A DNA stretch of 61,945 nucleotides, the filler included, from Choristocarpus tenellus KU-1152 (Eukaryota > Protista > Phaeophyceae): assembly GCA_964200185.2 (NCBI GenBank). It is 11 parts of 11 records of this genome, joined end to end, with 100 filler letters (N's around TTAATTAATTAA, not from the genome) between each part and the next. Parts side by side here need not be neighbours in the genome. Positions count along the whole stretch, not along the records: positions 4,126 to 10,651 come from CAXNAD020007937.1; 10 more parts are not named here. One strand, 5' to 3'. The number at the start of each line of letters is the position of its first letter. The first letter of the stretch is position 1. The translations under genes and the position numbers were made by a program. This document shows positions 1 to 61,945 of the stretch, piece after piece. The notes beneath the pieces were generated by a model. It made no database searches. It had not been told where the DNA came from and saw nothing but the letters and a program-made list of their open reading frames with translations.

Positions 1-99
1 CTTGAGGTGCTCAGTGAGGGGACAATGGCAATCAATAAAATAATAAGCAACAATTACCGTGCATCTGGGGTCTTATTCATATAAAAAAGGAGGAGCAGA

Positions 100-1400
100 G
101 ATGGCAACAACAACAAAATATAAAGGGGAACACAAGGTAACAGTGGAACGCACTTGATGCAAGTTCCGAAGTAACTTGGATGACGTGTGCTATGATGTTC
201 GTGAGTGTGATGTGGATCAACTGAATATCAACTGATGCTATGCTTCTATTTACTGTCATCGATGTGATGATGAGTTGGAATACGCAATAAATAAATGAAC
301 ACTAACAACCAGTAGTGCAGTGCACCAATCAACAGTCAGTACAAGCTGGTAGTATGTGTATCATATCAACAAGAAACCAACGAGTAGCTTATGTTTTAAT
401 AGACTGAATATTTCAAGCCATAGGCCGCTCGTGTCGAAAATGAGCAAGGAAACCGCATGGCGTAGTGTGTAACGAGGAGGCACCGGGACAGGAGACATCC
501 CCATCCTCTTGAAAAGAAAAAAGAAAGACACATGATGACCATTGTATCCTCTTCTTAATGGTTTAATCGAAATGTGATACGTAGTGGGGAGAACAACCAC
601 AACAGCATGTGGGACAACACAGTTGTGTTCAATGCGCTGCTCAAGTCACTACTAATAATGCTTGTGTTATTCGTCTATATTGGTATCCACAACAAAAACG
701 CAAGGACTAAGCTGACTCCTATTTTCTTTTTTCTTCCAGAACATATTGCATCACAACCTTTTCGTATGATCCTCAACAGGGGTCCGTCCATATAGTTCAA
801 TGACTATAATAAATCGTAACCTCTCTTTCCACCTGTTGCCATCCTCTAACATGTAAGCGGTGAATGGTAGCAGGATCCGAAATAATACGTAGCATTACCC
901 ACTTATCTGTGCTTATTATGAACTTCTCTATCCTCCCCCTTTAGATCCACCGAAGAATTTTCCTGTAAGGTGAACAACACCATTCTCAAGAGTTAAATTT
1001 GAAAAGTGTTACAACGATTTCAAATAAAAGCACCCAAAACATCTCAACTCCATGACTACTCCCTACATCAAACTTCAGTTCTACATTGATGACACATAGT
1101 GGGATCACTTTGATGGGGGCAAGTAGTGTGGAGAGGAAAGATACATGACATCCTAGCAAGGTTGGAGTTGTCTTCCTCCTCCTGCAAAGCACTCCATACC
1201 TTCATGTACTGACGGTGTAGACCAAAGGTGGTGAGAGTTCCTTCAACAATGGAATACACATTTCGTTCGTAAGACAACGTAACAATTATGCCTGGATGAT
1301 CTATTGATACCGCTTGGCCTTCACAACTTAAGGGTTGTCATTAAGCGCTGATTGGGAGTGGATGTATATCCATGTATGTGGATCAATCTGATCGTAACAT
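100..1400 (-). mobile_element. Possible highly degenerate Ty3/gypsy pol (RT-RNase H) relic
   Basis: Minus-strand fragments in the expected order, across frames and with stops: DIHPLP (cf. DxYPLP), TLTTFGLHRQYMKV (cf. TAFxTPFGLYEY), LRFCCGYQYRRI (cf. LRSFLGxxxYYRRFI), LIFDTSG (cf. TDAS), AFHCYL (cf. HFRPYL). Each match is weak alone. Confidence 0.3.
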
Positions 1401-2920
1401 TTACAGAAAAAAAGAGGTGAACGTGTGGAGAATTTCAGGTACTTGGGCAGTCATTAATCATTGAATATATTATTTTGAGGGCATGCCCATCATCCCACTC
1501 TGTTGATGCTTCTACATCTTTTGCAGCAGGAACACTAAGCCAAGTGCCTCTCTCTCTCTCTCTTCTGTCCTTGCATCTTGTGCTTGTTAATACCGTGCAT
1601 CCTCTCCTTGATACTTGCTTAGCACACTGAATGCATCCCTTGAGTAACACTTCCCAAGCAAAGTGATATACACCCACACACACACACAAACAAAATAATT
1701 GTGTCATGACATGACACAAATCACCAGCACAACTCCAACATGTCAAATCAAAGAGTTAGTTTGTTGAGTACGCACTGCATTGAAGGGAGAAGTAGAGAGT
1801 AAACGCCTAGTAAATGCCTACTGCATGAAACGTCAAGTCAAAAACAAAAAGTTACACAGACACAAACACACACATTCTTCATCAAGAGGAACCTGAACTA
1901 ATTGGAAGGGCAGGAATTGCAAGCGCTACTGCTCTTCTTCTTCTCCTGGGTGAGATCTCAATGGCTAGAAGTTGTTCTAGCAAGAGACAAGGACCTCAGA
2001 AAGATACAGCACCTAGCAAAGATTGACATGAGTCCCCACTTCTGTCAAATTTTGACTGGCTAGACTTTGGGCCGAATTGGAGGTTAGTACCACCATGTCG
2101 CACTACCATTCAATTGGATGCAACATCAAGCCAAAGACTACACCTCTCAAGAAGTGCAAGAAGAGATGAAACATGCTCATTATACATTTTTGCACCTGCT
2201 CTCAATACATCCCTTAGTTTTCTTGACAGACTCCCCCACTACACCACCTGAAGATGTAGAACTCCTCTGCTACTCATTGCAGGGAGTGGTGACTAATAGC
2301 GCTACAAATGAGGGAGAAAGCACTCAATGGATAAGACAGGTCAGAACAAAAGGGCAAGAGCTGTAGATCAAGGCAACCGCCCCTTGGTGCCTCAACTGAC
2401 AGGCGGAGGACGGGGAGAAGTCACCAAGCGAACAACATCTCCTTTACCCAGTCGTCGCCCCTGAACTTTTCCAGCAGGAACCTACATGACTCTTCAATCA
2501 ATCACCCCCACCACAATAACCTCTCCACACTAAATCAAACCACGCAGTTCCGTTCCATCCCTTTCCCCGCACCTCAACTCTTTTACAACAGCGATCGATT
2601 CCAATTGGTGACACGCCCTGCAACTCTATGGAAAGCACACAGGACGACCCAAAACATCCCCACTCCAGCAAATGAACACCTCAACTTTTTACTTGTTCCC
2701 GGTCTTATCCCCTCCCTCCCCATCCTTTTTGGACTCTTCACTGCCACTAGCGCCCCCATCCCCTCCCGATATCTGCTCCATAGCAGCCTTGATTCGCGGG
2801 TCACTTGGGTCCACCCCAGGGATCTGGACAAACAAACAGCAATATAAAAAAATTAAAAATTCAGCACAAGAAGTGAGATGTGGCACAACTCCTCCTGTAG
2901 AGGCTCTGGGAATTAATTAA

Positions 2921-3157
2921 ATCTTCAATCACCGATAGATCACTTTCCAAGCCCCATGGCTCTCCAACACACACACACACACACGTGGGACTCTGCTCCT
3001 GCCCATCTGTGAGAGACAGTTCTATTTCTAGTGCAGGATTTAAACCTTCAATCACCAATAGATCACTTCCCAAGCCCCATGACTCTCCAACACATACATA
3101 AACATGTAGGACTCTGCTCCTGCCCATCTCTGAAAGACGAATATATTTATAGTGCAG
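2921..3157. repeat. Two diverged tandem copies of a ~122-bp unit
   Basis: cttcaatcacc(g/a)atagatcactt...ggactctgctcctgcccatct...agtgcag occurs at 2923 and again at 3046. Confidence 0.9.
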
Positions 3158-3644
3158 TTCTCTGTAAACCGTATCTCTGTTTTTGTTTTTGCAGGTTCAC
3201 CACGTTCCTACAGTCTCGCGGATGGAGGTGCTGGAAGAACACTGTGGTGCCTTGACCCTAGAGTGATCCACTGACCACCCAACCCACTGAGCTACAGAGT
3301 GCTCTGGGGCCAACGGGTACCTCACGTTCTACCATAACCTTCACCGACACAACATCACATCAGGCAGGCGCCATACCAAAGGTTCCCAAAGTTGAGCACG
3401 ACTATTTACGGAGTAGGATTCCAATCTACAACTGGGATAGAAAAGAAGCACCACCGACAGAGGACACGACTGAATTGTAGTGTCCCATGGCAAGCCAAGA
3501 GCACAGTCCCATTGTAGTGCACCATCACGTAAGAGAGACTACAATGGAAACTGATGGGGGTACTTGTAGGACCTGTGAGGGCATAGGGCCTTGAGTGAAA
3601 ACTGCAGTCAACGTAAATTACTATTTGAGGTACGAATCCCTTTT

Positions 3645-3912
3645 GAGCCAAAGTATCTCTTAGAGGTTACAGCCGCGACCACTTGGGGGCCCAAAATCCA
3701 ATGTTGCAAATTTGATGTAATTTTGGCTATCGTGTTTGTTAGTTAGGAAGTGCCTATATATCCTTGTTCCGGACACACCTTTTCATAACTTGTACATTTT
3801 TCTACTCCGAAACGTTATGAAAAATATTGCAAAAAAACCCCATGGGAAGCCAAGCCCCATACAAACGGACAAACAGGGCAAAACTATTAGCCTCTTAGAT
3901 ACTTTCAGCCTC
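3645..3912 (+). mobile_element. MITE family A (~260-270 bp), near-complete copy
   Basis: Ends gagccaaagtatctcttagagg...cctcttagatactttcagcctc are imperfect inverted repeats. The body is homologous to copies at 12626, 13896, 17757 and 61870. A family-B terminus (ctcaaagtatctgggg) overlaps its right end. Confidence 0.8.
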
Positions 3913-4125
3913 AAAGTATCTGGGGGGGGGGGGGGGGGGGGGGGGGGCGGTCTTTTGGGGGCTTTTTTTTTTTTTTCCGTTTTTTTTGTGGTTTTTTTTT
4001 CTACCGCCGGGTGGAAAAGAAAAAANNNNNNNNNNNNNNNNNNNNNNNNNNNNNNNNNNNNNNNNNNNNTTAATTAATTAANNNNNNNNNNNNNNNNNNN
4101 NNNNNNNNNNNNNNNNNNNNNNNNN

Positions 4126-7100
4126 CTGTCCCCCCCACCATCCCGTTCCACATTTATCGACCTGATACCTACTGGTTGCCCTCCCCCCCCTCCCCCAGTC
4201 CCCTCATCGTCATCTCTACCAACATTAGATTGACTCCTGGTGCTGGATTCTTCTTCAGTAAACTCCTCCTCCTCCCCCCCCTCCCTTGCCAAGTTGTTTG
4301 ACTTAACATCAGTGCTGCCCTTGTCTGTCAATACTGATGGGAACAGTCCTGCTGTGCTGGGGACATAACGATCATCACCCTCTGCTTGAGAGAGAGGGGG
4401 GGGTATAGCTGCTAAGGCCTGTAGCTCCACTGCCGCTGTTCCATCACTTCACATAAACACCAGACATTTTAACACACCAACAGTAAAAGGTAGAGTGTAC
4501 AGTCATTGGTAGGGCCAAGGACGAAGGGGGAGTAGTGGGGGGGGGGGAGAGGAAGGGAGAGGAGAAAGACAAAGAGTCAGTATTGAACACACAGAGTTTC
4601 AAACAAAGGATTAGTACAGTTGAGGTTGGGACGGCAGGGCTGAGTAGGTCATGATTGAATGACATAAGCTAGGGTTGAAGCTACAAATATATAGAGCAAG
4701 TCATCCTAGCATACATGTTGCCCATTACAGAACACACCCTAACCCTAGCCCTTAAGTCCAACAGAAGACACAAGAAACAAACCCATGAGTGGAGAAGAAG
4801 ACAAGAAAAAAACACCACCACAACTGACCAAAGGCCTTTTTCATATTGAAACAAAATACATTTTGACCATTTCTAGGAATCCTATAGTGAAACAATATAC
4901 AACTCTTGGACAGCATGACTCACATATATATGTATGATGTAGATAAATATATACCATATAGCAATACCAGGAAGACTATGGTTTCCTGTCAACTAGTACT
5001 GTCAACTAGTATTGCTACTTCTGCGTTTAATTTGACTTTGGTGTGATGGCAGTAGTGCTTGGAATGCAACCATACAAGGCTCTTTTCTTAGGTTACAATA
5101 CACCAATCTCAAGACCAACAGTAATTGTGCCATCATTTGGTTAGGGTTAGGGTTTTAACCCTAAGTTAATAGTAGACATAACTTGTTTCTCATTACACTA
5201 CCAACATACCTTCTTCAAACACACAAAACATAAAACACTCATACTGATTAGGAGGTAGGCTACCCTAACCCTAACATGGAATAATTGAAAGGGATGTCCT
5301 ACTGGACCACCTTGAAATTCAAAGTGTTCCAATGGGTGTAACTAATGTTATCATGCCTTGTCCCCCTGCCTCAACCTCAAATCTAACCCTTGGCAACACT
5401 TTCTCCAATAAATATATGGGGGTGCAGAGGTTGTGTCTTGTGTTTTGGGCTACTTGGGTGATCCAGATTATCATATAGTTGCAATTCAAGTCCATTCATA
5501 GTACTTTGAGTTACTCGAGCTGAATGGCATTCAAAATCTTCATTTTCTGGAATCAAAGAGAGTGAGCTCATGTCCCCTCCTATGGAGGGGGTGGATGCCA
5601 AAGTAGCCCTAACCTCAACCTTATTAGCATCACCTCAATTCATTCCCAAAAAAACAACGAAACCTAAACTAAACTCAGTGTAAGAATTACTCCATAAACA
5701 TATTGTTATGAGAAATAAATTATGTAAATAAAAGTGAAATAAACTATTTTAGAATCTTGGACTGCTGTTAACCCTAACCCTATCCCCAACTCCAATGCTA
5801 GTCCACAGTACAAACCAACTTTTGAAACATTGAAAGCATACAGTGGTGTTAACCTATGAAAATTTCAAAGGCATTTGAGGCAAGACTTGCATGACCACAG
5901 TATATGACACCTATTCAGTGAATTCCAGGTGGCAGCATACTCATTGCAGTCAAACCACTCCACCACACCAGCATCTCTAAGGTCATTGTTAAGGCCCTCC
6001 TGCTCCATGTCCATCAGTTAGAAGAGTCAGGACCAAACAAGGAGAGGTTGAGATATAGGGGTGGGTTAGGGTTAGGGTCATGGAGCATTTTTCGGACTTC
6101 TTGTGCAATTGAATCGTGGTATGTCCAAAACTATTTTAAAAATTCAGCAAAAAACACTAAATCAACGCCAGCCCTAACCCTTAATACCAGATATATTAAA
6201 AATGAATCAAGTAATGACATCAGAGTTATTATTACGTGTATTTCATAATATTCATATTACTTGCATAATAGTTGTGAAGTCTACTGGGGTCATGAGTGAG
6301 TTATGAGATATTTGGTACTAGGGTTAGGGTCTAACCCTTGCCCAATTTAGAATGCATAATGCTTGCTACAGAGTATCATATCAATAACTGTAAATAAAAA
6401 AATGTTACAAAAGGTGGTGCACGACAAAGGGTTAGGGTTAAGTGTAAATAGAGTTAAGGGTTAAGGTTAAGCGTAAGCACAGGAAGTGCTATAATGTATG
6501 AGTGTGATGCAGTAGTAACACAGATTAGGATTAGAGTTATGGTTAAGTACAATAAAAAAACATACAGGACATGCTAACCAAACAACTGCACCCAACGCCT
6601 TCAACTTGTTGGAAAACCAAGATACAGAACTATATATTTGAAGTACAAGATAAAGATCAAAACCTTGTTGCACTCCACCAGGAACTGAACAGTACATTCT
6701 TGTCAGTGTTGGCACCATAGTCATCATAGTCATCATGGTCATTTAACCAATGCCAGGAGTATCTGGGTTAGGGTTAGGATATCTTGGGTATTTAGGGTAT
6801 CTTGGATAGAAAGGGTTAGGGTTAGTGTTTGAATGACTTCTTTCACGTCTATCAATAGTTCTATCTGAAGGGTTAGGGTTAGGTTTAGGGATAGATTTCT
6901 ATATCTACAAATTCATATGCTGGGTGTAGGTTAAAAATTAAAAAAAAAACTGACTTGGCAGAAAGGCGTTCATTGGTCAGGGTTAGGGTTTGACAAGTTT
7001 GAGAGGGGTGTTTCAGTGTTGAGGATTGGTTAGTAACAAGCACATATGAGAATCACTACAACAATACTACAATACTACAATACTACAATTCTACAATACT

Positions 7101-8117
7101 ACAATACTACAATTCTACAATACTACAATTCTATAATACTACAATTCTACAATTCTACAATTCTATAATACTACAATTCTACAATACTACAATTCTACAA
7201 TACTACAATTCTACAATTCTACAATTCTACAATACTACAATTCTACAATACTACAATTCTACAATTCTATAATACTACAATTCTACAATACTACAATTCT
7301 ACAATACTACAATTCTACAATACTACAATACTACAATACTACAATTCTACAATTCTACAATTCTAGCGTGTGCCTGAACACACCGTCCAAATTGAAGTCA
7401 CCAAAAAACACAAACATGTAGCGCAGGTTGTAAGATGTAATATATGTAAGATGTAATATATTTAAGATGTAATATATGTAATATATTTAAAGTGTAATGT
7501 GTATTGTGTAATATGTATAAATCGTAATGTGTAATGTGGACTGGTCCAGCTGTATGGTGGGGTTATGAATATTTTCTGGGAAACATATCTCACTGTGTTG
7601 TTAACGAATTGAAATGGATTGGAAGCTAGGGTTAGGGAGGATGAAATTGAGGCACAATATGTGCAAAAGAGTAACATGAAAACGTTGTAGGGGAAGGAAA
7701 ACCCTAACCCTAAATGTCAGTCCACAGAACAATGTACAGAAACAAAAGAAATGTGAGGGGAATATGAAGCATGTAGAAAACATAGCTACAAATTTGGTAA
7801 TAAGGTTAGGATTAGGATTAGGGTTAGGGTTAGCAGCACTAATAACTCAGATAATATCACTATTATTATTTCTACCATCATACTTGATTAAAACAAGAAA
7901 CAGAGTAACATGGGCAGGTAGTAATTGGTAGGTGTTTAGGGCTAGGATTAGGGTTAAGGATATTTACCTCTTCAGTGCACTCCGCCAAAGCATCCAGAAC
8001 GCACTCCAGGCCCCCAAAACTCTCCTTACTAGCATCGAAGCAGGCATTGAGAGAGGAACTCTTGTCGTCATACATCCTCAGGACACACTTCAACACAGGA
8101 TGGTGTGGACTAGAATA
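4126..8117 (-). CDS. Fragment of a multi-exon gene, unknown product
   Basis: Candidate AG/GT-bounded exons: 8117-7968 (YSSPHHPVLKCVLRMYDD...LAECTEE, 150 nt), ~6684-6598, ~5999-5911 (EGLNNDLRDAGVVEWFDCNEYAATWNSLN) and 4435 to the contig end (low-complexity). Phases could not be fully reconciled. Confidence 0.4.
7054..7345. repeat. 9-bp tandem repeat AAT(A/T)CTACA, ~30 copies
   Basis: Direct reading: aatactaca and aattctaca units alternate. Confidence 0.95.
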
Positions 8118-8888
8118 CTGACAAGTGTAGGGTTAGGGAAGGGGAAGGGGGGAGGGGACGTTCTTGGTGGGGGCAGTGTTGACTTGCTATCAAGGAACAG
8201 GTGGTTCACATCATATCTTGCCACAGTTACATTGTGTGTTAAGACAAACTGATGATTGTATTCTCTAGTACTGGATTGGAAAAAAAAAAAAATTGTTGAA
8301 AATCATAAAAAATATAAGATGTTCCATCTAGAGCATGTTCAAGATTGTGCAAAGTATCAAACATTTGAAATCATATCAAATTTAAACATGTTTCCACACA
8401 ATGCAAAATATGAATTGCTCCAAATCATACACAATCACAATAAAAACTGCCAAATCATAGAAAACATAACCTGTTCAAATGATGCAAAATACAAGATGTT
8501 CCAAATCAAATTTAAAAAAAAATTCCAGATTATACAAAACAAAAAAATATGTACACAAACCTTTGTAGGAAGAGACTGTATATTCTTTGAACACTCATGA
8601 TAAAATACACACATTGGGTAAACTATTCCAAAAAATATGCAGATAGATTTTTTCTATTTTTAAACAACTCACATACACATACAGACAACACACGTACTCC
8701 AGACTACTTGCTCAAAATTATTCTTTCATTCCTGCAAACAAATGTTTTCTACTTGACATGTTCCTAACCCTAACACTAACCCTAACGCTTTCATAGTGTG
8801 AACAAATCAAAAATATCAACAGGAAGAGTTAATCTAGAAAATCAGAACACACACACACATTACATTATTTTATAGTATGAATTATGGA

Positions 8889-9259
8889 ACACACTATCAA
8901 TAATAACATAGGGCTATCATACAATATCAATACTAACACATAGTTATCATATAACACTATCAATATTAACATGTGGTCATCATACACTCTGATGTAGCTA
9001 TAGTGTAACACTATCAATATAAACATATATATATGGGTAACACTACCATTACTAACATGTAGTGATCATACAACACTATCAATATTAACATGCAGTTATC
9101 ATAAGAGTGTCATCAATACTAACATGTAGTGATCATACAACACTATCAATATGAACATGCAGTTATCATAGAGTGTCATCAATACTAACATGCAGTTATC
9201 ATATAACACTATCAATATGAACATGCAGTTATCATAAGAGTGTCATCAGTACTTACATG
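8889..9259. repeat. ~33-34-bp minisatellite with two alternating unit types
   Basis: Repeated aacatgcagttatcata..., aacactatcaata and gagtgtcatcaata units. Confidence 0.85.
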
Positions 9260-10330
9260 TACTCCCTTTGTTTGGGTTGATTAAACACCTATGAGTTTGG
9301 AAGGGTGGAATGCCACACCCTGGGACAATGAAGATATGGGAAGATAGGATATGTTTGTATACATTGTCATTAAGCTCTGTTTAAAATTTAGTGAAAAAAA
9401 TCAGTACATCCCAAGCTCTATGGTCTTCCCCTCAGCCTGCAGGAAAGCCATTCCCTTGGTCACCAAAGCTGCATCTACATACACTACTATCTGCGTATCC
9501 TCTTGTATATTACACACTCCCTTGGTGTTGTTAACCCTAACCCTAAGTACTTCAACACAGCCTTGTACTGTGCAAAGAGACTCTGCCAGACCTTGTTATG
9601 GGTCTCAGTGTCATACTCTTCACATTGTGTACCAGTTCCTCAATGTTGTCCAAGCAAAGGCACCCAGAACTGGTCTGCAGAGAGTGGAAGAATCTGAGGT
9701 CCAGAGTGTTCAAACCCGGGGACTGGGCAACTTGTTTGAGCACACATATTGAGAATCCTCTAGCAGTGGTCCAATCATCCACTGCTTTCTCGGCAGATGT
9801 TGGATGTGGCCTTGCATTGTCGTCCTGAAGGAAAACAAAGTCTGCTTTAGGGTTAGGCTAACCCTAACCCTAACCCTAAACCCTAAACCCTGCTTTAACA
9901 GGCATGAGTGAGACACTAAAGCTGGCAAGACCTCTGAGCATGTTCTCATAAAGCTCACCAGTCATGTTGGCAGTCTTTGTCTCAATGATACCTTACTTAG
10001 GGTTAGGGTTAGGGTTAGGCGTGATTACAGGATGATCGTCTTGCTTCAACTCACTCTGTCAGTGGTCAAATGTCGATCTTACTGTCCCACCAAGTTCCAT
10101 CCTCCAAAATGCGGGAGGGTGTATTGACAGTCAGAAACATCACTTTTGGAATGGGTGACTTGCTCGTGATCCGAGGACACTTAGGTGGTGCCTCCACAGG
10201 CTTGATGTAAACCCTTTGCCGTTCGGAAACCAGGTCAAACCCTAACCCTAACCCTAACCCTAACCATCTTTGACCGAGGTGGACACGGTCAAACATGAGC
10301 TCAAACACGTGCCCCGTACCCTTTTTCAGG
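9260..10330 (-). mobile_element. Dead Tc1/mariner transposon (DD39D/plant-mariner-like) with transposase pseudogene
   Basis: Minus-strand motifs in order: MFDRVHLGQRW|FDL (cf. VHxDEKWFYL), SKSPIPKVMFL, WDSKIDI*PL, ARRSSCN, GIIETK, EVLPA, QDDNARPH, KQVAQSPGLNTLDLRFFHSLQ, NIEELV, KVWQSLFAQYKAVL. Stop at 9403-9401. A TA+CTCCCT terminus at 9260-9267 resembles Stowaway/DD39D TIRs. Multiple stops and frameshifts. Confidence 0.9.
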
Positions 10331-10751
10331 ACGATAAACATGATGATAAACATGATGATAAACATGTTAAGCTGTCCTTGACGATCTGTTGTCCCACACA
10401 ACTAGTTATATTATTGTTTATTGACTTGTACCACAGTTGAGAAGAGAGTGAGATACCTGTACTAGGTGGGGCTCACCAGTCCTTACACTTAATGACTCAG
10501 AATATCAAATGACTCAATGTTTCTCTAGTACACGTCAGAAACACTCCGACTCTAATAGTCCGCCGATTACTTCTGGTCAAATACCCTAACCCTAAATATC
10601 CCAAATGTCCCGCATTATCTTCTGTGCGTACATAAAATAATACTTCAAATCNNNNNNNNNNNNNNNNNNNNNNNNNNNNNNNNNNNNNNNNNNNNTTAAT
10701 TAATTAANNNNNNNNNNNNNNNNNNNNNNNNNNNNNNNNNNNNNNNNNNNN

Positions 10752-10816
10752 CCGGTGATTCTCTTCGCCACCCTTGCCTGAGTGAACCACCCCGCCACAG
10801 AATCACACGATTCACA
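10752..10816. mobile_element. LTR-like terminus shared with 32499-32564
   Basis: ~65 bp nearly identical at two contig starts. Homology stops sharply at ...cgattcaCA, as expected for a TG...CA LTR boundary. Confidence 0.55.
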
Positions 10817-10932
10817 CATACTATAATTCAAAATGCTTACATTATAATACTATAATCATTATATAATCATGTACAACATGATATGGTGTAACACTCTTCA
10901 AAGTGCTGTTGCAGAGTTAAAGTAATCAAGAT

Positions 10933-11370
10933 GTACCCAAGTTTTGCCCGTTTTGCGTTTCAAGTCAGTTTTTCGATCTTTTGCAATTCACCAGTAACAC
11001 TTCTATGGATGAAGTTCAAGGTTTAACTTGAGACCATTTTCTATTGTTTGAAAATTTTCAAAATAATTCAGAGAATTTTCTACTACATATACTTGTAAAA
11101 AAAATCGAGTATTGAACATGTTTGTCAGTATGCTTGAAAATGCAACTCTGGATACCTCTCATTCACTTAGACTCGCAACACCTCTATTATTATGCGGTGC
11201 CGAAACATTGACCCCAAAATAAATGAGGGGCACCCAGGTATTGGTCGTTTTGCGTTTTAAGATTTTCTATCAATTACATTTCAGTCCTATTCTAATGGAT
11301 GATTTGCTAAGTTTGACTTGGGGACGTTGATTTTTCCATTCTTCTAAACTTTCAAAAAATTGTTTGAGGA
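10933..11370. repeat. Two diverged copies of a ~140-bp AT-rich repeat
   Basis: accca(a/g)gt..tg..cgttttgcgttt.aag...atggatga...gttt.acttg occurs at ~10933 and ~11231. Confidence 0.6.
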
Positions 11371-12625
11371 ATTGCGCTTCCTCAAGTCGACACTGATGTA
11401 CAGAATGGGCAACAGGGTCGCTATCACACCCTCAAGCAGAACTTTTGAAAATGTACATGCCTACTGTTGCGATATAGAAATCTCCGTTGAGTACATGCAT
11501 GACCTGGAAAGAAACGGAAGTATGAGGTCATGTGATGCGTGCAACTTGTATAGGATGGATCATCCTCAATATGCCCTGATAATTAAATATTTCAGGATGA
11601 AGATTCAGCAATGTTGCATGTTCCAGAAGCTTTTGAGATCATGTATCCTATCCATGATGGACTTCTTACTTCTTTTTTGAGCTGCATAATTGGCATGCAT
11701 GTATTACTTCCTGAACACATAAGTGATACAGCGCATCTTCGGATGCTTCAATTAAACTAACGGTTGCATACCTGACGGATGTGGACATGAAGGTGGTCTA
11801 AAAGGAGAAATCACCCTGAGGTATCCTGGAATAGAGGATGTGATGTCCATCCGCACTATGCTCTCCTTGACTTCTCTGTTGACGTGTTAGCATAATTTAG
11901 TCCTGTGCACATAACAAATCACATTGGAGGTTCAAGGATCGAAGCGCTTGTGCTGGGCCAATGCTTGACTTCGTGTAGGGAGTTCATGAAGAAGTTGGAA
12001 GGGAGTGTTGAGTACAGTCCAGTTCAAAACATAGTTAAAACTATGTTATCCCTATGACAGTCCAAAGACCAAAACATAATAGTAGGACGACAGAGTACAC
12101 ATGCAAGAAAATGAAAAAAAGTTAAAAACGGGTACCTAGCGTTACGAAGCATTTAGTTGTCTAAGAAGATGTGCAAAAAATGTTGTATGTTGATGTACGA
12201 TAGCAAGGGGAAGTTTATGAAGTAATCTGAGTTTTGTGAGCAGGAGAATTCGTAGGAGGGAATACGTATGGTAAGTGGGGAGTTGGCAGGGGTAACAAGA
12301 AAATAATTGGAAGGTGGACGAAAAGAAGAAGTAGGAGAGAAGTTAAAGAAATAAGTGTAAGGTGGAGGCACGATATCACATCACACACTATTTATACTAA
12401 CATAACATAAAACATAACATAACACAGGTTTCATCGAAAGGGCAACACTATGTTTTGCCCATAACAATAACATGTACTATGTTATAAACACGCAGTGCAA
12501 AATATAAATTATGATATGCTGTTACAAGGGTTTCCGGTTGTACACCCTTCATTCACCAAATATATACTATTATGTCCTCTTGGCATTTGCAGATGTGTCA
12601 GGGGAAAAACCAATGACAAGTCAAT

Positions 12626-12885
12626 GAGTGGAAGTATCTTAAAGGGTACGAGGTTTTTCCTGCTTGCCCATTTGGGGCTTGGCTTCCCACAGGTTTTTAA
12701 TGACATTTTACCTACTCCAAAAAATTTCGGAGTAGGTAAAATGTATACGTTAAGAAAAGGTGTGTTCGGAACAAGGATATTGACATCTCCATATAAACAT
12801 GATACCCAAAAAATTTGATCAAAAGTGCATAATTGGATATTGGCCCCAAATGGACGCGGCTCTACCCTCTAAGACACTTTGACTC
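12626..12885 (-). mobile_element. MITE family A, complete 260-bp copy with AAT target-site duplication
   Basis: TIRs gagtggaagtatcttaaagggta / taccctctaagacactttgactc. AAT on both flanks (12623-12625, 12886-12888). Internal 16-bp perfect inverted repeat. Confidence 0.9.
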
Positions 12886-13010
12886 AATTAAATATCAGAA
12901 CAAACCCTGAATAAGTAGCAGTTGTCGTTAATGTGAAAACATTTTTCTATAGTCTATTTACTATTTACTACCAGCTATGCTATACCACTCCCCTCCTATT
13001 CCTCCAACTT

Positions 13011-13104
13011 AGCTTAGCCGGACACACGCGGGCAAGGAGCTAGGGAAGCATCCCAACGATCTGACAGGCCCCTCCTTGCCCATCTCCCTGGTGTCTCTAG
13101 CTTA
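13011..13104. repeat. ~95-bp dispersed repeat (second copy ~13797-13895)
   Basis: Both copies share tagggaRgcat...atctRacaRg.ccctccttgcccat...ggtgtctc.agctta. Confidence 0.7.
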
Positions 13105-13895
13105 AAACGCATGAAACGTCTTGATAGAGCTACTTCTGTTATGACGGGCACTATCTGTGGTAAACGAGATTTGACAGCTTCTTTTCTGCTGTAGCCTCCC
13201 GTCCCTCTCCCCCTTTCTGCATATGTAGCCAACTCATCCAGAAAACTTTCTCTTGCTTACTGAGACACCAAAATTTCTCACCGTGAAGGTGTTGAGGTTA
13301 CATATATACTATTATGCCCTTGGATATTTTGCGTATGTGTCGGGTAAAATCCAATTCAATCTATATATTATTATGCCTTCAAATTCAATATCATAAGGAC
13401 CCCTATAAAAGTAACATGTACCAAATCGTTGTACATAACAAAATACATTAATAAAATTCAGTGAAATGTTAGCAAGAAGTGTTATCATAGGTTTTGAAAA
13501 AAGTGTAGAATATAAAAAAGTGTGATGTTGTCCAACTTGTGTCATACAGTGGATGTACCGATATACAAGAGGGTAGAGGCAACTGGAAAACCCTCTCTTA
13601 TATCCTGATCCCCTCTCATTTTCATTATTATGCCCTCTCACATTTATTAGATGTGTAGGGGAAAATCAACAAAAACTATTCACATGTCAGAATAAACGCA
13701 AAAAAAGTAACAGTCTTCATAAATATGAAAAATATTAATCTATTCGCTATTTTACAACCAAATATGCCACACCGTTCCTTTCCTGTGCCTCTAACCTAGC
13801 TTGGTCCTGTACTCCAGGGTGAGGGGTTAGGGAGGCATTCCGCGAATCTAACAAGTCCCTCCTTGCCCATTTGTGTTGGTGGTGTCTCCAGCTTA

Positions 13896-14132
13896 GAGCC
13901 AAAGTATCTTGGAGGGTACAGCCGCGTCCATTTGGGGGCCAAAGTCCAATGTTGCAATTTTGATGTAATATTGGCTATTGTGTGTGTTTTGGAAGTGTTA
14001 ATGTCGATGTTCTGGACACACCTTCTAATAACATACACATTTTACACACTCCAAAACCTTTTGGAGTAGGAAAATGTCATTAAAAAACCCATGGGAAGCC
14101 AAGACCCAAATGGACAAACAGGGCAAAACTCG
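13896..14132 (+). mobile_element. MITE family A copy, truncated by contig end
   Basis: Starts gagccaaagtatcttggagggtac after TTA; body homologous to the other family A copies. Confidence 0.85.
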
Positions 14133-14568
14133 NNNNNNNNNNNNNNNNNNNNNNNNNNNNNNNNNNNNNNNNNNNNTTAATTAATTAANNNNNNNNNNNN
14201 NNNNNNNNNNNNNNNNNNNNNNNNNNNNNNNNCCCCCCCCCCCCCCACCAATGAATTGAGAGGTCACACTAAGACTAGTACAAATAATACTGTACACAGT
14301 TGTCCATTTCAATCGATATGATTCTTTTTTTTTTTAAATTATTTTTCACAACCCTACCACACCACCGTACATTTAAAAACTCTTCTTGAGAAGAAAAAAA
14401 AGAAAATTGAAATATTTTTTCACCGAACAAAAACAAACACATTTTGAAATACCTCCGCAACCCTCCCCAGCCCTCCCCCCCCCAAAAAAAAAACATTAAT
14501 CCCTTGCCCCTCCCCCCTCTTTCAAATGAATAACGAAGTAACCAACTAACTAACTAAATAAATCAAAC

Positions 14569-15142
14569 CTTGTCACAGGGAAGAGCAAAAGACCTGACTG
14601 CAAACAGGAGCTTGGACACGCTAGCCCAACTGCTTGGGGAGATGCTGGTCAGAGGGATCCCGTGGAAGCTCTGTGGCTTGCCACGGGCCAGGGTCACACC
14701 CTGCCACACTGCAGTCTCCTGCTTTGCAATCTTGTCCATGGTTCGAATGCACGCATATAATCTGTCCACAGGCATCACATCAAATACATGCACACATGCA
14801 TTTAAATCTCGAGCCTTGTGCATTTTCATGTGTGTGTGTGTATGTATGTGATTCGCCTGAATGGAACTTGAAAAAAAAAAAACTGGCTTAACAGTGCTTG
14901 ATAGAAACAAAGCTTAGAACTTTTTCTTTTTAAAAAAAAATTTCTTACAAAAGAATTTCAATATTATATTGAAAGATGGACAAGTGCAAACAACTCTCAA
15001 TGAAGATGTAGATTTATTTTGTCATGTCTTGATAAATCTATTATCTTGAATGAAATACAAGCAACTCGCGATAAAGTGTGCAACGACAGGAAAATAAAAT
15101 TAATTACAAATTTAAAAATTGTCTGTCTCTTCCAAACAAAAA

Positions 15143-15173
<31 letters not shown>

Positions 15174-15688
15174 GTGATTTTCAATATTGAGAAAACAAAC
15201 ATACGAGCAGCAGTGGTAGTCTTGAGCATTGAAGTAGAGTATTCGACACATATTAATCAGTCCAAATTAAGCAATTTGCATCATCATGCCCCAGAGACTG
15301 ACACAATCTTAATTAAGTGCGTGTATCTAGTTTGTGTGCATAAATGTGCATGCACACATACACCTATGTTTGTACACACACATACGTATGTGACATATCA
15401 ATAAACACACATACATACATACATACATACATCAGATCTCTAAGGATAAGATATAAATCGGACCAGAATAAAAAAAAAAAAGTAATCTGTTGAGAAATAA
15501 AAAAAATTATAAGCGAATGAGCACAAGACAGGCAATGTGGCCATGCATGGGAGGGCTTGGGGGGAGAGGGAGGCGACGAGATAACGTCGCTGTGTCATCA
15601 GTCACCAGGACATTGAGAGGACAGCATCACAAGACTCCAAACGTTACCCATTTAACAACACATACGCATGTATACACAGTACCTACTT

Positions 15689-15720
<32 letters not shown>

Positions 15721-17505
15721 GCAATTTTATTTTATTTTCAAACCGTTCATTTGAATTGAATTTGGCGTTTCCGTACTCTACTACACTCGAAAACAACTCT
15801 GAAGGAACTAATCCTAACCCTAACCCTAACCCGGCGAAGGCGAACCAAAGCGCTCAAGAAAAAAAAAAGAGGAGGTAAGAAAATAAGAAAAATTAGGGAA
15901 ATATATATTTTTTCTCTCCCAGTACCAAAAAAAAAGAAAAAAGAACAACGCGTCGAACCGCTGATCAGGTCCCCTTATACATACAATCTCGAACCTCGAC
16001 GACATGATCAAAGCTCAAGGTACACCAGAGATCAAACAAGAGAGCACGCCACCCGACAAGTACAACCCAAACCCTAACCCTAACCCTCTCACCTTTCCAT
16101 CACGGGCACAAACAACTCTGCCTCCACCTGTCTCCTGACGCTCCCTAAGATCAAAGAAAACGCCTCCTCCTCTGCAGCCATACTCTCCCAATCCACTGTA
16201 GGACTCCCCTGCACCCCTTCTTCTTCCCCCCCCCCTCCACCTCCCTCATTGCCCACCGGTTTCAAACTCGACAATTCCAGTCCTTTCCCTAACCCTGAAG
16301 AACCCATCATCGGTTCAGTAGACGTTCCGGGAGGCACTAACGCCTTTTCCGTAGGAGATCCCGCTGCGCTTGGAATGTTTTGGGAAACCCCTTCGCTATG
16401 CACTTCCCCCGACGTGCTGGTGGCCGAAAGATCGACTGAGGAGGCTTCGTGATTAGGTTGAGGTCCAGGTCCAGGTCCAGGTTCAGGTCCTGTTGGAGCC
16501 GGTACTGGTGGTTTCTTTCTCCGAGGGATCTGTTCATCAGTGGGTTAGGGTTAGGGTTAGGGTTCACCCCACCCAGAAGACATAAACAAGGCACAATGTT
16601 TTCCATGAAGGGAGGAGGCATGCGGGGGCGGGGGGGGGGGAGGGGTTGTGCAAAGAAAAAACAAGGTCATGTTTAAAATAGGGTTGGGGTTTTAGTCGGG
16701 GGAAAAGGTGCAGTAGGACTACAGTGGGGAATAATGTTAGAGTTGGAACCACCAATAATACTCGATAAATTAGTTGTACCATCTGGCATCTGGCATCAGG
16801 AAATAAGATGTAACATCAAACCCCGCCATCGACATCCGATTCGTTAAAAGCCCCCTTCTTTACATTTTTCTTTTTTTAATTTGTTTTAGGGGTTAGGGTG
16901 TGTGGGACAGTAAGTAGGGCCCGCTTGCTTTGCAAAGAGATTCTCACAGCGCAAGGGGATGCTGTCTGCTGGATATTGAACACACAGGAATTGTGAGGTC
17001 AGGGACGTCCATGTAGTAGAGCAACGCAAAAGCCCCCCCAAGTTACAACACAACACACAGCACAAGACAGGTAGCCATTACATGCACCTTATTTATCAAG
17101 GTTGAAGGGACCCTCCCCCTCCCCCTACCAAATCACCACAGGACCATCATCACAACTTTCACGTAAGACACTCCAGAGTACAAGCACACAACAACACCTC
17201 CACAGTAATAGCACCACCTCTCACACACCCCACAGAAAAAAGACTTGATGTCCTCCGCCCCCCCCCGCCCCCGCCCCCTCAAACAAAACAAACTAAACCA
17301 CAGTCACCATCATCCGTAGCTCTTCGAAGCACCCATCTGCTATGGCTCGTTGTAGTCGATCAATCATCTCACTCAGTTGTTCCAGCATGGCCTCGCCTGA
17401 TGGTTCTCGCCCACCTCCAGTGGTACTCCCCAACATGACCTCCTGCACAAAATTGTTGACGAGCCTCTCCAATGGGGGGAGTCGGAAGACCAGCCAAACA
17501 CGTAC
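14569..17505 (-). CDS. Partial VPS9-domain (Rab5 GEF-like) gene, 3 exons
   Basis: Exons 17505-17308, 16529-16093 and 14761-14569 join in consistent phase (0, 2) with GT-AG introns. SVRRQVEAELFVP...SPSSWASVSKLL..VRSFALPCDK resembles the helical bundle and start of a VPS9 domain. The catalytic part lies off-contig. Confidence 0.7.
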
Positions 17506-17756
17506 CTTTATTGGTCCAAGGTCCAAGGTTCAAGGTTGCAGGAAGAAGTACACGCACATTCGAAAGGATATGTCATGGCAGGTACAAGCTGTACGGGGGG
17601 GAGGGGAGGGCTGCAGGGATAGAAATTGATTCCTGTCATAATTAGTAGTAGCACAANNNNNNNNNNNNNNNNNNNNNNNNNNNNNNNNNNNNNNNNNNNN
17701 TTAATTAATTAANNNNNNNNNNNNNNNNNNNNNNNNNNNNNNNNNNNNNNNNNNNN

Positions 17757-17966
17757 CGTTCATTTGGGGCCTAAACGTAATTTTGGCTCTCGTGTTTGCT
17801 AGGAAGTGTCAATATCCTTGTTCCGGACACAACGTTTCATAACATACACACTTTAACAACTCCTAAACATTTTAGAGTAGGAAAATGTCATTAAAAACCC
17901 CGAGGAAAGCCAAGCGCCAAATGAACAAACAGGGCAAAACTCATACCCTCTAAGGTACTTCCACTC
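17757..17966 (+). mobile_element. MITE family A copy inserted in the copia RT
   Basis: Right TIR taccctctaaggtacttccactc followed by AAT. It interrupts the RT frame just after DTFAPTPSPVSLKIVTA. Confidence 0.85.
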
Positions 17967-19990
17967 AATGCTGTAACTATTTTTAAAGACACAGGGGATG
18001 GTGTTGGTGCAAAAGTATCTTGATAATCTAAACCCTCAATCTGTCGAAAACCTTTTGCTACCAAACGCGCCTTTTATCTCACTACCTCACCAAATTTGTT
18101 AGTCATTTACGCTTGTGAATCCATTTTGTGTCTATTGCCCTGCGTCCAGGGGGTAGTACGGCCTCCACCCAAGCATTATTCAACAACAAACTAGACATCT
18201 CTTCTGCTCTAGCTCGATCCCATGAATCACATTCGGGAGAGCTATGTGCTGCTCTTACAGTCTTGGGTTCTGGAGGGAGCTCATCCGCCAAAACTCTAAT
18301 AGTATCATCACTCGCACACGTCACAAGGTTAGTCTCTATGGAAACACACCAAAAGGTTATAAAAAATTGGACATGTCAAAAACAGCAGCTTTGGAGGAAG
18401 TATTCTGATGGTTACCAGATCTTGTGAGGTAAGGAAGGGTGTTGCTGATGTCTCCATTTCCAATGCTGAGCAGTCGTAGGTCCCTGGTACATTGACTGTC
18501 CTTAGCCTCATCCACCCCGTCATCATTTCGATCATTGCTTTCATCATCCACAAGTTCATCACCATCAACTCATGTGTCTTCAGATTCGTCACCATCACCT
18601 AGACCTTCAATCCAGGTGATTCGATCGTCATTATCACATTCACCCCCCATCCCCTGGATTTCGTCAGTCCTCCCCATCAGATATATGATGCGCATCACCA
18701 GTAAATTTGATGATCACTTCCTTAGCCCTACCAGCAGAATATGAAGAGAGAAGATTGAAAGCTATCTTCGGGACTAGTTCAACAGACGCCAAAGTAACAT
18801 GCGCCCACTCATCGCGGCCAACATTGAAATTCATATCATTTTTTCCATACCCTACAATGGGTAGTGATGTGCCGTCAGCCACAGTCATTTTGTGGTCTTG
18901 TGGACATGTGGTGAAGTCATACATATACGTCGATTCTTTCGTCACACTAGTGGAGGCCCCCAAATCAAAACACCACGTTTCGAGAGTATTCAAACCCACC
19001 TTGCCATTGTCAGTCATTGCGGCTAGCATGGTCTTAAATTTCCTCCCTGACCAAGCCGGTTCCTCCGATCCAGCTAGTTCTTCCGCTGACTTTAGCGGAG
19101 TTGCCTTCTGGCGATACAAACTTCCCACCGACTTTGGCAGGATCACCCTCCTCTGAGGGCATACAGCCTGCTGGTGGACTCTGCTCCTGCAGCTGTAGCA
19201 CAGTCCTTTATATGTGCAAGGATCGGCATGCCTGACCAATTCACTTGGTCAGCCCCCTGGCACGGGATCCTGTCGTCCCAGGGTCTGTACGGAGACTCGT
19301 CGTACCTTGGCCGCCTCCCTGGCTGACCCGTTTTTGGTTTCTTGTCGAGCTCGTAGTCCCTACAGGGAGAGCACTCCCAGACTCTCCACCATCTGCTACA
19401 TCTTGCTGCAAAGAGAAATAGCGCGAACGAGCAGCTTGATGAATCTTAGCTCCCGTACTCTCACTCTTATGATGATGCTGAAGGTATTGTTTGATTTTCT
19501 GATAGTCATCGTCCAAACAATCTAACATGGCAATTTGTAGGACCTGTTCGGACATCACATCCCCCATCATCGCCATCTGGCCAACCCAGGCCAACATCAT
19601 CGTAAAAGTGATCTGGGGGTCTCACCCCCGTGGTATCTTGACTATCATCAACTTCTTTTGGAGTCTTGCTATTTCCTCGTCTGAATGGATAAGGAAATGT
19701 TCCCGTAGATGTTGCCAAGCTCCTGGAGATGACGCTACATTGCGGACAATGCACCCGTAAATCCCGCTGGTACTCCTTAACAGGACGACCTAAGCCTTCT
19801 TGGCTTTGGTGACCTCCTCTTTATCCACATTTTTCCCCTTGATGAAATTTATGTCACTCACTCTTATAGGTGCCTCCCTGTGCTCCAATGCCTCATCAAT
19901 ATCACCCTTTGCACCCAAAAATGCACGGGTTGATGCGAACCAATCGGCCTTGTTGTCGTCCGTGAGCTGGTGTGAAACCCATCAGAAACC
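17967..19990 (-). mobile_element. Degenerate Ty1/copia retrotransposon (gag, zinc knuckle, protease, start of RT; no integrase)
   Basis: gag-like AWQHLREHF...DPQ...MGDVMSE; CCHC knuckle CYSCRSRVHQQAVC; protease WCFDLGASTSVT...VADGTSLPIVGYG; RT WDRARAEEMSSL...AIDTKWIHKRK...KARLVAKGFRQIEGLDYQDTFAP. Stops and frameshifts present. Confidence 0.92.
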
Positions 19991-20022
19991 ATGAGTGATG
20001 TGATACCTTCAAACCAAACCAG

Positions 20023-20205
20023 TGACCAAAGTATCTGAGGGGGGGAGGAGGGAGATCTGCACCAGGGTGTCCATTTGGGCCATAACAAGGAAAAGTTCTC
20101 TTACATTATCCATCTGACGTACGCAACCAAATCACCCAAAAATCGCGAGATGAAAAAATTGACCACAAGTGGACAGCCGCCACCCCCTCCCAGATACTTT
20201 GAACC
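20023..20205 (-). mobile_element. MITE family B (~180-230 bp), complete copy
   Basis: TIRs caaagtatctg(20027-20037) / cagatactttg(20191-20201), followed inward by G/C tracts. Body is the reverse-complement homologue of 26276-26440 and 44310-44540. Confidence 0.85.
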
Positions 20206-20375
20206 GGTCCGGCTACGCCTCCCCTAGCTAGAGTTTGGATTAGGCGCTTAAGCATGTTGAAGAGCTTGGCGTATGTAAGGCTCATCGTCGCGAGCTAGTA
20301 GTTGAGTTACATGGTGAACCATGCACTGAATATTGATTGCCCACTGGGTGCCCAATATCACTAGTATACATATAA

Positions 20376-20800
20376 TTATGCCCTCTGACATTTTGCAGAT
20401 GTGAAAGGGCTACCGTCCTCCATAGTGGAAGGAATACTCATCCCCTTGCATAGTTGGTGAAGGAATTTCACCATTGAAGTGTGCTGTCGTACCTGTGCCC
20501 CTGCCCTGGGGCAGGTACGGACATATCTGGTATCAACATTTTGCTTCCCGCACCCTGCCACTGGACACCTGTTGGATAGGGATCTGCTGACTGTGAGCTT
20601 GAATGCCAGAGGGGAGATCTGGCATACTGGTTCCAGAGGTTGAGTTGATGCCCACGCGTTTGCGCTTTGTCCACACTGACTCTGGTGGCGCGCTGGGGCC
20701 AATGAGGAGCTTTCCCTCCCTTGGGTGTGCCTCATTTGGAAGGCCGGCCAGTTGTGTCCTGAAGGAGTCAAAAAACGGATCTTGTTCAGGAGACATGTGA
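20376..20800 (-). mobile_element. Fragment of an RLE-type (CRE/R2-like) non-LTR retrotransposon C-terminus
   Basis: ANAWASTQP...CPVAGCG...VDTRYVRTCPRAG...QH...IPSTMEDGSPF is the Cys knuckle plus RH motif region that precedes a restriction-like endonuclease. Homologous to 32760-33230. Confidence 0.65.
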
Positions 20801-21927
20801 TCTCGTATTGAGGCCTGTTAAGAATATGCTTTTATTCATGTGTAAAATATGATTCTGTNNNNNNNNNNNNNNNNNNNNNNNNNNNNNNNNNNNNNNNNNN
20901 NNTTAATTAATTAANNNNNNNNNNNNNNNNNNNNNNNNNNNNNNNNNNNNNNNNNNNNGGGTACATACACAGGAGGGGGGGAACTTGAGGGCAGGGTAAC
21001 AGGGCATTCCAAGGAGGATATCATGAGTCTGGAAAGGATAGGGGATGGCAGACAAGGAAGGAGCCCTACAGAATATCAACTTCTTTGTTGTGTTGTGTGA
21101 GCATGTGTAATGCTTGTGAGACTATCAATGGACACACAAAAAAGAAGACAGTATCAATGGACATACCACTACCGTTTCTGGGTCACAAATTCAGTGGACT
21201 CGCCACCATATGTGCAGAGGATAGCATATGTAAAAAAAAAGGGCATAGACAACACTGCCCAACAATAATGTGCACCTGCACATCAAACATATCACATCAA
21301 CAACCATGGCACTGAGGCCTCATCACAATGAGGGCTTTGAAAAATGGAGCGGAAGAGCTTGTGCAGGGCTTTGTACTGTCAGACCATTCCCTGCTCCAAT
21401 AACATAAGCACACCAACTTGTGTGTACGAAGCTAAACCTCAGATTGAACAAAATCCACAAGAAACTGCCAGACCCTTCAAATGCGCAGATGGTGGTGGTT
21501 ATGCCTGCGGACATACTGCCCTAGAATAAGATCAGTGAGTCAGAATGCTGTGCAATAACCACAAAGCTGCTTCACAATAACGATAGAGGGCATTCTTGCA
21601 TCATCTGGGAAATTCTCGTATGTTAAAATGCATACAAACAAAGCACATCAAGGCCTATACAAATTAGCCAGGATTAATCGTTACTGCTCAAACTATTTGC
21701 AAAAAAAGAATCATGGCCACAATACCACCTGCCACGGTAAAAAGAAAAACAAAAATCATCACTACCCTCCACCAAATATCGACTGAAAGAACACAAAAAT
21801 ATACTTGGAAATTCAAATTAAATCAGACCCTCATCTTTCAAATTTTATCAGTGATTCCACAAGTAGAAAGGCTCGCTTGAGGCATACACACACATACACC
21901 TCCTTCCCATTTGCCCCTGAACCTCAC

Positions 21928-24108
21928 CTTTGCAAAGCATTGCCTCCCTGAGGTGAAGACTGCAATCTCATACCAGCGACTTACAACACGCAGAAAGACA
22001 TCCAGGTGCGGCCTCTTCCATGCATACATGCATGCTGGGCGGCCAGACGCCCCAGATCCCCTCATCTCCAATTTGATGTCAGGAGGCGGTGGGCATACGG
22101 AGGATCCTTGTCGCTCACCGCGGCCCCCCACACCACCCCTCTGTATCTCATGATAGGGTGGGCGGTAGTGCTGACTGCAGTGCACCAGCGTCTCATCCAG
22201 GTCAAGCACAAGCAGGTACTTGGGAGCACGGGATCGCAGACTTCCCCCCCCATCACCTAAGGGACGGTAACCACATAGTTTCAGGAAACTATCACTGAGG
22301 GGTACAAGACGGCGCAAATCACCCCCCCCCCAAGTGGGTCCTGATCCCCCTCCAACCAATCCAGAATTATTGGACTGCCTAGACCTCACATCTCGTCCAC
22401 CCGCTGCACCTCCTGTGCCCCCTGCTGGTGCCCTCCCGATCTTATCCCCCCCTTCCTCCTGCCCTGTCCTGCTACGTGCCCTAGATAAGGCTTCATCTCT
22501 GCTATTGTTGGAGGATGAGAAGGTTCCCATTGTTGCAACAGCAGTTGCCAAGGTGTCTGCCTCGGGATGTGGACTAGGCAGGGAACGCAGTGATAACGTG
22601 CCCCATGACTTCCTCAGGAGACGAAGAAACTTTCCAGCGAGCCGCCAGCGAGATCCCAGTGCCGCCTCTGCTTTATGCCACAATCTGGAGCAGTAATTTA
22701 CAAGTCTCCGTGCTGAGGCCCTCAGCCCCCGCCAAGCTCTTGTCCAACAGGCATGTAGTCCTCCCTCTCCCGATTTCACATGGCTAGTATGGCGACGCTG
22801 CGACCGCCGCTTTCGTTTATGCTGCTGCTGGTGGGGGTGTTGGCGATGCTGCCCTGCCACACTGCCCACCCCCGTCCCTGCACCAGTCTGCCTCGCAGAT
22901 GAGGACGACTGCCTCTCATCGGGTCTGGCATTTCGTCCACGGTGATTATCATGCCCGGAGGCTCCTTCACTGTCATCAGAATCCCCAACACAACTTGGTT
23001 TTGTGAGGGTCACGAGAGCGAATACAGCAATAGCCAACAGTGTATGCAGTGCTTGAGGGTAGACACCTCCCTGACCCACTGGATCCTGCACTAACCCCAC
23101 AGGCTTGAAGTGTCGACCAGAACTAGAGCCTCCATCGCCTGCATCGGCACTGCCAGTCAAAAATTTCAGGTCTAGTCCCCGTCCTCCGGTGTTTATCCCC
23201 GCTCCCCCGTAACTGCCTCCCGTAACTGTGTCCGTATGTTCAACGTGGGGATCAGATATCCTGGCTTCTGCGGCCGTTTCCACGGGATGTGCAGCTTCGG
23301 CGCAGTCATCACAGCGCACCAAAGAGGTGGGATCTTCGAGATCATCATGCTTCCCCAGATTATTGTTCTCAGCAGCCTCCCCCTGATGGGAGTGGGCTGA
23401 CATTGAGTTCGCTCCCCTGCGAACATCATCGTTGAAGATTGATCCTGAGACAGCAACCGCTACCTCACCAGCAGCATGGGCATCCTGCACGATATCAATC
23501 TGCGTCGTGTTGACAGGAGTACCCGATGCTGATCGTCCAGAGAGAATTTGTGATGGGTAACTTGACGCGCCAAGCCCACCTGAATCTCCATTAACAGATA
23601 CCACACTCTCGTCACCCATGTCCTCAATCCCATCCCTCAAACGGTCTGTCCCTTCGATTATCGCGTATGTGTCACGGCCCTCGATTTTTCCTTCCTCAGT
23701 AGTCCCAGCAACAATTCCAACCTCCCCCGTGATCACCTTAATCCCCATTTCTGCATGCGCTGTCAGAAAATTGTCATCATGGAATGCATGGTTGCATGAG
23801 GGCTCGGATCGCCCACAGGGAGTACCACTCGCTCCACTAGGTCCATCCGTCCCCGCAGCATGAACATGAAGTTGTTCCACTTGTGCAGATTGATCCAAGG
23901 GTGATCCGAATCCCAGAAAATGGGCCGACGGGTCAGGGGTCGCGAATCTGAGGTCCGCTTGAATCTCTGTATCTCCCTCGACCTCCACGTACTCTCTAGG
24001 GGCTTTGGTGATCACCCCAGATACTTCAAGGTTATTTACTACGTATTCTTTAGAATCATGGCATTCGCGGCAATCATCGCCATCTCCCTCCGAAACAGCA
24101 AGTCCCAT
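21928..24108 (-). CDS. SCP/CTDSPL/Dullard-like (NIF/FCP1-homology) HAD phosphatase, one giant exon; 3' exons not found
   Basis: LLVLDLDETLVH (DxDxT motif) and KRPHLDVFL...YEIAVFTSG. GT donor at 21927. A hydrophobic segment (LLAIAVFALVTL) and a long low-complexity N-terminus precede the domain. Confidence 0.88.
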
Positions 24109-24645
24109 ATCTGTCCAAGTCTGACCGAAAAGGATAACAAGTTAAGGCTTCCACGTAGGTTGTAGAAAGAAAAAGGTGAATCAATGTCTCACGTACACAA
24201 AACGCCCGGCAGAGCGCCTTCGCCCCTGCAAAGACGCGTGAGACCCTTGTTGGAGTCCTGACCTAGGCGAGGGTCAGTGGACTGAACTTTCACTTGAGCG
24301 GAAAAAAGTTGGAAAGTGAAATCAAACCTTGTATGACCTGAAAGGCGTGTACTACTTGGTAACGGCTCTTTTTACCAACATAACCACGTGTACAGAGGAT
24401 AAAAAGATGAAACGTTTTTCACACCTCAACATACCACCAACACTATTATTTATATTAATAATATGACCTGTGCTTGGACCTCTTCAAGTACAAAAAACTT
24501 GGTCCACCATCTGCTAACATTAGAAATCTTGCCAATGTTGACACGGCAAATATCCTTACGTGTACCTTCATCAGCAGGAGGAAATTGCTGAGATTGGTGG
24601 AGTTTGAAGACTGAGAAGAATATCCTCTCTCCACCAAATAACAGG

Positions 24646-25598
24646 ATGTTCAACCCCAATAAAACAAATTTTAATGGTCGGGATAGGTCTTCGACTTCCA
24701 ACACCTCGCGAAGAAAGAAAATCGAGCCCTATTACGAAGCCGACGAAGAGGAGATTGAAGAGGAGCGTAAGTAATGACTCCTCACCATGATGAGAAGAAA
24801 TTTAAATTCCTTCTAGAAAGTATGTGAAGTACGCACAAGAGATGGACTTGATTCGATCAACACACAGATATCAAACATTACAAACACACTTTCGGTGTAA
24901 GTAACTGAACTCTGTGCACAATGTGGGAAGAGTGGGGAGGGAAGTTTGAATACATCTTGTACAAAATGTTGATGGATCTTCCCCTTAAATTAAGTTCGCT
25001 GGAATACACTTTAATCAATGTTGTATCTATAACCGTCCGTTTCAGCGCTACTTGTGGAGATTGTGAAATCTCTACTGACCATCAACATCGATTTTCACTT
25101 CAGGTCAAAATGCTGCGGCTGTTCATATTCAAAATGTCTTCCGTGCAAAAAGAGCCCGAAAAGTGCTGAGGTGAAACAGCGAGTTGAACATGAGTTCCAC
25201 AACGACCAAATGCTGTTATGGTACAGTAGAAGTTCACTGATATTTAATTTCCAAGGAGATTAGGCTTGGTGTTCAAACATTCTTTTATTGCCTATGATAT
25301 TCAACAATTAAGCAGAGCAAGTGGCGGTACCTGTAACATTCAATCTGGCCTGCTTTGTGGTGTTTTCTGACCTAATTGAACCCTGTCTTTACGCACCACT
25401 GGTGAATAAGGTTTTCCAACCTCCTAGTAACTGATACCTTGACTAGTCCAACTATCTCCTCAGGGAACTTGTGAAGAGCGTCTATGTGAAGAACGTTGAC
25501 CCTCGCTCTGGAAGGCGCTTCTATACAAACAGACGCACAGGAGAAGTCACCTATAAAAAGTCAATTTGTTTCGGGGCCGACGATCTTGAGACTCCCCG
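24646..25598 (+). CDS. Partial IQ-motif + WW-like domain protein, 3 exons (absent from the ORF track)
   Basis: Exons 24646-24766, 25104-25170 and 25464-25598 join in phase (1, 2) with GT-AG introns. They give AAVHIQNVFRAKRARK (IQ motif) then SVYVKNVDPRSGRRFYTNRRTGEVTYKKS...DDLETPR (WW-like). Confidence 0.8.
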
Positions 25599-26275
25599 GT
25601 GAGTGTTGTCACATAGCCAAGATCTTCCTCCCATGCACATATTCTGTTCATTTTCTTCATTGATGGATAGTTCCAAAAAAAATACCTGGCAAAAGGTATC
25701 ACTGGAGTGAACAGAATTTACCTAGCGTCATTTTGCTCTCTATTTCAAGAACAGAAGAGACACTTATGTACCACCAATCCAGTAAACCCATGCACGAAAA
25801 ATGTGAACTTGTGTATACCACGGATGATACAGGTTATTTCAAGCTCCACAAGGGTATGACCCAGGCAGGTCTTCCCTCCCGCAGTTTGCATTTGTGATGA
25901 CCAACAATATTTTTGAGAGCCAAAAGATTCCTAACCTCCCACAACAGGTGAGTATCAGCAGGCAAGAACTTGCTGTAGAGCTATAATAGGATTTGTGTGA
26001 TACGTGCTACACCCTCAGGGAGATGACAGTGTGAAAAAGTTACAAATCTAGCTCTTAAAAAATACTCCCAACACTGCATGAAGGATGTTGCTTGTGAACT
26101 CATTCCAAACTGAGTTTGGTCAAATGAACCTTGCAATAATCCTCGCAAGAAAAGGATGGCAGTGATACTGAAGACACTAGTGTTGGAATCAAACCCTCAT
26201 CCAACAGCTACCACGTGTTTCTATACCCCTGATTTCCCTTAAAATACTCCAGTGTCCACACTCAGTCAGGCTGTT

Positions 26276-26440
26276 TAGGCTCAAAGTATAAGGGTGTGGT
26301 GACAGCTGTCCATTTGGGGCCAGTTTTTCCATGTTGTAATTTTGGGTGATTTCGTTGCATGCGTTGGATGGATAATGAAAGTGCACTTCTCCTGGTTCTG
26401 GCCCGAATGGACACCCTGGTGTAGATCTCCCCTCCCCCCC
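26276..26440 (+). mobile_element. MITE family B copy
   Basis: aggctcaaagtat...cagctgtccatttgggg...ggatggataatg...gtgcacttctcctgg...ctggtgtag followed by a C-run. Confidence 0.8.
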
Positions 26441-26623
26441 CCCCCCCCCCCCTTATGTTTCGCTGCTTTTCCCTCCTAATAAAAAATGAGGAATAAAACC
26501 CTGCTCCCCGCGAACGCTTGGGGNNNNNNNNNNNNNNNNNNNNNNNNNNNNNNNNNNNNNNNNNNNNTTAATTAATTAANNNNNNNNNNNNNNNNNNNNN
26601 NNNNNNNNNNNNNNNNNNNNNNN

Positions 26624-28856
26624 CTCCCCCACCTCCCACAGTAGTGCCAGTCGTGCCCCCTGCAACTAATCCACTACTTGATCCTCCATCATTGTGAACT
26701 AAAACGGCACCAGGACCTACTGAAGGCACAGGGGCATCCACTGAAACCAGTCGCTGCTGAACAGCATTTCCACCCCCCCCCATCCCTCCTCGTCCTGCCC
26801 CCAGCTCATCAGACAATGACAACATTGATGCCCGGGGATTGTCCCACAAGAGCAACAACATCTCAGGCTTGTGTGGGAGAGGGGGTGAGGGTGGTGGGGG
26901 AGGCATCAGTAGCCAGGGAGCAGGGGTGCAAGGAGCACCCTTCCCCTTCCCCCCAACTTGTTTTTCCTCACCGTCCTCACCATCCTCCTCCTCTTCCTCC
27001 AGCGCTGCCGCTATTAACCCCCAACCCCCTACTGCAGCGGTCCTTTGACATGGGAGCAAAGGCGGAGCCTCCCTAACCGGTGCAGGGGCACTGTTGAGGT
27101 GGTACGAATTTCTAGGTGGTGACAATGACTGAAACTTGCGCTGATGTCGACTGGTGGTGGCACCAGGGGTATGGACACTATCAATGGGCCCCTGACTTAG
27201 TACCGCTGACTGCTGTTGCTGCATTGCCTGCTTACGGCTGCCACTTGCCTGACTATTCGAGGACCCAAGGCCAGAGCTTAAGCTAGGACCTGGGTATGAT
27301 GTGAGCTGTTCCCTCAACCCACGGAGCGAAGGGCGGGGCAGGGATGCAAATGATGACGTTTGACTCTTCTGGATCATGCTGCTGCTGTTACTGTTAGTGT
27401 TACTGCCACCATTGCCACCAGGTTTACCTGCTACCAAGGATGATGCACTGGAGATTCGCATCGAAATTTTCCGCAGTGTTTTAGTATCCCCTGCTGCAGG
27501 CTCTGCTGTACCTGCTGCCCCTGCCCCCGTCTCTCCCCATGCTCCCTCACCTACTCCCCCGCCCTCCTCGTTTTGGGGTTCCAGGAGTGGGTGCAGAGAA
27601 GCAAGCATCATTCCCCTAGCTCCCTCATGCAGAACCTTGACACCTGTCTCCTGAGCTTCAGGGATGGCCAGGCAGCGCCAGGTGTTGGGGAGACCCTCTA
27701 CCCCCCAGCCCTCCATCAGGTGGTCAGAGGTGATGAGGTCTGGCAGCGGTTTTGGAGACACTGACGATGGTGTGGTCAACACTGATGATGAAGACTGGTG
27801 GTTTGCCTGCTGACTCTCATCAGCCATACCTGTTCGCATCTGCAATCTCCTCAATGATATCCCGGCTGCCATTGCTGCTGCCACAGTCACCTCTGGGTGA
27901 CCAGTCCAGAGGTTTGGTGACCTAGTTGCTGCCGCTGTCAAGCTGGCAATAACGCTCACATGACGTTCTCTACTCCAACCTACACCACTTCCACCAGTCG
28001 CAGGCACCACACCAGTCCCAGCAGGTGCGGCAGAATGAGATACAGAAACGGGAGCAGTGGGGGGATTGGCGCCAATCCCAGGAGGAGGTGTCGCGGCCCC
28101 ACCTTTGTTGGTGGCGGTTGGGGGGGGCAGGGGGACAAATGGCGCCAAGTTTGCTGCTTCCAAGGAGGTGCTGTCAGGCTCTAGAGTTTCCAACACAGTG
28201 ACATTGCGCCGATTGATCTTTGGTAGGTCCAACAATGGGAACAAGTACAGCGGGGGAGACGGTGGGAAGAGGAAGACAGGTGGGGATTTATGCAACAAGT
28301 ACAGCGGGGAAAAGTGGGGGGATTTATGCACAGAACGGTTTGTCAGCTTCAAATAAAAAAAAGGTTGTGAAGGGACGCATGAAATCCGGAACAATCATGA
28401 CACTTATCCCTTCTTTCCCTTGCAGGAATCTAAATCCACATGTGCAAAAGAGAAGTGTACAAACGGCATCCCCTAACCCCAAAATACATCAAGATTGAGG
28501 TATCACTATATCTCCTCATTATCCCATCGTACCTCTCATCCATACTGACCCAACAAAAACCTTGTTGGCTCTCTTCTACTCTATATTCCATGCATGTATC
28601 TTACTGATGGCACTTGTCCTTGCAGCTGATAGCTTTAGTCAGAATACAGACCAATTACCTACATCCCCAAATATCATTACAACTACTACTGCATTAATAG
28701 ATATAAATACACACCAAGCTCGAAGAAAGAGGACATAAGAATGGATTTGCTACGCCTGCCTAAAACCTACAAACCCCTCCCCTATCTGCCTTGTGTCATT
28801 GATCAGGAAGAAACACACACACCAAAAACGCCCAGTAACAGAGCCAAAAAAATCAC

Positions 28857-28905
<49 letters not shown>

Positions 28906-31623
28906 TTCCCCCCACCCCCCCCCCCCAACACACCCTTTGTCTCTCCCCACCCACTCCCACCGCCCCCACAAAAAAACCCCNNNNNNNNNNCAATCAGGAG
29001 TCATATTTCCACAGAGGAAGTATATGAATGAGTGTGGGTACAAGTTGTACGGAAGTGCCCCCCCCTGTCCCCCCCCCCCTCCGCCCTTCCACCCTTCCCA
29101 TACATTTCTTCAATACATCACACTAACCAAAACACATTTTAGATCTTGCAACACGATATCAACGGTCAGACAAAAAAAAACCCCAACACTTCGCCACACG
29201 CACCCCCTCTCCCCCTCTCCCAACCAAGGCAAGGCTATGCTTGTTTCACACCTGCCGTGAAAGGTCAATGAACTCTGCAGGGATGCGCAAGCGTCTTGAT
29301 ATCTCCCAGCGCAACTCCCCAACTGTGACCTGCTCCGGCAATTGCACCTCCAGCACAGCCTCCCATTGGCGACCGGCCCGAACTTCAACCGTGATGACAG
29401 ACTCTGCAATCAGGAGTCATATTTCCACAGAGGAAGTATATGAATGAGTGTGGGTACAAGTTGTACGGAAGTGCCCCCCCCTGTCCCCCCCCCTGTCCCC
29501 AAACAAAAGAATGCTTCAGACCAAAAACGTGCAGGTGGGTACTGTGCATACTGAGTACAGTGAAAGCAAAGGTGAAACCAGGAGGATCTTGATAGGCAAG
29601 GGAGTGAGGTGGGGTGAGACGGGGTGGGATGCTGTGGGAGGGAAAGAGGTGGGAGAAAAAGAAGTGAATATCTAGTGATAAACTGATGGAAGGAGATACC
29701 GGTCAACAGAAGGCCTACTAGAAAAGTTTGTTCCTAAGAATGCAAGGACTCCCTCTCAACTTCAAGGGGTAATGTAAGGGTTATGCTGCGGTGTGTTGCT
29801 GTCTGTATCTCTCAACCAGGATGAAAAAATATTGACCTGAAACACATGGCATGAGTAATGCACGAGGTGTATTGCACAAGAGTGATATGAAAAAAACTAA
29901 ATGAATAGAACTCAACCCCTCAAGATTCACCCGCAAGAAGTATGACATCAGAAATAATTAATTATCACATACGCACTACACTTCTGCTTCTACTTCCCCA
30001 CCACTAGTCCATTTTTTTTTCAAATTTGAAGACAAGTAGGACAGATAGGTGACCACGTTATGACAAACTCATATTCCACTTCCCCTGCTTGACGGTGTAT
30101 CTACTCCCCCCCCTCCCCAAAAGAAAAGACATTCAAAAATAGACCCCCAACCTCGCCACCAAACTTAACGTCAAGATATTCGAAGGTATATCGATAATGA
30201 AGCCACGATCACTACAGCAGTGGAGCAGTGGCTACAGGACCTTGTTGCTTTTTTTGAGCAGTCTTTCAAATGTCCTCAGTACAACCCTCAGACATCACTT
30301 TCCATTACGTACCACTAAGATGCCATTCCAACACTCCCAACTCAATATCACACAAAAAGCAACCCACGCAACACACAGGCATCTCTACATTGGAATAATA
30401 ACTCCCTGTCTCCCCTGCCTTCCGGAAGGCCCCCAAACTCACGTTATCAAAATAAAGACTCACGTTATAAAAAATAAACAACACTTCTTCTCGCCATAAA
30501 AAAAAAAAAAATGGAGTATAATCATCGAAGACTGGAGCTAACTACCTTTAGAGCAAACCCCTCAGATCTCATTACTCACACTGCAGCGAAATCAATGCAC
30601 TCTCCAAAACAATGCCTATCCATTCCCTCTCCTCTTTCCAAACTATACTTACACCCAACTCACCAGCAGCCACAGACGCCTCCTCCTCTTTCCCTCGGTC
30701 CACAAATCTCTTCAACAAGAGGGCACAACGCCCAACCCGCCTAGTATGAGCCACTGTATCCATCCCCTTACAGCCTGGTGCACTTGTTACTGCCCAAGTA
30801 CCCAAAGCAGTCGCAGTAGCCGAGGTAGAAGACAAAGATTCGACTCTTCCCTTGGGCGAGGTCCCTCCCGCCGTATCATTCTGATCATTCTGTCCATCTC
30901 GTTTTTCAACCTTGGTGGCGGTGACAGAGGCGACACTATCTCGTGTAGTCTGATGCTGGTGCAGGAGTGCTGAAGAGGATATGGATACACCCCTGTGATA
31001 ACGTTCATTCAGTTTGTGTTGTAAGAACCCTGGCACTTGTGGTGGTCAGAGGCATAGAGGCGTCGTGGGCTATACTTCAACAAACGTAGTTATCTTTTCA
31101 TATACTCTATATATTCTGTGGCAGTTGAAGCAATATTTTTAATGTCCTTCCAGTAGGATGCTGAGGAGGGCAAATAAAAAAAAGGCTCAACAACACAGCT
31201 AGAAAAGGAAGAAAAAAAACTATGACAAACAGTAACCCTAACCCTTGAGATGAGCGAAGTCAAGTCTTCATCCAGGCCTATCAAATGGTTTCCTACGCAA
31301 GAAGAGAAAAAAAAAATTAAACATTAGTTCTGACCACCAAGGGGCAAAGATTTGAACAAAATATCAAGACATCTTACAGGAACTAATCACAACTACACAT
31401 CCCCAATATTGTACACACACACACACACGCCTCAAGGTGATGGAACCGCCCCCCTCCTGTTCATCGAGCTTCTTCAGTGCCACTATTACTGGCAAAGACT
31501 CTGCCACACGTCCAAGGCAAGTGTTCACAAACTGCCCCCTGATCTTGGCCCCCCTTGGGCTCAGTTTGGGTCCCAGTCTGTAGTGAAGGTCGATGAGGAG
31601 AGTGGATGCAGCGAATGATACGT
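26624..31623 (-). CDS. Partial large gene with ubiquitin-like domain, probably a USP9X/USP24/USP34-type deubiquitinase
   Basis: Exon from 31623: DVSFAASTLLIDLHYRLGPKL...GQFVNTCLGRV. Exon 29403-29252 joins in phase 0 to the exon starting at 28217, giving a UBL-like LEVQLPEQVTVGELRWEISRRLRIPAEFIDLSRQ|INRR..DSTSLEAANL. A >1.5-kb low-complexity exon follows. No catalytic domain seen. Confidence 0.5.
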
Positions 31624-32498
31624 CTGTATCTGAACAAACCCACACAACACAAGGGGAAGAATGAAACTGGTGAACATGCAGAACAAGCAACCACATGTGT
31701 TTGTAATCTATGTTTGTAATCTATGTTTGTAATCTTTGTTTGTAATCTTTGTTTGTACTCTACGAGTGGGATGAGTGGGATCTATGTGGGATACATGTTT
31801 GTTACATGCTTGATACATGAGGGGCTGGTGCAGAAGGGAAGGGTAAGCACATTGATGAGGAACAGCACAAATTTCATGATGTGTTCACATGTGCTAGGGG
31901 GCAATGTGAGGGTCAGGTATGATCTTTGTTAGACAGGCATCAGAGGTAACAGGGCAGTTGGGGGGTTGGGGGGTTGGGTACAGAAGTGAACTCTTCCTCT
32001 CCTCATCCTTCACCATCCAGTAAAATGACCAAAACAAATGGTAGCTCAATCACACACACAGCAGACACATGCAAGCGCAGGAACCCCTCGAGGTGCTAAC
32101 CCAAATCATAGAAAAGACTAACCAAACATGATAGCAGCATATCATCAACTTTGTCCATTCAGACCTTAGTTTCAGGTCACCTGTGATGTTTGCCCAGTCA
32201 CAAAGGCATTGGTCATCAACCCACTCCCACCTTCCTCCATCCATCACTGACAAACACACCTGTAGCATCCAGAGCTATGCCCCAGAGGGTATCCATGCCC
32301 TGCAGCTCCATTACATGCCTCACCCAGCTTGTCATACCCCCCTGACCCTTTCCCTGTGTCTGTGTTGTGGATGGCCTCTTGTCCTGTCCTCNNNNNNNNN
32401 NNNNNNNNNNNNNNNNNNNNNNNNNNNNNNNNNNNTTAATTAATTAANNNNNNNNNNNNNNNNNNNNNNNNNNNNNNNNNNNNNNNNNNNNCGTCTTG

Positions 32499-32564
32499 CC
32501 TGGTGATTCTTTTCGCCACCCTTGCCTGAGTGAACCACGCCGCCACAGAATCACACGATTCACA
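32499..32564. mobile_element. LTR-like terminus shared with 10752-10816
   Basis: Near-identical ggtgattct.ttcgccacccttgcctgagtgaaccac.ccgccacagaatcacacgattcaca. Confidence 0.55.
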
Positions 32565-32759
32565 TCTAGGAGATTTAAATTAGACGTGTGAGGGAAAATG
32601 TATCCATACGAATTTCACACCCTTCAACCTGTCTTTGTTATGGGCCTGTTCCCTTCCTCAATTTTGGGAAGGGGTCAATCAATACACCTGTATATGTTTA
32701 GTTCGAAACACATGCAATCTAGGAAGTTTCCTGATATTTCCGAAGTGAGACAGAGACTT

Positions 32760-33230
32760 TTGAGCTGGAGATGGAGGACGGATTTGAGTTTTGCGGTGTT
32801 TTTCATCAAATTCGACCAGTAATCGTAGATGACATCCAAACCATCATCGTGTGGTATTGGCGCCATTCATCATAGTTCAGAACAAAACCAGCAGTTAGGG
32901 GTAGAGGACGCACTATCTAACGAGTGCCTAGTAGTAATAGAGGGATGTGGGAGGCAAGGGGTGGAACTAACATGGTCACACATAACCCTCCACCCTATTA
33001 TGGTCAACTATGGGAACACTCATCCGCTGTCCGCCAACTGGGCAGCATCCACAGGCAAATTGGCATCCCCTGCACTTTGGAGGACAACAGCCCTCTCACA
33101 AGTAATCGCAATTTCTGTATAGAGGCTGGTTTCCGTGAAGAGGGGTCTCTCCCAGATGCTGTTACTAACCCTTCCAGAGACGAAGCATTACTTGCGTTAA
33201 ATTTCACACTCTTCATTAAGGCGGGAAGGC
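32760..33230 (+). mobile_element. Second degenerate RLE-type non-LTR retrotransposon fragment
   Basis: LGVED...CLVVIEGCGRQGV then (frameshift) IHRQIGIPCTLEDNSPLTSNRNF...GSLPDA...LLALNFT parallels LHQLCKGMSIPSTMEDGSPFTS at 20376-20470. Confidence 0.6.
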
Positions 33231-34798
33231 GGGAAGCAACGGTAATTTATTTTAATAATAATAACTCACTCCCACTCTTTTGAACAACGTGCACTAACGA
33301 AATTAGTGGTTAGATGTAAGAACCAGGACTGAGGGGGCTTAGTTTCTACGTATTCTAAAACGTCATTTTCGGTAGCGTGAGGTGGCTACGTTCGCCAACA
33401 ATATTCCCGAAAGCATGTTTTAAGGGGCATTAGTAGCAACGGTCTTGGTACACTCGTCGTTCAAAAGGTACCACATCACAAACGGATTAGGTACTATTGA
33501 CGACTTAGGGTTAGGAAATCGATCAGATTCTACCAGTATTATACTAAAAGTCATTTCCATTTCAACCTATCTTTTCTTTGTAAGGAATTTGAGAGTAACT
33601 ACACTCTGGTCTGCATTATACTCGAGCAGGATGTCCTTTGACCAAGTCCTCCCGCCTGCTCGATTTGTGCGTTTGTACTTTACATACTACTCGCATCAAC
33701 AGGATTATAATCACAACAATATTTGGTTACTTCCAAGTATCGATTGGTATCTTTTCCTAACGTCTGAATTGCAATTCTGTCCTTGTCCTTACATAACGAT
33801 GTGCAATTGAGGCTAGTAGCACTATTCGTTCAATTGAGCGCGGTGTAGCTTTTCAGGATGCTGGTTGTTGCGGTTCTTTGGTCAATAAAGATGAATCAAG
33901 AAGAAGAGGACCACTATGAGCTAGCTATCATATCTACCAGACATCTAGGCAACACATTCAACCTTTCGCACTGAAAGGTTTCAACAAAAACACTTTCTAC
34001 TGCATTTACTAGAAACAGGCATCTAACATTACACTCGCAAATGTAGAGTGCTGGAAAATTCAAACAGGATATTTATCCCAACGATTTTATAGCTTTATAT
34101 CTATATAAAATGTTTAATTCCTGTATCACATATTAAGGGAGGACAGATAAAAAAGATCACGTTCACTAGAACAGCTATTGAACACCGGTAGGTGAACATT
34201 TCTTCGTTTTGTCGTGAACAAAGGAGACCTCAGTGGTAACAGTTTCTTAGCTCAAGCCGTGTGCTGTGGCTAGACCTTTTATGGGCGTCTCTTAACCCCT
34301 GTACCATAACAAAAAAACACAGCTACTCCTCTAACAAACCCACACCCTAACTGACCAACCTTCACTTTCCTCCCAACCCTTAGCTGCCAATCGCTAATAC
34401 TAAGGAACCAAAAAGATATGAAAGAGAGGGTAGAGGGAGCAGCAACAGTGTTCATTATTCTCAGGCTCACACAGGGTTGCACCAAATCTACAGTCATTTG
34501 CAAGTCATCTTACAAAAGAAGAGTCACAGAAGTCCAGACTTACAACAACCTTCCACCCTCACAAACATCAAAAGATACATGACCTGCCAGGAAGTCCAAC
34601 CATCATAGACCATGTCCATGCAATGCATTTTGGCCATTCAGTCGATTATTGAAAACCACCATAAGCTCTGTCACGCAGCTGCAGGGCCACCCGTGGTGCA
34701 GGGGCCAAACCCCCTTCTGTACTCCCTAAGCGCTCGGAACGAAAGGAGAAAGGCCTAGTCCAAGGCTATACAAGACTCTAAGATTAATTTAATCCTGC

Positions 34799-36441
34799 TT
34801 AGAAAAAGCCAACACCATCATTGAAGGGGTTGATGTTTCCAGCGCGGATCGCCTCGATTACACCCATGCCAGTAAGGTGCTCCTGCACAAGCATCCCCGC
34901 AATGCTAAGCATAGCCAGGCGCCCGTTCTTGAGCTCCCTCAGCTGCACCTTCTCCCATGCCACCGGGTCCGTGGGCTTAAGGCTAAGGGGGTCGAAGTTG
35001 AGGTCCCCCCCTGCTTCATTCTTGGCCTGCTCCATCTGACCGTATACCTCTGCGGCAAAGATGGCAAGGATAACCTGCACGAACGCAATGGGTCGTTGCT
35101 CGTACACCTGCGCAGGAGATGGAAAATAAATATGAAGTGCAGGGTGGAGAATACCTTCGTACATCAGTAAATGGAAGGATTACCATGCAGATGTGTTTTG
35201 GCACAGTAGTGTACATTATCAGCTTGACCCATTCAGAACGCTGAATACCTCAGGTAAATAATGTTCAAAAATTTGTCGCTGACCCCATACTACTGCATTA
35301 CCTCAAACAGGCCACAAGCATCCCTCTTTGTGGAAAGAAAATTAACTAAACGAGAGGCTGGTGCAATACAGAAATATTGCACGCGAAGTGCTAAGGAAAG
35401 TCCACTCCCTGCGATGTGTATTACAAGTGCGTAGCTTAGCTTTAATGTACCTGCTGCATGGCAGCCCAAGGCTTGTCTGTCACGGAGAAGATTCCAGAGG
35501 GGTCATCCCAGTGGGTGTACGACTGTACGATCTGACCAAATGCAGCGAGCATTGCGATGCGACCGTGCTTTAGCTCTGCTGCGCGGTACCACTGCATCTG
35601 CGCTGGGGGGCAGTCCCTCGCGAAGTTGAGGGGGTCGAAAAATGGCTGCTCGATGTCGGACCCAACAAGACCTTCCATGGCGTTTGTGGACATGGAGGTG
35701 CTTTTGTAGAAAAGGTGTTGAGAAAGTCCCAGAGAAAAACATCAGTGGGCGCGTAGGGCAGATGAAGTTGGACAACAGCAATGAGGCATGCGTCAACTAT
35801 CTCATACGACTCATGAACAAAGAGCTTGACTCATATTAAATGACTTGACCCAAATTTCGTCTGCATACCCAATATTGGATTGACTTTAACGGAATCCTAT
35901 ATGTTCGCTGCTTTTATGTGCTTCTCCAGTGTTAGAAGTGGCTTTAATGCAATGGAGGGCAACAAATCTTAACAGTAAGTTAACTACGGCATCATCCCCA
36001 ACTCCGACTAATATGCCCCAACCATTCATTCTAATCAAAACCCCTACATACTGCTCCCAAGTCAATGCAAGAGAGACCGATAATTTTAGGCATTAGTATA
36101 CTCTCTCTGATCAAACATCCTCCTTTATGGGAGCCAACATGTATAGTAGTGGCTAGTGTTGTCCTGCTTCTAGCAAGGCGCATTTTTGCACAAAGTCCCA
36201 TGACAGCGAAGCTGCAGCTACAGTAATCATGCACTTGTGTGCAAAACGAACAACATAATCAAAATGAGACCACTTCCCCCCCCCCTTGTTCTGGACAAGA
36301 GTTTAGATCTCTCCCCTTCCCAGACTAGACTCACGTTGTGCGCGATAGTCCCCTGGACACAGTTGTCCTTAGCGGTGCCACATTGCTCACAAATGCGGAT
36401 GCAGATGCCAACATGAGCGCCAGAACAGCCACAGACTTCAT
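34799..36441 (-). CDS. Complete light-harvesting complex (fucoxanthin-chlorophyll-binding, possibly Lhcr-type) protein, 221 aa, 3 exons
   Basis: Exons 36441-36335, 35700-35451 and 35107-34799 total 666 nt in consistent phase. Signal peptide MKSVAVLALMLASASA-FV (ASAFAP-type). Motifs FDPL, AELKHGRIAMLA, FDPL and RELKNGRLAML. Confidence 0.97.
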
Positions 36442-38496
36442 GTTTCTATTGTTCAGGGAAGATGAGAAGGTTGATCTAAAGCAGACAAACGTTGTGTGTC
36501 TGGTTGTTTTTGGGGTGTTTCACGACCTACTGATGCGTCAGGTTGTATATTACTTTTAGAGAGAAGTCCCACATGTTGCTTTTGCCATGATCCAACTAAT
36601 CACCAAACCCGATCCAAAGATGTTCAATGGGCATAGACCTAACCCTAAGCAAATTGTTGTATATTTTTTCTGACAAAAAGGATCTCCCACAACATATCCC
36701 TAACCTTAAACCAGTAGCTGGACGATGGATGGACGGTCCGATTCCCCGAGGTAAGGTGGGGTCTCCACTTCGCGCCGCCCAACTTGCACCAAGTTTCAAA
36801 GGGTGCAACACGGTTCTCTGCCTGCTGTATCTAGATTGACAAGGCACATTCCCGTGCTTGGTCTAAGAAACTGTTGTAGAAAAAGTTTGTGGCATTGGTT
36901 TCAGGGACTGGGATAACTGACGCCCTTACCTTCGTCGACGTTGGCATGGTGTATCTGGCTGGAAATTAGGACGTCACAACCACAACATTTTTTGTGGATC
37001 CTGCAAACTCAGTAATCCCTCCCATCCTGCCTGTAGCTTTCGTAGAAATTGATCCTTGCAGTTGTCATACTTTCATTGTAAGCCGATTTGGAATTTTGAG
37101 GAGTAGACAGGATCGTCACTTTGGCGACGAAGGTGAGAGAAAACATGCCTACTGATGGGAAGCCAAAAGTGGACTGGACGCCTCCTCGCACGCCTAGTGG
37201 AAAGCCCTCATCGGTAATCAGCCCAGCATCTGCAAGGGGAAAGCTAAGGTCGGAGTATCAGGTGCGTGCAATCGATATAAAGTCGTGTTTCTAACCCTTG
37301 CTTACTCCTTTCCCTGATCAGTAGTAGCCTCCTAATCAGAGATTTTGATCTCCTCTGACCAGCTTCTGGTTGTATTGGTGCAACACCAAGGCATTTGGTT
37401 GCCTCCAGTCTTGATTTGCTTGATAAGTGATGGCAAGTCGAAGGTTTCAAGCATTGAGTGCCGTTAAGGCGTTACACAGTCGGCAAGTAAAGAAACCTCA
37501 TTAGTCCTGGTAACTCACCGTGAATAGAGGGTAGAGTTTTCTTACTTACTGCTGCACAACTATTACGTTACATACTCTTGCGTACATCCTTGGTGTCGCT
37601 GTTTTTACTTCGTCTATCTCGACTTTACACGCCCATTCCTTCTACTACAGCCCTCCCATAGAAACCTGCAAAGGATGTCCACAAAATGAGGAATGTGGTA
37701 TGCACGTTTCGCTTTCGGGTAGATATCATACCCGCAAGGAACTTTTTCCGCCAGAGATTGTATCGCCAACCTTGCTGATTTGCTGTTCTGTAGCTATCGT
37801 ATGACGGGGGGTTGCAAACCACCCGAAACCAACATTATAGAGTACATTGTGCATTTCTAGAGCCTTTTTGCATTTTGTTGCGCTCATTTACGATCAACAA
37901 TCTTGGTGGTGATGTTGGTGGAATGTCAATGTCTTGCAGCAGGTATGGAATTGTTTAGTCAATACAGTTCATTCAAAGAGTGCTTCAAACCTGTGAAAGA
38001 TTGTTGACTGAGCTTCAAAGTCCTCAGGAGGAATTGATGTTTGCATCTCATGAGGCAATGATATCTAGGGCAGGAATGTCGAAGAGATTTCCTTCCATGG
38101 GACTGCCTTGATCTACAGACCATGCCCCAAATCTTACGAACTTTATTTTGCACTCTCCTGGGGAAAGGGGGGTGATTCGTTCTTGTGTAGAAATGTCGAA
38201 TAGCATTGGAGGACCTAAGATCGTTGATTGAGTGCTGTGCAGATCTCGAAACTGACCGTACCTACACCGAAGAATATGTGACAGATATGGCATGGGAAAT
38301 GATGCTCAGTTCACGTGTGCTGTAGTCAATGCTGTACGTAGCCTGCCCATCCTCTGACTAAGCTTCATTCTGTTCATATCCAACCCCCAAAACCAAGTCT
38401 CCCTATCTCAATCCTTTCAGCTATTCCTAACCAGCCTACTCCACAAATCTCACTGCACAACCCTACAAACAAACCCCTCCAACCCTCTACAACCAG

Positions 38497-39523
38497 GCTC
38501 GCCTCAGTGGTTCTAGTGTGAAGAAGAGGCGAGGTGCCCTCAAGTTCACCTCTGAGTCTCAGTCCAAATATGCTGCGTTGCCCTGGGGGGCTGGCCCGGA
38601 TACATCACCCAGGTCTAGAGGAGTAGGGGCAGGGGTAGGCAGTGCTGGGAGGGGGAGAGGCAGGCTTCGTCAGTCTTCCCTTCTAGATTTTTGTTCGATA
38701 ACCAACCAGAGGGAGGATGCTGTGGCTTCCATCGTGAGTACCCCATGGGCAGGGGGATCTGGGGCAGGTAGTTCTGGCTCGGGGGTTGTGGAGTGGGGAG
38801 AGGCATTCGAGAGAGAAAGGAGAACAGCAACCTCTGGTCCTGGGAGTGGACCAGTCATGGCGCTGGCAGCAGACTTGAGGCTAGAAGGAGAAGAGTTAGC
38901 AGGACCTGAGGGTCCAGGGATAGGTGGGGAACGCAAGGAGGCCTGGGGTACACCTGAGCCCTTAGACCTAATGGAAACAAGTAGCATGTTGGCATCAGCC
39001 CGTCCACCCTCTGTTAGATCTCCTTCGCCCTCGCGCTCTCCTTCTCCGATGCAGACCTCACCACCTGTACCTCGATCACCACATCAGTCTCCACCCTCTG
39101 TCGGAGCCAGAGGGTCCAACCCTCTGTTGGGTGGGGCTGGGGCAGGCTACTCACCATCCACAGTTGGAGCTACTCCTATTGGTGCTGGTGTTGGAAGCAG
39201 TGTAGCTGGAGGTGGTGGCGGAAACAGGAGAGGAAATGGAGGAGGGGGGGTGGTGGGAGGTTTACGGCTAGAGAGTGTGTACAGCGATCGTTTTATTCCA
39301 TCACGAACTGGCTCAAGTCTAGAAGGTGTGTCTCCATTCCTTGCAATTCCTGCAGGGGTTAGGCAGGGGGGATCCAGAGGTACAGGGGGTGGTGGTGCAA
39401 GACCCTGGGGAGTCAGCAGGCATGTGGGAGGAGGTACAGGAAGTGGAATTACAGGCAGTGGCAGAGGTGTAGAAGGCTCAGAAAGAGCACGAGCCTCGGC
39501 AGCTGGGCAAGTGGGAGGCACAG
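38497..39523 (+). CDS. FZR1: N-terminal exon of an APC/C co-activator (Cdh1/Fizzy-related, Cdc20 family); WD40 region off-contig
   Basis: C-box YSDRFIPSR follows an SP/TP-rich CDK-site cluster. In-frame AG acceptor at 38495-38496. Confidence 0.65.
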
Positions 39524-39658
39524 NNNNNNNNNNNNNNNNNNNNNNNNNNNNNNNNNNNNNNNNNNNNTTAATTAATTAANNNNNNNNNNNNNNNNNNNNN
39601 NNNNNNNNNNNNNNNNNNNNNNNGGTGGGAGGTCTCGTCTCCCCCCTTCCCTCTACAA

Positions 39659-39694
<36 letters not shown>

Positions 39695-40443
39695 ACCACC
39701 TGCAACATATTTGTCTTGTTTGTTATTTTGGTCAGTATGTTGTTCTTGTGCTCAGACGTTGGTGCTGGCTACCCCAATAGCTATGATTGGAAACTCCAAG
39801 CGAGTGTTCCTCCCCCTGATTCTCCTTTTGCCTGTCCACCTGATGATGTGAGGATCCTGATGCATCAATAGAGTCTGACTCAGAAGAGATGAGATGGATG
39901 TTAGGGTACAAAGCTGCGATATGTGAGGACAATGCTCTAAAGGTTTACATCAAACTGACACAGCAGCATTATTATTGTTCTTGTTGTAAAAAAGTGCTTT
40001 ACATTGGTCTGAGCGTCTAAAAAAAAAAATGTTATTGTGAACCAGACTGACCTGGAGTGGACCGTGTCAATTTTTGTGGAGGCCCTGCACTGGCCCTGTC
40101 ATAAACATTCTGTGTAAGACTGGTCCAGTAAAAAAAAATACGTTTTGAAACAATTTTGATTTTGCTTCTGGTAATTGTTCTGAGAATTCACAAGTGCCGA
40201 TCTTGACCAACATTGACCAATGTTGGAGTAAGGTATCCCACATACATTTGGCTGTAGGCTTGTTTTTGGAATTTCCTTGGGTTCCATTTGTCCAGATCAT
40301 GGATGAAATATAATTTGATCTGACTGGGTTGACTTAGCTGGTTTGTAGCCCTCTCCAGGGCTGTGGGTCCGCCCAAGGAGCAAACTGTAGAAAAGGTTCG
40401 CGGTTCTGGACTTGACCTTTCAGTCCTTTACTAGCATGCTTTA

Positions 40444-40612
40444 TTTGATAATGGTGTTACTTGATAATGGTGTTTGATAATGGTATTACTTGATAATGGT
40501 GTTACTTGATAATTGTCTTACTTGATAATGGTATTACTTGATAGTGGTGTTGCTTGATAAGGGTGTTACATGATAATGGTGTTACGTGATAAGGATGTTG
40601 CTTGATGATAGT
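40444..40612. repeat. 16-bp tandem repeat TTGATAATGGTGTTAC, ~10 copies
   Basis: Direct reading; copies degenerate toward the 3' end. Confidence 0.92.
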
Positions 40613-42127
40613 GTTGTGAAATGCAAATGGTGTAATGGAGTCAATTTGTTCAAACTTTTTATGAAAGATTATTTTCAGGAATTATTCAGATCTGCATTGA
40701 AGCCTCTTTGATTGGTTTATTTTGTTACTTGTGAATATTTGCAACCTACTGTGTGATTTGCTTTAAATTTTCTTGTGGCGCTTGGGGCTTTGTATGAATT
40801 TTCTTGTGTGTGAATTTTCTTATGTATGAATTTTCTTGCCTTGTACTCCGTGTGCACTTAAAAAAAATTCAGGTGAGGATGTGGAGGCTTTTGGAGGTAA
40901 TTTAGTTTATGCTCATAGTATTGGATGGCGTTGATTTGCTACATTAAGAGTATTGGAACCGGGTCAGCCTACTTGTTGGTTTGCTCACTCAATCCAAGCC
41001 TCATGAAAGGCCTTGGATTAAAGTACTGTATTGCAATAATGTATGCGTATGTAAGATACATGTATCATACTTTGTATATACACAAGGTATGTGTATGTAT
41101 GATACATACTGTACTTTTGATGTATATGTGTATGTATGTAACATGTCACAGGAGCACTCAAGTCTTTTTTGTGTAATGTAGTTTGTAGATTATTTGAATC
41201 AGGGTGGAGGTGTCACAGATGTGTAGTCATCAATATCAGGTAAAGGAGATGTCATAGATGTAGTTTACCTGATTCAGTAATTACCCCCCCCCATTCTCCC
41301 CTGAAAATTATGCAGACCAAGGGTCTCACACCTAGTACTATGCTTAATTTGTGAAATTTACTCTGAAGTGTATATTCATGACATACACTCAAGTATTCAG
41401 TTGGCCATTTTTTATTCAAGTCAGTTTTTGATTCAATCCCCAAGAAGTTTATTAGTTTTTTTGTGGGGGGTGGTTAATTGACCTCGTAGTCCTCTTTTGC
41501 AATATTAAATTGGTATTTTGTGTGGTGTCTCAAAGTTACCCTGTAGCACTCTGGTTGCGACTGTCTCCCTTGTATCACTGTATGAAATATTTACTAACCT
41601 TCTCATGTAGAATAAAATTCTCCTTTTTTTTTCTTTGTGCACCAATAAAACAATAATAAAATTCTCCATGAGCTTGAATCGAGGTTTGACAAGGAGATAT
41701 CAAAGTTATTTGCTTTTAAGAAGATTATCGCTGCTCTTTAGAACGTTGTGAAACTGTTCAAAACCTGAAGAAAAATAAAAACAAATAATACATACATATA
41801 TATGTGTGTGTGTATATATGTGTGTGTATGTGTGTTTGACAATCAACCATATGTAATCATTTTTTCCCATTTGGTTACATTGACCTGACTGGATAGATTC
41901 AAACCTATTGAATTGGACAGATTAGGATGTAAACCCCTAACTACAATGAGGTTTATTGTTGACCTTGAGCTTGTCGAAGTAGGAATGAATCTATCATTCA
42001 TTGCAGCGTGTTTTATCTCTTTTCATCCTGGGTGCACTCTAGTATCACAAATTCTACACCACCAACAACCAAGTGTTTTCTTGACTATTGCAGCCAAAAT
42101 ATTCTGTGTCCACTGTTTTCGTGGCAG

Positions 42128-42210
42128 GTGGGGCTGGATCTGCTTGAGTCGACCAAGTTAAGTGGGGAGGAGTTCAGTGGCCTTGTCAGGGCGGAAGAGA
42201 ATTATCTTGA
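42128..42210 (+). CDS. Possible isolated internal exon (GLDLLESTKLSGEEFSGLVRAEENYLE), unknown product
   Basis: Pyrimidine tract plus CAG acceptor, open frame and GT donor; no partner exon securely identified. Confidence 0.35.
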
Positions 42211-43114
42211 GGTAGTCATCGGGTGGGGGACATAGGAGGGGAGGGGGGGTGAGGTGAAGTGGTGCTAACAGGGGTTCATGTTGTTTAGAGTATTAATCAA
42301 TAGGTTAGGGTTGACAAAAGTGCCTGAACCCTCTCCTTTTATGTTTTGTATAGAGAAATTTCTGATGGCTGTGTTTGCACTTCATCAGCACGGTACATAA
42401 TTGGGGTGTTGTCACTGCTTCAATATTACTGCTTGGACTCACTCTCCACAGAAGTGCAGTTTGTTCCTTAAGGGTGTACCTTCATCGCCATAATTGGGGT
42501 GTACCTTCATCGCCCCGCCGCTCTCTCTCCCTCTGACCCCAACTTGTCCTGTTGCTGCCAGTTGTCCCCCCTTACTCTTCCTCTAACTTCGTGGGGGGTC
42601 ATGCGTGTGTCTTATGTGTCTTACGTGTCATGTGTCTGGAAGAATTCTCTGCCTTATTTTTCCGTTTCATGTTACATGTTGCATTCAACCCTCCCCCCCC
42701 CCCCCCCCCCCCCCCCCCCACACGCTCGCAAAAAGGGCCCCAACACGCGACCACCGGGGCGAAAAAGGACATAAGACAACCAANNNNNNNNNNNNNNNNN
42801 NNNNNNNNNNNNNNNNNNNNNNNNNNNTTAATTAATTAANNNNNNNNNNNNNNNNNNNNNNNNNNNNNNNNNNNNNNNNNNNNGGGGGGGATGTTCTTGT
42901 GGTGAGATGGAGGTTGAGTGGTGTTGTTTTTTACTTTTTTTGGTATAGATGTTGTCAGTGCACCCACTGGTGAGTAGTAATATTTTTCTTCTCTATGGGC
43001 ACTATGAAAACCAGGAAGGCTTGTGAAAGAGTTGAACAAAGTGTGTGATTACAAATGAACAAAGCCTATGAGCTTTCGATGTGTGATTCCCCCCCCCTTC
43101 CCCTGTTCTTGTGT

Positions 43115-43522
43115 GCATGTATACGTATCTTTCATTTATACGTATCTTTCATGTATACATATATTTCATGTATACGTATCTTTCATGTATACGTATCTTT
43201 CATGTATAGGTATCTTTCATGTATACATATCTTTCATGTATACGTATCTTTCATGTATACATATCTTTCATGTATACATATCTTTCATGTATATGTATCT
43301 TTCATGTATACATATATTTCATGTATACGTATCTTTCAAGTATACGTATCTTTCATATATACGTATCTTTCATGTATACGTATCTTTCATGTATACGTAT
43401 CTTTCATGTATACGTATCTTTCATGTATACATATCTTTCATGTATACATATCTTTCATGTATACATATCTTTCATGTATACGTATATTTCATGTATACGT
43501 ATCTTTCATGTATACATATCTT
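43115..43522. repeat. 17-bp tandem repeat TCATGTATAC(G/A)TATCTT, ~24 copies
   Basis: Direct reading; it generates the three spurious overlapping ORFs in the track. Confidence 0.97.
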
Positions 43523-44309
43523 TTTTCATGATTTTTTTTTCTACACGCACTTGCAAAAAAAAATGATGTAATATTTATTGTCATTAAAAAACACTTGGTA
43601 TTTGGTGTACTTTTCTGAAAGAGGCAGTGCACCCTGAGAAGTCCATTTTTATTATTTTTGTTTCATTTTTTTGTTTCATTAATTAATCTTGTTTGTTTTG
43701 TCAGCACTGAGGTGTAGGTAGTCCTTGACTTTTTTGCTATGAGCTACTTGGTGCTGTGTGTGTCTTTTTATTATTATTTTCAGTAAGTTCAAAAATATAT
43801 ATATTTTTGAAACAGCTAAAAAAGTACCCCAATAGCACAAACTGCAGCATATCAATCTCATTTCAGACTAACCCTAACCCTAACCCTTAGTTTCCCCCTC
43901 ACAACTTACTATATGTGATGCCCCTGCCTCTGTCTTAAGCACTATATCCCCCCTCACCCCCCCCAGGGTGTCTCATATTCTATTTGTTCCAACTTTTTTT
44001 TTGTAGTCTATGATGGTTATGTTGAGGTGCATTCAAACGCAATTTGTCATTTGTAGTAGCTGCACTATCAGTGGCACTTATTATTTATTATTTATTATTT
44101 ATTATATAGTATTACCTTTTTTTAATGTATAGGGTACTCACTCTGAAGTATTTATTTTATTTTAGGGTCAATTCTGCCTCTTGCACATGATGTTTTCTCA
44201 TTCATTGGTTCAAATATTGTGATATGTCATTCTTCCTGTAAATATCAATGTTACTTTTTCCTTAAGTTGAATATTGAGCATTCACTGACACCTGCATGCA
44301 GTGGGGATA

Positions 44310-44366
44310 TGTTCAAAGTATCTGGGGGGGGGGGNNNNNNNNNNTTGGGGGTGGGTTGGGAGGGGT

Positions 44367-44404
<38 letters not shown>

Positions 44405-44540
44405 CAGCTGTCAATTTGGGGCCCATTTTTCCATGTTGCAATTTGTGGGTAGTTTGGTTGCATGTGTCGGATGGATAATGTAAGTAAAGTGCACTTCTCC
44501 TGGTCAGGGCTGAAATGGATACGCTGGTGTAGCCCCCCCA
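44310..44540 (+). mobile_element. MITE family B copy with long G-tract and internal gap
   Basis: gttcaaagtatctgggg...tcagctgtcaatttgggg...gtgcacttctcctgg...ctggtgtagccccc. Confidence 0.8.
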
Positions 44541-44728
44541 TTGTTTAAGATGAATTTTTGTTAATTTTATCACTTTTTTGAAATACAATAGTTTGTGTTG
44601 TATGCCTTACATTATGTACTTACATTGCATTTTATTTATTTTTATTTTGGGTGGTTTAACTTTAATATCACATACACTTGGTAAAATGGATTTGTATGTG
44701 TGTAATTATTGGTTGTTGATTTTTCCAG

Positions 44729-45714
44729 AGCGCAAGGGGAGCTCGACGTGCTTCGGCATCGTCTTGAGGACCAACAGAAGGAGAGGAGTACAGAGAGTAC
44801 AGGCATGGCAGCAAAGATTGAAGAGCTAGAGGCCAAGGTCCTGAATGGGGAAAGGCAGCGCAGAGGCATGCACAACCTCATTCAGGTGAAAAGATCAAAA
44901 AGATCAAGAAGGAACCATTATGTCTTTTTACCCTAGGTCTGGTGTGTTTTTTATTCTAGGACATAATGATTTTTGTTTGAAGTGTCATTTGGTGAATTGA
45001 AGGGAGTGTTTATCTGTTCAGGTATTTTGTTGCTGGCTCATGGGTTACTTGTTTGTTTGTTTGCTTGCTTGCTTGCTTGGTGGGGGAGGAGTGGTCCAGT
45101 TTGGGTGGCAAGATATTTAATATCACATACAAATTAAATTTAATATCACATAAAGTGTAGTTCGTGGTAGTCAAGGTTCAAGGGGTGTGTTGTGATGCAC
45201 CTGATGGTTTTAGAAGTTTGCTCTGCTGTTATTTGTAAAGTCTTCTCCTCTGTGGTATGGTAGACTGTTTTAATGATACAAATGGACACACTTGAAGTAT
45301 ATTGATATTTGGTATATTGATATTTAGTATATAGAAAAGCAGAGCAGTGTTGCAACAGATTCCAATTACTTTTTTAGCAGGATTTTTTTTTCTTCATTTC
45401 CCTTGTTCCCTAACCCTAACTCTTGATATCATTTTGTCTCCTTCGTTTCCCCTTATCCCTAACCCTAACCCTAACCCTTGTTATCACTTTTCCCTGTTGA
45501 TCCTGCCCCCTCCCCTCCCTTGCCTCCATTCAATCATTCCCCCAACTATCACCCCTCCCTCTCACCCCAACATACCACAAAACCAACTGTTTCCCATGGT
45601 CAACTCTTCTACCCCACCTGGTTCCCTTCTTACTTCATACTTTGTCATTGATAGCAATGATAATAATAATAAATAACAATAAAGATGATAATAATAACAA
45701 TAATATTAATAATA

Positions 45715-45747
<33 letters not shown>

Positions 45748-48700
45748 TTGTTGGTTGTGGTGGTGGTATGCAGGAGCTTAGAGGAAATGTACGTGTATTT
45801 GCCAGAGTGCGTCCATTCCTCCCATCAGATGGGGTACCTATTGGAAGCAGGGCAGCTGTTGTGAGTAAGGGTGATGGGGTGGGATGCACAGTGACTAAGA
45901 TGATGCCAGGGACTACAGACAATGTGGCAGACTCTCAGACATTCTCATTTGACAAGGTCTTCCCTCCAAGGTATGCATGTTGTTATGTTGGTGGGTTAGC
46001 AAAATGTGTGTTACAAGAGATTTTATTTCTAAAGTTGAACTAATTTTTTTTCCAAAGTTTACTAGTTTGAGAGATATGGTTATCATGGTTAGGGTTAGGG
46101 TTAGGGTTAGGGCTACCATCCATAATGGTTGCATAGGTGTGATCCAGGTTTTATTGGGGAATGATTTTGATTGGATATTTTTGTACTCTGGTAAGATGTT
46201 CACCCAGCACAGTGTTAGTGAGTGATTTAGTGATTGAGTGAGTTAGATGTGTTTGTAATACTTTTTTTGTTTTTTGTGCATGGTTTGATTCTAGCCCTAA
46301 CCCTAACCCTAACCCTTGAAATTATTGAATCACCATCCTATTTATTAATTAATCTTTTGGAACTATATTGTAATAATTTAGGGTTAGGGTTAGGGCTTTC
46401 TCCTATCACTGCTAATCCTCATTCAACCTTCTCCTACCTTTGCACAGTCAATCTAGGGGCTCTTTTTGCTGCTGCTATGTCTGTGATAATAAGTTAATTA
46501 CATGATCACAAGAGATAACAAGATAATTACATGATAACAAAATAAGTTCATGATAACAAGATTATTATATGATAACAAAATAATTACATGATAACAAGAT
46601 CCCATGATCACAAAGTAAGTACATGATAACAAGATTATTAATTTATTTATTGTTTTTCCTTTAGCATTGTTTGTTGCTGATGCTTTTGTAACCTCTGACA
46701 TATCATATTGAAGTGGCCTATACTGTTTGCTGTACCTCCTACAATTCCCTCCTCGCCAACTTTAAAAAGAGTTGTAACACAGTACATTAACACAACATAA
46801 TCCGGAGTACAACATAATACAGAAGAGATGTAACACAGTACAACATGCTCACAACACTATCATACACATTGTATCACCCATACCACACCCCTAGTGCTGG
46901 GCAAGAAGAGGTGTTCACAGAGGTCTCTGAGTTTGTCCAGTCAGCACTGGATGGGTTCAATGTGTGTCTCTTTAGCTATGGTCAGACTGGTTCTGGAAAG
47001 ACGCACACCATGCAAGGCAGTGGTGCAGGGCCAATGAGAGGCATGATCCCTAGGGCTATGGAACAGGTCAGGGGTTGGAGGTTGTGTTTCATATGGAATG
47101 TGTTACATGTTTGATGAGGGTTAGGGTCAGGGTTAGGGAAGGAGGAGTTAGGGTTAGAAGAAGTTTTGTGAAGAAATGGTGATGGTGGTGATGGTGGTGA
47201 TGGTGGTGGTCAAGCATTGGAGTGAAGAAGATGAAGATGAAGATGAATATATTTTGTGATGGTGCTGAGATAATGAAGAGAGCCTTGGGATAATAGGATA
47301 CCTGGCGGAGATGGAATGAGGCACTCCCTATCCTTGAGGAGTGCCTGATCATGGGTTGCTGTGTTTTTATTGGGTGTAGATCCTCTGTCCCTTATCCTAT
47401 GTAGGTGACATCTTTACGAGTAGTGCTGTTGGAGTATTTGAAAGATATGTGAACTAATGGAATGAAAGATATGAGGCGTTTTTGAAAGTGAGGAGACAGT
47501 CCCAGTCCCCACCTAATCATCAGTGCCATAGAGGATTCCCATACATTTGTTGTATCTAGAGTTTAAGTTGTTTAGAGGGTCATGGCTTGCAGTTATCGTT
47601 GTTGTCATACTAGTTGCACTTATTCAGCTTCCCATATTGATACATCAATCTGAATGTGTTTATCTGTACTGTAGGCTTGCCTTCCCAACATACTATGTAC
47701 TCCTTAGGGTTAGGGTTAATGATGATGATGCGATTAACTCTTTGGTATGAACTATTAGCTGCTTTTTCTTGTTCGTTTGTTTTCACAGGTTGGTAAGTAC
47801 AAGACAAAGCTGGAGGAGCAGGGCTGGCAGTATCAGATGAAGGTATCATTTTTGGAGATCTATAATGAACAGATACGTGACCTCCTTCGCAGCGGCAATG
47901 AAAAGGTGAGACATTAACCCTAACCCTAACTTCAACCTCAAAGCCTCTCACCATCTCGTTGTGACTACTCTATATTGATTTGATTCCATAATATCTGCAC
48001 TGTTGTCCACCCCCTGCCCCAACTGTCTCCCTTCCTCCCTCTATTGCTTCCCTCTTAGGAAGGAGCCTATCCCCCCTTCATCCCTCACCTACCGTATAGC
48101 TCATTCATACCAGCACCTCTCCAGGACATGGATATTGTGATCCCTGTACACCCCACCACCCTTTATCTTCTTGCCATCCTCAGTTCAGTCAGTACCCACT
48201 CCATTCCTATTCATAGAAACAATCAATTTATACTATTTTCATGGAAATTTCCTATTAATTTCCTATTAATGCTATGTTCCTTCCACAAGCAGTCTTCTTG
48301 TGCCTTGCTTCACACAGGTGTGCCCCTCCAACCCTAACCCTAACCCTAACCCTAACCCTCTATTTCCTTTGTGTTCCTACGACTAATGCAATCTATGATA
48401 GGATTACACTGCCAAGCATGAGATCAAGAGGGATCAAAGAGGAGTAACTACAGTGGTAGATCTCACCATGGAGAGTGTTGACCCCAATGACAGCTACAAG
48501 ATAGAGGAGATAATGGAGGTATCATACAAGCCAGAAAAAAAAAATTATTTCCTCTTTGGGTTTTGAGATCAAGGAGTAATATATATAAACAAAGCATATA
48601 TAAACACAGTATATATACAGTATGCGATAACATGCTTTGTACTCTTGTGTTGTAAACGGAAAGTTTGTGTGTTTTGGTTAGGGTTAGGGTTAGGGTTAGT

Positions 48701-51700
48701 GTTAGGTTTAGGGTGGTGCTGTACAGACTTGTCAACCTCTGACCATTTAGGTTTGGGGTTAGTGTAGTTAGTGGGCTGAACCTTTCATGAAAGGTATAGT
48801 ACTAGTAGTGGTGTACCAAGTTGTGTGTCTACAAGCAACGAGGAGGACAGGAGGGGCAGGGGAGGGAGATATATCTCATGTTGTGAGGTTAGGGTTAGGG
48901 AGAAAGGGTTGTCCTCCACTGTTTCACTCTTAGGTCAATGATGGATGTTGCCAAGAGGCATCTCAATTTTTTTACCATCATCGTGGACAAGGTTGTCACT
49001 AGTTTGTTGGAATTTAGTATTCTTTTTAGGGATATCCCTAACCCTAACCCCAATGACGTAAGGTATTTGATGCATTGATTCTGGCATGTGTCTGTCAGTC
49101 ACCAAAGTGTTCCTGTACCCACTCCAACCATTGACTGTGGCTGCCTCCTTTTTTTGATACTGTCATTGTGTTGTGTTTGTGTTATGTTTGTGTTATGTTT
49201 GTGTTTGTGAGCAGAGGGCTGCATGCTACCGATCTGTGGGGAGGACAGACATGAATGAACGCTCTTCACGTAGTCACAGTGTCTTCACCCTGTATCTTAA
49301 AGGTATGGTATCAGAGAACACCAATTGGAGGCAAGGTCATGTACTGTCTTGGGGTGTAGAGTAGAATAGTTTTTCTGATGCCATCAAATACACTGTGGAA
49401 ATATTTTTGAGATAGAGGTCAAGGTCCACTGCACTACTGGTCTGATCAGTCTGATCGATAAACTTCAACCTCCTACAGCAAAAGAACAATTTGTTGATCA
49501 TCTTCTGCCCCCCCCCACCCTATGATTTTCCATTTTTGTTTGAAAAAGCTACAAACCAGAGTCAGCGCTCCTCTCTGAAGGGAACGTTACACTTGGTAGA
49601 CCTAGCAGGAAGTGAGCGACTTAGTCGATCTAATGCCACAGGGGATCGCCTGAAGGAGACTGTCGCCATCAACAAATCGCTTAGCTCTCTCACGGATGTG
49701 TTTGTGTCAATTTCAAACAAGAACACTCATGTGGGTCTTCAAGATGAATGACGGCTTGGTCTTGGGGCTTGGGTCTGAGAGTGTATTGATGTAGGAGGCA
49801 GGGAAGGAATGTGAGATGGGAGGTTGAGGTTAGGGTCTTTGAGGACAGCGGTTAGGGTTAGGGTTACAATTCGCGATAGGGTTTCATTGCAAATGGAAGG
49901 CATTGATGTGTACATAATTTCCATGGGATTGAGAGAGAAGATGGACTATGTTGGGGAGGTTAAGGTAGAATGGTCAGAAGGACCTCTGCTGCAATTGTGA
50001 GTGGAGTGATGACCGTATCCTTCATGGTGACACGTTTGTACCTTTCCTGGCACTCCACTGGTACTTACTTGGTACTGGTACTTACTTGGTACTGGTGCTT
50101 ACTTGGTACTAGTATTCTCTTGGTACTGGTACTCTCTTGGTACTGGTGCTTACTTGGTACTAGTACTCTCTTGGTACTGGTGCTGGTATTCTCTTGGTAC
50201 TGGTACTCTCTTGGTACTGGTGCTTACTTGGTACTGGTACTCTCTTGGTACTGGTACTCTCTTGGTACTGGTGCTTACTTGGTACTGGTACTCACTTGGT
50301 ACTGGTACAGTCCAACTTAGACATTATATCGGATACTTTGATATGTGTGTCTCAGCGATACCTTGATTACTATAATTATTGCTGCTCTGACTCTGACTCT
50401 TCTCTTTCTATGATCTTCGAAGCCCTAACCCTAACCCTAACCCCCCTTCCTGTTTGTTTTTGGCTAATGATGGTGTGTGGGCATGATGATTGACAAAAAA
50501 AAAAATGCAGATACCATTCAGAAACTCGAAGCTGACATACCTGCTGCAGCCAGCGCTTTCTGGTGATGGGAAGACTTTGATGATGGTGAATCTCAGTCCC
50601 ACCGATGAGTCCTACCATGAATCACTGTGCTCACTACGTTTCGCTTCCCAGGTTAGATTAAAACTAGATTAAAACTAGATTAAAACTAAATCACAACCCC
50701 TTATTCTTACCTTACTCTGCGGCACAGTTGGGGAGTTAGGGTTAAGGCTAGGTTTGTCCCAATCGCACTTACTACGTTAGTTGGTCATGGTTCTTGTTCT
50801 ATGTTAATGAGGGGTTGGTGATCAACTTGTGAGGGTTTTATGGTAAGTATTTGTGAGATTGTTTCATCAGAATTTATCAGGTGAGATCATTTCTGGGGGA
50901 ACCTCTCTAAGACATGTAAGTTGTAAAATGATGGTGTTCGATATAGGGTCACAGTGGTTAATGGCACAGTGACTGTGGATTCAATAATATGGTGAAGTTG
51001 ACAATCATGCCTCCCCACAAATCTCGCCCTAACCCTAACCCTTACGGCACTACTAATAGACTGTTCTTTATTTTATATGTATATTAATGGCAGATCCCCC
51101 TTAGTTGTGTTTTCCAGCTCCATCCATATTGTCACTTTACAATATTGAGCTTAGGGTTAGGGTATTGTATGATTGTGTCTGTGTTCTATTCCACGATCAG
51201 TTGACTGTGTGAAATGTGAAGTGCGACAAGTACTATCATGTAACATTATGTGCCACCATGTACATATTGGTGTGTCATGTAACATTATGTGCCACCATGT
51301 ACATATTGGTGTATCAAGAAAAATGCTAAAATATTAGTAATAGTGATAATAATGAAAATATTAAAATATAAATAATAGTAATTATTATTATGCATATCAT
51401 ATAGGGAGTCGTTGTTGATGTGTTCAATGTATGGTATTTTGTATTGATGACCTGTACAAATACTGCAGCTTGATAATCTTTCAGATTTCCACCTCCATGA
51501 GCCCACTGTGTAGATTGATGTGATCATCATCACTATACCTATCCCTAACCTTAACCCTGGCTGTGGTCCCACCGGAAGCTGAATAATATTATTTATGGTT
51601 GCCTGAACAAAATGTGTAAGTGTATAAGTGGTGGCATGATTGTATGGTATGACTTTAACCACTGACGGTATCAGCAGGTGCCTGTGATGTAAACTGACAT

Positions 51701-52010
51701 GTTCCTATTTCTGTTACGGGATTACCTGTTTTATAGCACCTCACTCATGTATTATTGTTCCCTTCCCCATGTGCCTCTCCCTAACCATTTTTGGTTCTCT
51801 GTGATGATATTTTGGTATTGTGTGGTATTGTGGCATGGTGGTATTGTATTGTATTGTATTTTATTTTAGGTGAACAAGTGTGAGCTTGGTCGCCCAAAGC
51901 GCAACCTTCGGGATATTGTCCCTGGAGGAGAGGGACCCGAGAAGGAGACTTCATCAGGAGTGTTGGGGAAGGGGGTACATGCACGAAAGGGGAGTAGGGG
52001 AGGCCCATAA
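44729..52010 (+). CDS. Kinesin-14 (C-terminal motor, KIFC1/Ncd/Kar3-like); 5' exons missing
   Basis: Nine in-phase GT-AG exons: 44729-44885, 45774-45970, 46895-47066, 47789-47905, 48402-48518, 49215-49302, 49549-49730, 50511-50651 and 51870-52010 (TAA). Neck [16 protein letters not shown]-loop [13 protein letters not shown], switch I NERSSRSH, switch [16 protein letters not shown]. Confidence 0.97.
46497..46640. repeat. ~19-bp intronic minisatellite (ACATGATAACAAGATAATT-like)
   Basis: About seven degenerate copies in kinesin intron 2. Confidence 0.8.
50057..50308. repeat. ~17-bp intronic minisatellite CTTGGTACTGGT(ACTCT/GCTTA)
   Basis: Direct reading, kinesin intron 7. Confidence 0.92.
51236..51311. 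repeat. Tandem duplication of a ~39-bp unit
   Basis: tcatgtaacattatgtgccaccatgtacatattggtgt occurs twice. Confidence 0.9.
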
Positions 52011-55000
52011 GGTTGAGTCATTGGTCATTATGGCATTTGCTTGTGTCACTTGTCATTCCGTCATTCATTTGCTTGATCTTTTTGTCCAAAGGATGCAGTA
52101 GCTAGGGTTAGGGTGTCCTTTGGGTGAATCGCCTTACTGTTCGGGATTGTCGTCTGCTGGGGTTAACAAAATGGTGGGGTAGTTGTAGAGATATTTGCAT
52201 GATTGAGATGAATGTAGTGGTGGATTTGGGGGTCTTGGGACCTCCATCATCTCCTTTCATTTTTTTTTTTACATGCACTCTGCATGGGGTAGAGGGTTTT
52301 GTCCCCGACATCCTCCCCAACATGTGTAGGGATGGTTTTTCATCCTCAGCAGTGTGTTTACGTTCAGGAGCATGTGTAGGGTATGATTCAGGGATGGTTT
52401 TTCGTGGCAGATGTATGATGCATGTCATGCATGTCATGCCTTTTGTCATGTTTGTGTTTTTTGTTGTGATCACTGTACTATATTCTAAGGGTTAGGGTTA
52501 CATACATAAATACTACCAAGTAGCGTTGGTGTCACTTGGCTATGTAATGTTAGGGTTAGGGTTACGAGATGATGTTACACTGGGAAAGGGTTATTTCTTG
52601 ACTTGTTTCCGTGGGGGAGGGGAGAGCTGGTATGGAAGGGGAGGGATGATGTTTATGAAGGTGATTTGAGGAATTGTGTATGGATGACAGGAGATGGATT
52701 GATTTGTGGTACCTGTAACTGCCATCTCTGCTTGCTTCTTCGCCTCTTTGTAGGCATGGCAGGGGTGTGACCTGGTTCAAGGAAATACAATAATATTTCC
52801 AGCCGCATGCTGCATGCACATCATGATCACACATCATGTTGCTGCTATCAGTCGATCGTGATATCAGGGGTGTGAGTTAGTTTGGTTGAGCAGGTGAATG
52901 CACTGACTTCATGAGTTGGTGAGAGGATTGAGTTGGGTGGTTTCTCCTAATTGGCCCTATTCATATCCAGTGGTAATATGACTAATATCATTATTAATAG
53001 TATCAATAGTATCTAGTAGAGAATTCTTGCAGGGGCTGGAAGAGGGCAGTAAAAGAGCCTTAGGGACACCTTGCGACCTGTGTGGGGCATATTCTCATTG
53101 TAACAGACTACTGCTTGGTGTGTGGCTGTATCATCTGTTGGACACTGTTAGAGGCTGAGGCACACAGGGGCGTACCTTCTGGCTTATTGACCATTTTCCT
53201 GTCCTGGCTCAAGAAGGGCTGCTGTGTGTAGACGAGGGACTGGCAATTTGTTGGAATGAGATACGGCTGGATGCAATGTATGTAATTTGAACATACATGT
53301 GCAAGGTGTCACTACAAGTACACTAGGAAGAACACCTGTACCAATACAACAGCTCAAATTGCAAGCAAATCGACAGGAGCTCCTGAGGTGCACTGGATGG
53401 CATGTAGCATATCTAAAATCTACATCTTGCACCACTAATGCAGGCATTTTGACCTTACTTCTTGCATTATGTGATACTTTAGATGATTGTTTAGTGTGGA
53501 AGGGGAATCTCAGCGTACCTTTGCTCCTTCTATGACACTAGGGTTAGGGAGATGTCTCAGGTGATTTCCTCTTACTTCATTTCCACTCAGTGCCAAGTTG
53601 TGACTGAATTTGTCTTCCTTCAAATCCAGTAGGACTGCTGCTGTTGGGTCAGGCAGTGATGTGATAAACAGAGGCAAGACATGGGGGATGACAATGCATT
53701 ATCAGTCTGTAGGACAAAATTTCTCCAGTTTCATTGACGTAAACTGCACTAGTGTAGTGTAAATGGGGACGGACCGTGGGCTAGATGAATGTCTATCCAA
53801 GCGAATGGTCAGGATCCTGTTACATTAATCATGACTGGTTTTATGGCATTACATGGTAATTATTCTGTGCATAGCACTCTTGACTCTTGAACGTGCTCCA
53901 CTTTATGGAATGTGTTCTATTTCGGAAGTTCAAATAGGTCATTTCATTGTGGATGGTGAGTATGAACACGAATAATTACCCTGTTTCTGTATATCAAGAG
54001 GAGGAAGATCCGTCCAAGTACTACTACCATAACTTCCTCTGCTCAGAATCAGTTCGAACAGTTTATGGGGCAGGCTAAAAATGGATGATATCGTATCAAA
54101 TCTTGGTTATTTTTGGATTTGTCTTGCAAAATCCAATCATGAGGTTACTCTGAAATCTCAGTGATAATCGACTAGTCTATCTGTTCTACCCCAAAAACTG
54201 CAAGAAATGCGTTACCAATGCATTAATTTTCCTCCCTGCAAACTGTTCTAACTGATTCTAACAGTGGAGGTATATATTTGTACATAATTGTGATGTATAC
54301 TATTCTAGCACACACACACACGTATCAGGTGACCTTACCGCTAAAGTTTACTTTTTTCCGTGTCCCCAAGTAGAGAGGGACACAAACATTGAGGGTTCAA
54401 AGATCATATCCATGGTTCAATGAGTCGATCAGTTAGTATTCATTTGAAGCACTAAAGACTAAATACAACACAAGGGTGTTTGGATGTATTGAACTGCTTG
54501 TGTATTTTTAAGTATTGTAGTACAATTATTTCTTCACTTCATATGGTGAGTGTGTTGAGTTCGTAGAAGACTCACTATTCTATGGCTGACACTTTTCTTG
54601 CTTACCATTGACTGGTTGGTTGGTCCCACACTGCAGTACAGCTGCTCCGCTCAACAGAAAGAGTGTTGGAAGAGATGGGAAATCTTGCTCACTCTGCGGA
54701 TGATTGTGTTTGCTCAATGTAATACAGCAATGAGTAGTATGTTTCTCCATGCATTCTTTGTGTATGGATAGTGGCCATCTCCTTGAACACTCACAAAGGG
54801 GACAGCCCTTTCAGTTCTTCTATTTGATGCGTCCGTTCACAAAGAGAGGTGAGATATTGTGTCCGCACAAGTCAAAACACAAGCCCATTAATATCTGAGG
54901 TCAAGAGTAAAGACCTACTGAGAGAAGAGCGCAGCTTACGAGATATTTCAGGCAGAAAAAGTTAGGGAACAATGATACACATTTTGGAATGCAATTCTTC

Positions 55001-55580
55001 GTATGGTACAATATTTTCTATCAGCAGGAGTGAGACATAAATAGTACTTCAAAGAATACATATTTTGGACCTGGGCAGAAGATCAATCGCACCACAATAC
55101 ACTCAAAGGACGGCATTTTTACTTGGACTTCTCAACTTGCATTACTATTTGGTATTTATTTTACTGATTCTCACCTGGTAGCACCCAATTTTGAAGACGG
55201 AAGCAACTTTTGATTTGGATTGACTTTGTCTTTGAGAGACAGCTCAATCAAATGAAAGGAATTTTGATAGAATTTAACTTGAAATTAACTTGAAGAATTT
55301 AACTTGAAGTACAAGGCCTCAATTTTATCGACGAAAATGTCACAATTTCTATCCATGCATCTACGAAAAGTCCAAGCGTGATGATAGTCTTGAAGAGAGA
55401 CTCAGGTCGCCTCTTCAAATCCCTTCCACTTCTTCATCTTCATCATCAGTCACAAACCAGTGGGTTAATCATGATTGCAAAACATAATCCAATAGAGGAT
55501 CATCCACTAATCCAATATGGACACATGTATCTGCATTACTTGCCGTGCCATGTTTTTTTGTGTGGGATTCCAACGACCAA

Positions 55581-55603
55581 AGGGTCAAAGTATCTTGGGG
55601 GGG
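55581..55603 (+). mobile_element. MITE family B terminus at contig end
   Basis: agggtcaaagtatcttggggggg runs into the spacer. Confidence 0.65.
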
Positions 55604-55703
55604 NNNNNNNNNNNNNNNNNNNNNNNNNNNNNNNNNNNNNNNNNNNNTTAATTAATTAANNNNNNNNNNNNNNNNNNNNNNNNNNNNNNNNNNNNNNNNN
55701 NNN

Positions 55704-55726
55704 CCCCCCAGATACTTTGAGCCTCA
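55704..55726 (+). mobile_element. MITE family B terminus at contig start
   Basis: cccccccagatactttgagcct is the inverted TIR. Confidence 0.65.
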
Positions 55727-55959
55727 GTCGATGCTACTGTGGGTCTGGATGAGGTTGCTCTGAACAAATATTATATTTTGGGTGCATAGAGCACTGCTGT
55801 TGATGCATTCATCTTCCAGATCTGTTTTTGAACGGGATCTTGACTTTAATATTTCTTTTTTTTGTGCCCCGATTACGATCGGGTCGATCCGTATCATCAT
55901 TGATGATGTAATACCTCACACTGGCTCTTTTGTGTCTCCTTTCCCACGTCATTGAGCAG

Positions 55960-56037
55960 GCGATTGAAGCTGCCAAGGTGGACAAGACAGACAAGCCGTT
56001 TAACGAGATGAAGATCATTAGCATTGATATTTCATAG
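55960..56037 (+). CDS. Terminal exon of a cyclophilin-type PPIase (PPWD1/CYP71-like)
   Basis: CAG acceptor then AIEAAKVDKTDKPFNEMKIISIDIS*, matching the cyclophilin C-terminal pattern IE..K.DK.D.P...KI..I. Confidence 0.65.
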   Translation, partial: AIEAAKVDKTDKPFNEMKIISIDIS

Positions 56038-59000
56038 TGAGATTCTTGTGCGCAGTAGCAGTAGTAGTAGACTGCATGTTACCATCATAAGTGATGTTTG
56101 GACTGTGTGTTTGTTGGCTGTCCAAGATCTGGGGTGTGGTGCACTACATCTTGCAGCACTGAGGAGATGAACATCTTGGAACCAGGTGGAAAAGATCGGT
56201 GACATAAGCTGCATTGAGGGTGCCTCCAATTTTTACTTGTAATGTGCCGTCCTACCTTCTTCCTAAACTGAAGAGTGCAAAGTCCTCCTTGACCAAAATG
56301 AAACCATACTACAAGTGTAGTCATTGGTTGCTTTCACAACATTTTGCATTGCAGTACTGTATCATTGGTTGAGAGGGGGGCAACAAGTTAAGCTACTGAG
56401 GTTTCTTCATGTGTCAGGTTGAGTGTGAGCTATGTTTTTTGTGTGACTTGGGGAGGACTGTAATACCAAACCTTGGTTGAACATGTTTATGCATTTAATG
56501 TTCTTGCAGCCTCTACAAGATTATTGGTGACACAATTTTCTTGTCATGATAGCTCCAAGCCCTTCCGATTGGCAGGGCAAATATTTACGTAATCGAAATG
56601 TTGTGCTTGTGGAAACTTCTGACTGTACTTAAGTTACCTATATTAGTAGGCGGAACACAACAATAATTGCGTTAAGGCCTCCAAAAACTTCGAGCACAGG
56701 GTCTCATGACTTGAGGTTGAGGGACCAGAGGCTTCAACAAGTCAACGTTCTCATTTGTTTGACAAATACAAAATAGTTGATCTTTTCCACTCACTTTATA
56801 CACTTCTCTAATAATCGGAAGTACATCAGAGGATGGAATGTTGTGCGAAACGCATACCAAACAAAAGAGTATGGTTGATGCATGAAGTTCAATAGATGGA
56901 TGTTTCTCTCCTGACCTGTTGCAGACCAAGCAAGTCAGATGTGTTTGCAGATGAATTACAAGAACCATTTATTCCTAGGCAACCTCCCAAAAGGTGAATC
57001 AGAAGAAAAAATCGGCCCAAACCTATCCGAGCTCGAAGAGAACTTGACACACACATGAACCAAAAGAAGTACCATTGTGCAGACTTTAAGCAACTACACA
57101 CGAACACCACGTATGCAGACTGCATTGCCAGTTAGCTGCTCCGGAAAGGGATATTGCAGTGATTATACCATGTAACAGAAACAAAAACATATAATGTGCT
57201 AGCCCAGTCGGCCTGCCAAGGTAAATTGACTGCAAACTACCACAAATGCCTAAAACCTAAAGAGGAAGTTACCATACACCATCTGAATCATTCCATCCAC
57301 CTCCCTTGCAACTCCCTTCCCAAACACCAAATTGTACGTGTGACTTCCATGAGCAGTAGAAACACTATTGGGGAGATGGGATCAGTACATTGAGTTAACA
57401 AATCCGCACACCCTTTACTCCTCCCCCCAACTCATCGCCGTCACCAATACCCCAATGTGAAACAGCTGTCAGCAGCATGACGATCCATTTTACCATCTTT
57501 GGAATAAAGATTCCGGGGCGGCACTAACACCTTTGCTGCTGGTTGCATGCACCCAGAATTCTCCCCTGTCCCCACGGCCCTAGTATATGTCTCCTACCGA
57601 GCCAGCTGATCTCACTGTGAACCTAGTTCATTTGGTCGGCCAGCTGGTCCCTATCCTCCCTCCACATCACAGCCGTTGCCTTGCATCTGGTCTTCTTTTG
57701 AGGATTTCCAACTCGATCGTCAAACTGCCCACTTGACCTATGTACTCAACAGTGACTTGTACCCTTTCCGCACTCTCCCCATGCCACTTGTGGGCTTCAT
57801 TTGCTGCAGTCTGCTGAGCAACCACACAAACCATGGTCACCACCAGTTAAGTAGTGCGTTCCAATGTATTTTGGGATTGTGTTCGGCGAGTCTCAAGGAG
57901 TTATGGCATGAGACCATTCCACTGTTTGAGGTAGAGCCTCCCTCTCATCAGCAGTGATCTTGGACACGTCAACAACGTTATTGTCCAGTGCCTCAACTTC
58001 CACTCGCCACAAATTCGCAATTGCCCTCAGTTTCCTCACCTCCTTCGTATCTTGGATCACCAGCTCCACCGAACACAGCAAGGACTGCGGTCCACCTCAT
58101 TTCAACTGAGGCAGCTCTTGGTGATGGTAAGTCTGGAGAGGTAAACGTTTGGTTGGTGGACAAGGGGTCTGCTATAAGTGTGGGAGTTGGAAAAGAGAGG
58201 ATTTATTTTCAATTTGAGTGAACTTAGTGTGAGGGTGTGACAGTATGACTACTACATTCATGAAAGATGAAATAAAGACAACATATTGTCATTCTAGTAT
58301 AGTGCAATGAATGCAAAACAAAAATATCATCCTGAGATAAATGCAGTTTCGAGTATTTGAAAGTATTTACCATGGAGTCATTTCATTGTCCTCACCAAAC
58401 CCTCAGCAATCCTCATCCCACCTACCATACATACTTTCTACCCATTCCTCTTCCCAAGATGTTCAACTCAAAGCCCTACCAGGACCAACTATTTGCCCTC
58501 GGCAGGACTGCTGAAGGTGATACCCGTGATCCCATTGGTCTTGCTCGCTGTGTACTTGCCTTCGGTGATGTTGGGGCTGTGGCAGGAAAAGTATATGGCG
58601 CAAGGATGAATTCTGGGTGCATGTTTAACACCAGCAGTGGTGGTGCTATCGCCACAATAAGATCCTCATTCCAACAATCCTACGACACTTTATCCCAGTC
58701 AATTTTGGGTCAAGTCCATCCTCAATGTTTGAAATCGACTGTTAATTGCAGCTTTTGTGCTGGTGAATATGACCGGAGATGATGAAAGATTCTGTTGAAA
58801 GAGCAGTTAGAGGTGAAGTCCTCTCGATTGAGGGATTGAAATGGGTGGTGAGTGGGACTGTAGTGGGAGAGTGCGGTACTGCGGGTTGCCTCAAAACAGC
58901 CCATGGGTTCAAGAGCAACGGCCGTAGAATATGGGGAATGTGAGCTTTACTGGGTGGTAAGAGTTTTCATTCTCGCAGCAAGCAAGCAAGACCAGATCAT

Positions 59001-60898
59001 GGGCTAACAATGGGTGAGAGCAACTTTGCCAGATAGTTAGTGCTAGTCACTAATATTGCCGTATCTAAAACAACATTTATCGATGTAGAGCCCCTGGCCA
59101 GAGCACCTCAATCAGAACATCCTTCCGGCGTCAAAGGACCTTCCCCTGTTTTGACTTCACACACCCTCAAGCAACTGGATTCGGGGGAGCATGCACTTGT
59201 GGGATAGCGTATTTCAATTGGGGATAAATGTTTGATGAGGCATTCTACTCATTGTTAGTAGCGCTACAGATCCGGAAATTGTGGAAGAAGAACGTTGTGC
59301 TCTTCTCCTTGTCCACGGAAACAGATGCCCCGAAGTACTCGGAGTAAAGAAACGCTCAGAATGTATTAGAAGATCGCGTGTTTGGCGCCTGTGACCACTC
59401 CATGTGGCAAAATGCGGCTTGTTCGGTCTTTATGGTGTGCTAGATGCCCTGTGTAGAAGGAAACTTGAGCAGTATGACAACAGTTACAAATATCCACCAG
59501 ATTTTTATGTGTAGTGACAGCTACTATTACCAACGTCAATTTTTTTTTGTAACAGACAAAGTTTCGGTTGAAATTTACTTGACTAAAAAATACTGATTAG
59601 GTAGGTTTTGGTCTCTCTGTGTACGTAACGACTCGCGCGAAAATCGCGAAGGTCGCTAAGTGGCGTGTGGAGGCGTGGTGCAGTGAGAACCCATCGAAAG
59701 ACCAAACACTTCCTGATGTGGCAAGAACTACCACTACCAGTGAAAGCTTCAAGAGCCTCCCCAAAATGCTAGGCACCAGCATGATGGTGGGTGCACTTGC
59801 AATTTCCTTGAGAGGTTGGCGTTTCTGTGTGCCTGATGTTTGGGTGCGAATGGTGGGTAAGGAAGGAGCAATGGCTATGGCAGTCGACAAGCGAAGAAGA
59901 TGTGGAGTCCTACCATGCGTTGTCCGATGGGAAGTCCTTCACTGGAGATGTTCACACCCCGACCAGTGATTAGTCACTAACACCCCTTTTTTATACTAAC
60001 TGAATCGGATCTATGCCGAACGGATGCGTTTTTCACACAGTCTATCACCTATTGTGCTGGATCTCCAAACATGGAGCATCGATCAAGGCAATCCCTACAC
60101 AAGCACGACGGCCCAACCGAAATCTTTATTCCGACTATTCGCTAATGGAGCCAAATGCAGGGGTAACAGAATGGATTGTAGTGGTACCTAATTGACGTCC
60201 GTTCAGATCTTGGCTGTTAATACTAGTCTGGATTGATAGGTAGTTTGCCTTCCCTATCCTTATCGAAAACAACAAAAGTTTGTTCAGGGTGTGTCACAAT
60301 CACTGGGGGTGGGTTGGAGGGAAATATATACTGATTGTCATGTGGTAAAGTATGCATGGTTCACAAAGACCCACCCTTTAATAGCTACTACTACTATCAT
60401 AACAGGTAGGTCTACAATCGTTCTGGAAAGTGCCATAATTATGTATTTATGGCCAAGTACCACGATTCGGATGGATCCCTTGTTCGCTCTGAGTGTGATG
60501 CTTGAAGTGATTGAACCATCATTGTACACGAGAGATATTGTTTCCAACCATTAACTGAATCGCCTTTTCTGCGTCCAAACCGAGCAGTTTAGACCTAGAG
60601 TTCCAGACCAATTTATCACTAAGCAAGAAGTTCTCTATCATCGCTGAGCATTTAACAAGAAATAATATTTCTGAGTGGGGTTGCATCTCCTGAGAAAAAG
60701 ATGAAGCGTTGTGTGCTCGAATGCTAAGGTTAGGCGATGAAACAAGAATAACGAACTTGTCATGAGCCCAACTTATAAGCGCGAGAGGAAACTGACAACT
60801 ATGAATCAATCACAATTTTCTCATTAACACTAGTCAAGGAAAACCGTTTATTGATTGACCGTGATGGGGTGAGTTGTCAGGAGCAGTGTAGGAGAATG

Positions 60899-61560
60899 TG
60901 GATGTGCCCGTATCCCTCTTTTGGTCAAGAGGGGACTCGTACTGCTCTGGACACTAGCTGGATGGGATGGTGGATGTGAGGAATGCTCACTGCCAGCACT
61001 CTGGATGTGTCCAATGGTCTAGCTCTAGCAATGAAGGGGACTCCTTGGCTAGGTACTGCCACGTGCATAAGCTCGATAGGATGGTGGACCTGAAGAGTGC
61101 CTGCTGTGAGCACTGAGAATGTGCCCTCTAGCCCTCCTTTAGTCATGAGGGGGATTCCAAGGTGAGGTTTTACTCTGACCATAAGTTAGATGTCTTGGAA
61201 CACCAGCTAATCCTGGGAATCGCAAGTTGTTAGACTTGGTGAGGTTTTGCCAGAGGGCAGCTATCCCTCTAATCAGTTATTAACTTCTGCTGAGCAGACA
61301 CTAAAGTATGGTTGTGTATCCTAGTGATGTGTTTAGCCTTTTGACAAATGTGTAATCATGCCGGGGTTTGAATCCACAAGATTAGCTGGCTATATCCTAG
61401 GTAGTTCTGGGATGCACTATTGTTTCGTCAGAGTGGGACGGTGGATGTGCAGCATGTCTGCTGCCAGCTCTCTGGATGTGTCCGACAGCCTAGTTTTAGT
61501 CATGACGGCGACTCCAAGGTACTGCCGTGGACATAAGAAGGACGGGATGGATCAATTTTG
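60899..61560 (+). pseudogene. EsV-1-7 Cys-rich repeat protein pseudogene (3-4 repeats)
   Basis: YCSGH*LDGMVDVRNAHCQHSGCVQWSS..EGDSLARYCHVHKLDRMVDLKSACCEH*ECAL*PSFSHEGDSKVRFYSDHKLD, then VDVQHVCCQLSGCVRQPSFSHDGDS/RYCRGHKKDGM. This is the MVDV..C...GC...PSF....C..HK repeat pattern, with stops and frameshifts. Confidence 0.88.
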
Positions 61561-61869
61561 AAGTTTTACAGGTTGAGAATAGATAACCACAATATCACCA
61601 CCGGGAAGAGGGGCCCTATGGAAGGAGTACCTCTGGACACTACCCCTACGTATTCGCTTCTTGCAAGTTGGAGGGTGGGGGAAGGAGTATACTATACACA
61701 AGATTTTAATGGTGCTGTGTGCAGCAGATCGCTTTGGTGCGATGTACAGACTGGTTGCCAGGATTGCTATGCGATAGATATTTCAAGAATTGACATGTGT
61801 TATTTGATTTGGTTGGCATCGTTAACATGAGGTTGTCTGGTTTGAATGAGGTAAAATATCACTGGAGTC

Positions 61870-61945
61870 GAGCCAAAGTATTTTAGAGGGTAGGGCCATG
61901 TCCATTTGGGGATCAAAATACAATGTTGTGATTTTGATGTAATCT
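61870..61945 (+). mobile_element. MITE family A copy, truncated by window end
   Basis: gagccaaagtattttagagggta...gtccatttgggg...caatgttg...ttttgatgtaat. Confidence 0.8.

Follow-up and report, generated by a model that had tools for sequence, protein, structure and literature searches.

The genome of the brown alga Choristocarpus tenellus carries thousands of short internal tracts of the telomeric hexamer TTAGGG, and telomerase probably synthesised these de novo where the DNA was broken or nicked internally. The tracts belong to a known kind, the short interstitial telomeric sequences; the process behind them is concentrated in certain regions and comprises two-ended patches and seeded rewrites as well. 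The window, meaning the whole stretch of DNA that was analysed (61,945 nucleotides, filler included), contains the part of interest at positions 4126-10651, which is contig C7937 of an assembly of 164 Mb in 27,310 contigs.

Within the window, (TTAGGG)2 at no more than one mismatch has 32 matches, compared with 0.03 expected from shuffles, and tract orientation is mixed (14 plus versus 12 minus). Tandem Repeats Finder (TRF) detects four hexamer arrays, all perfect or nearly so, at 9532-9546, 9858-9891, 9997-10019 and 10238-10265. The first-pass annotation had described four TTAGGG tracts, in both orientations, within a dead mariner transposase. These tracts are real and absent from all 12 other copies of the element, and both orientations do occur. 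They are, however, not a special feature of the transposon, as that description had it, for 19 perfect tracts of at least 12 nt are spread over the whole 6.5-kb contig, at about 3 per kb. The features referred to below are these:

4736-8786, both orientations: further tracts, at least 14 of them perfect and at least 12 nt long, plus degenerate ones.
9257-10331, minus strand: decayed copy of a Tc1/mariner element of plant type (apparently DD39D), the full element being about 1.8 kb.
9532-9546, minus strand: short rewrite, in which TTAGG+CGA+TAAC on the G-strand has become TTAGG+GTTAGGGT+TAAC, net +5 bp.
9842-9888, no single strand: head-to-head patch, a 47-bp insertion recognised from alignment and sequence.
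9994-10019, G-strand on plus: replacement event, TAC plus about 3.8 repeats (26 nt) standing for ancestral CGGG, net +22 bp.
10241-10264, G-strand on minus: 24-bp insertion of exactly four repeats, with 12 empty copies and 100% matches in TRF.
10367-10651, plus strand: high-copy MITE (about 330 bp) that sits within the mariner copy and is cut off by the end of the contig.
10583-10595, minus strand: seeded rewrite in the MITE, in which TTTAGG+CG+GGG on the G-strand has become TTTAGG+GTTA+GGG.

The host of the four tracts is a mariner-like element whose minus strand, over 9401-10330, reads as a broken transposase with a DEKWF-like motif, then FLQDDNARPH, then SPGLNTLDL; the stretch 9257-10331 encodes the C-terminal two thirds of the protein. 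The left family boundary lies at 9257, the left inverted repeat begins at 9259 directly after TA, and inverted matches of 34-44 bp are found about 1.76 kb apart in two copies (L004 and L009), where the far match would mark the other end of the element. Searched against the genome it comes from, the stretch returns 57 matches. Copies are readable for DEKWF, QDDNARPH and LNTLD, the second and third acidic residues are spaced by 39 residues in the reading frame of copy L006, and most copies start with TA+CTCCCTCTG. Both this spacing and this start are typical of plant-type mariner-like elements, and the starts resemble Stowaway/Osmar ends. The classification rests on motifs and relatives, because Pfam gave no significant family on the catalytic part in four reading frames of the element and a profile built from 11 fragments found nothing among solved structures. 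In a single-sequence search the only solved relative was the catalytic domain of Sleeping Beauty (SB100X), a weak match at E 0.18. Database searching returned a 100% identical protein from Choristocarpus tenellus and relatives at 30-38% identity in Laminaria, Pylaiella, Sphacelaria and Aphanomyces, and some stramenopile relatives carry the Tc3-type DNA-binding domain PF01498. The window copy is about 85% identical to the other copies, which are 86-88% identical among themselves.

A 5' truncation of this mariner copy at 10331 was considered and rejected, as the nested MITE follows there and the rest of the copy continues on contig C1557 (117-528 and 737-1080). The last 99 bases of C7937 (10553-10651) are identical to positions 1-99 of C1557; the two contigs are therefore neighbours, and the break between them falls in the high-copy MITE. 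The mariner copy is bordered on either side by a 33/67-bp satellite (8891-9261 and C1557 1086-1860), so the element was inserted into a satellite array, and no copies of this satellite were found other than these two flanks. Two additional repeats are specific to this mariner copy, namely a tandem array at 10333-10366 (12-bp unit, 2.8 copies) that adjoins the MITE, and a 208-bp minisatellite with a unit of about 16-23 bp at C1557 529-736. Elsewhere in the contig, the 8-bp unit ACAATTCT forms a 38-copy array with 89% matches at 7061-7365.

In a MAFFT alignment, the four tract sites are empty and intact in 12 of 12 other genomic mariner copies, and the tracts are thus copy-specific. Deleting the 24 bp at 10241-10264 gives back the exact family sequence, so that the pre-insertion state is recoverable just as the first-pass annotation had proposed from the removal of four hexamers. 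Because the perfect run at 10238-10265 measures 28 nt and the insert 24 bp, 4 nt, reading GGTT on the G-strand, pre-existed, as had also been claimed. In the 9994 event, the cytosine of an ancestral CpG is the precise point at which new sequence sets in, and the first unit reads TTAC. The patch at 9842-9888 is framed by a duplication of the 8-bp target CTGCTTTA (9842-9849, and again 9890-9897), and its interior consists of 8 nt of G-strand (9850-9857), a single C and 30 nt of C-strand (9859-9888), the latter including two 7-nt TTTAGGG-type units. Its left 3' end, ...TTTA, and its right 3' end on the other strand, ...CAGG, both run in register into G-strand repeats that meet head to head. The tract at 9532-9546, previously regarded as a further insertion, does represent an event at a TTAGG seed but turns out to be a short rewrite rather than a clean insertion.

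Events with a known empty site number only five, four in the mariner copy and one in the MITE, and the placement of their junctions is partly ambiguous. Telomere-register microhomology of 2-5 nt had been anticipated at such sites; in this small sample, read post hoc, 3-6 nt of in-register microhomology is present at the point where G-strand synthesis starts in 5 of 5 events, against a chance expectation of about 0.3 nt per junction. The seeds are GGTT at 10265, TTA and AGG at the two ends of 9842-9888, TTAGG at 9546, and TTTAGG in the MITE; at the empty sites, the pre-existing seed is no longer than 5 nt in the mariner copies and 6 nt in the MITE.

The MITE extends the evidence from single copies to a site that has been hit repeatedly. 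Its family comprises 426 first-look candidates, its copies are 92-96% identical, and reads cover it about 2000 times as deeply as unique sequence; two subfamilies can be distinguished, and several copies adjoin one and the same unrelated repeat. Outcomes at the site were determined by a flank-anchored pattern count in 89 copies with exact flanks, which was preferred to the aligned sample, biased as that is towards the window's variant. The CG-type site is kept in 57 of the 89 copies, six of them decayed to TG or CA, while the one-repeat rewrite TTTAGG+GTTA+GGG occurs in 29, with one locus counted twice through the overlap of C7937 and C1557. The other outcomes (3/89) are two added repeats, GTTA with the CpG kept (C4022), where GTTA sits precisely between TTAGG and the CpG, and one extra C. 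The rewritten form is found on both sides of the sole well-supported tree split (96/96). The tree is too star-like for independent rewrites to be counted on it: in its best version it requires 9 changes, but supported branches force no more than 2 of them, and hence no more than 2 origins of the main rewritten form. Altogether, the single MITE site records at least about five independent events, and much or most of the 33% of copies that are rewritten could derive from amplification of rewritten masters.

The direction in which tracts meet provides the strongest evidence on the template. Head-to-head junctions, in which G-strand is followed by C-strand, were searched for with 12 nt on each side and a gap of 0-8; genome-wide, this yielded 22 matches at 21 sites, compared with 0 for the tail-to-tail order, which appears at 2 sites only under a laxer 9+9 nt. 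The sequence examined locally gives 3 to 0; the tracts at 4736-8786 include the head-to-head patches 5139-5164 and 6319-6338. G-strand followed by C-strand is the order expected if 3' ends are extended with G-strand and then joined, and the reverse order cannot arise in this way. The asymmetry of 21 to 0 argues against the capture of duplex telomeric fragments and against the copying of G-overhangs, and it points to a C-rich template, presumably telomerase RNA. The commonest head-to-head junction, GGGTTAACCC, would be the expected product of two G-tails ending in TTA and annealed at the self-complementary TA.

It is on the same count that DNA-templated patching becomes rather unlikely. On this account, broken 3' ends would engage telomeric DNA or extrachromosomal telomeric circles by invasion or annealing, copy some repeats with polymerase theta or through break-induced replication, and return afterwards to the original strand, which would suit both the microhomology at the junctions and the short templated inserts that are typical of theta-mediated end joining. 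A variant string, TTAGGA-TTAGGA-TTAGGG-TTAGGG (window 7800-7833), recurs at 97-100% identity at no fewer than seven loci with unrelated flanks, as if drawn from a variant-bearing source, although this recurrence is weak evidence because the loci were chosen by their similarity to the query. Variant units (TTAGGA, TTTAGGG) are common and the 9994 event starts with TTAC, features that could reflect copying from variant-bearing DNA; TTAGGA may itself be a frequent product or a decay form of the repeat. A duplex or G-overhang donor, however, would template the C-strand equally and thus predicts the tail-to-tail junctions that are missing at the stricter setting and limited to two at the laxer one.

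The tracts are concentrated in particular regions, as judged from listed pattern matches together with about 174 kb of other loci found by DNA searches. Those transposon-bearing loci hold five tracts of at least 11 nt outside the MITE site; contig C7937 is about 100 times denser and therefore a regional hot spot within a genome that is tract-rich as a whole, a local excess for which the insertion mechanism does not by itself account. Since C1557 adds five tracts within 1 kb, the hot region extends over at least 9.8 kb, and no terminal array is reached in the sequence examined of either contig. Across contigs C1-C72, 36 of the 65 listed tracts are located on four contigs; similar clusters occur on C30, C37, C67, C73 (11 tracts of at least four repeats in 15 kb) and C15538 (nine tracts in 3 kb). 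Between 7380 and 9256, there are no paralogues usable as empty sites.

The hot region overlaps an expressed gene on the minus strand. In run X3, a 2080-nt contig at a depth of 211 links position 5998 directly with 7967; read on the minus strand, the joint has GT..AG ends and an open frame runs across it, and exons are recognised near 5911-5998 and 7967-8120. About 12 tracts consequently lie inside one intron (5999-7966) of this gene, whose introns hold tracts, satellite and transposon alike. Such strong clustering within the introns of an expressed gene, in a region of no less than 9.8 kb with about 3 tracts in each kilobase, and with comparable clusters on the five contigs just named, might be taken to mean that selection keeps clusters as binding sites for telomere-repeat-binding Myb proteins (telo-box, insulator or heterochromatin seed), in which case density would measure retention and not mutation rate; plant TRB proteins do bind short internal telomere repeats (PMC10167121). 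This is an unlikely explanation, given tracts in dead transposon sequence, many of them decaying, and mixed orientation. It also leaves the origin of each tract unexplained, so that it would complement the synthesis of tracts by telomerase instead of replacing it.

Genome-wide, in-register TTAGGG matches number 6354 for three repeats and 2344 for four, whereas the reversed hexamer of the same composition gives 6 and 2, about 1000 times fewer; the control hexamer is therefore not equally expanded. The difference of the two TTAGGG counts, 4010, corresponds to about 4000 internal tracts of at least three perfect repeats. Perfect tracts of at least four repeats are estimated at about 1360, given that 58% of the first 100 listed matches start a new tract. 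In human, 229 loci with at least four repeats, mismatches allowed, are known in 3.1 Gb (PMC7215372), and about 1360 perfect tracts in 164 Mb thus amount to a density around 100 times the human one. The very high frequency claimed in the first-pass annotation is borne out by these numbers, except that it is not uniform but regionally concentrated.

The length of the seeds and the control hexamer make ordinary microsatellite slippage from chance seeds a very improbable source of the tracts. Some arrays do contain 7-nt or variant units, and the 9532 and MITE events change length by only 2-5 nt, as slippage might. Seeds of 6 nt or fewer at the empty sites are nevertheless too little for it to act on, a same-composition hexamer is about a thousandfold rarer, and slippage cannot yield head-to-head patches or an 8-bp target duplication.

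TTAGGG also fits as the terminal repeat of Choristocarpus tenellus. Five contigs open, at their positions 3-5, with an array of at least 10 repeats that reads CCCTAA in 5 of 5, and arrays of at least 10 repeats occur as TTAGGG near the estimated, hence probable, ends of contigs C4708 and C5896; the telomere of Ectocarpus is TTAGGG as well (10.1101/2024.05.11.593484). Perfect arrays of at least 10 repeats are additionally found deep within contigs, or close to contig ends but oriented wrongly for a telomere (C379, C3068, C5384, C5942, C6618 and C6997), so that the genome has long internal arrays as well as short tracts. As regards gene content, an exon for the TERT RNA-binding domain is present (33.7 bits, cut-off 25), as is a Ku exon.

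Short reads support the assembled sequence. Logan contigs from three public runs, all from a single 2024 study whose strain is possibly the assembled one, match 4700-7090, 7804-9079, 9416-9580 and 9892-10226 with zero differences. The first of these intervals is spanned by one 4174-nt short-read contig, again with zero differences; a 365-nt contig (runs X1 and X3) spans the 9994-10019 tract, and a 165-nt contig over 9416-9580 includes the 9532-9546 rewrite without a difference. The three long tracts are entered from their flanks to a depth of about 30 nt, the 9842-9888 patch from either side. An artefact of sequencing or assembly, with chimeric long reads or faulty polishing as its cause, for instance, might have been suspected in a species assembled from long reads (10.1101/2024.02.19.579948) with short contigs broken at repeats, but it is scarcely credible when unitigs of three runs match the tract-bearing sequence, bridge a 23-nt tract and enter longer ones from both sides, which rules out a long-read artefact.

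Copy-specificity, register and polarity thus support the main thrust of the first-pass annotation, the patching of breaks by telomerase, with polarity and register arguing for telomerase as the probable enzyme. In the mechanism envisaged, a 3' end that finishes in a few repeat-matching nucleotides would pair with the C-rich telomerase template, gain one to several TTAGGG units and finally be sealed to the opposite side of the break, in many cases with 2-4 nt of microhomology at the joint. Extension of one end only would produce a tract of one orientation, and extension and joining of both 3' ends of a staggered break would produce a head-to-head patch with a short target duplication. The process would have to be frequent enough to account for about 4000 tracts, and it would be concentrated in hot regions about 10 kb long. 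The abundance suggests that, for each megabase of genome, telomerase acts at internal breaks with roughly 100 times the frequency seen in mammals. Furthermore, the long tracts are perfect within a host copy that is about 15% diverged, and other tracts of the contig are decayed, which indicates a continuing process.

The origin of the breaks may be partly reflected in the CpG sites at which synthesis begins. In 3 of 5 events (9994, 9532-9546 and the MITE site, a small sample read post hoc), new G-strand sequence sets in precisely at the C of an ancestral CpG, and the 3' end reads TTAGG in two of these three. At 32 ancestral CpG sites of the mariner family, decay to TG or CA affects 41% of copies, whereas the overall difference from the majority in the alignment (9257-10331 against L002-L017) is 8%. 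This excess fits CpG methylation and matches the retention of DNMT1 in the Discosporangiales, the order of Choristocarpus being reported as the only one among brown algae to have kept it (Phaeoexplorer preprint, 10.1101/2024.02.19.579948). As a tentative suggestion that has some chance of being right, telomerase may be primed by base-excision-repair nicks at methylated CpG as well as by double-strand breaks; AP endonuclease, acting after the removal of deaminated 5-methylcytosine, would leave such a 3'-OH. Existing tracts, moreover, might recruit telomerase or be fragile, which would make hot regions self-reinforcing.

Comparable tracts are known from several systems. In primates, rodents and the horse, short interstitial telomeric sequences have been inserted during double-strand-break repair (PMC2246262, PMC7215372, PMC8537989). 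The mammalian tracts resemble those of Choristocarpus in the exact species hexamer, in sudden insertion at an empty site, in the attribution to telomerase from sequence, and in small deletions, target duplications seen occasionally and head-to-head arrangements seen rarely. They differ in number and arrangement: the horse has 142 loci with at least four repeats, human and horse genomes being about 3 Gb each (PMC7215372), whereas in Choristocarpus the estimated 1360 perfect tracts lie in 164 Mb, are clustered at up to 3 per kb and include two-ended head-to-head patches as a recurrent class. The empty sites in Choristocarpus, furthermore, are paralogous transposon copies and not orthologues.

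In human cells with induced breaks, telomeric insertion and neotelomere formation have been documented (PMC5388398; 10.1101/2022.10.31.514589), and there, too, telomerase extends internal 3' ends of little complementarity. Those events are experimental, rare and actively suppressed, whereas the products in Choristocarpus are fixed in the germ line, in thousands. Ectocarpus and Chlamydomonas possess subtelomeric satellites with telomere-like seeds (10.1101/2024.05.11.593484). Ectocarpus shares with Choristocarpus a brown-algal genome, a TTAGGG telomere and short internal motifs thought to seed healing; the motifs of Ectocarpus and Chlamydomonas, however, belong to a 98-bp monomer that is repeated towards the ends of chromosomes, in contrast to the Choristocarpus tracts, which are separate insertions, in both orientations, into unique intron, transposon and MITE sequence. 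Chromosome arms of Caenorhabditis carry interstitial telomere sequences as well (PMC6800518). The likeness lies in many degenerate and perfect internal tracts across a compact genome, while the Caenorhabditis repeat, TTAGGC, is different. To our knowledge, event-by-event insertion with a polarity asymmetry has not been reported in Caenorhabditis. A literature search found no report of internal telomere repeats in Choristocarpus tenellus, and the density, the clustering, the polarity statistics and the recurrent seeded site appear to be unreported in a brown alga.

Cells are thought to bar telomerase from internal breaks because healing by a telomere loses the chromosome arm, and fixed internal insertions in mammals are rare curiosities. 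Thousands of datable single insertions in Choristocarpus tenellus would constitute a natural record of telomerase versus end joining, in which the 3' ends used, the number of repeats added and the mode of rejoining can be read, and for the many insertions that lie in transposon copies, paralogues supply the empty site. The two-ended head-to-head class would be the direct scar of two nascent telomeres fused to each other, and, given the clustering, one may ask whether a tract, once present within a chromosome, gives rise to more of its kind. Should the CpG link hold, it would tie telomerase to DNA methylation and base excision repair. For brown-algal genomics, the tracts may serve as a simple marker of break-prone regions.
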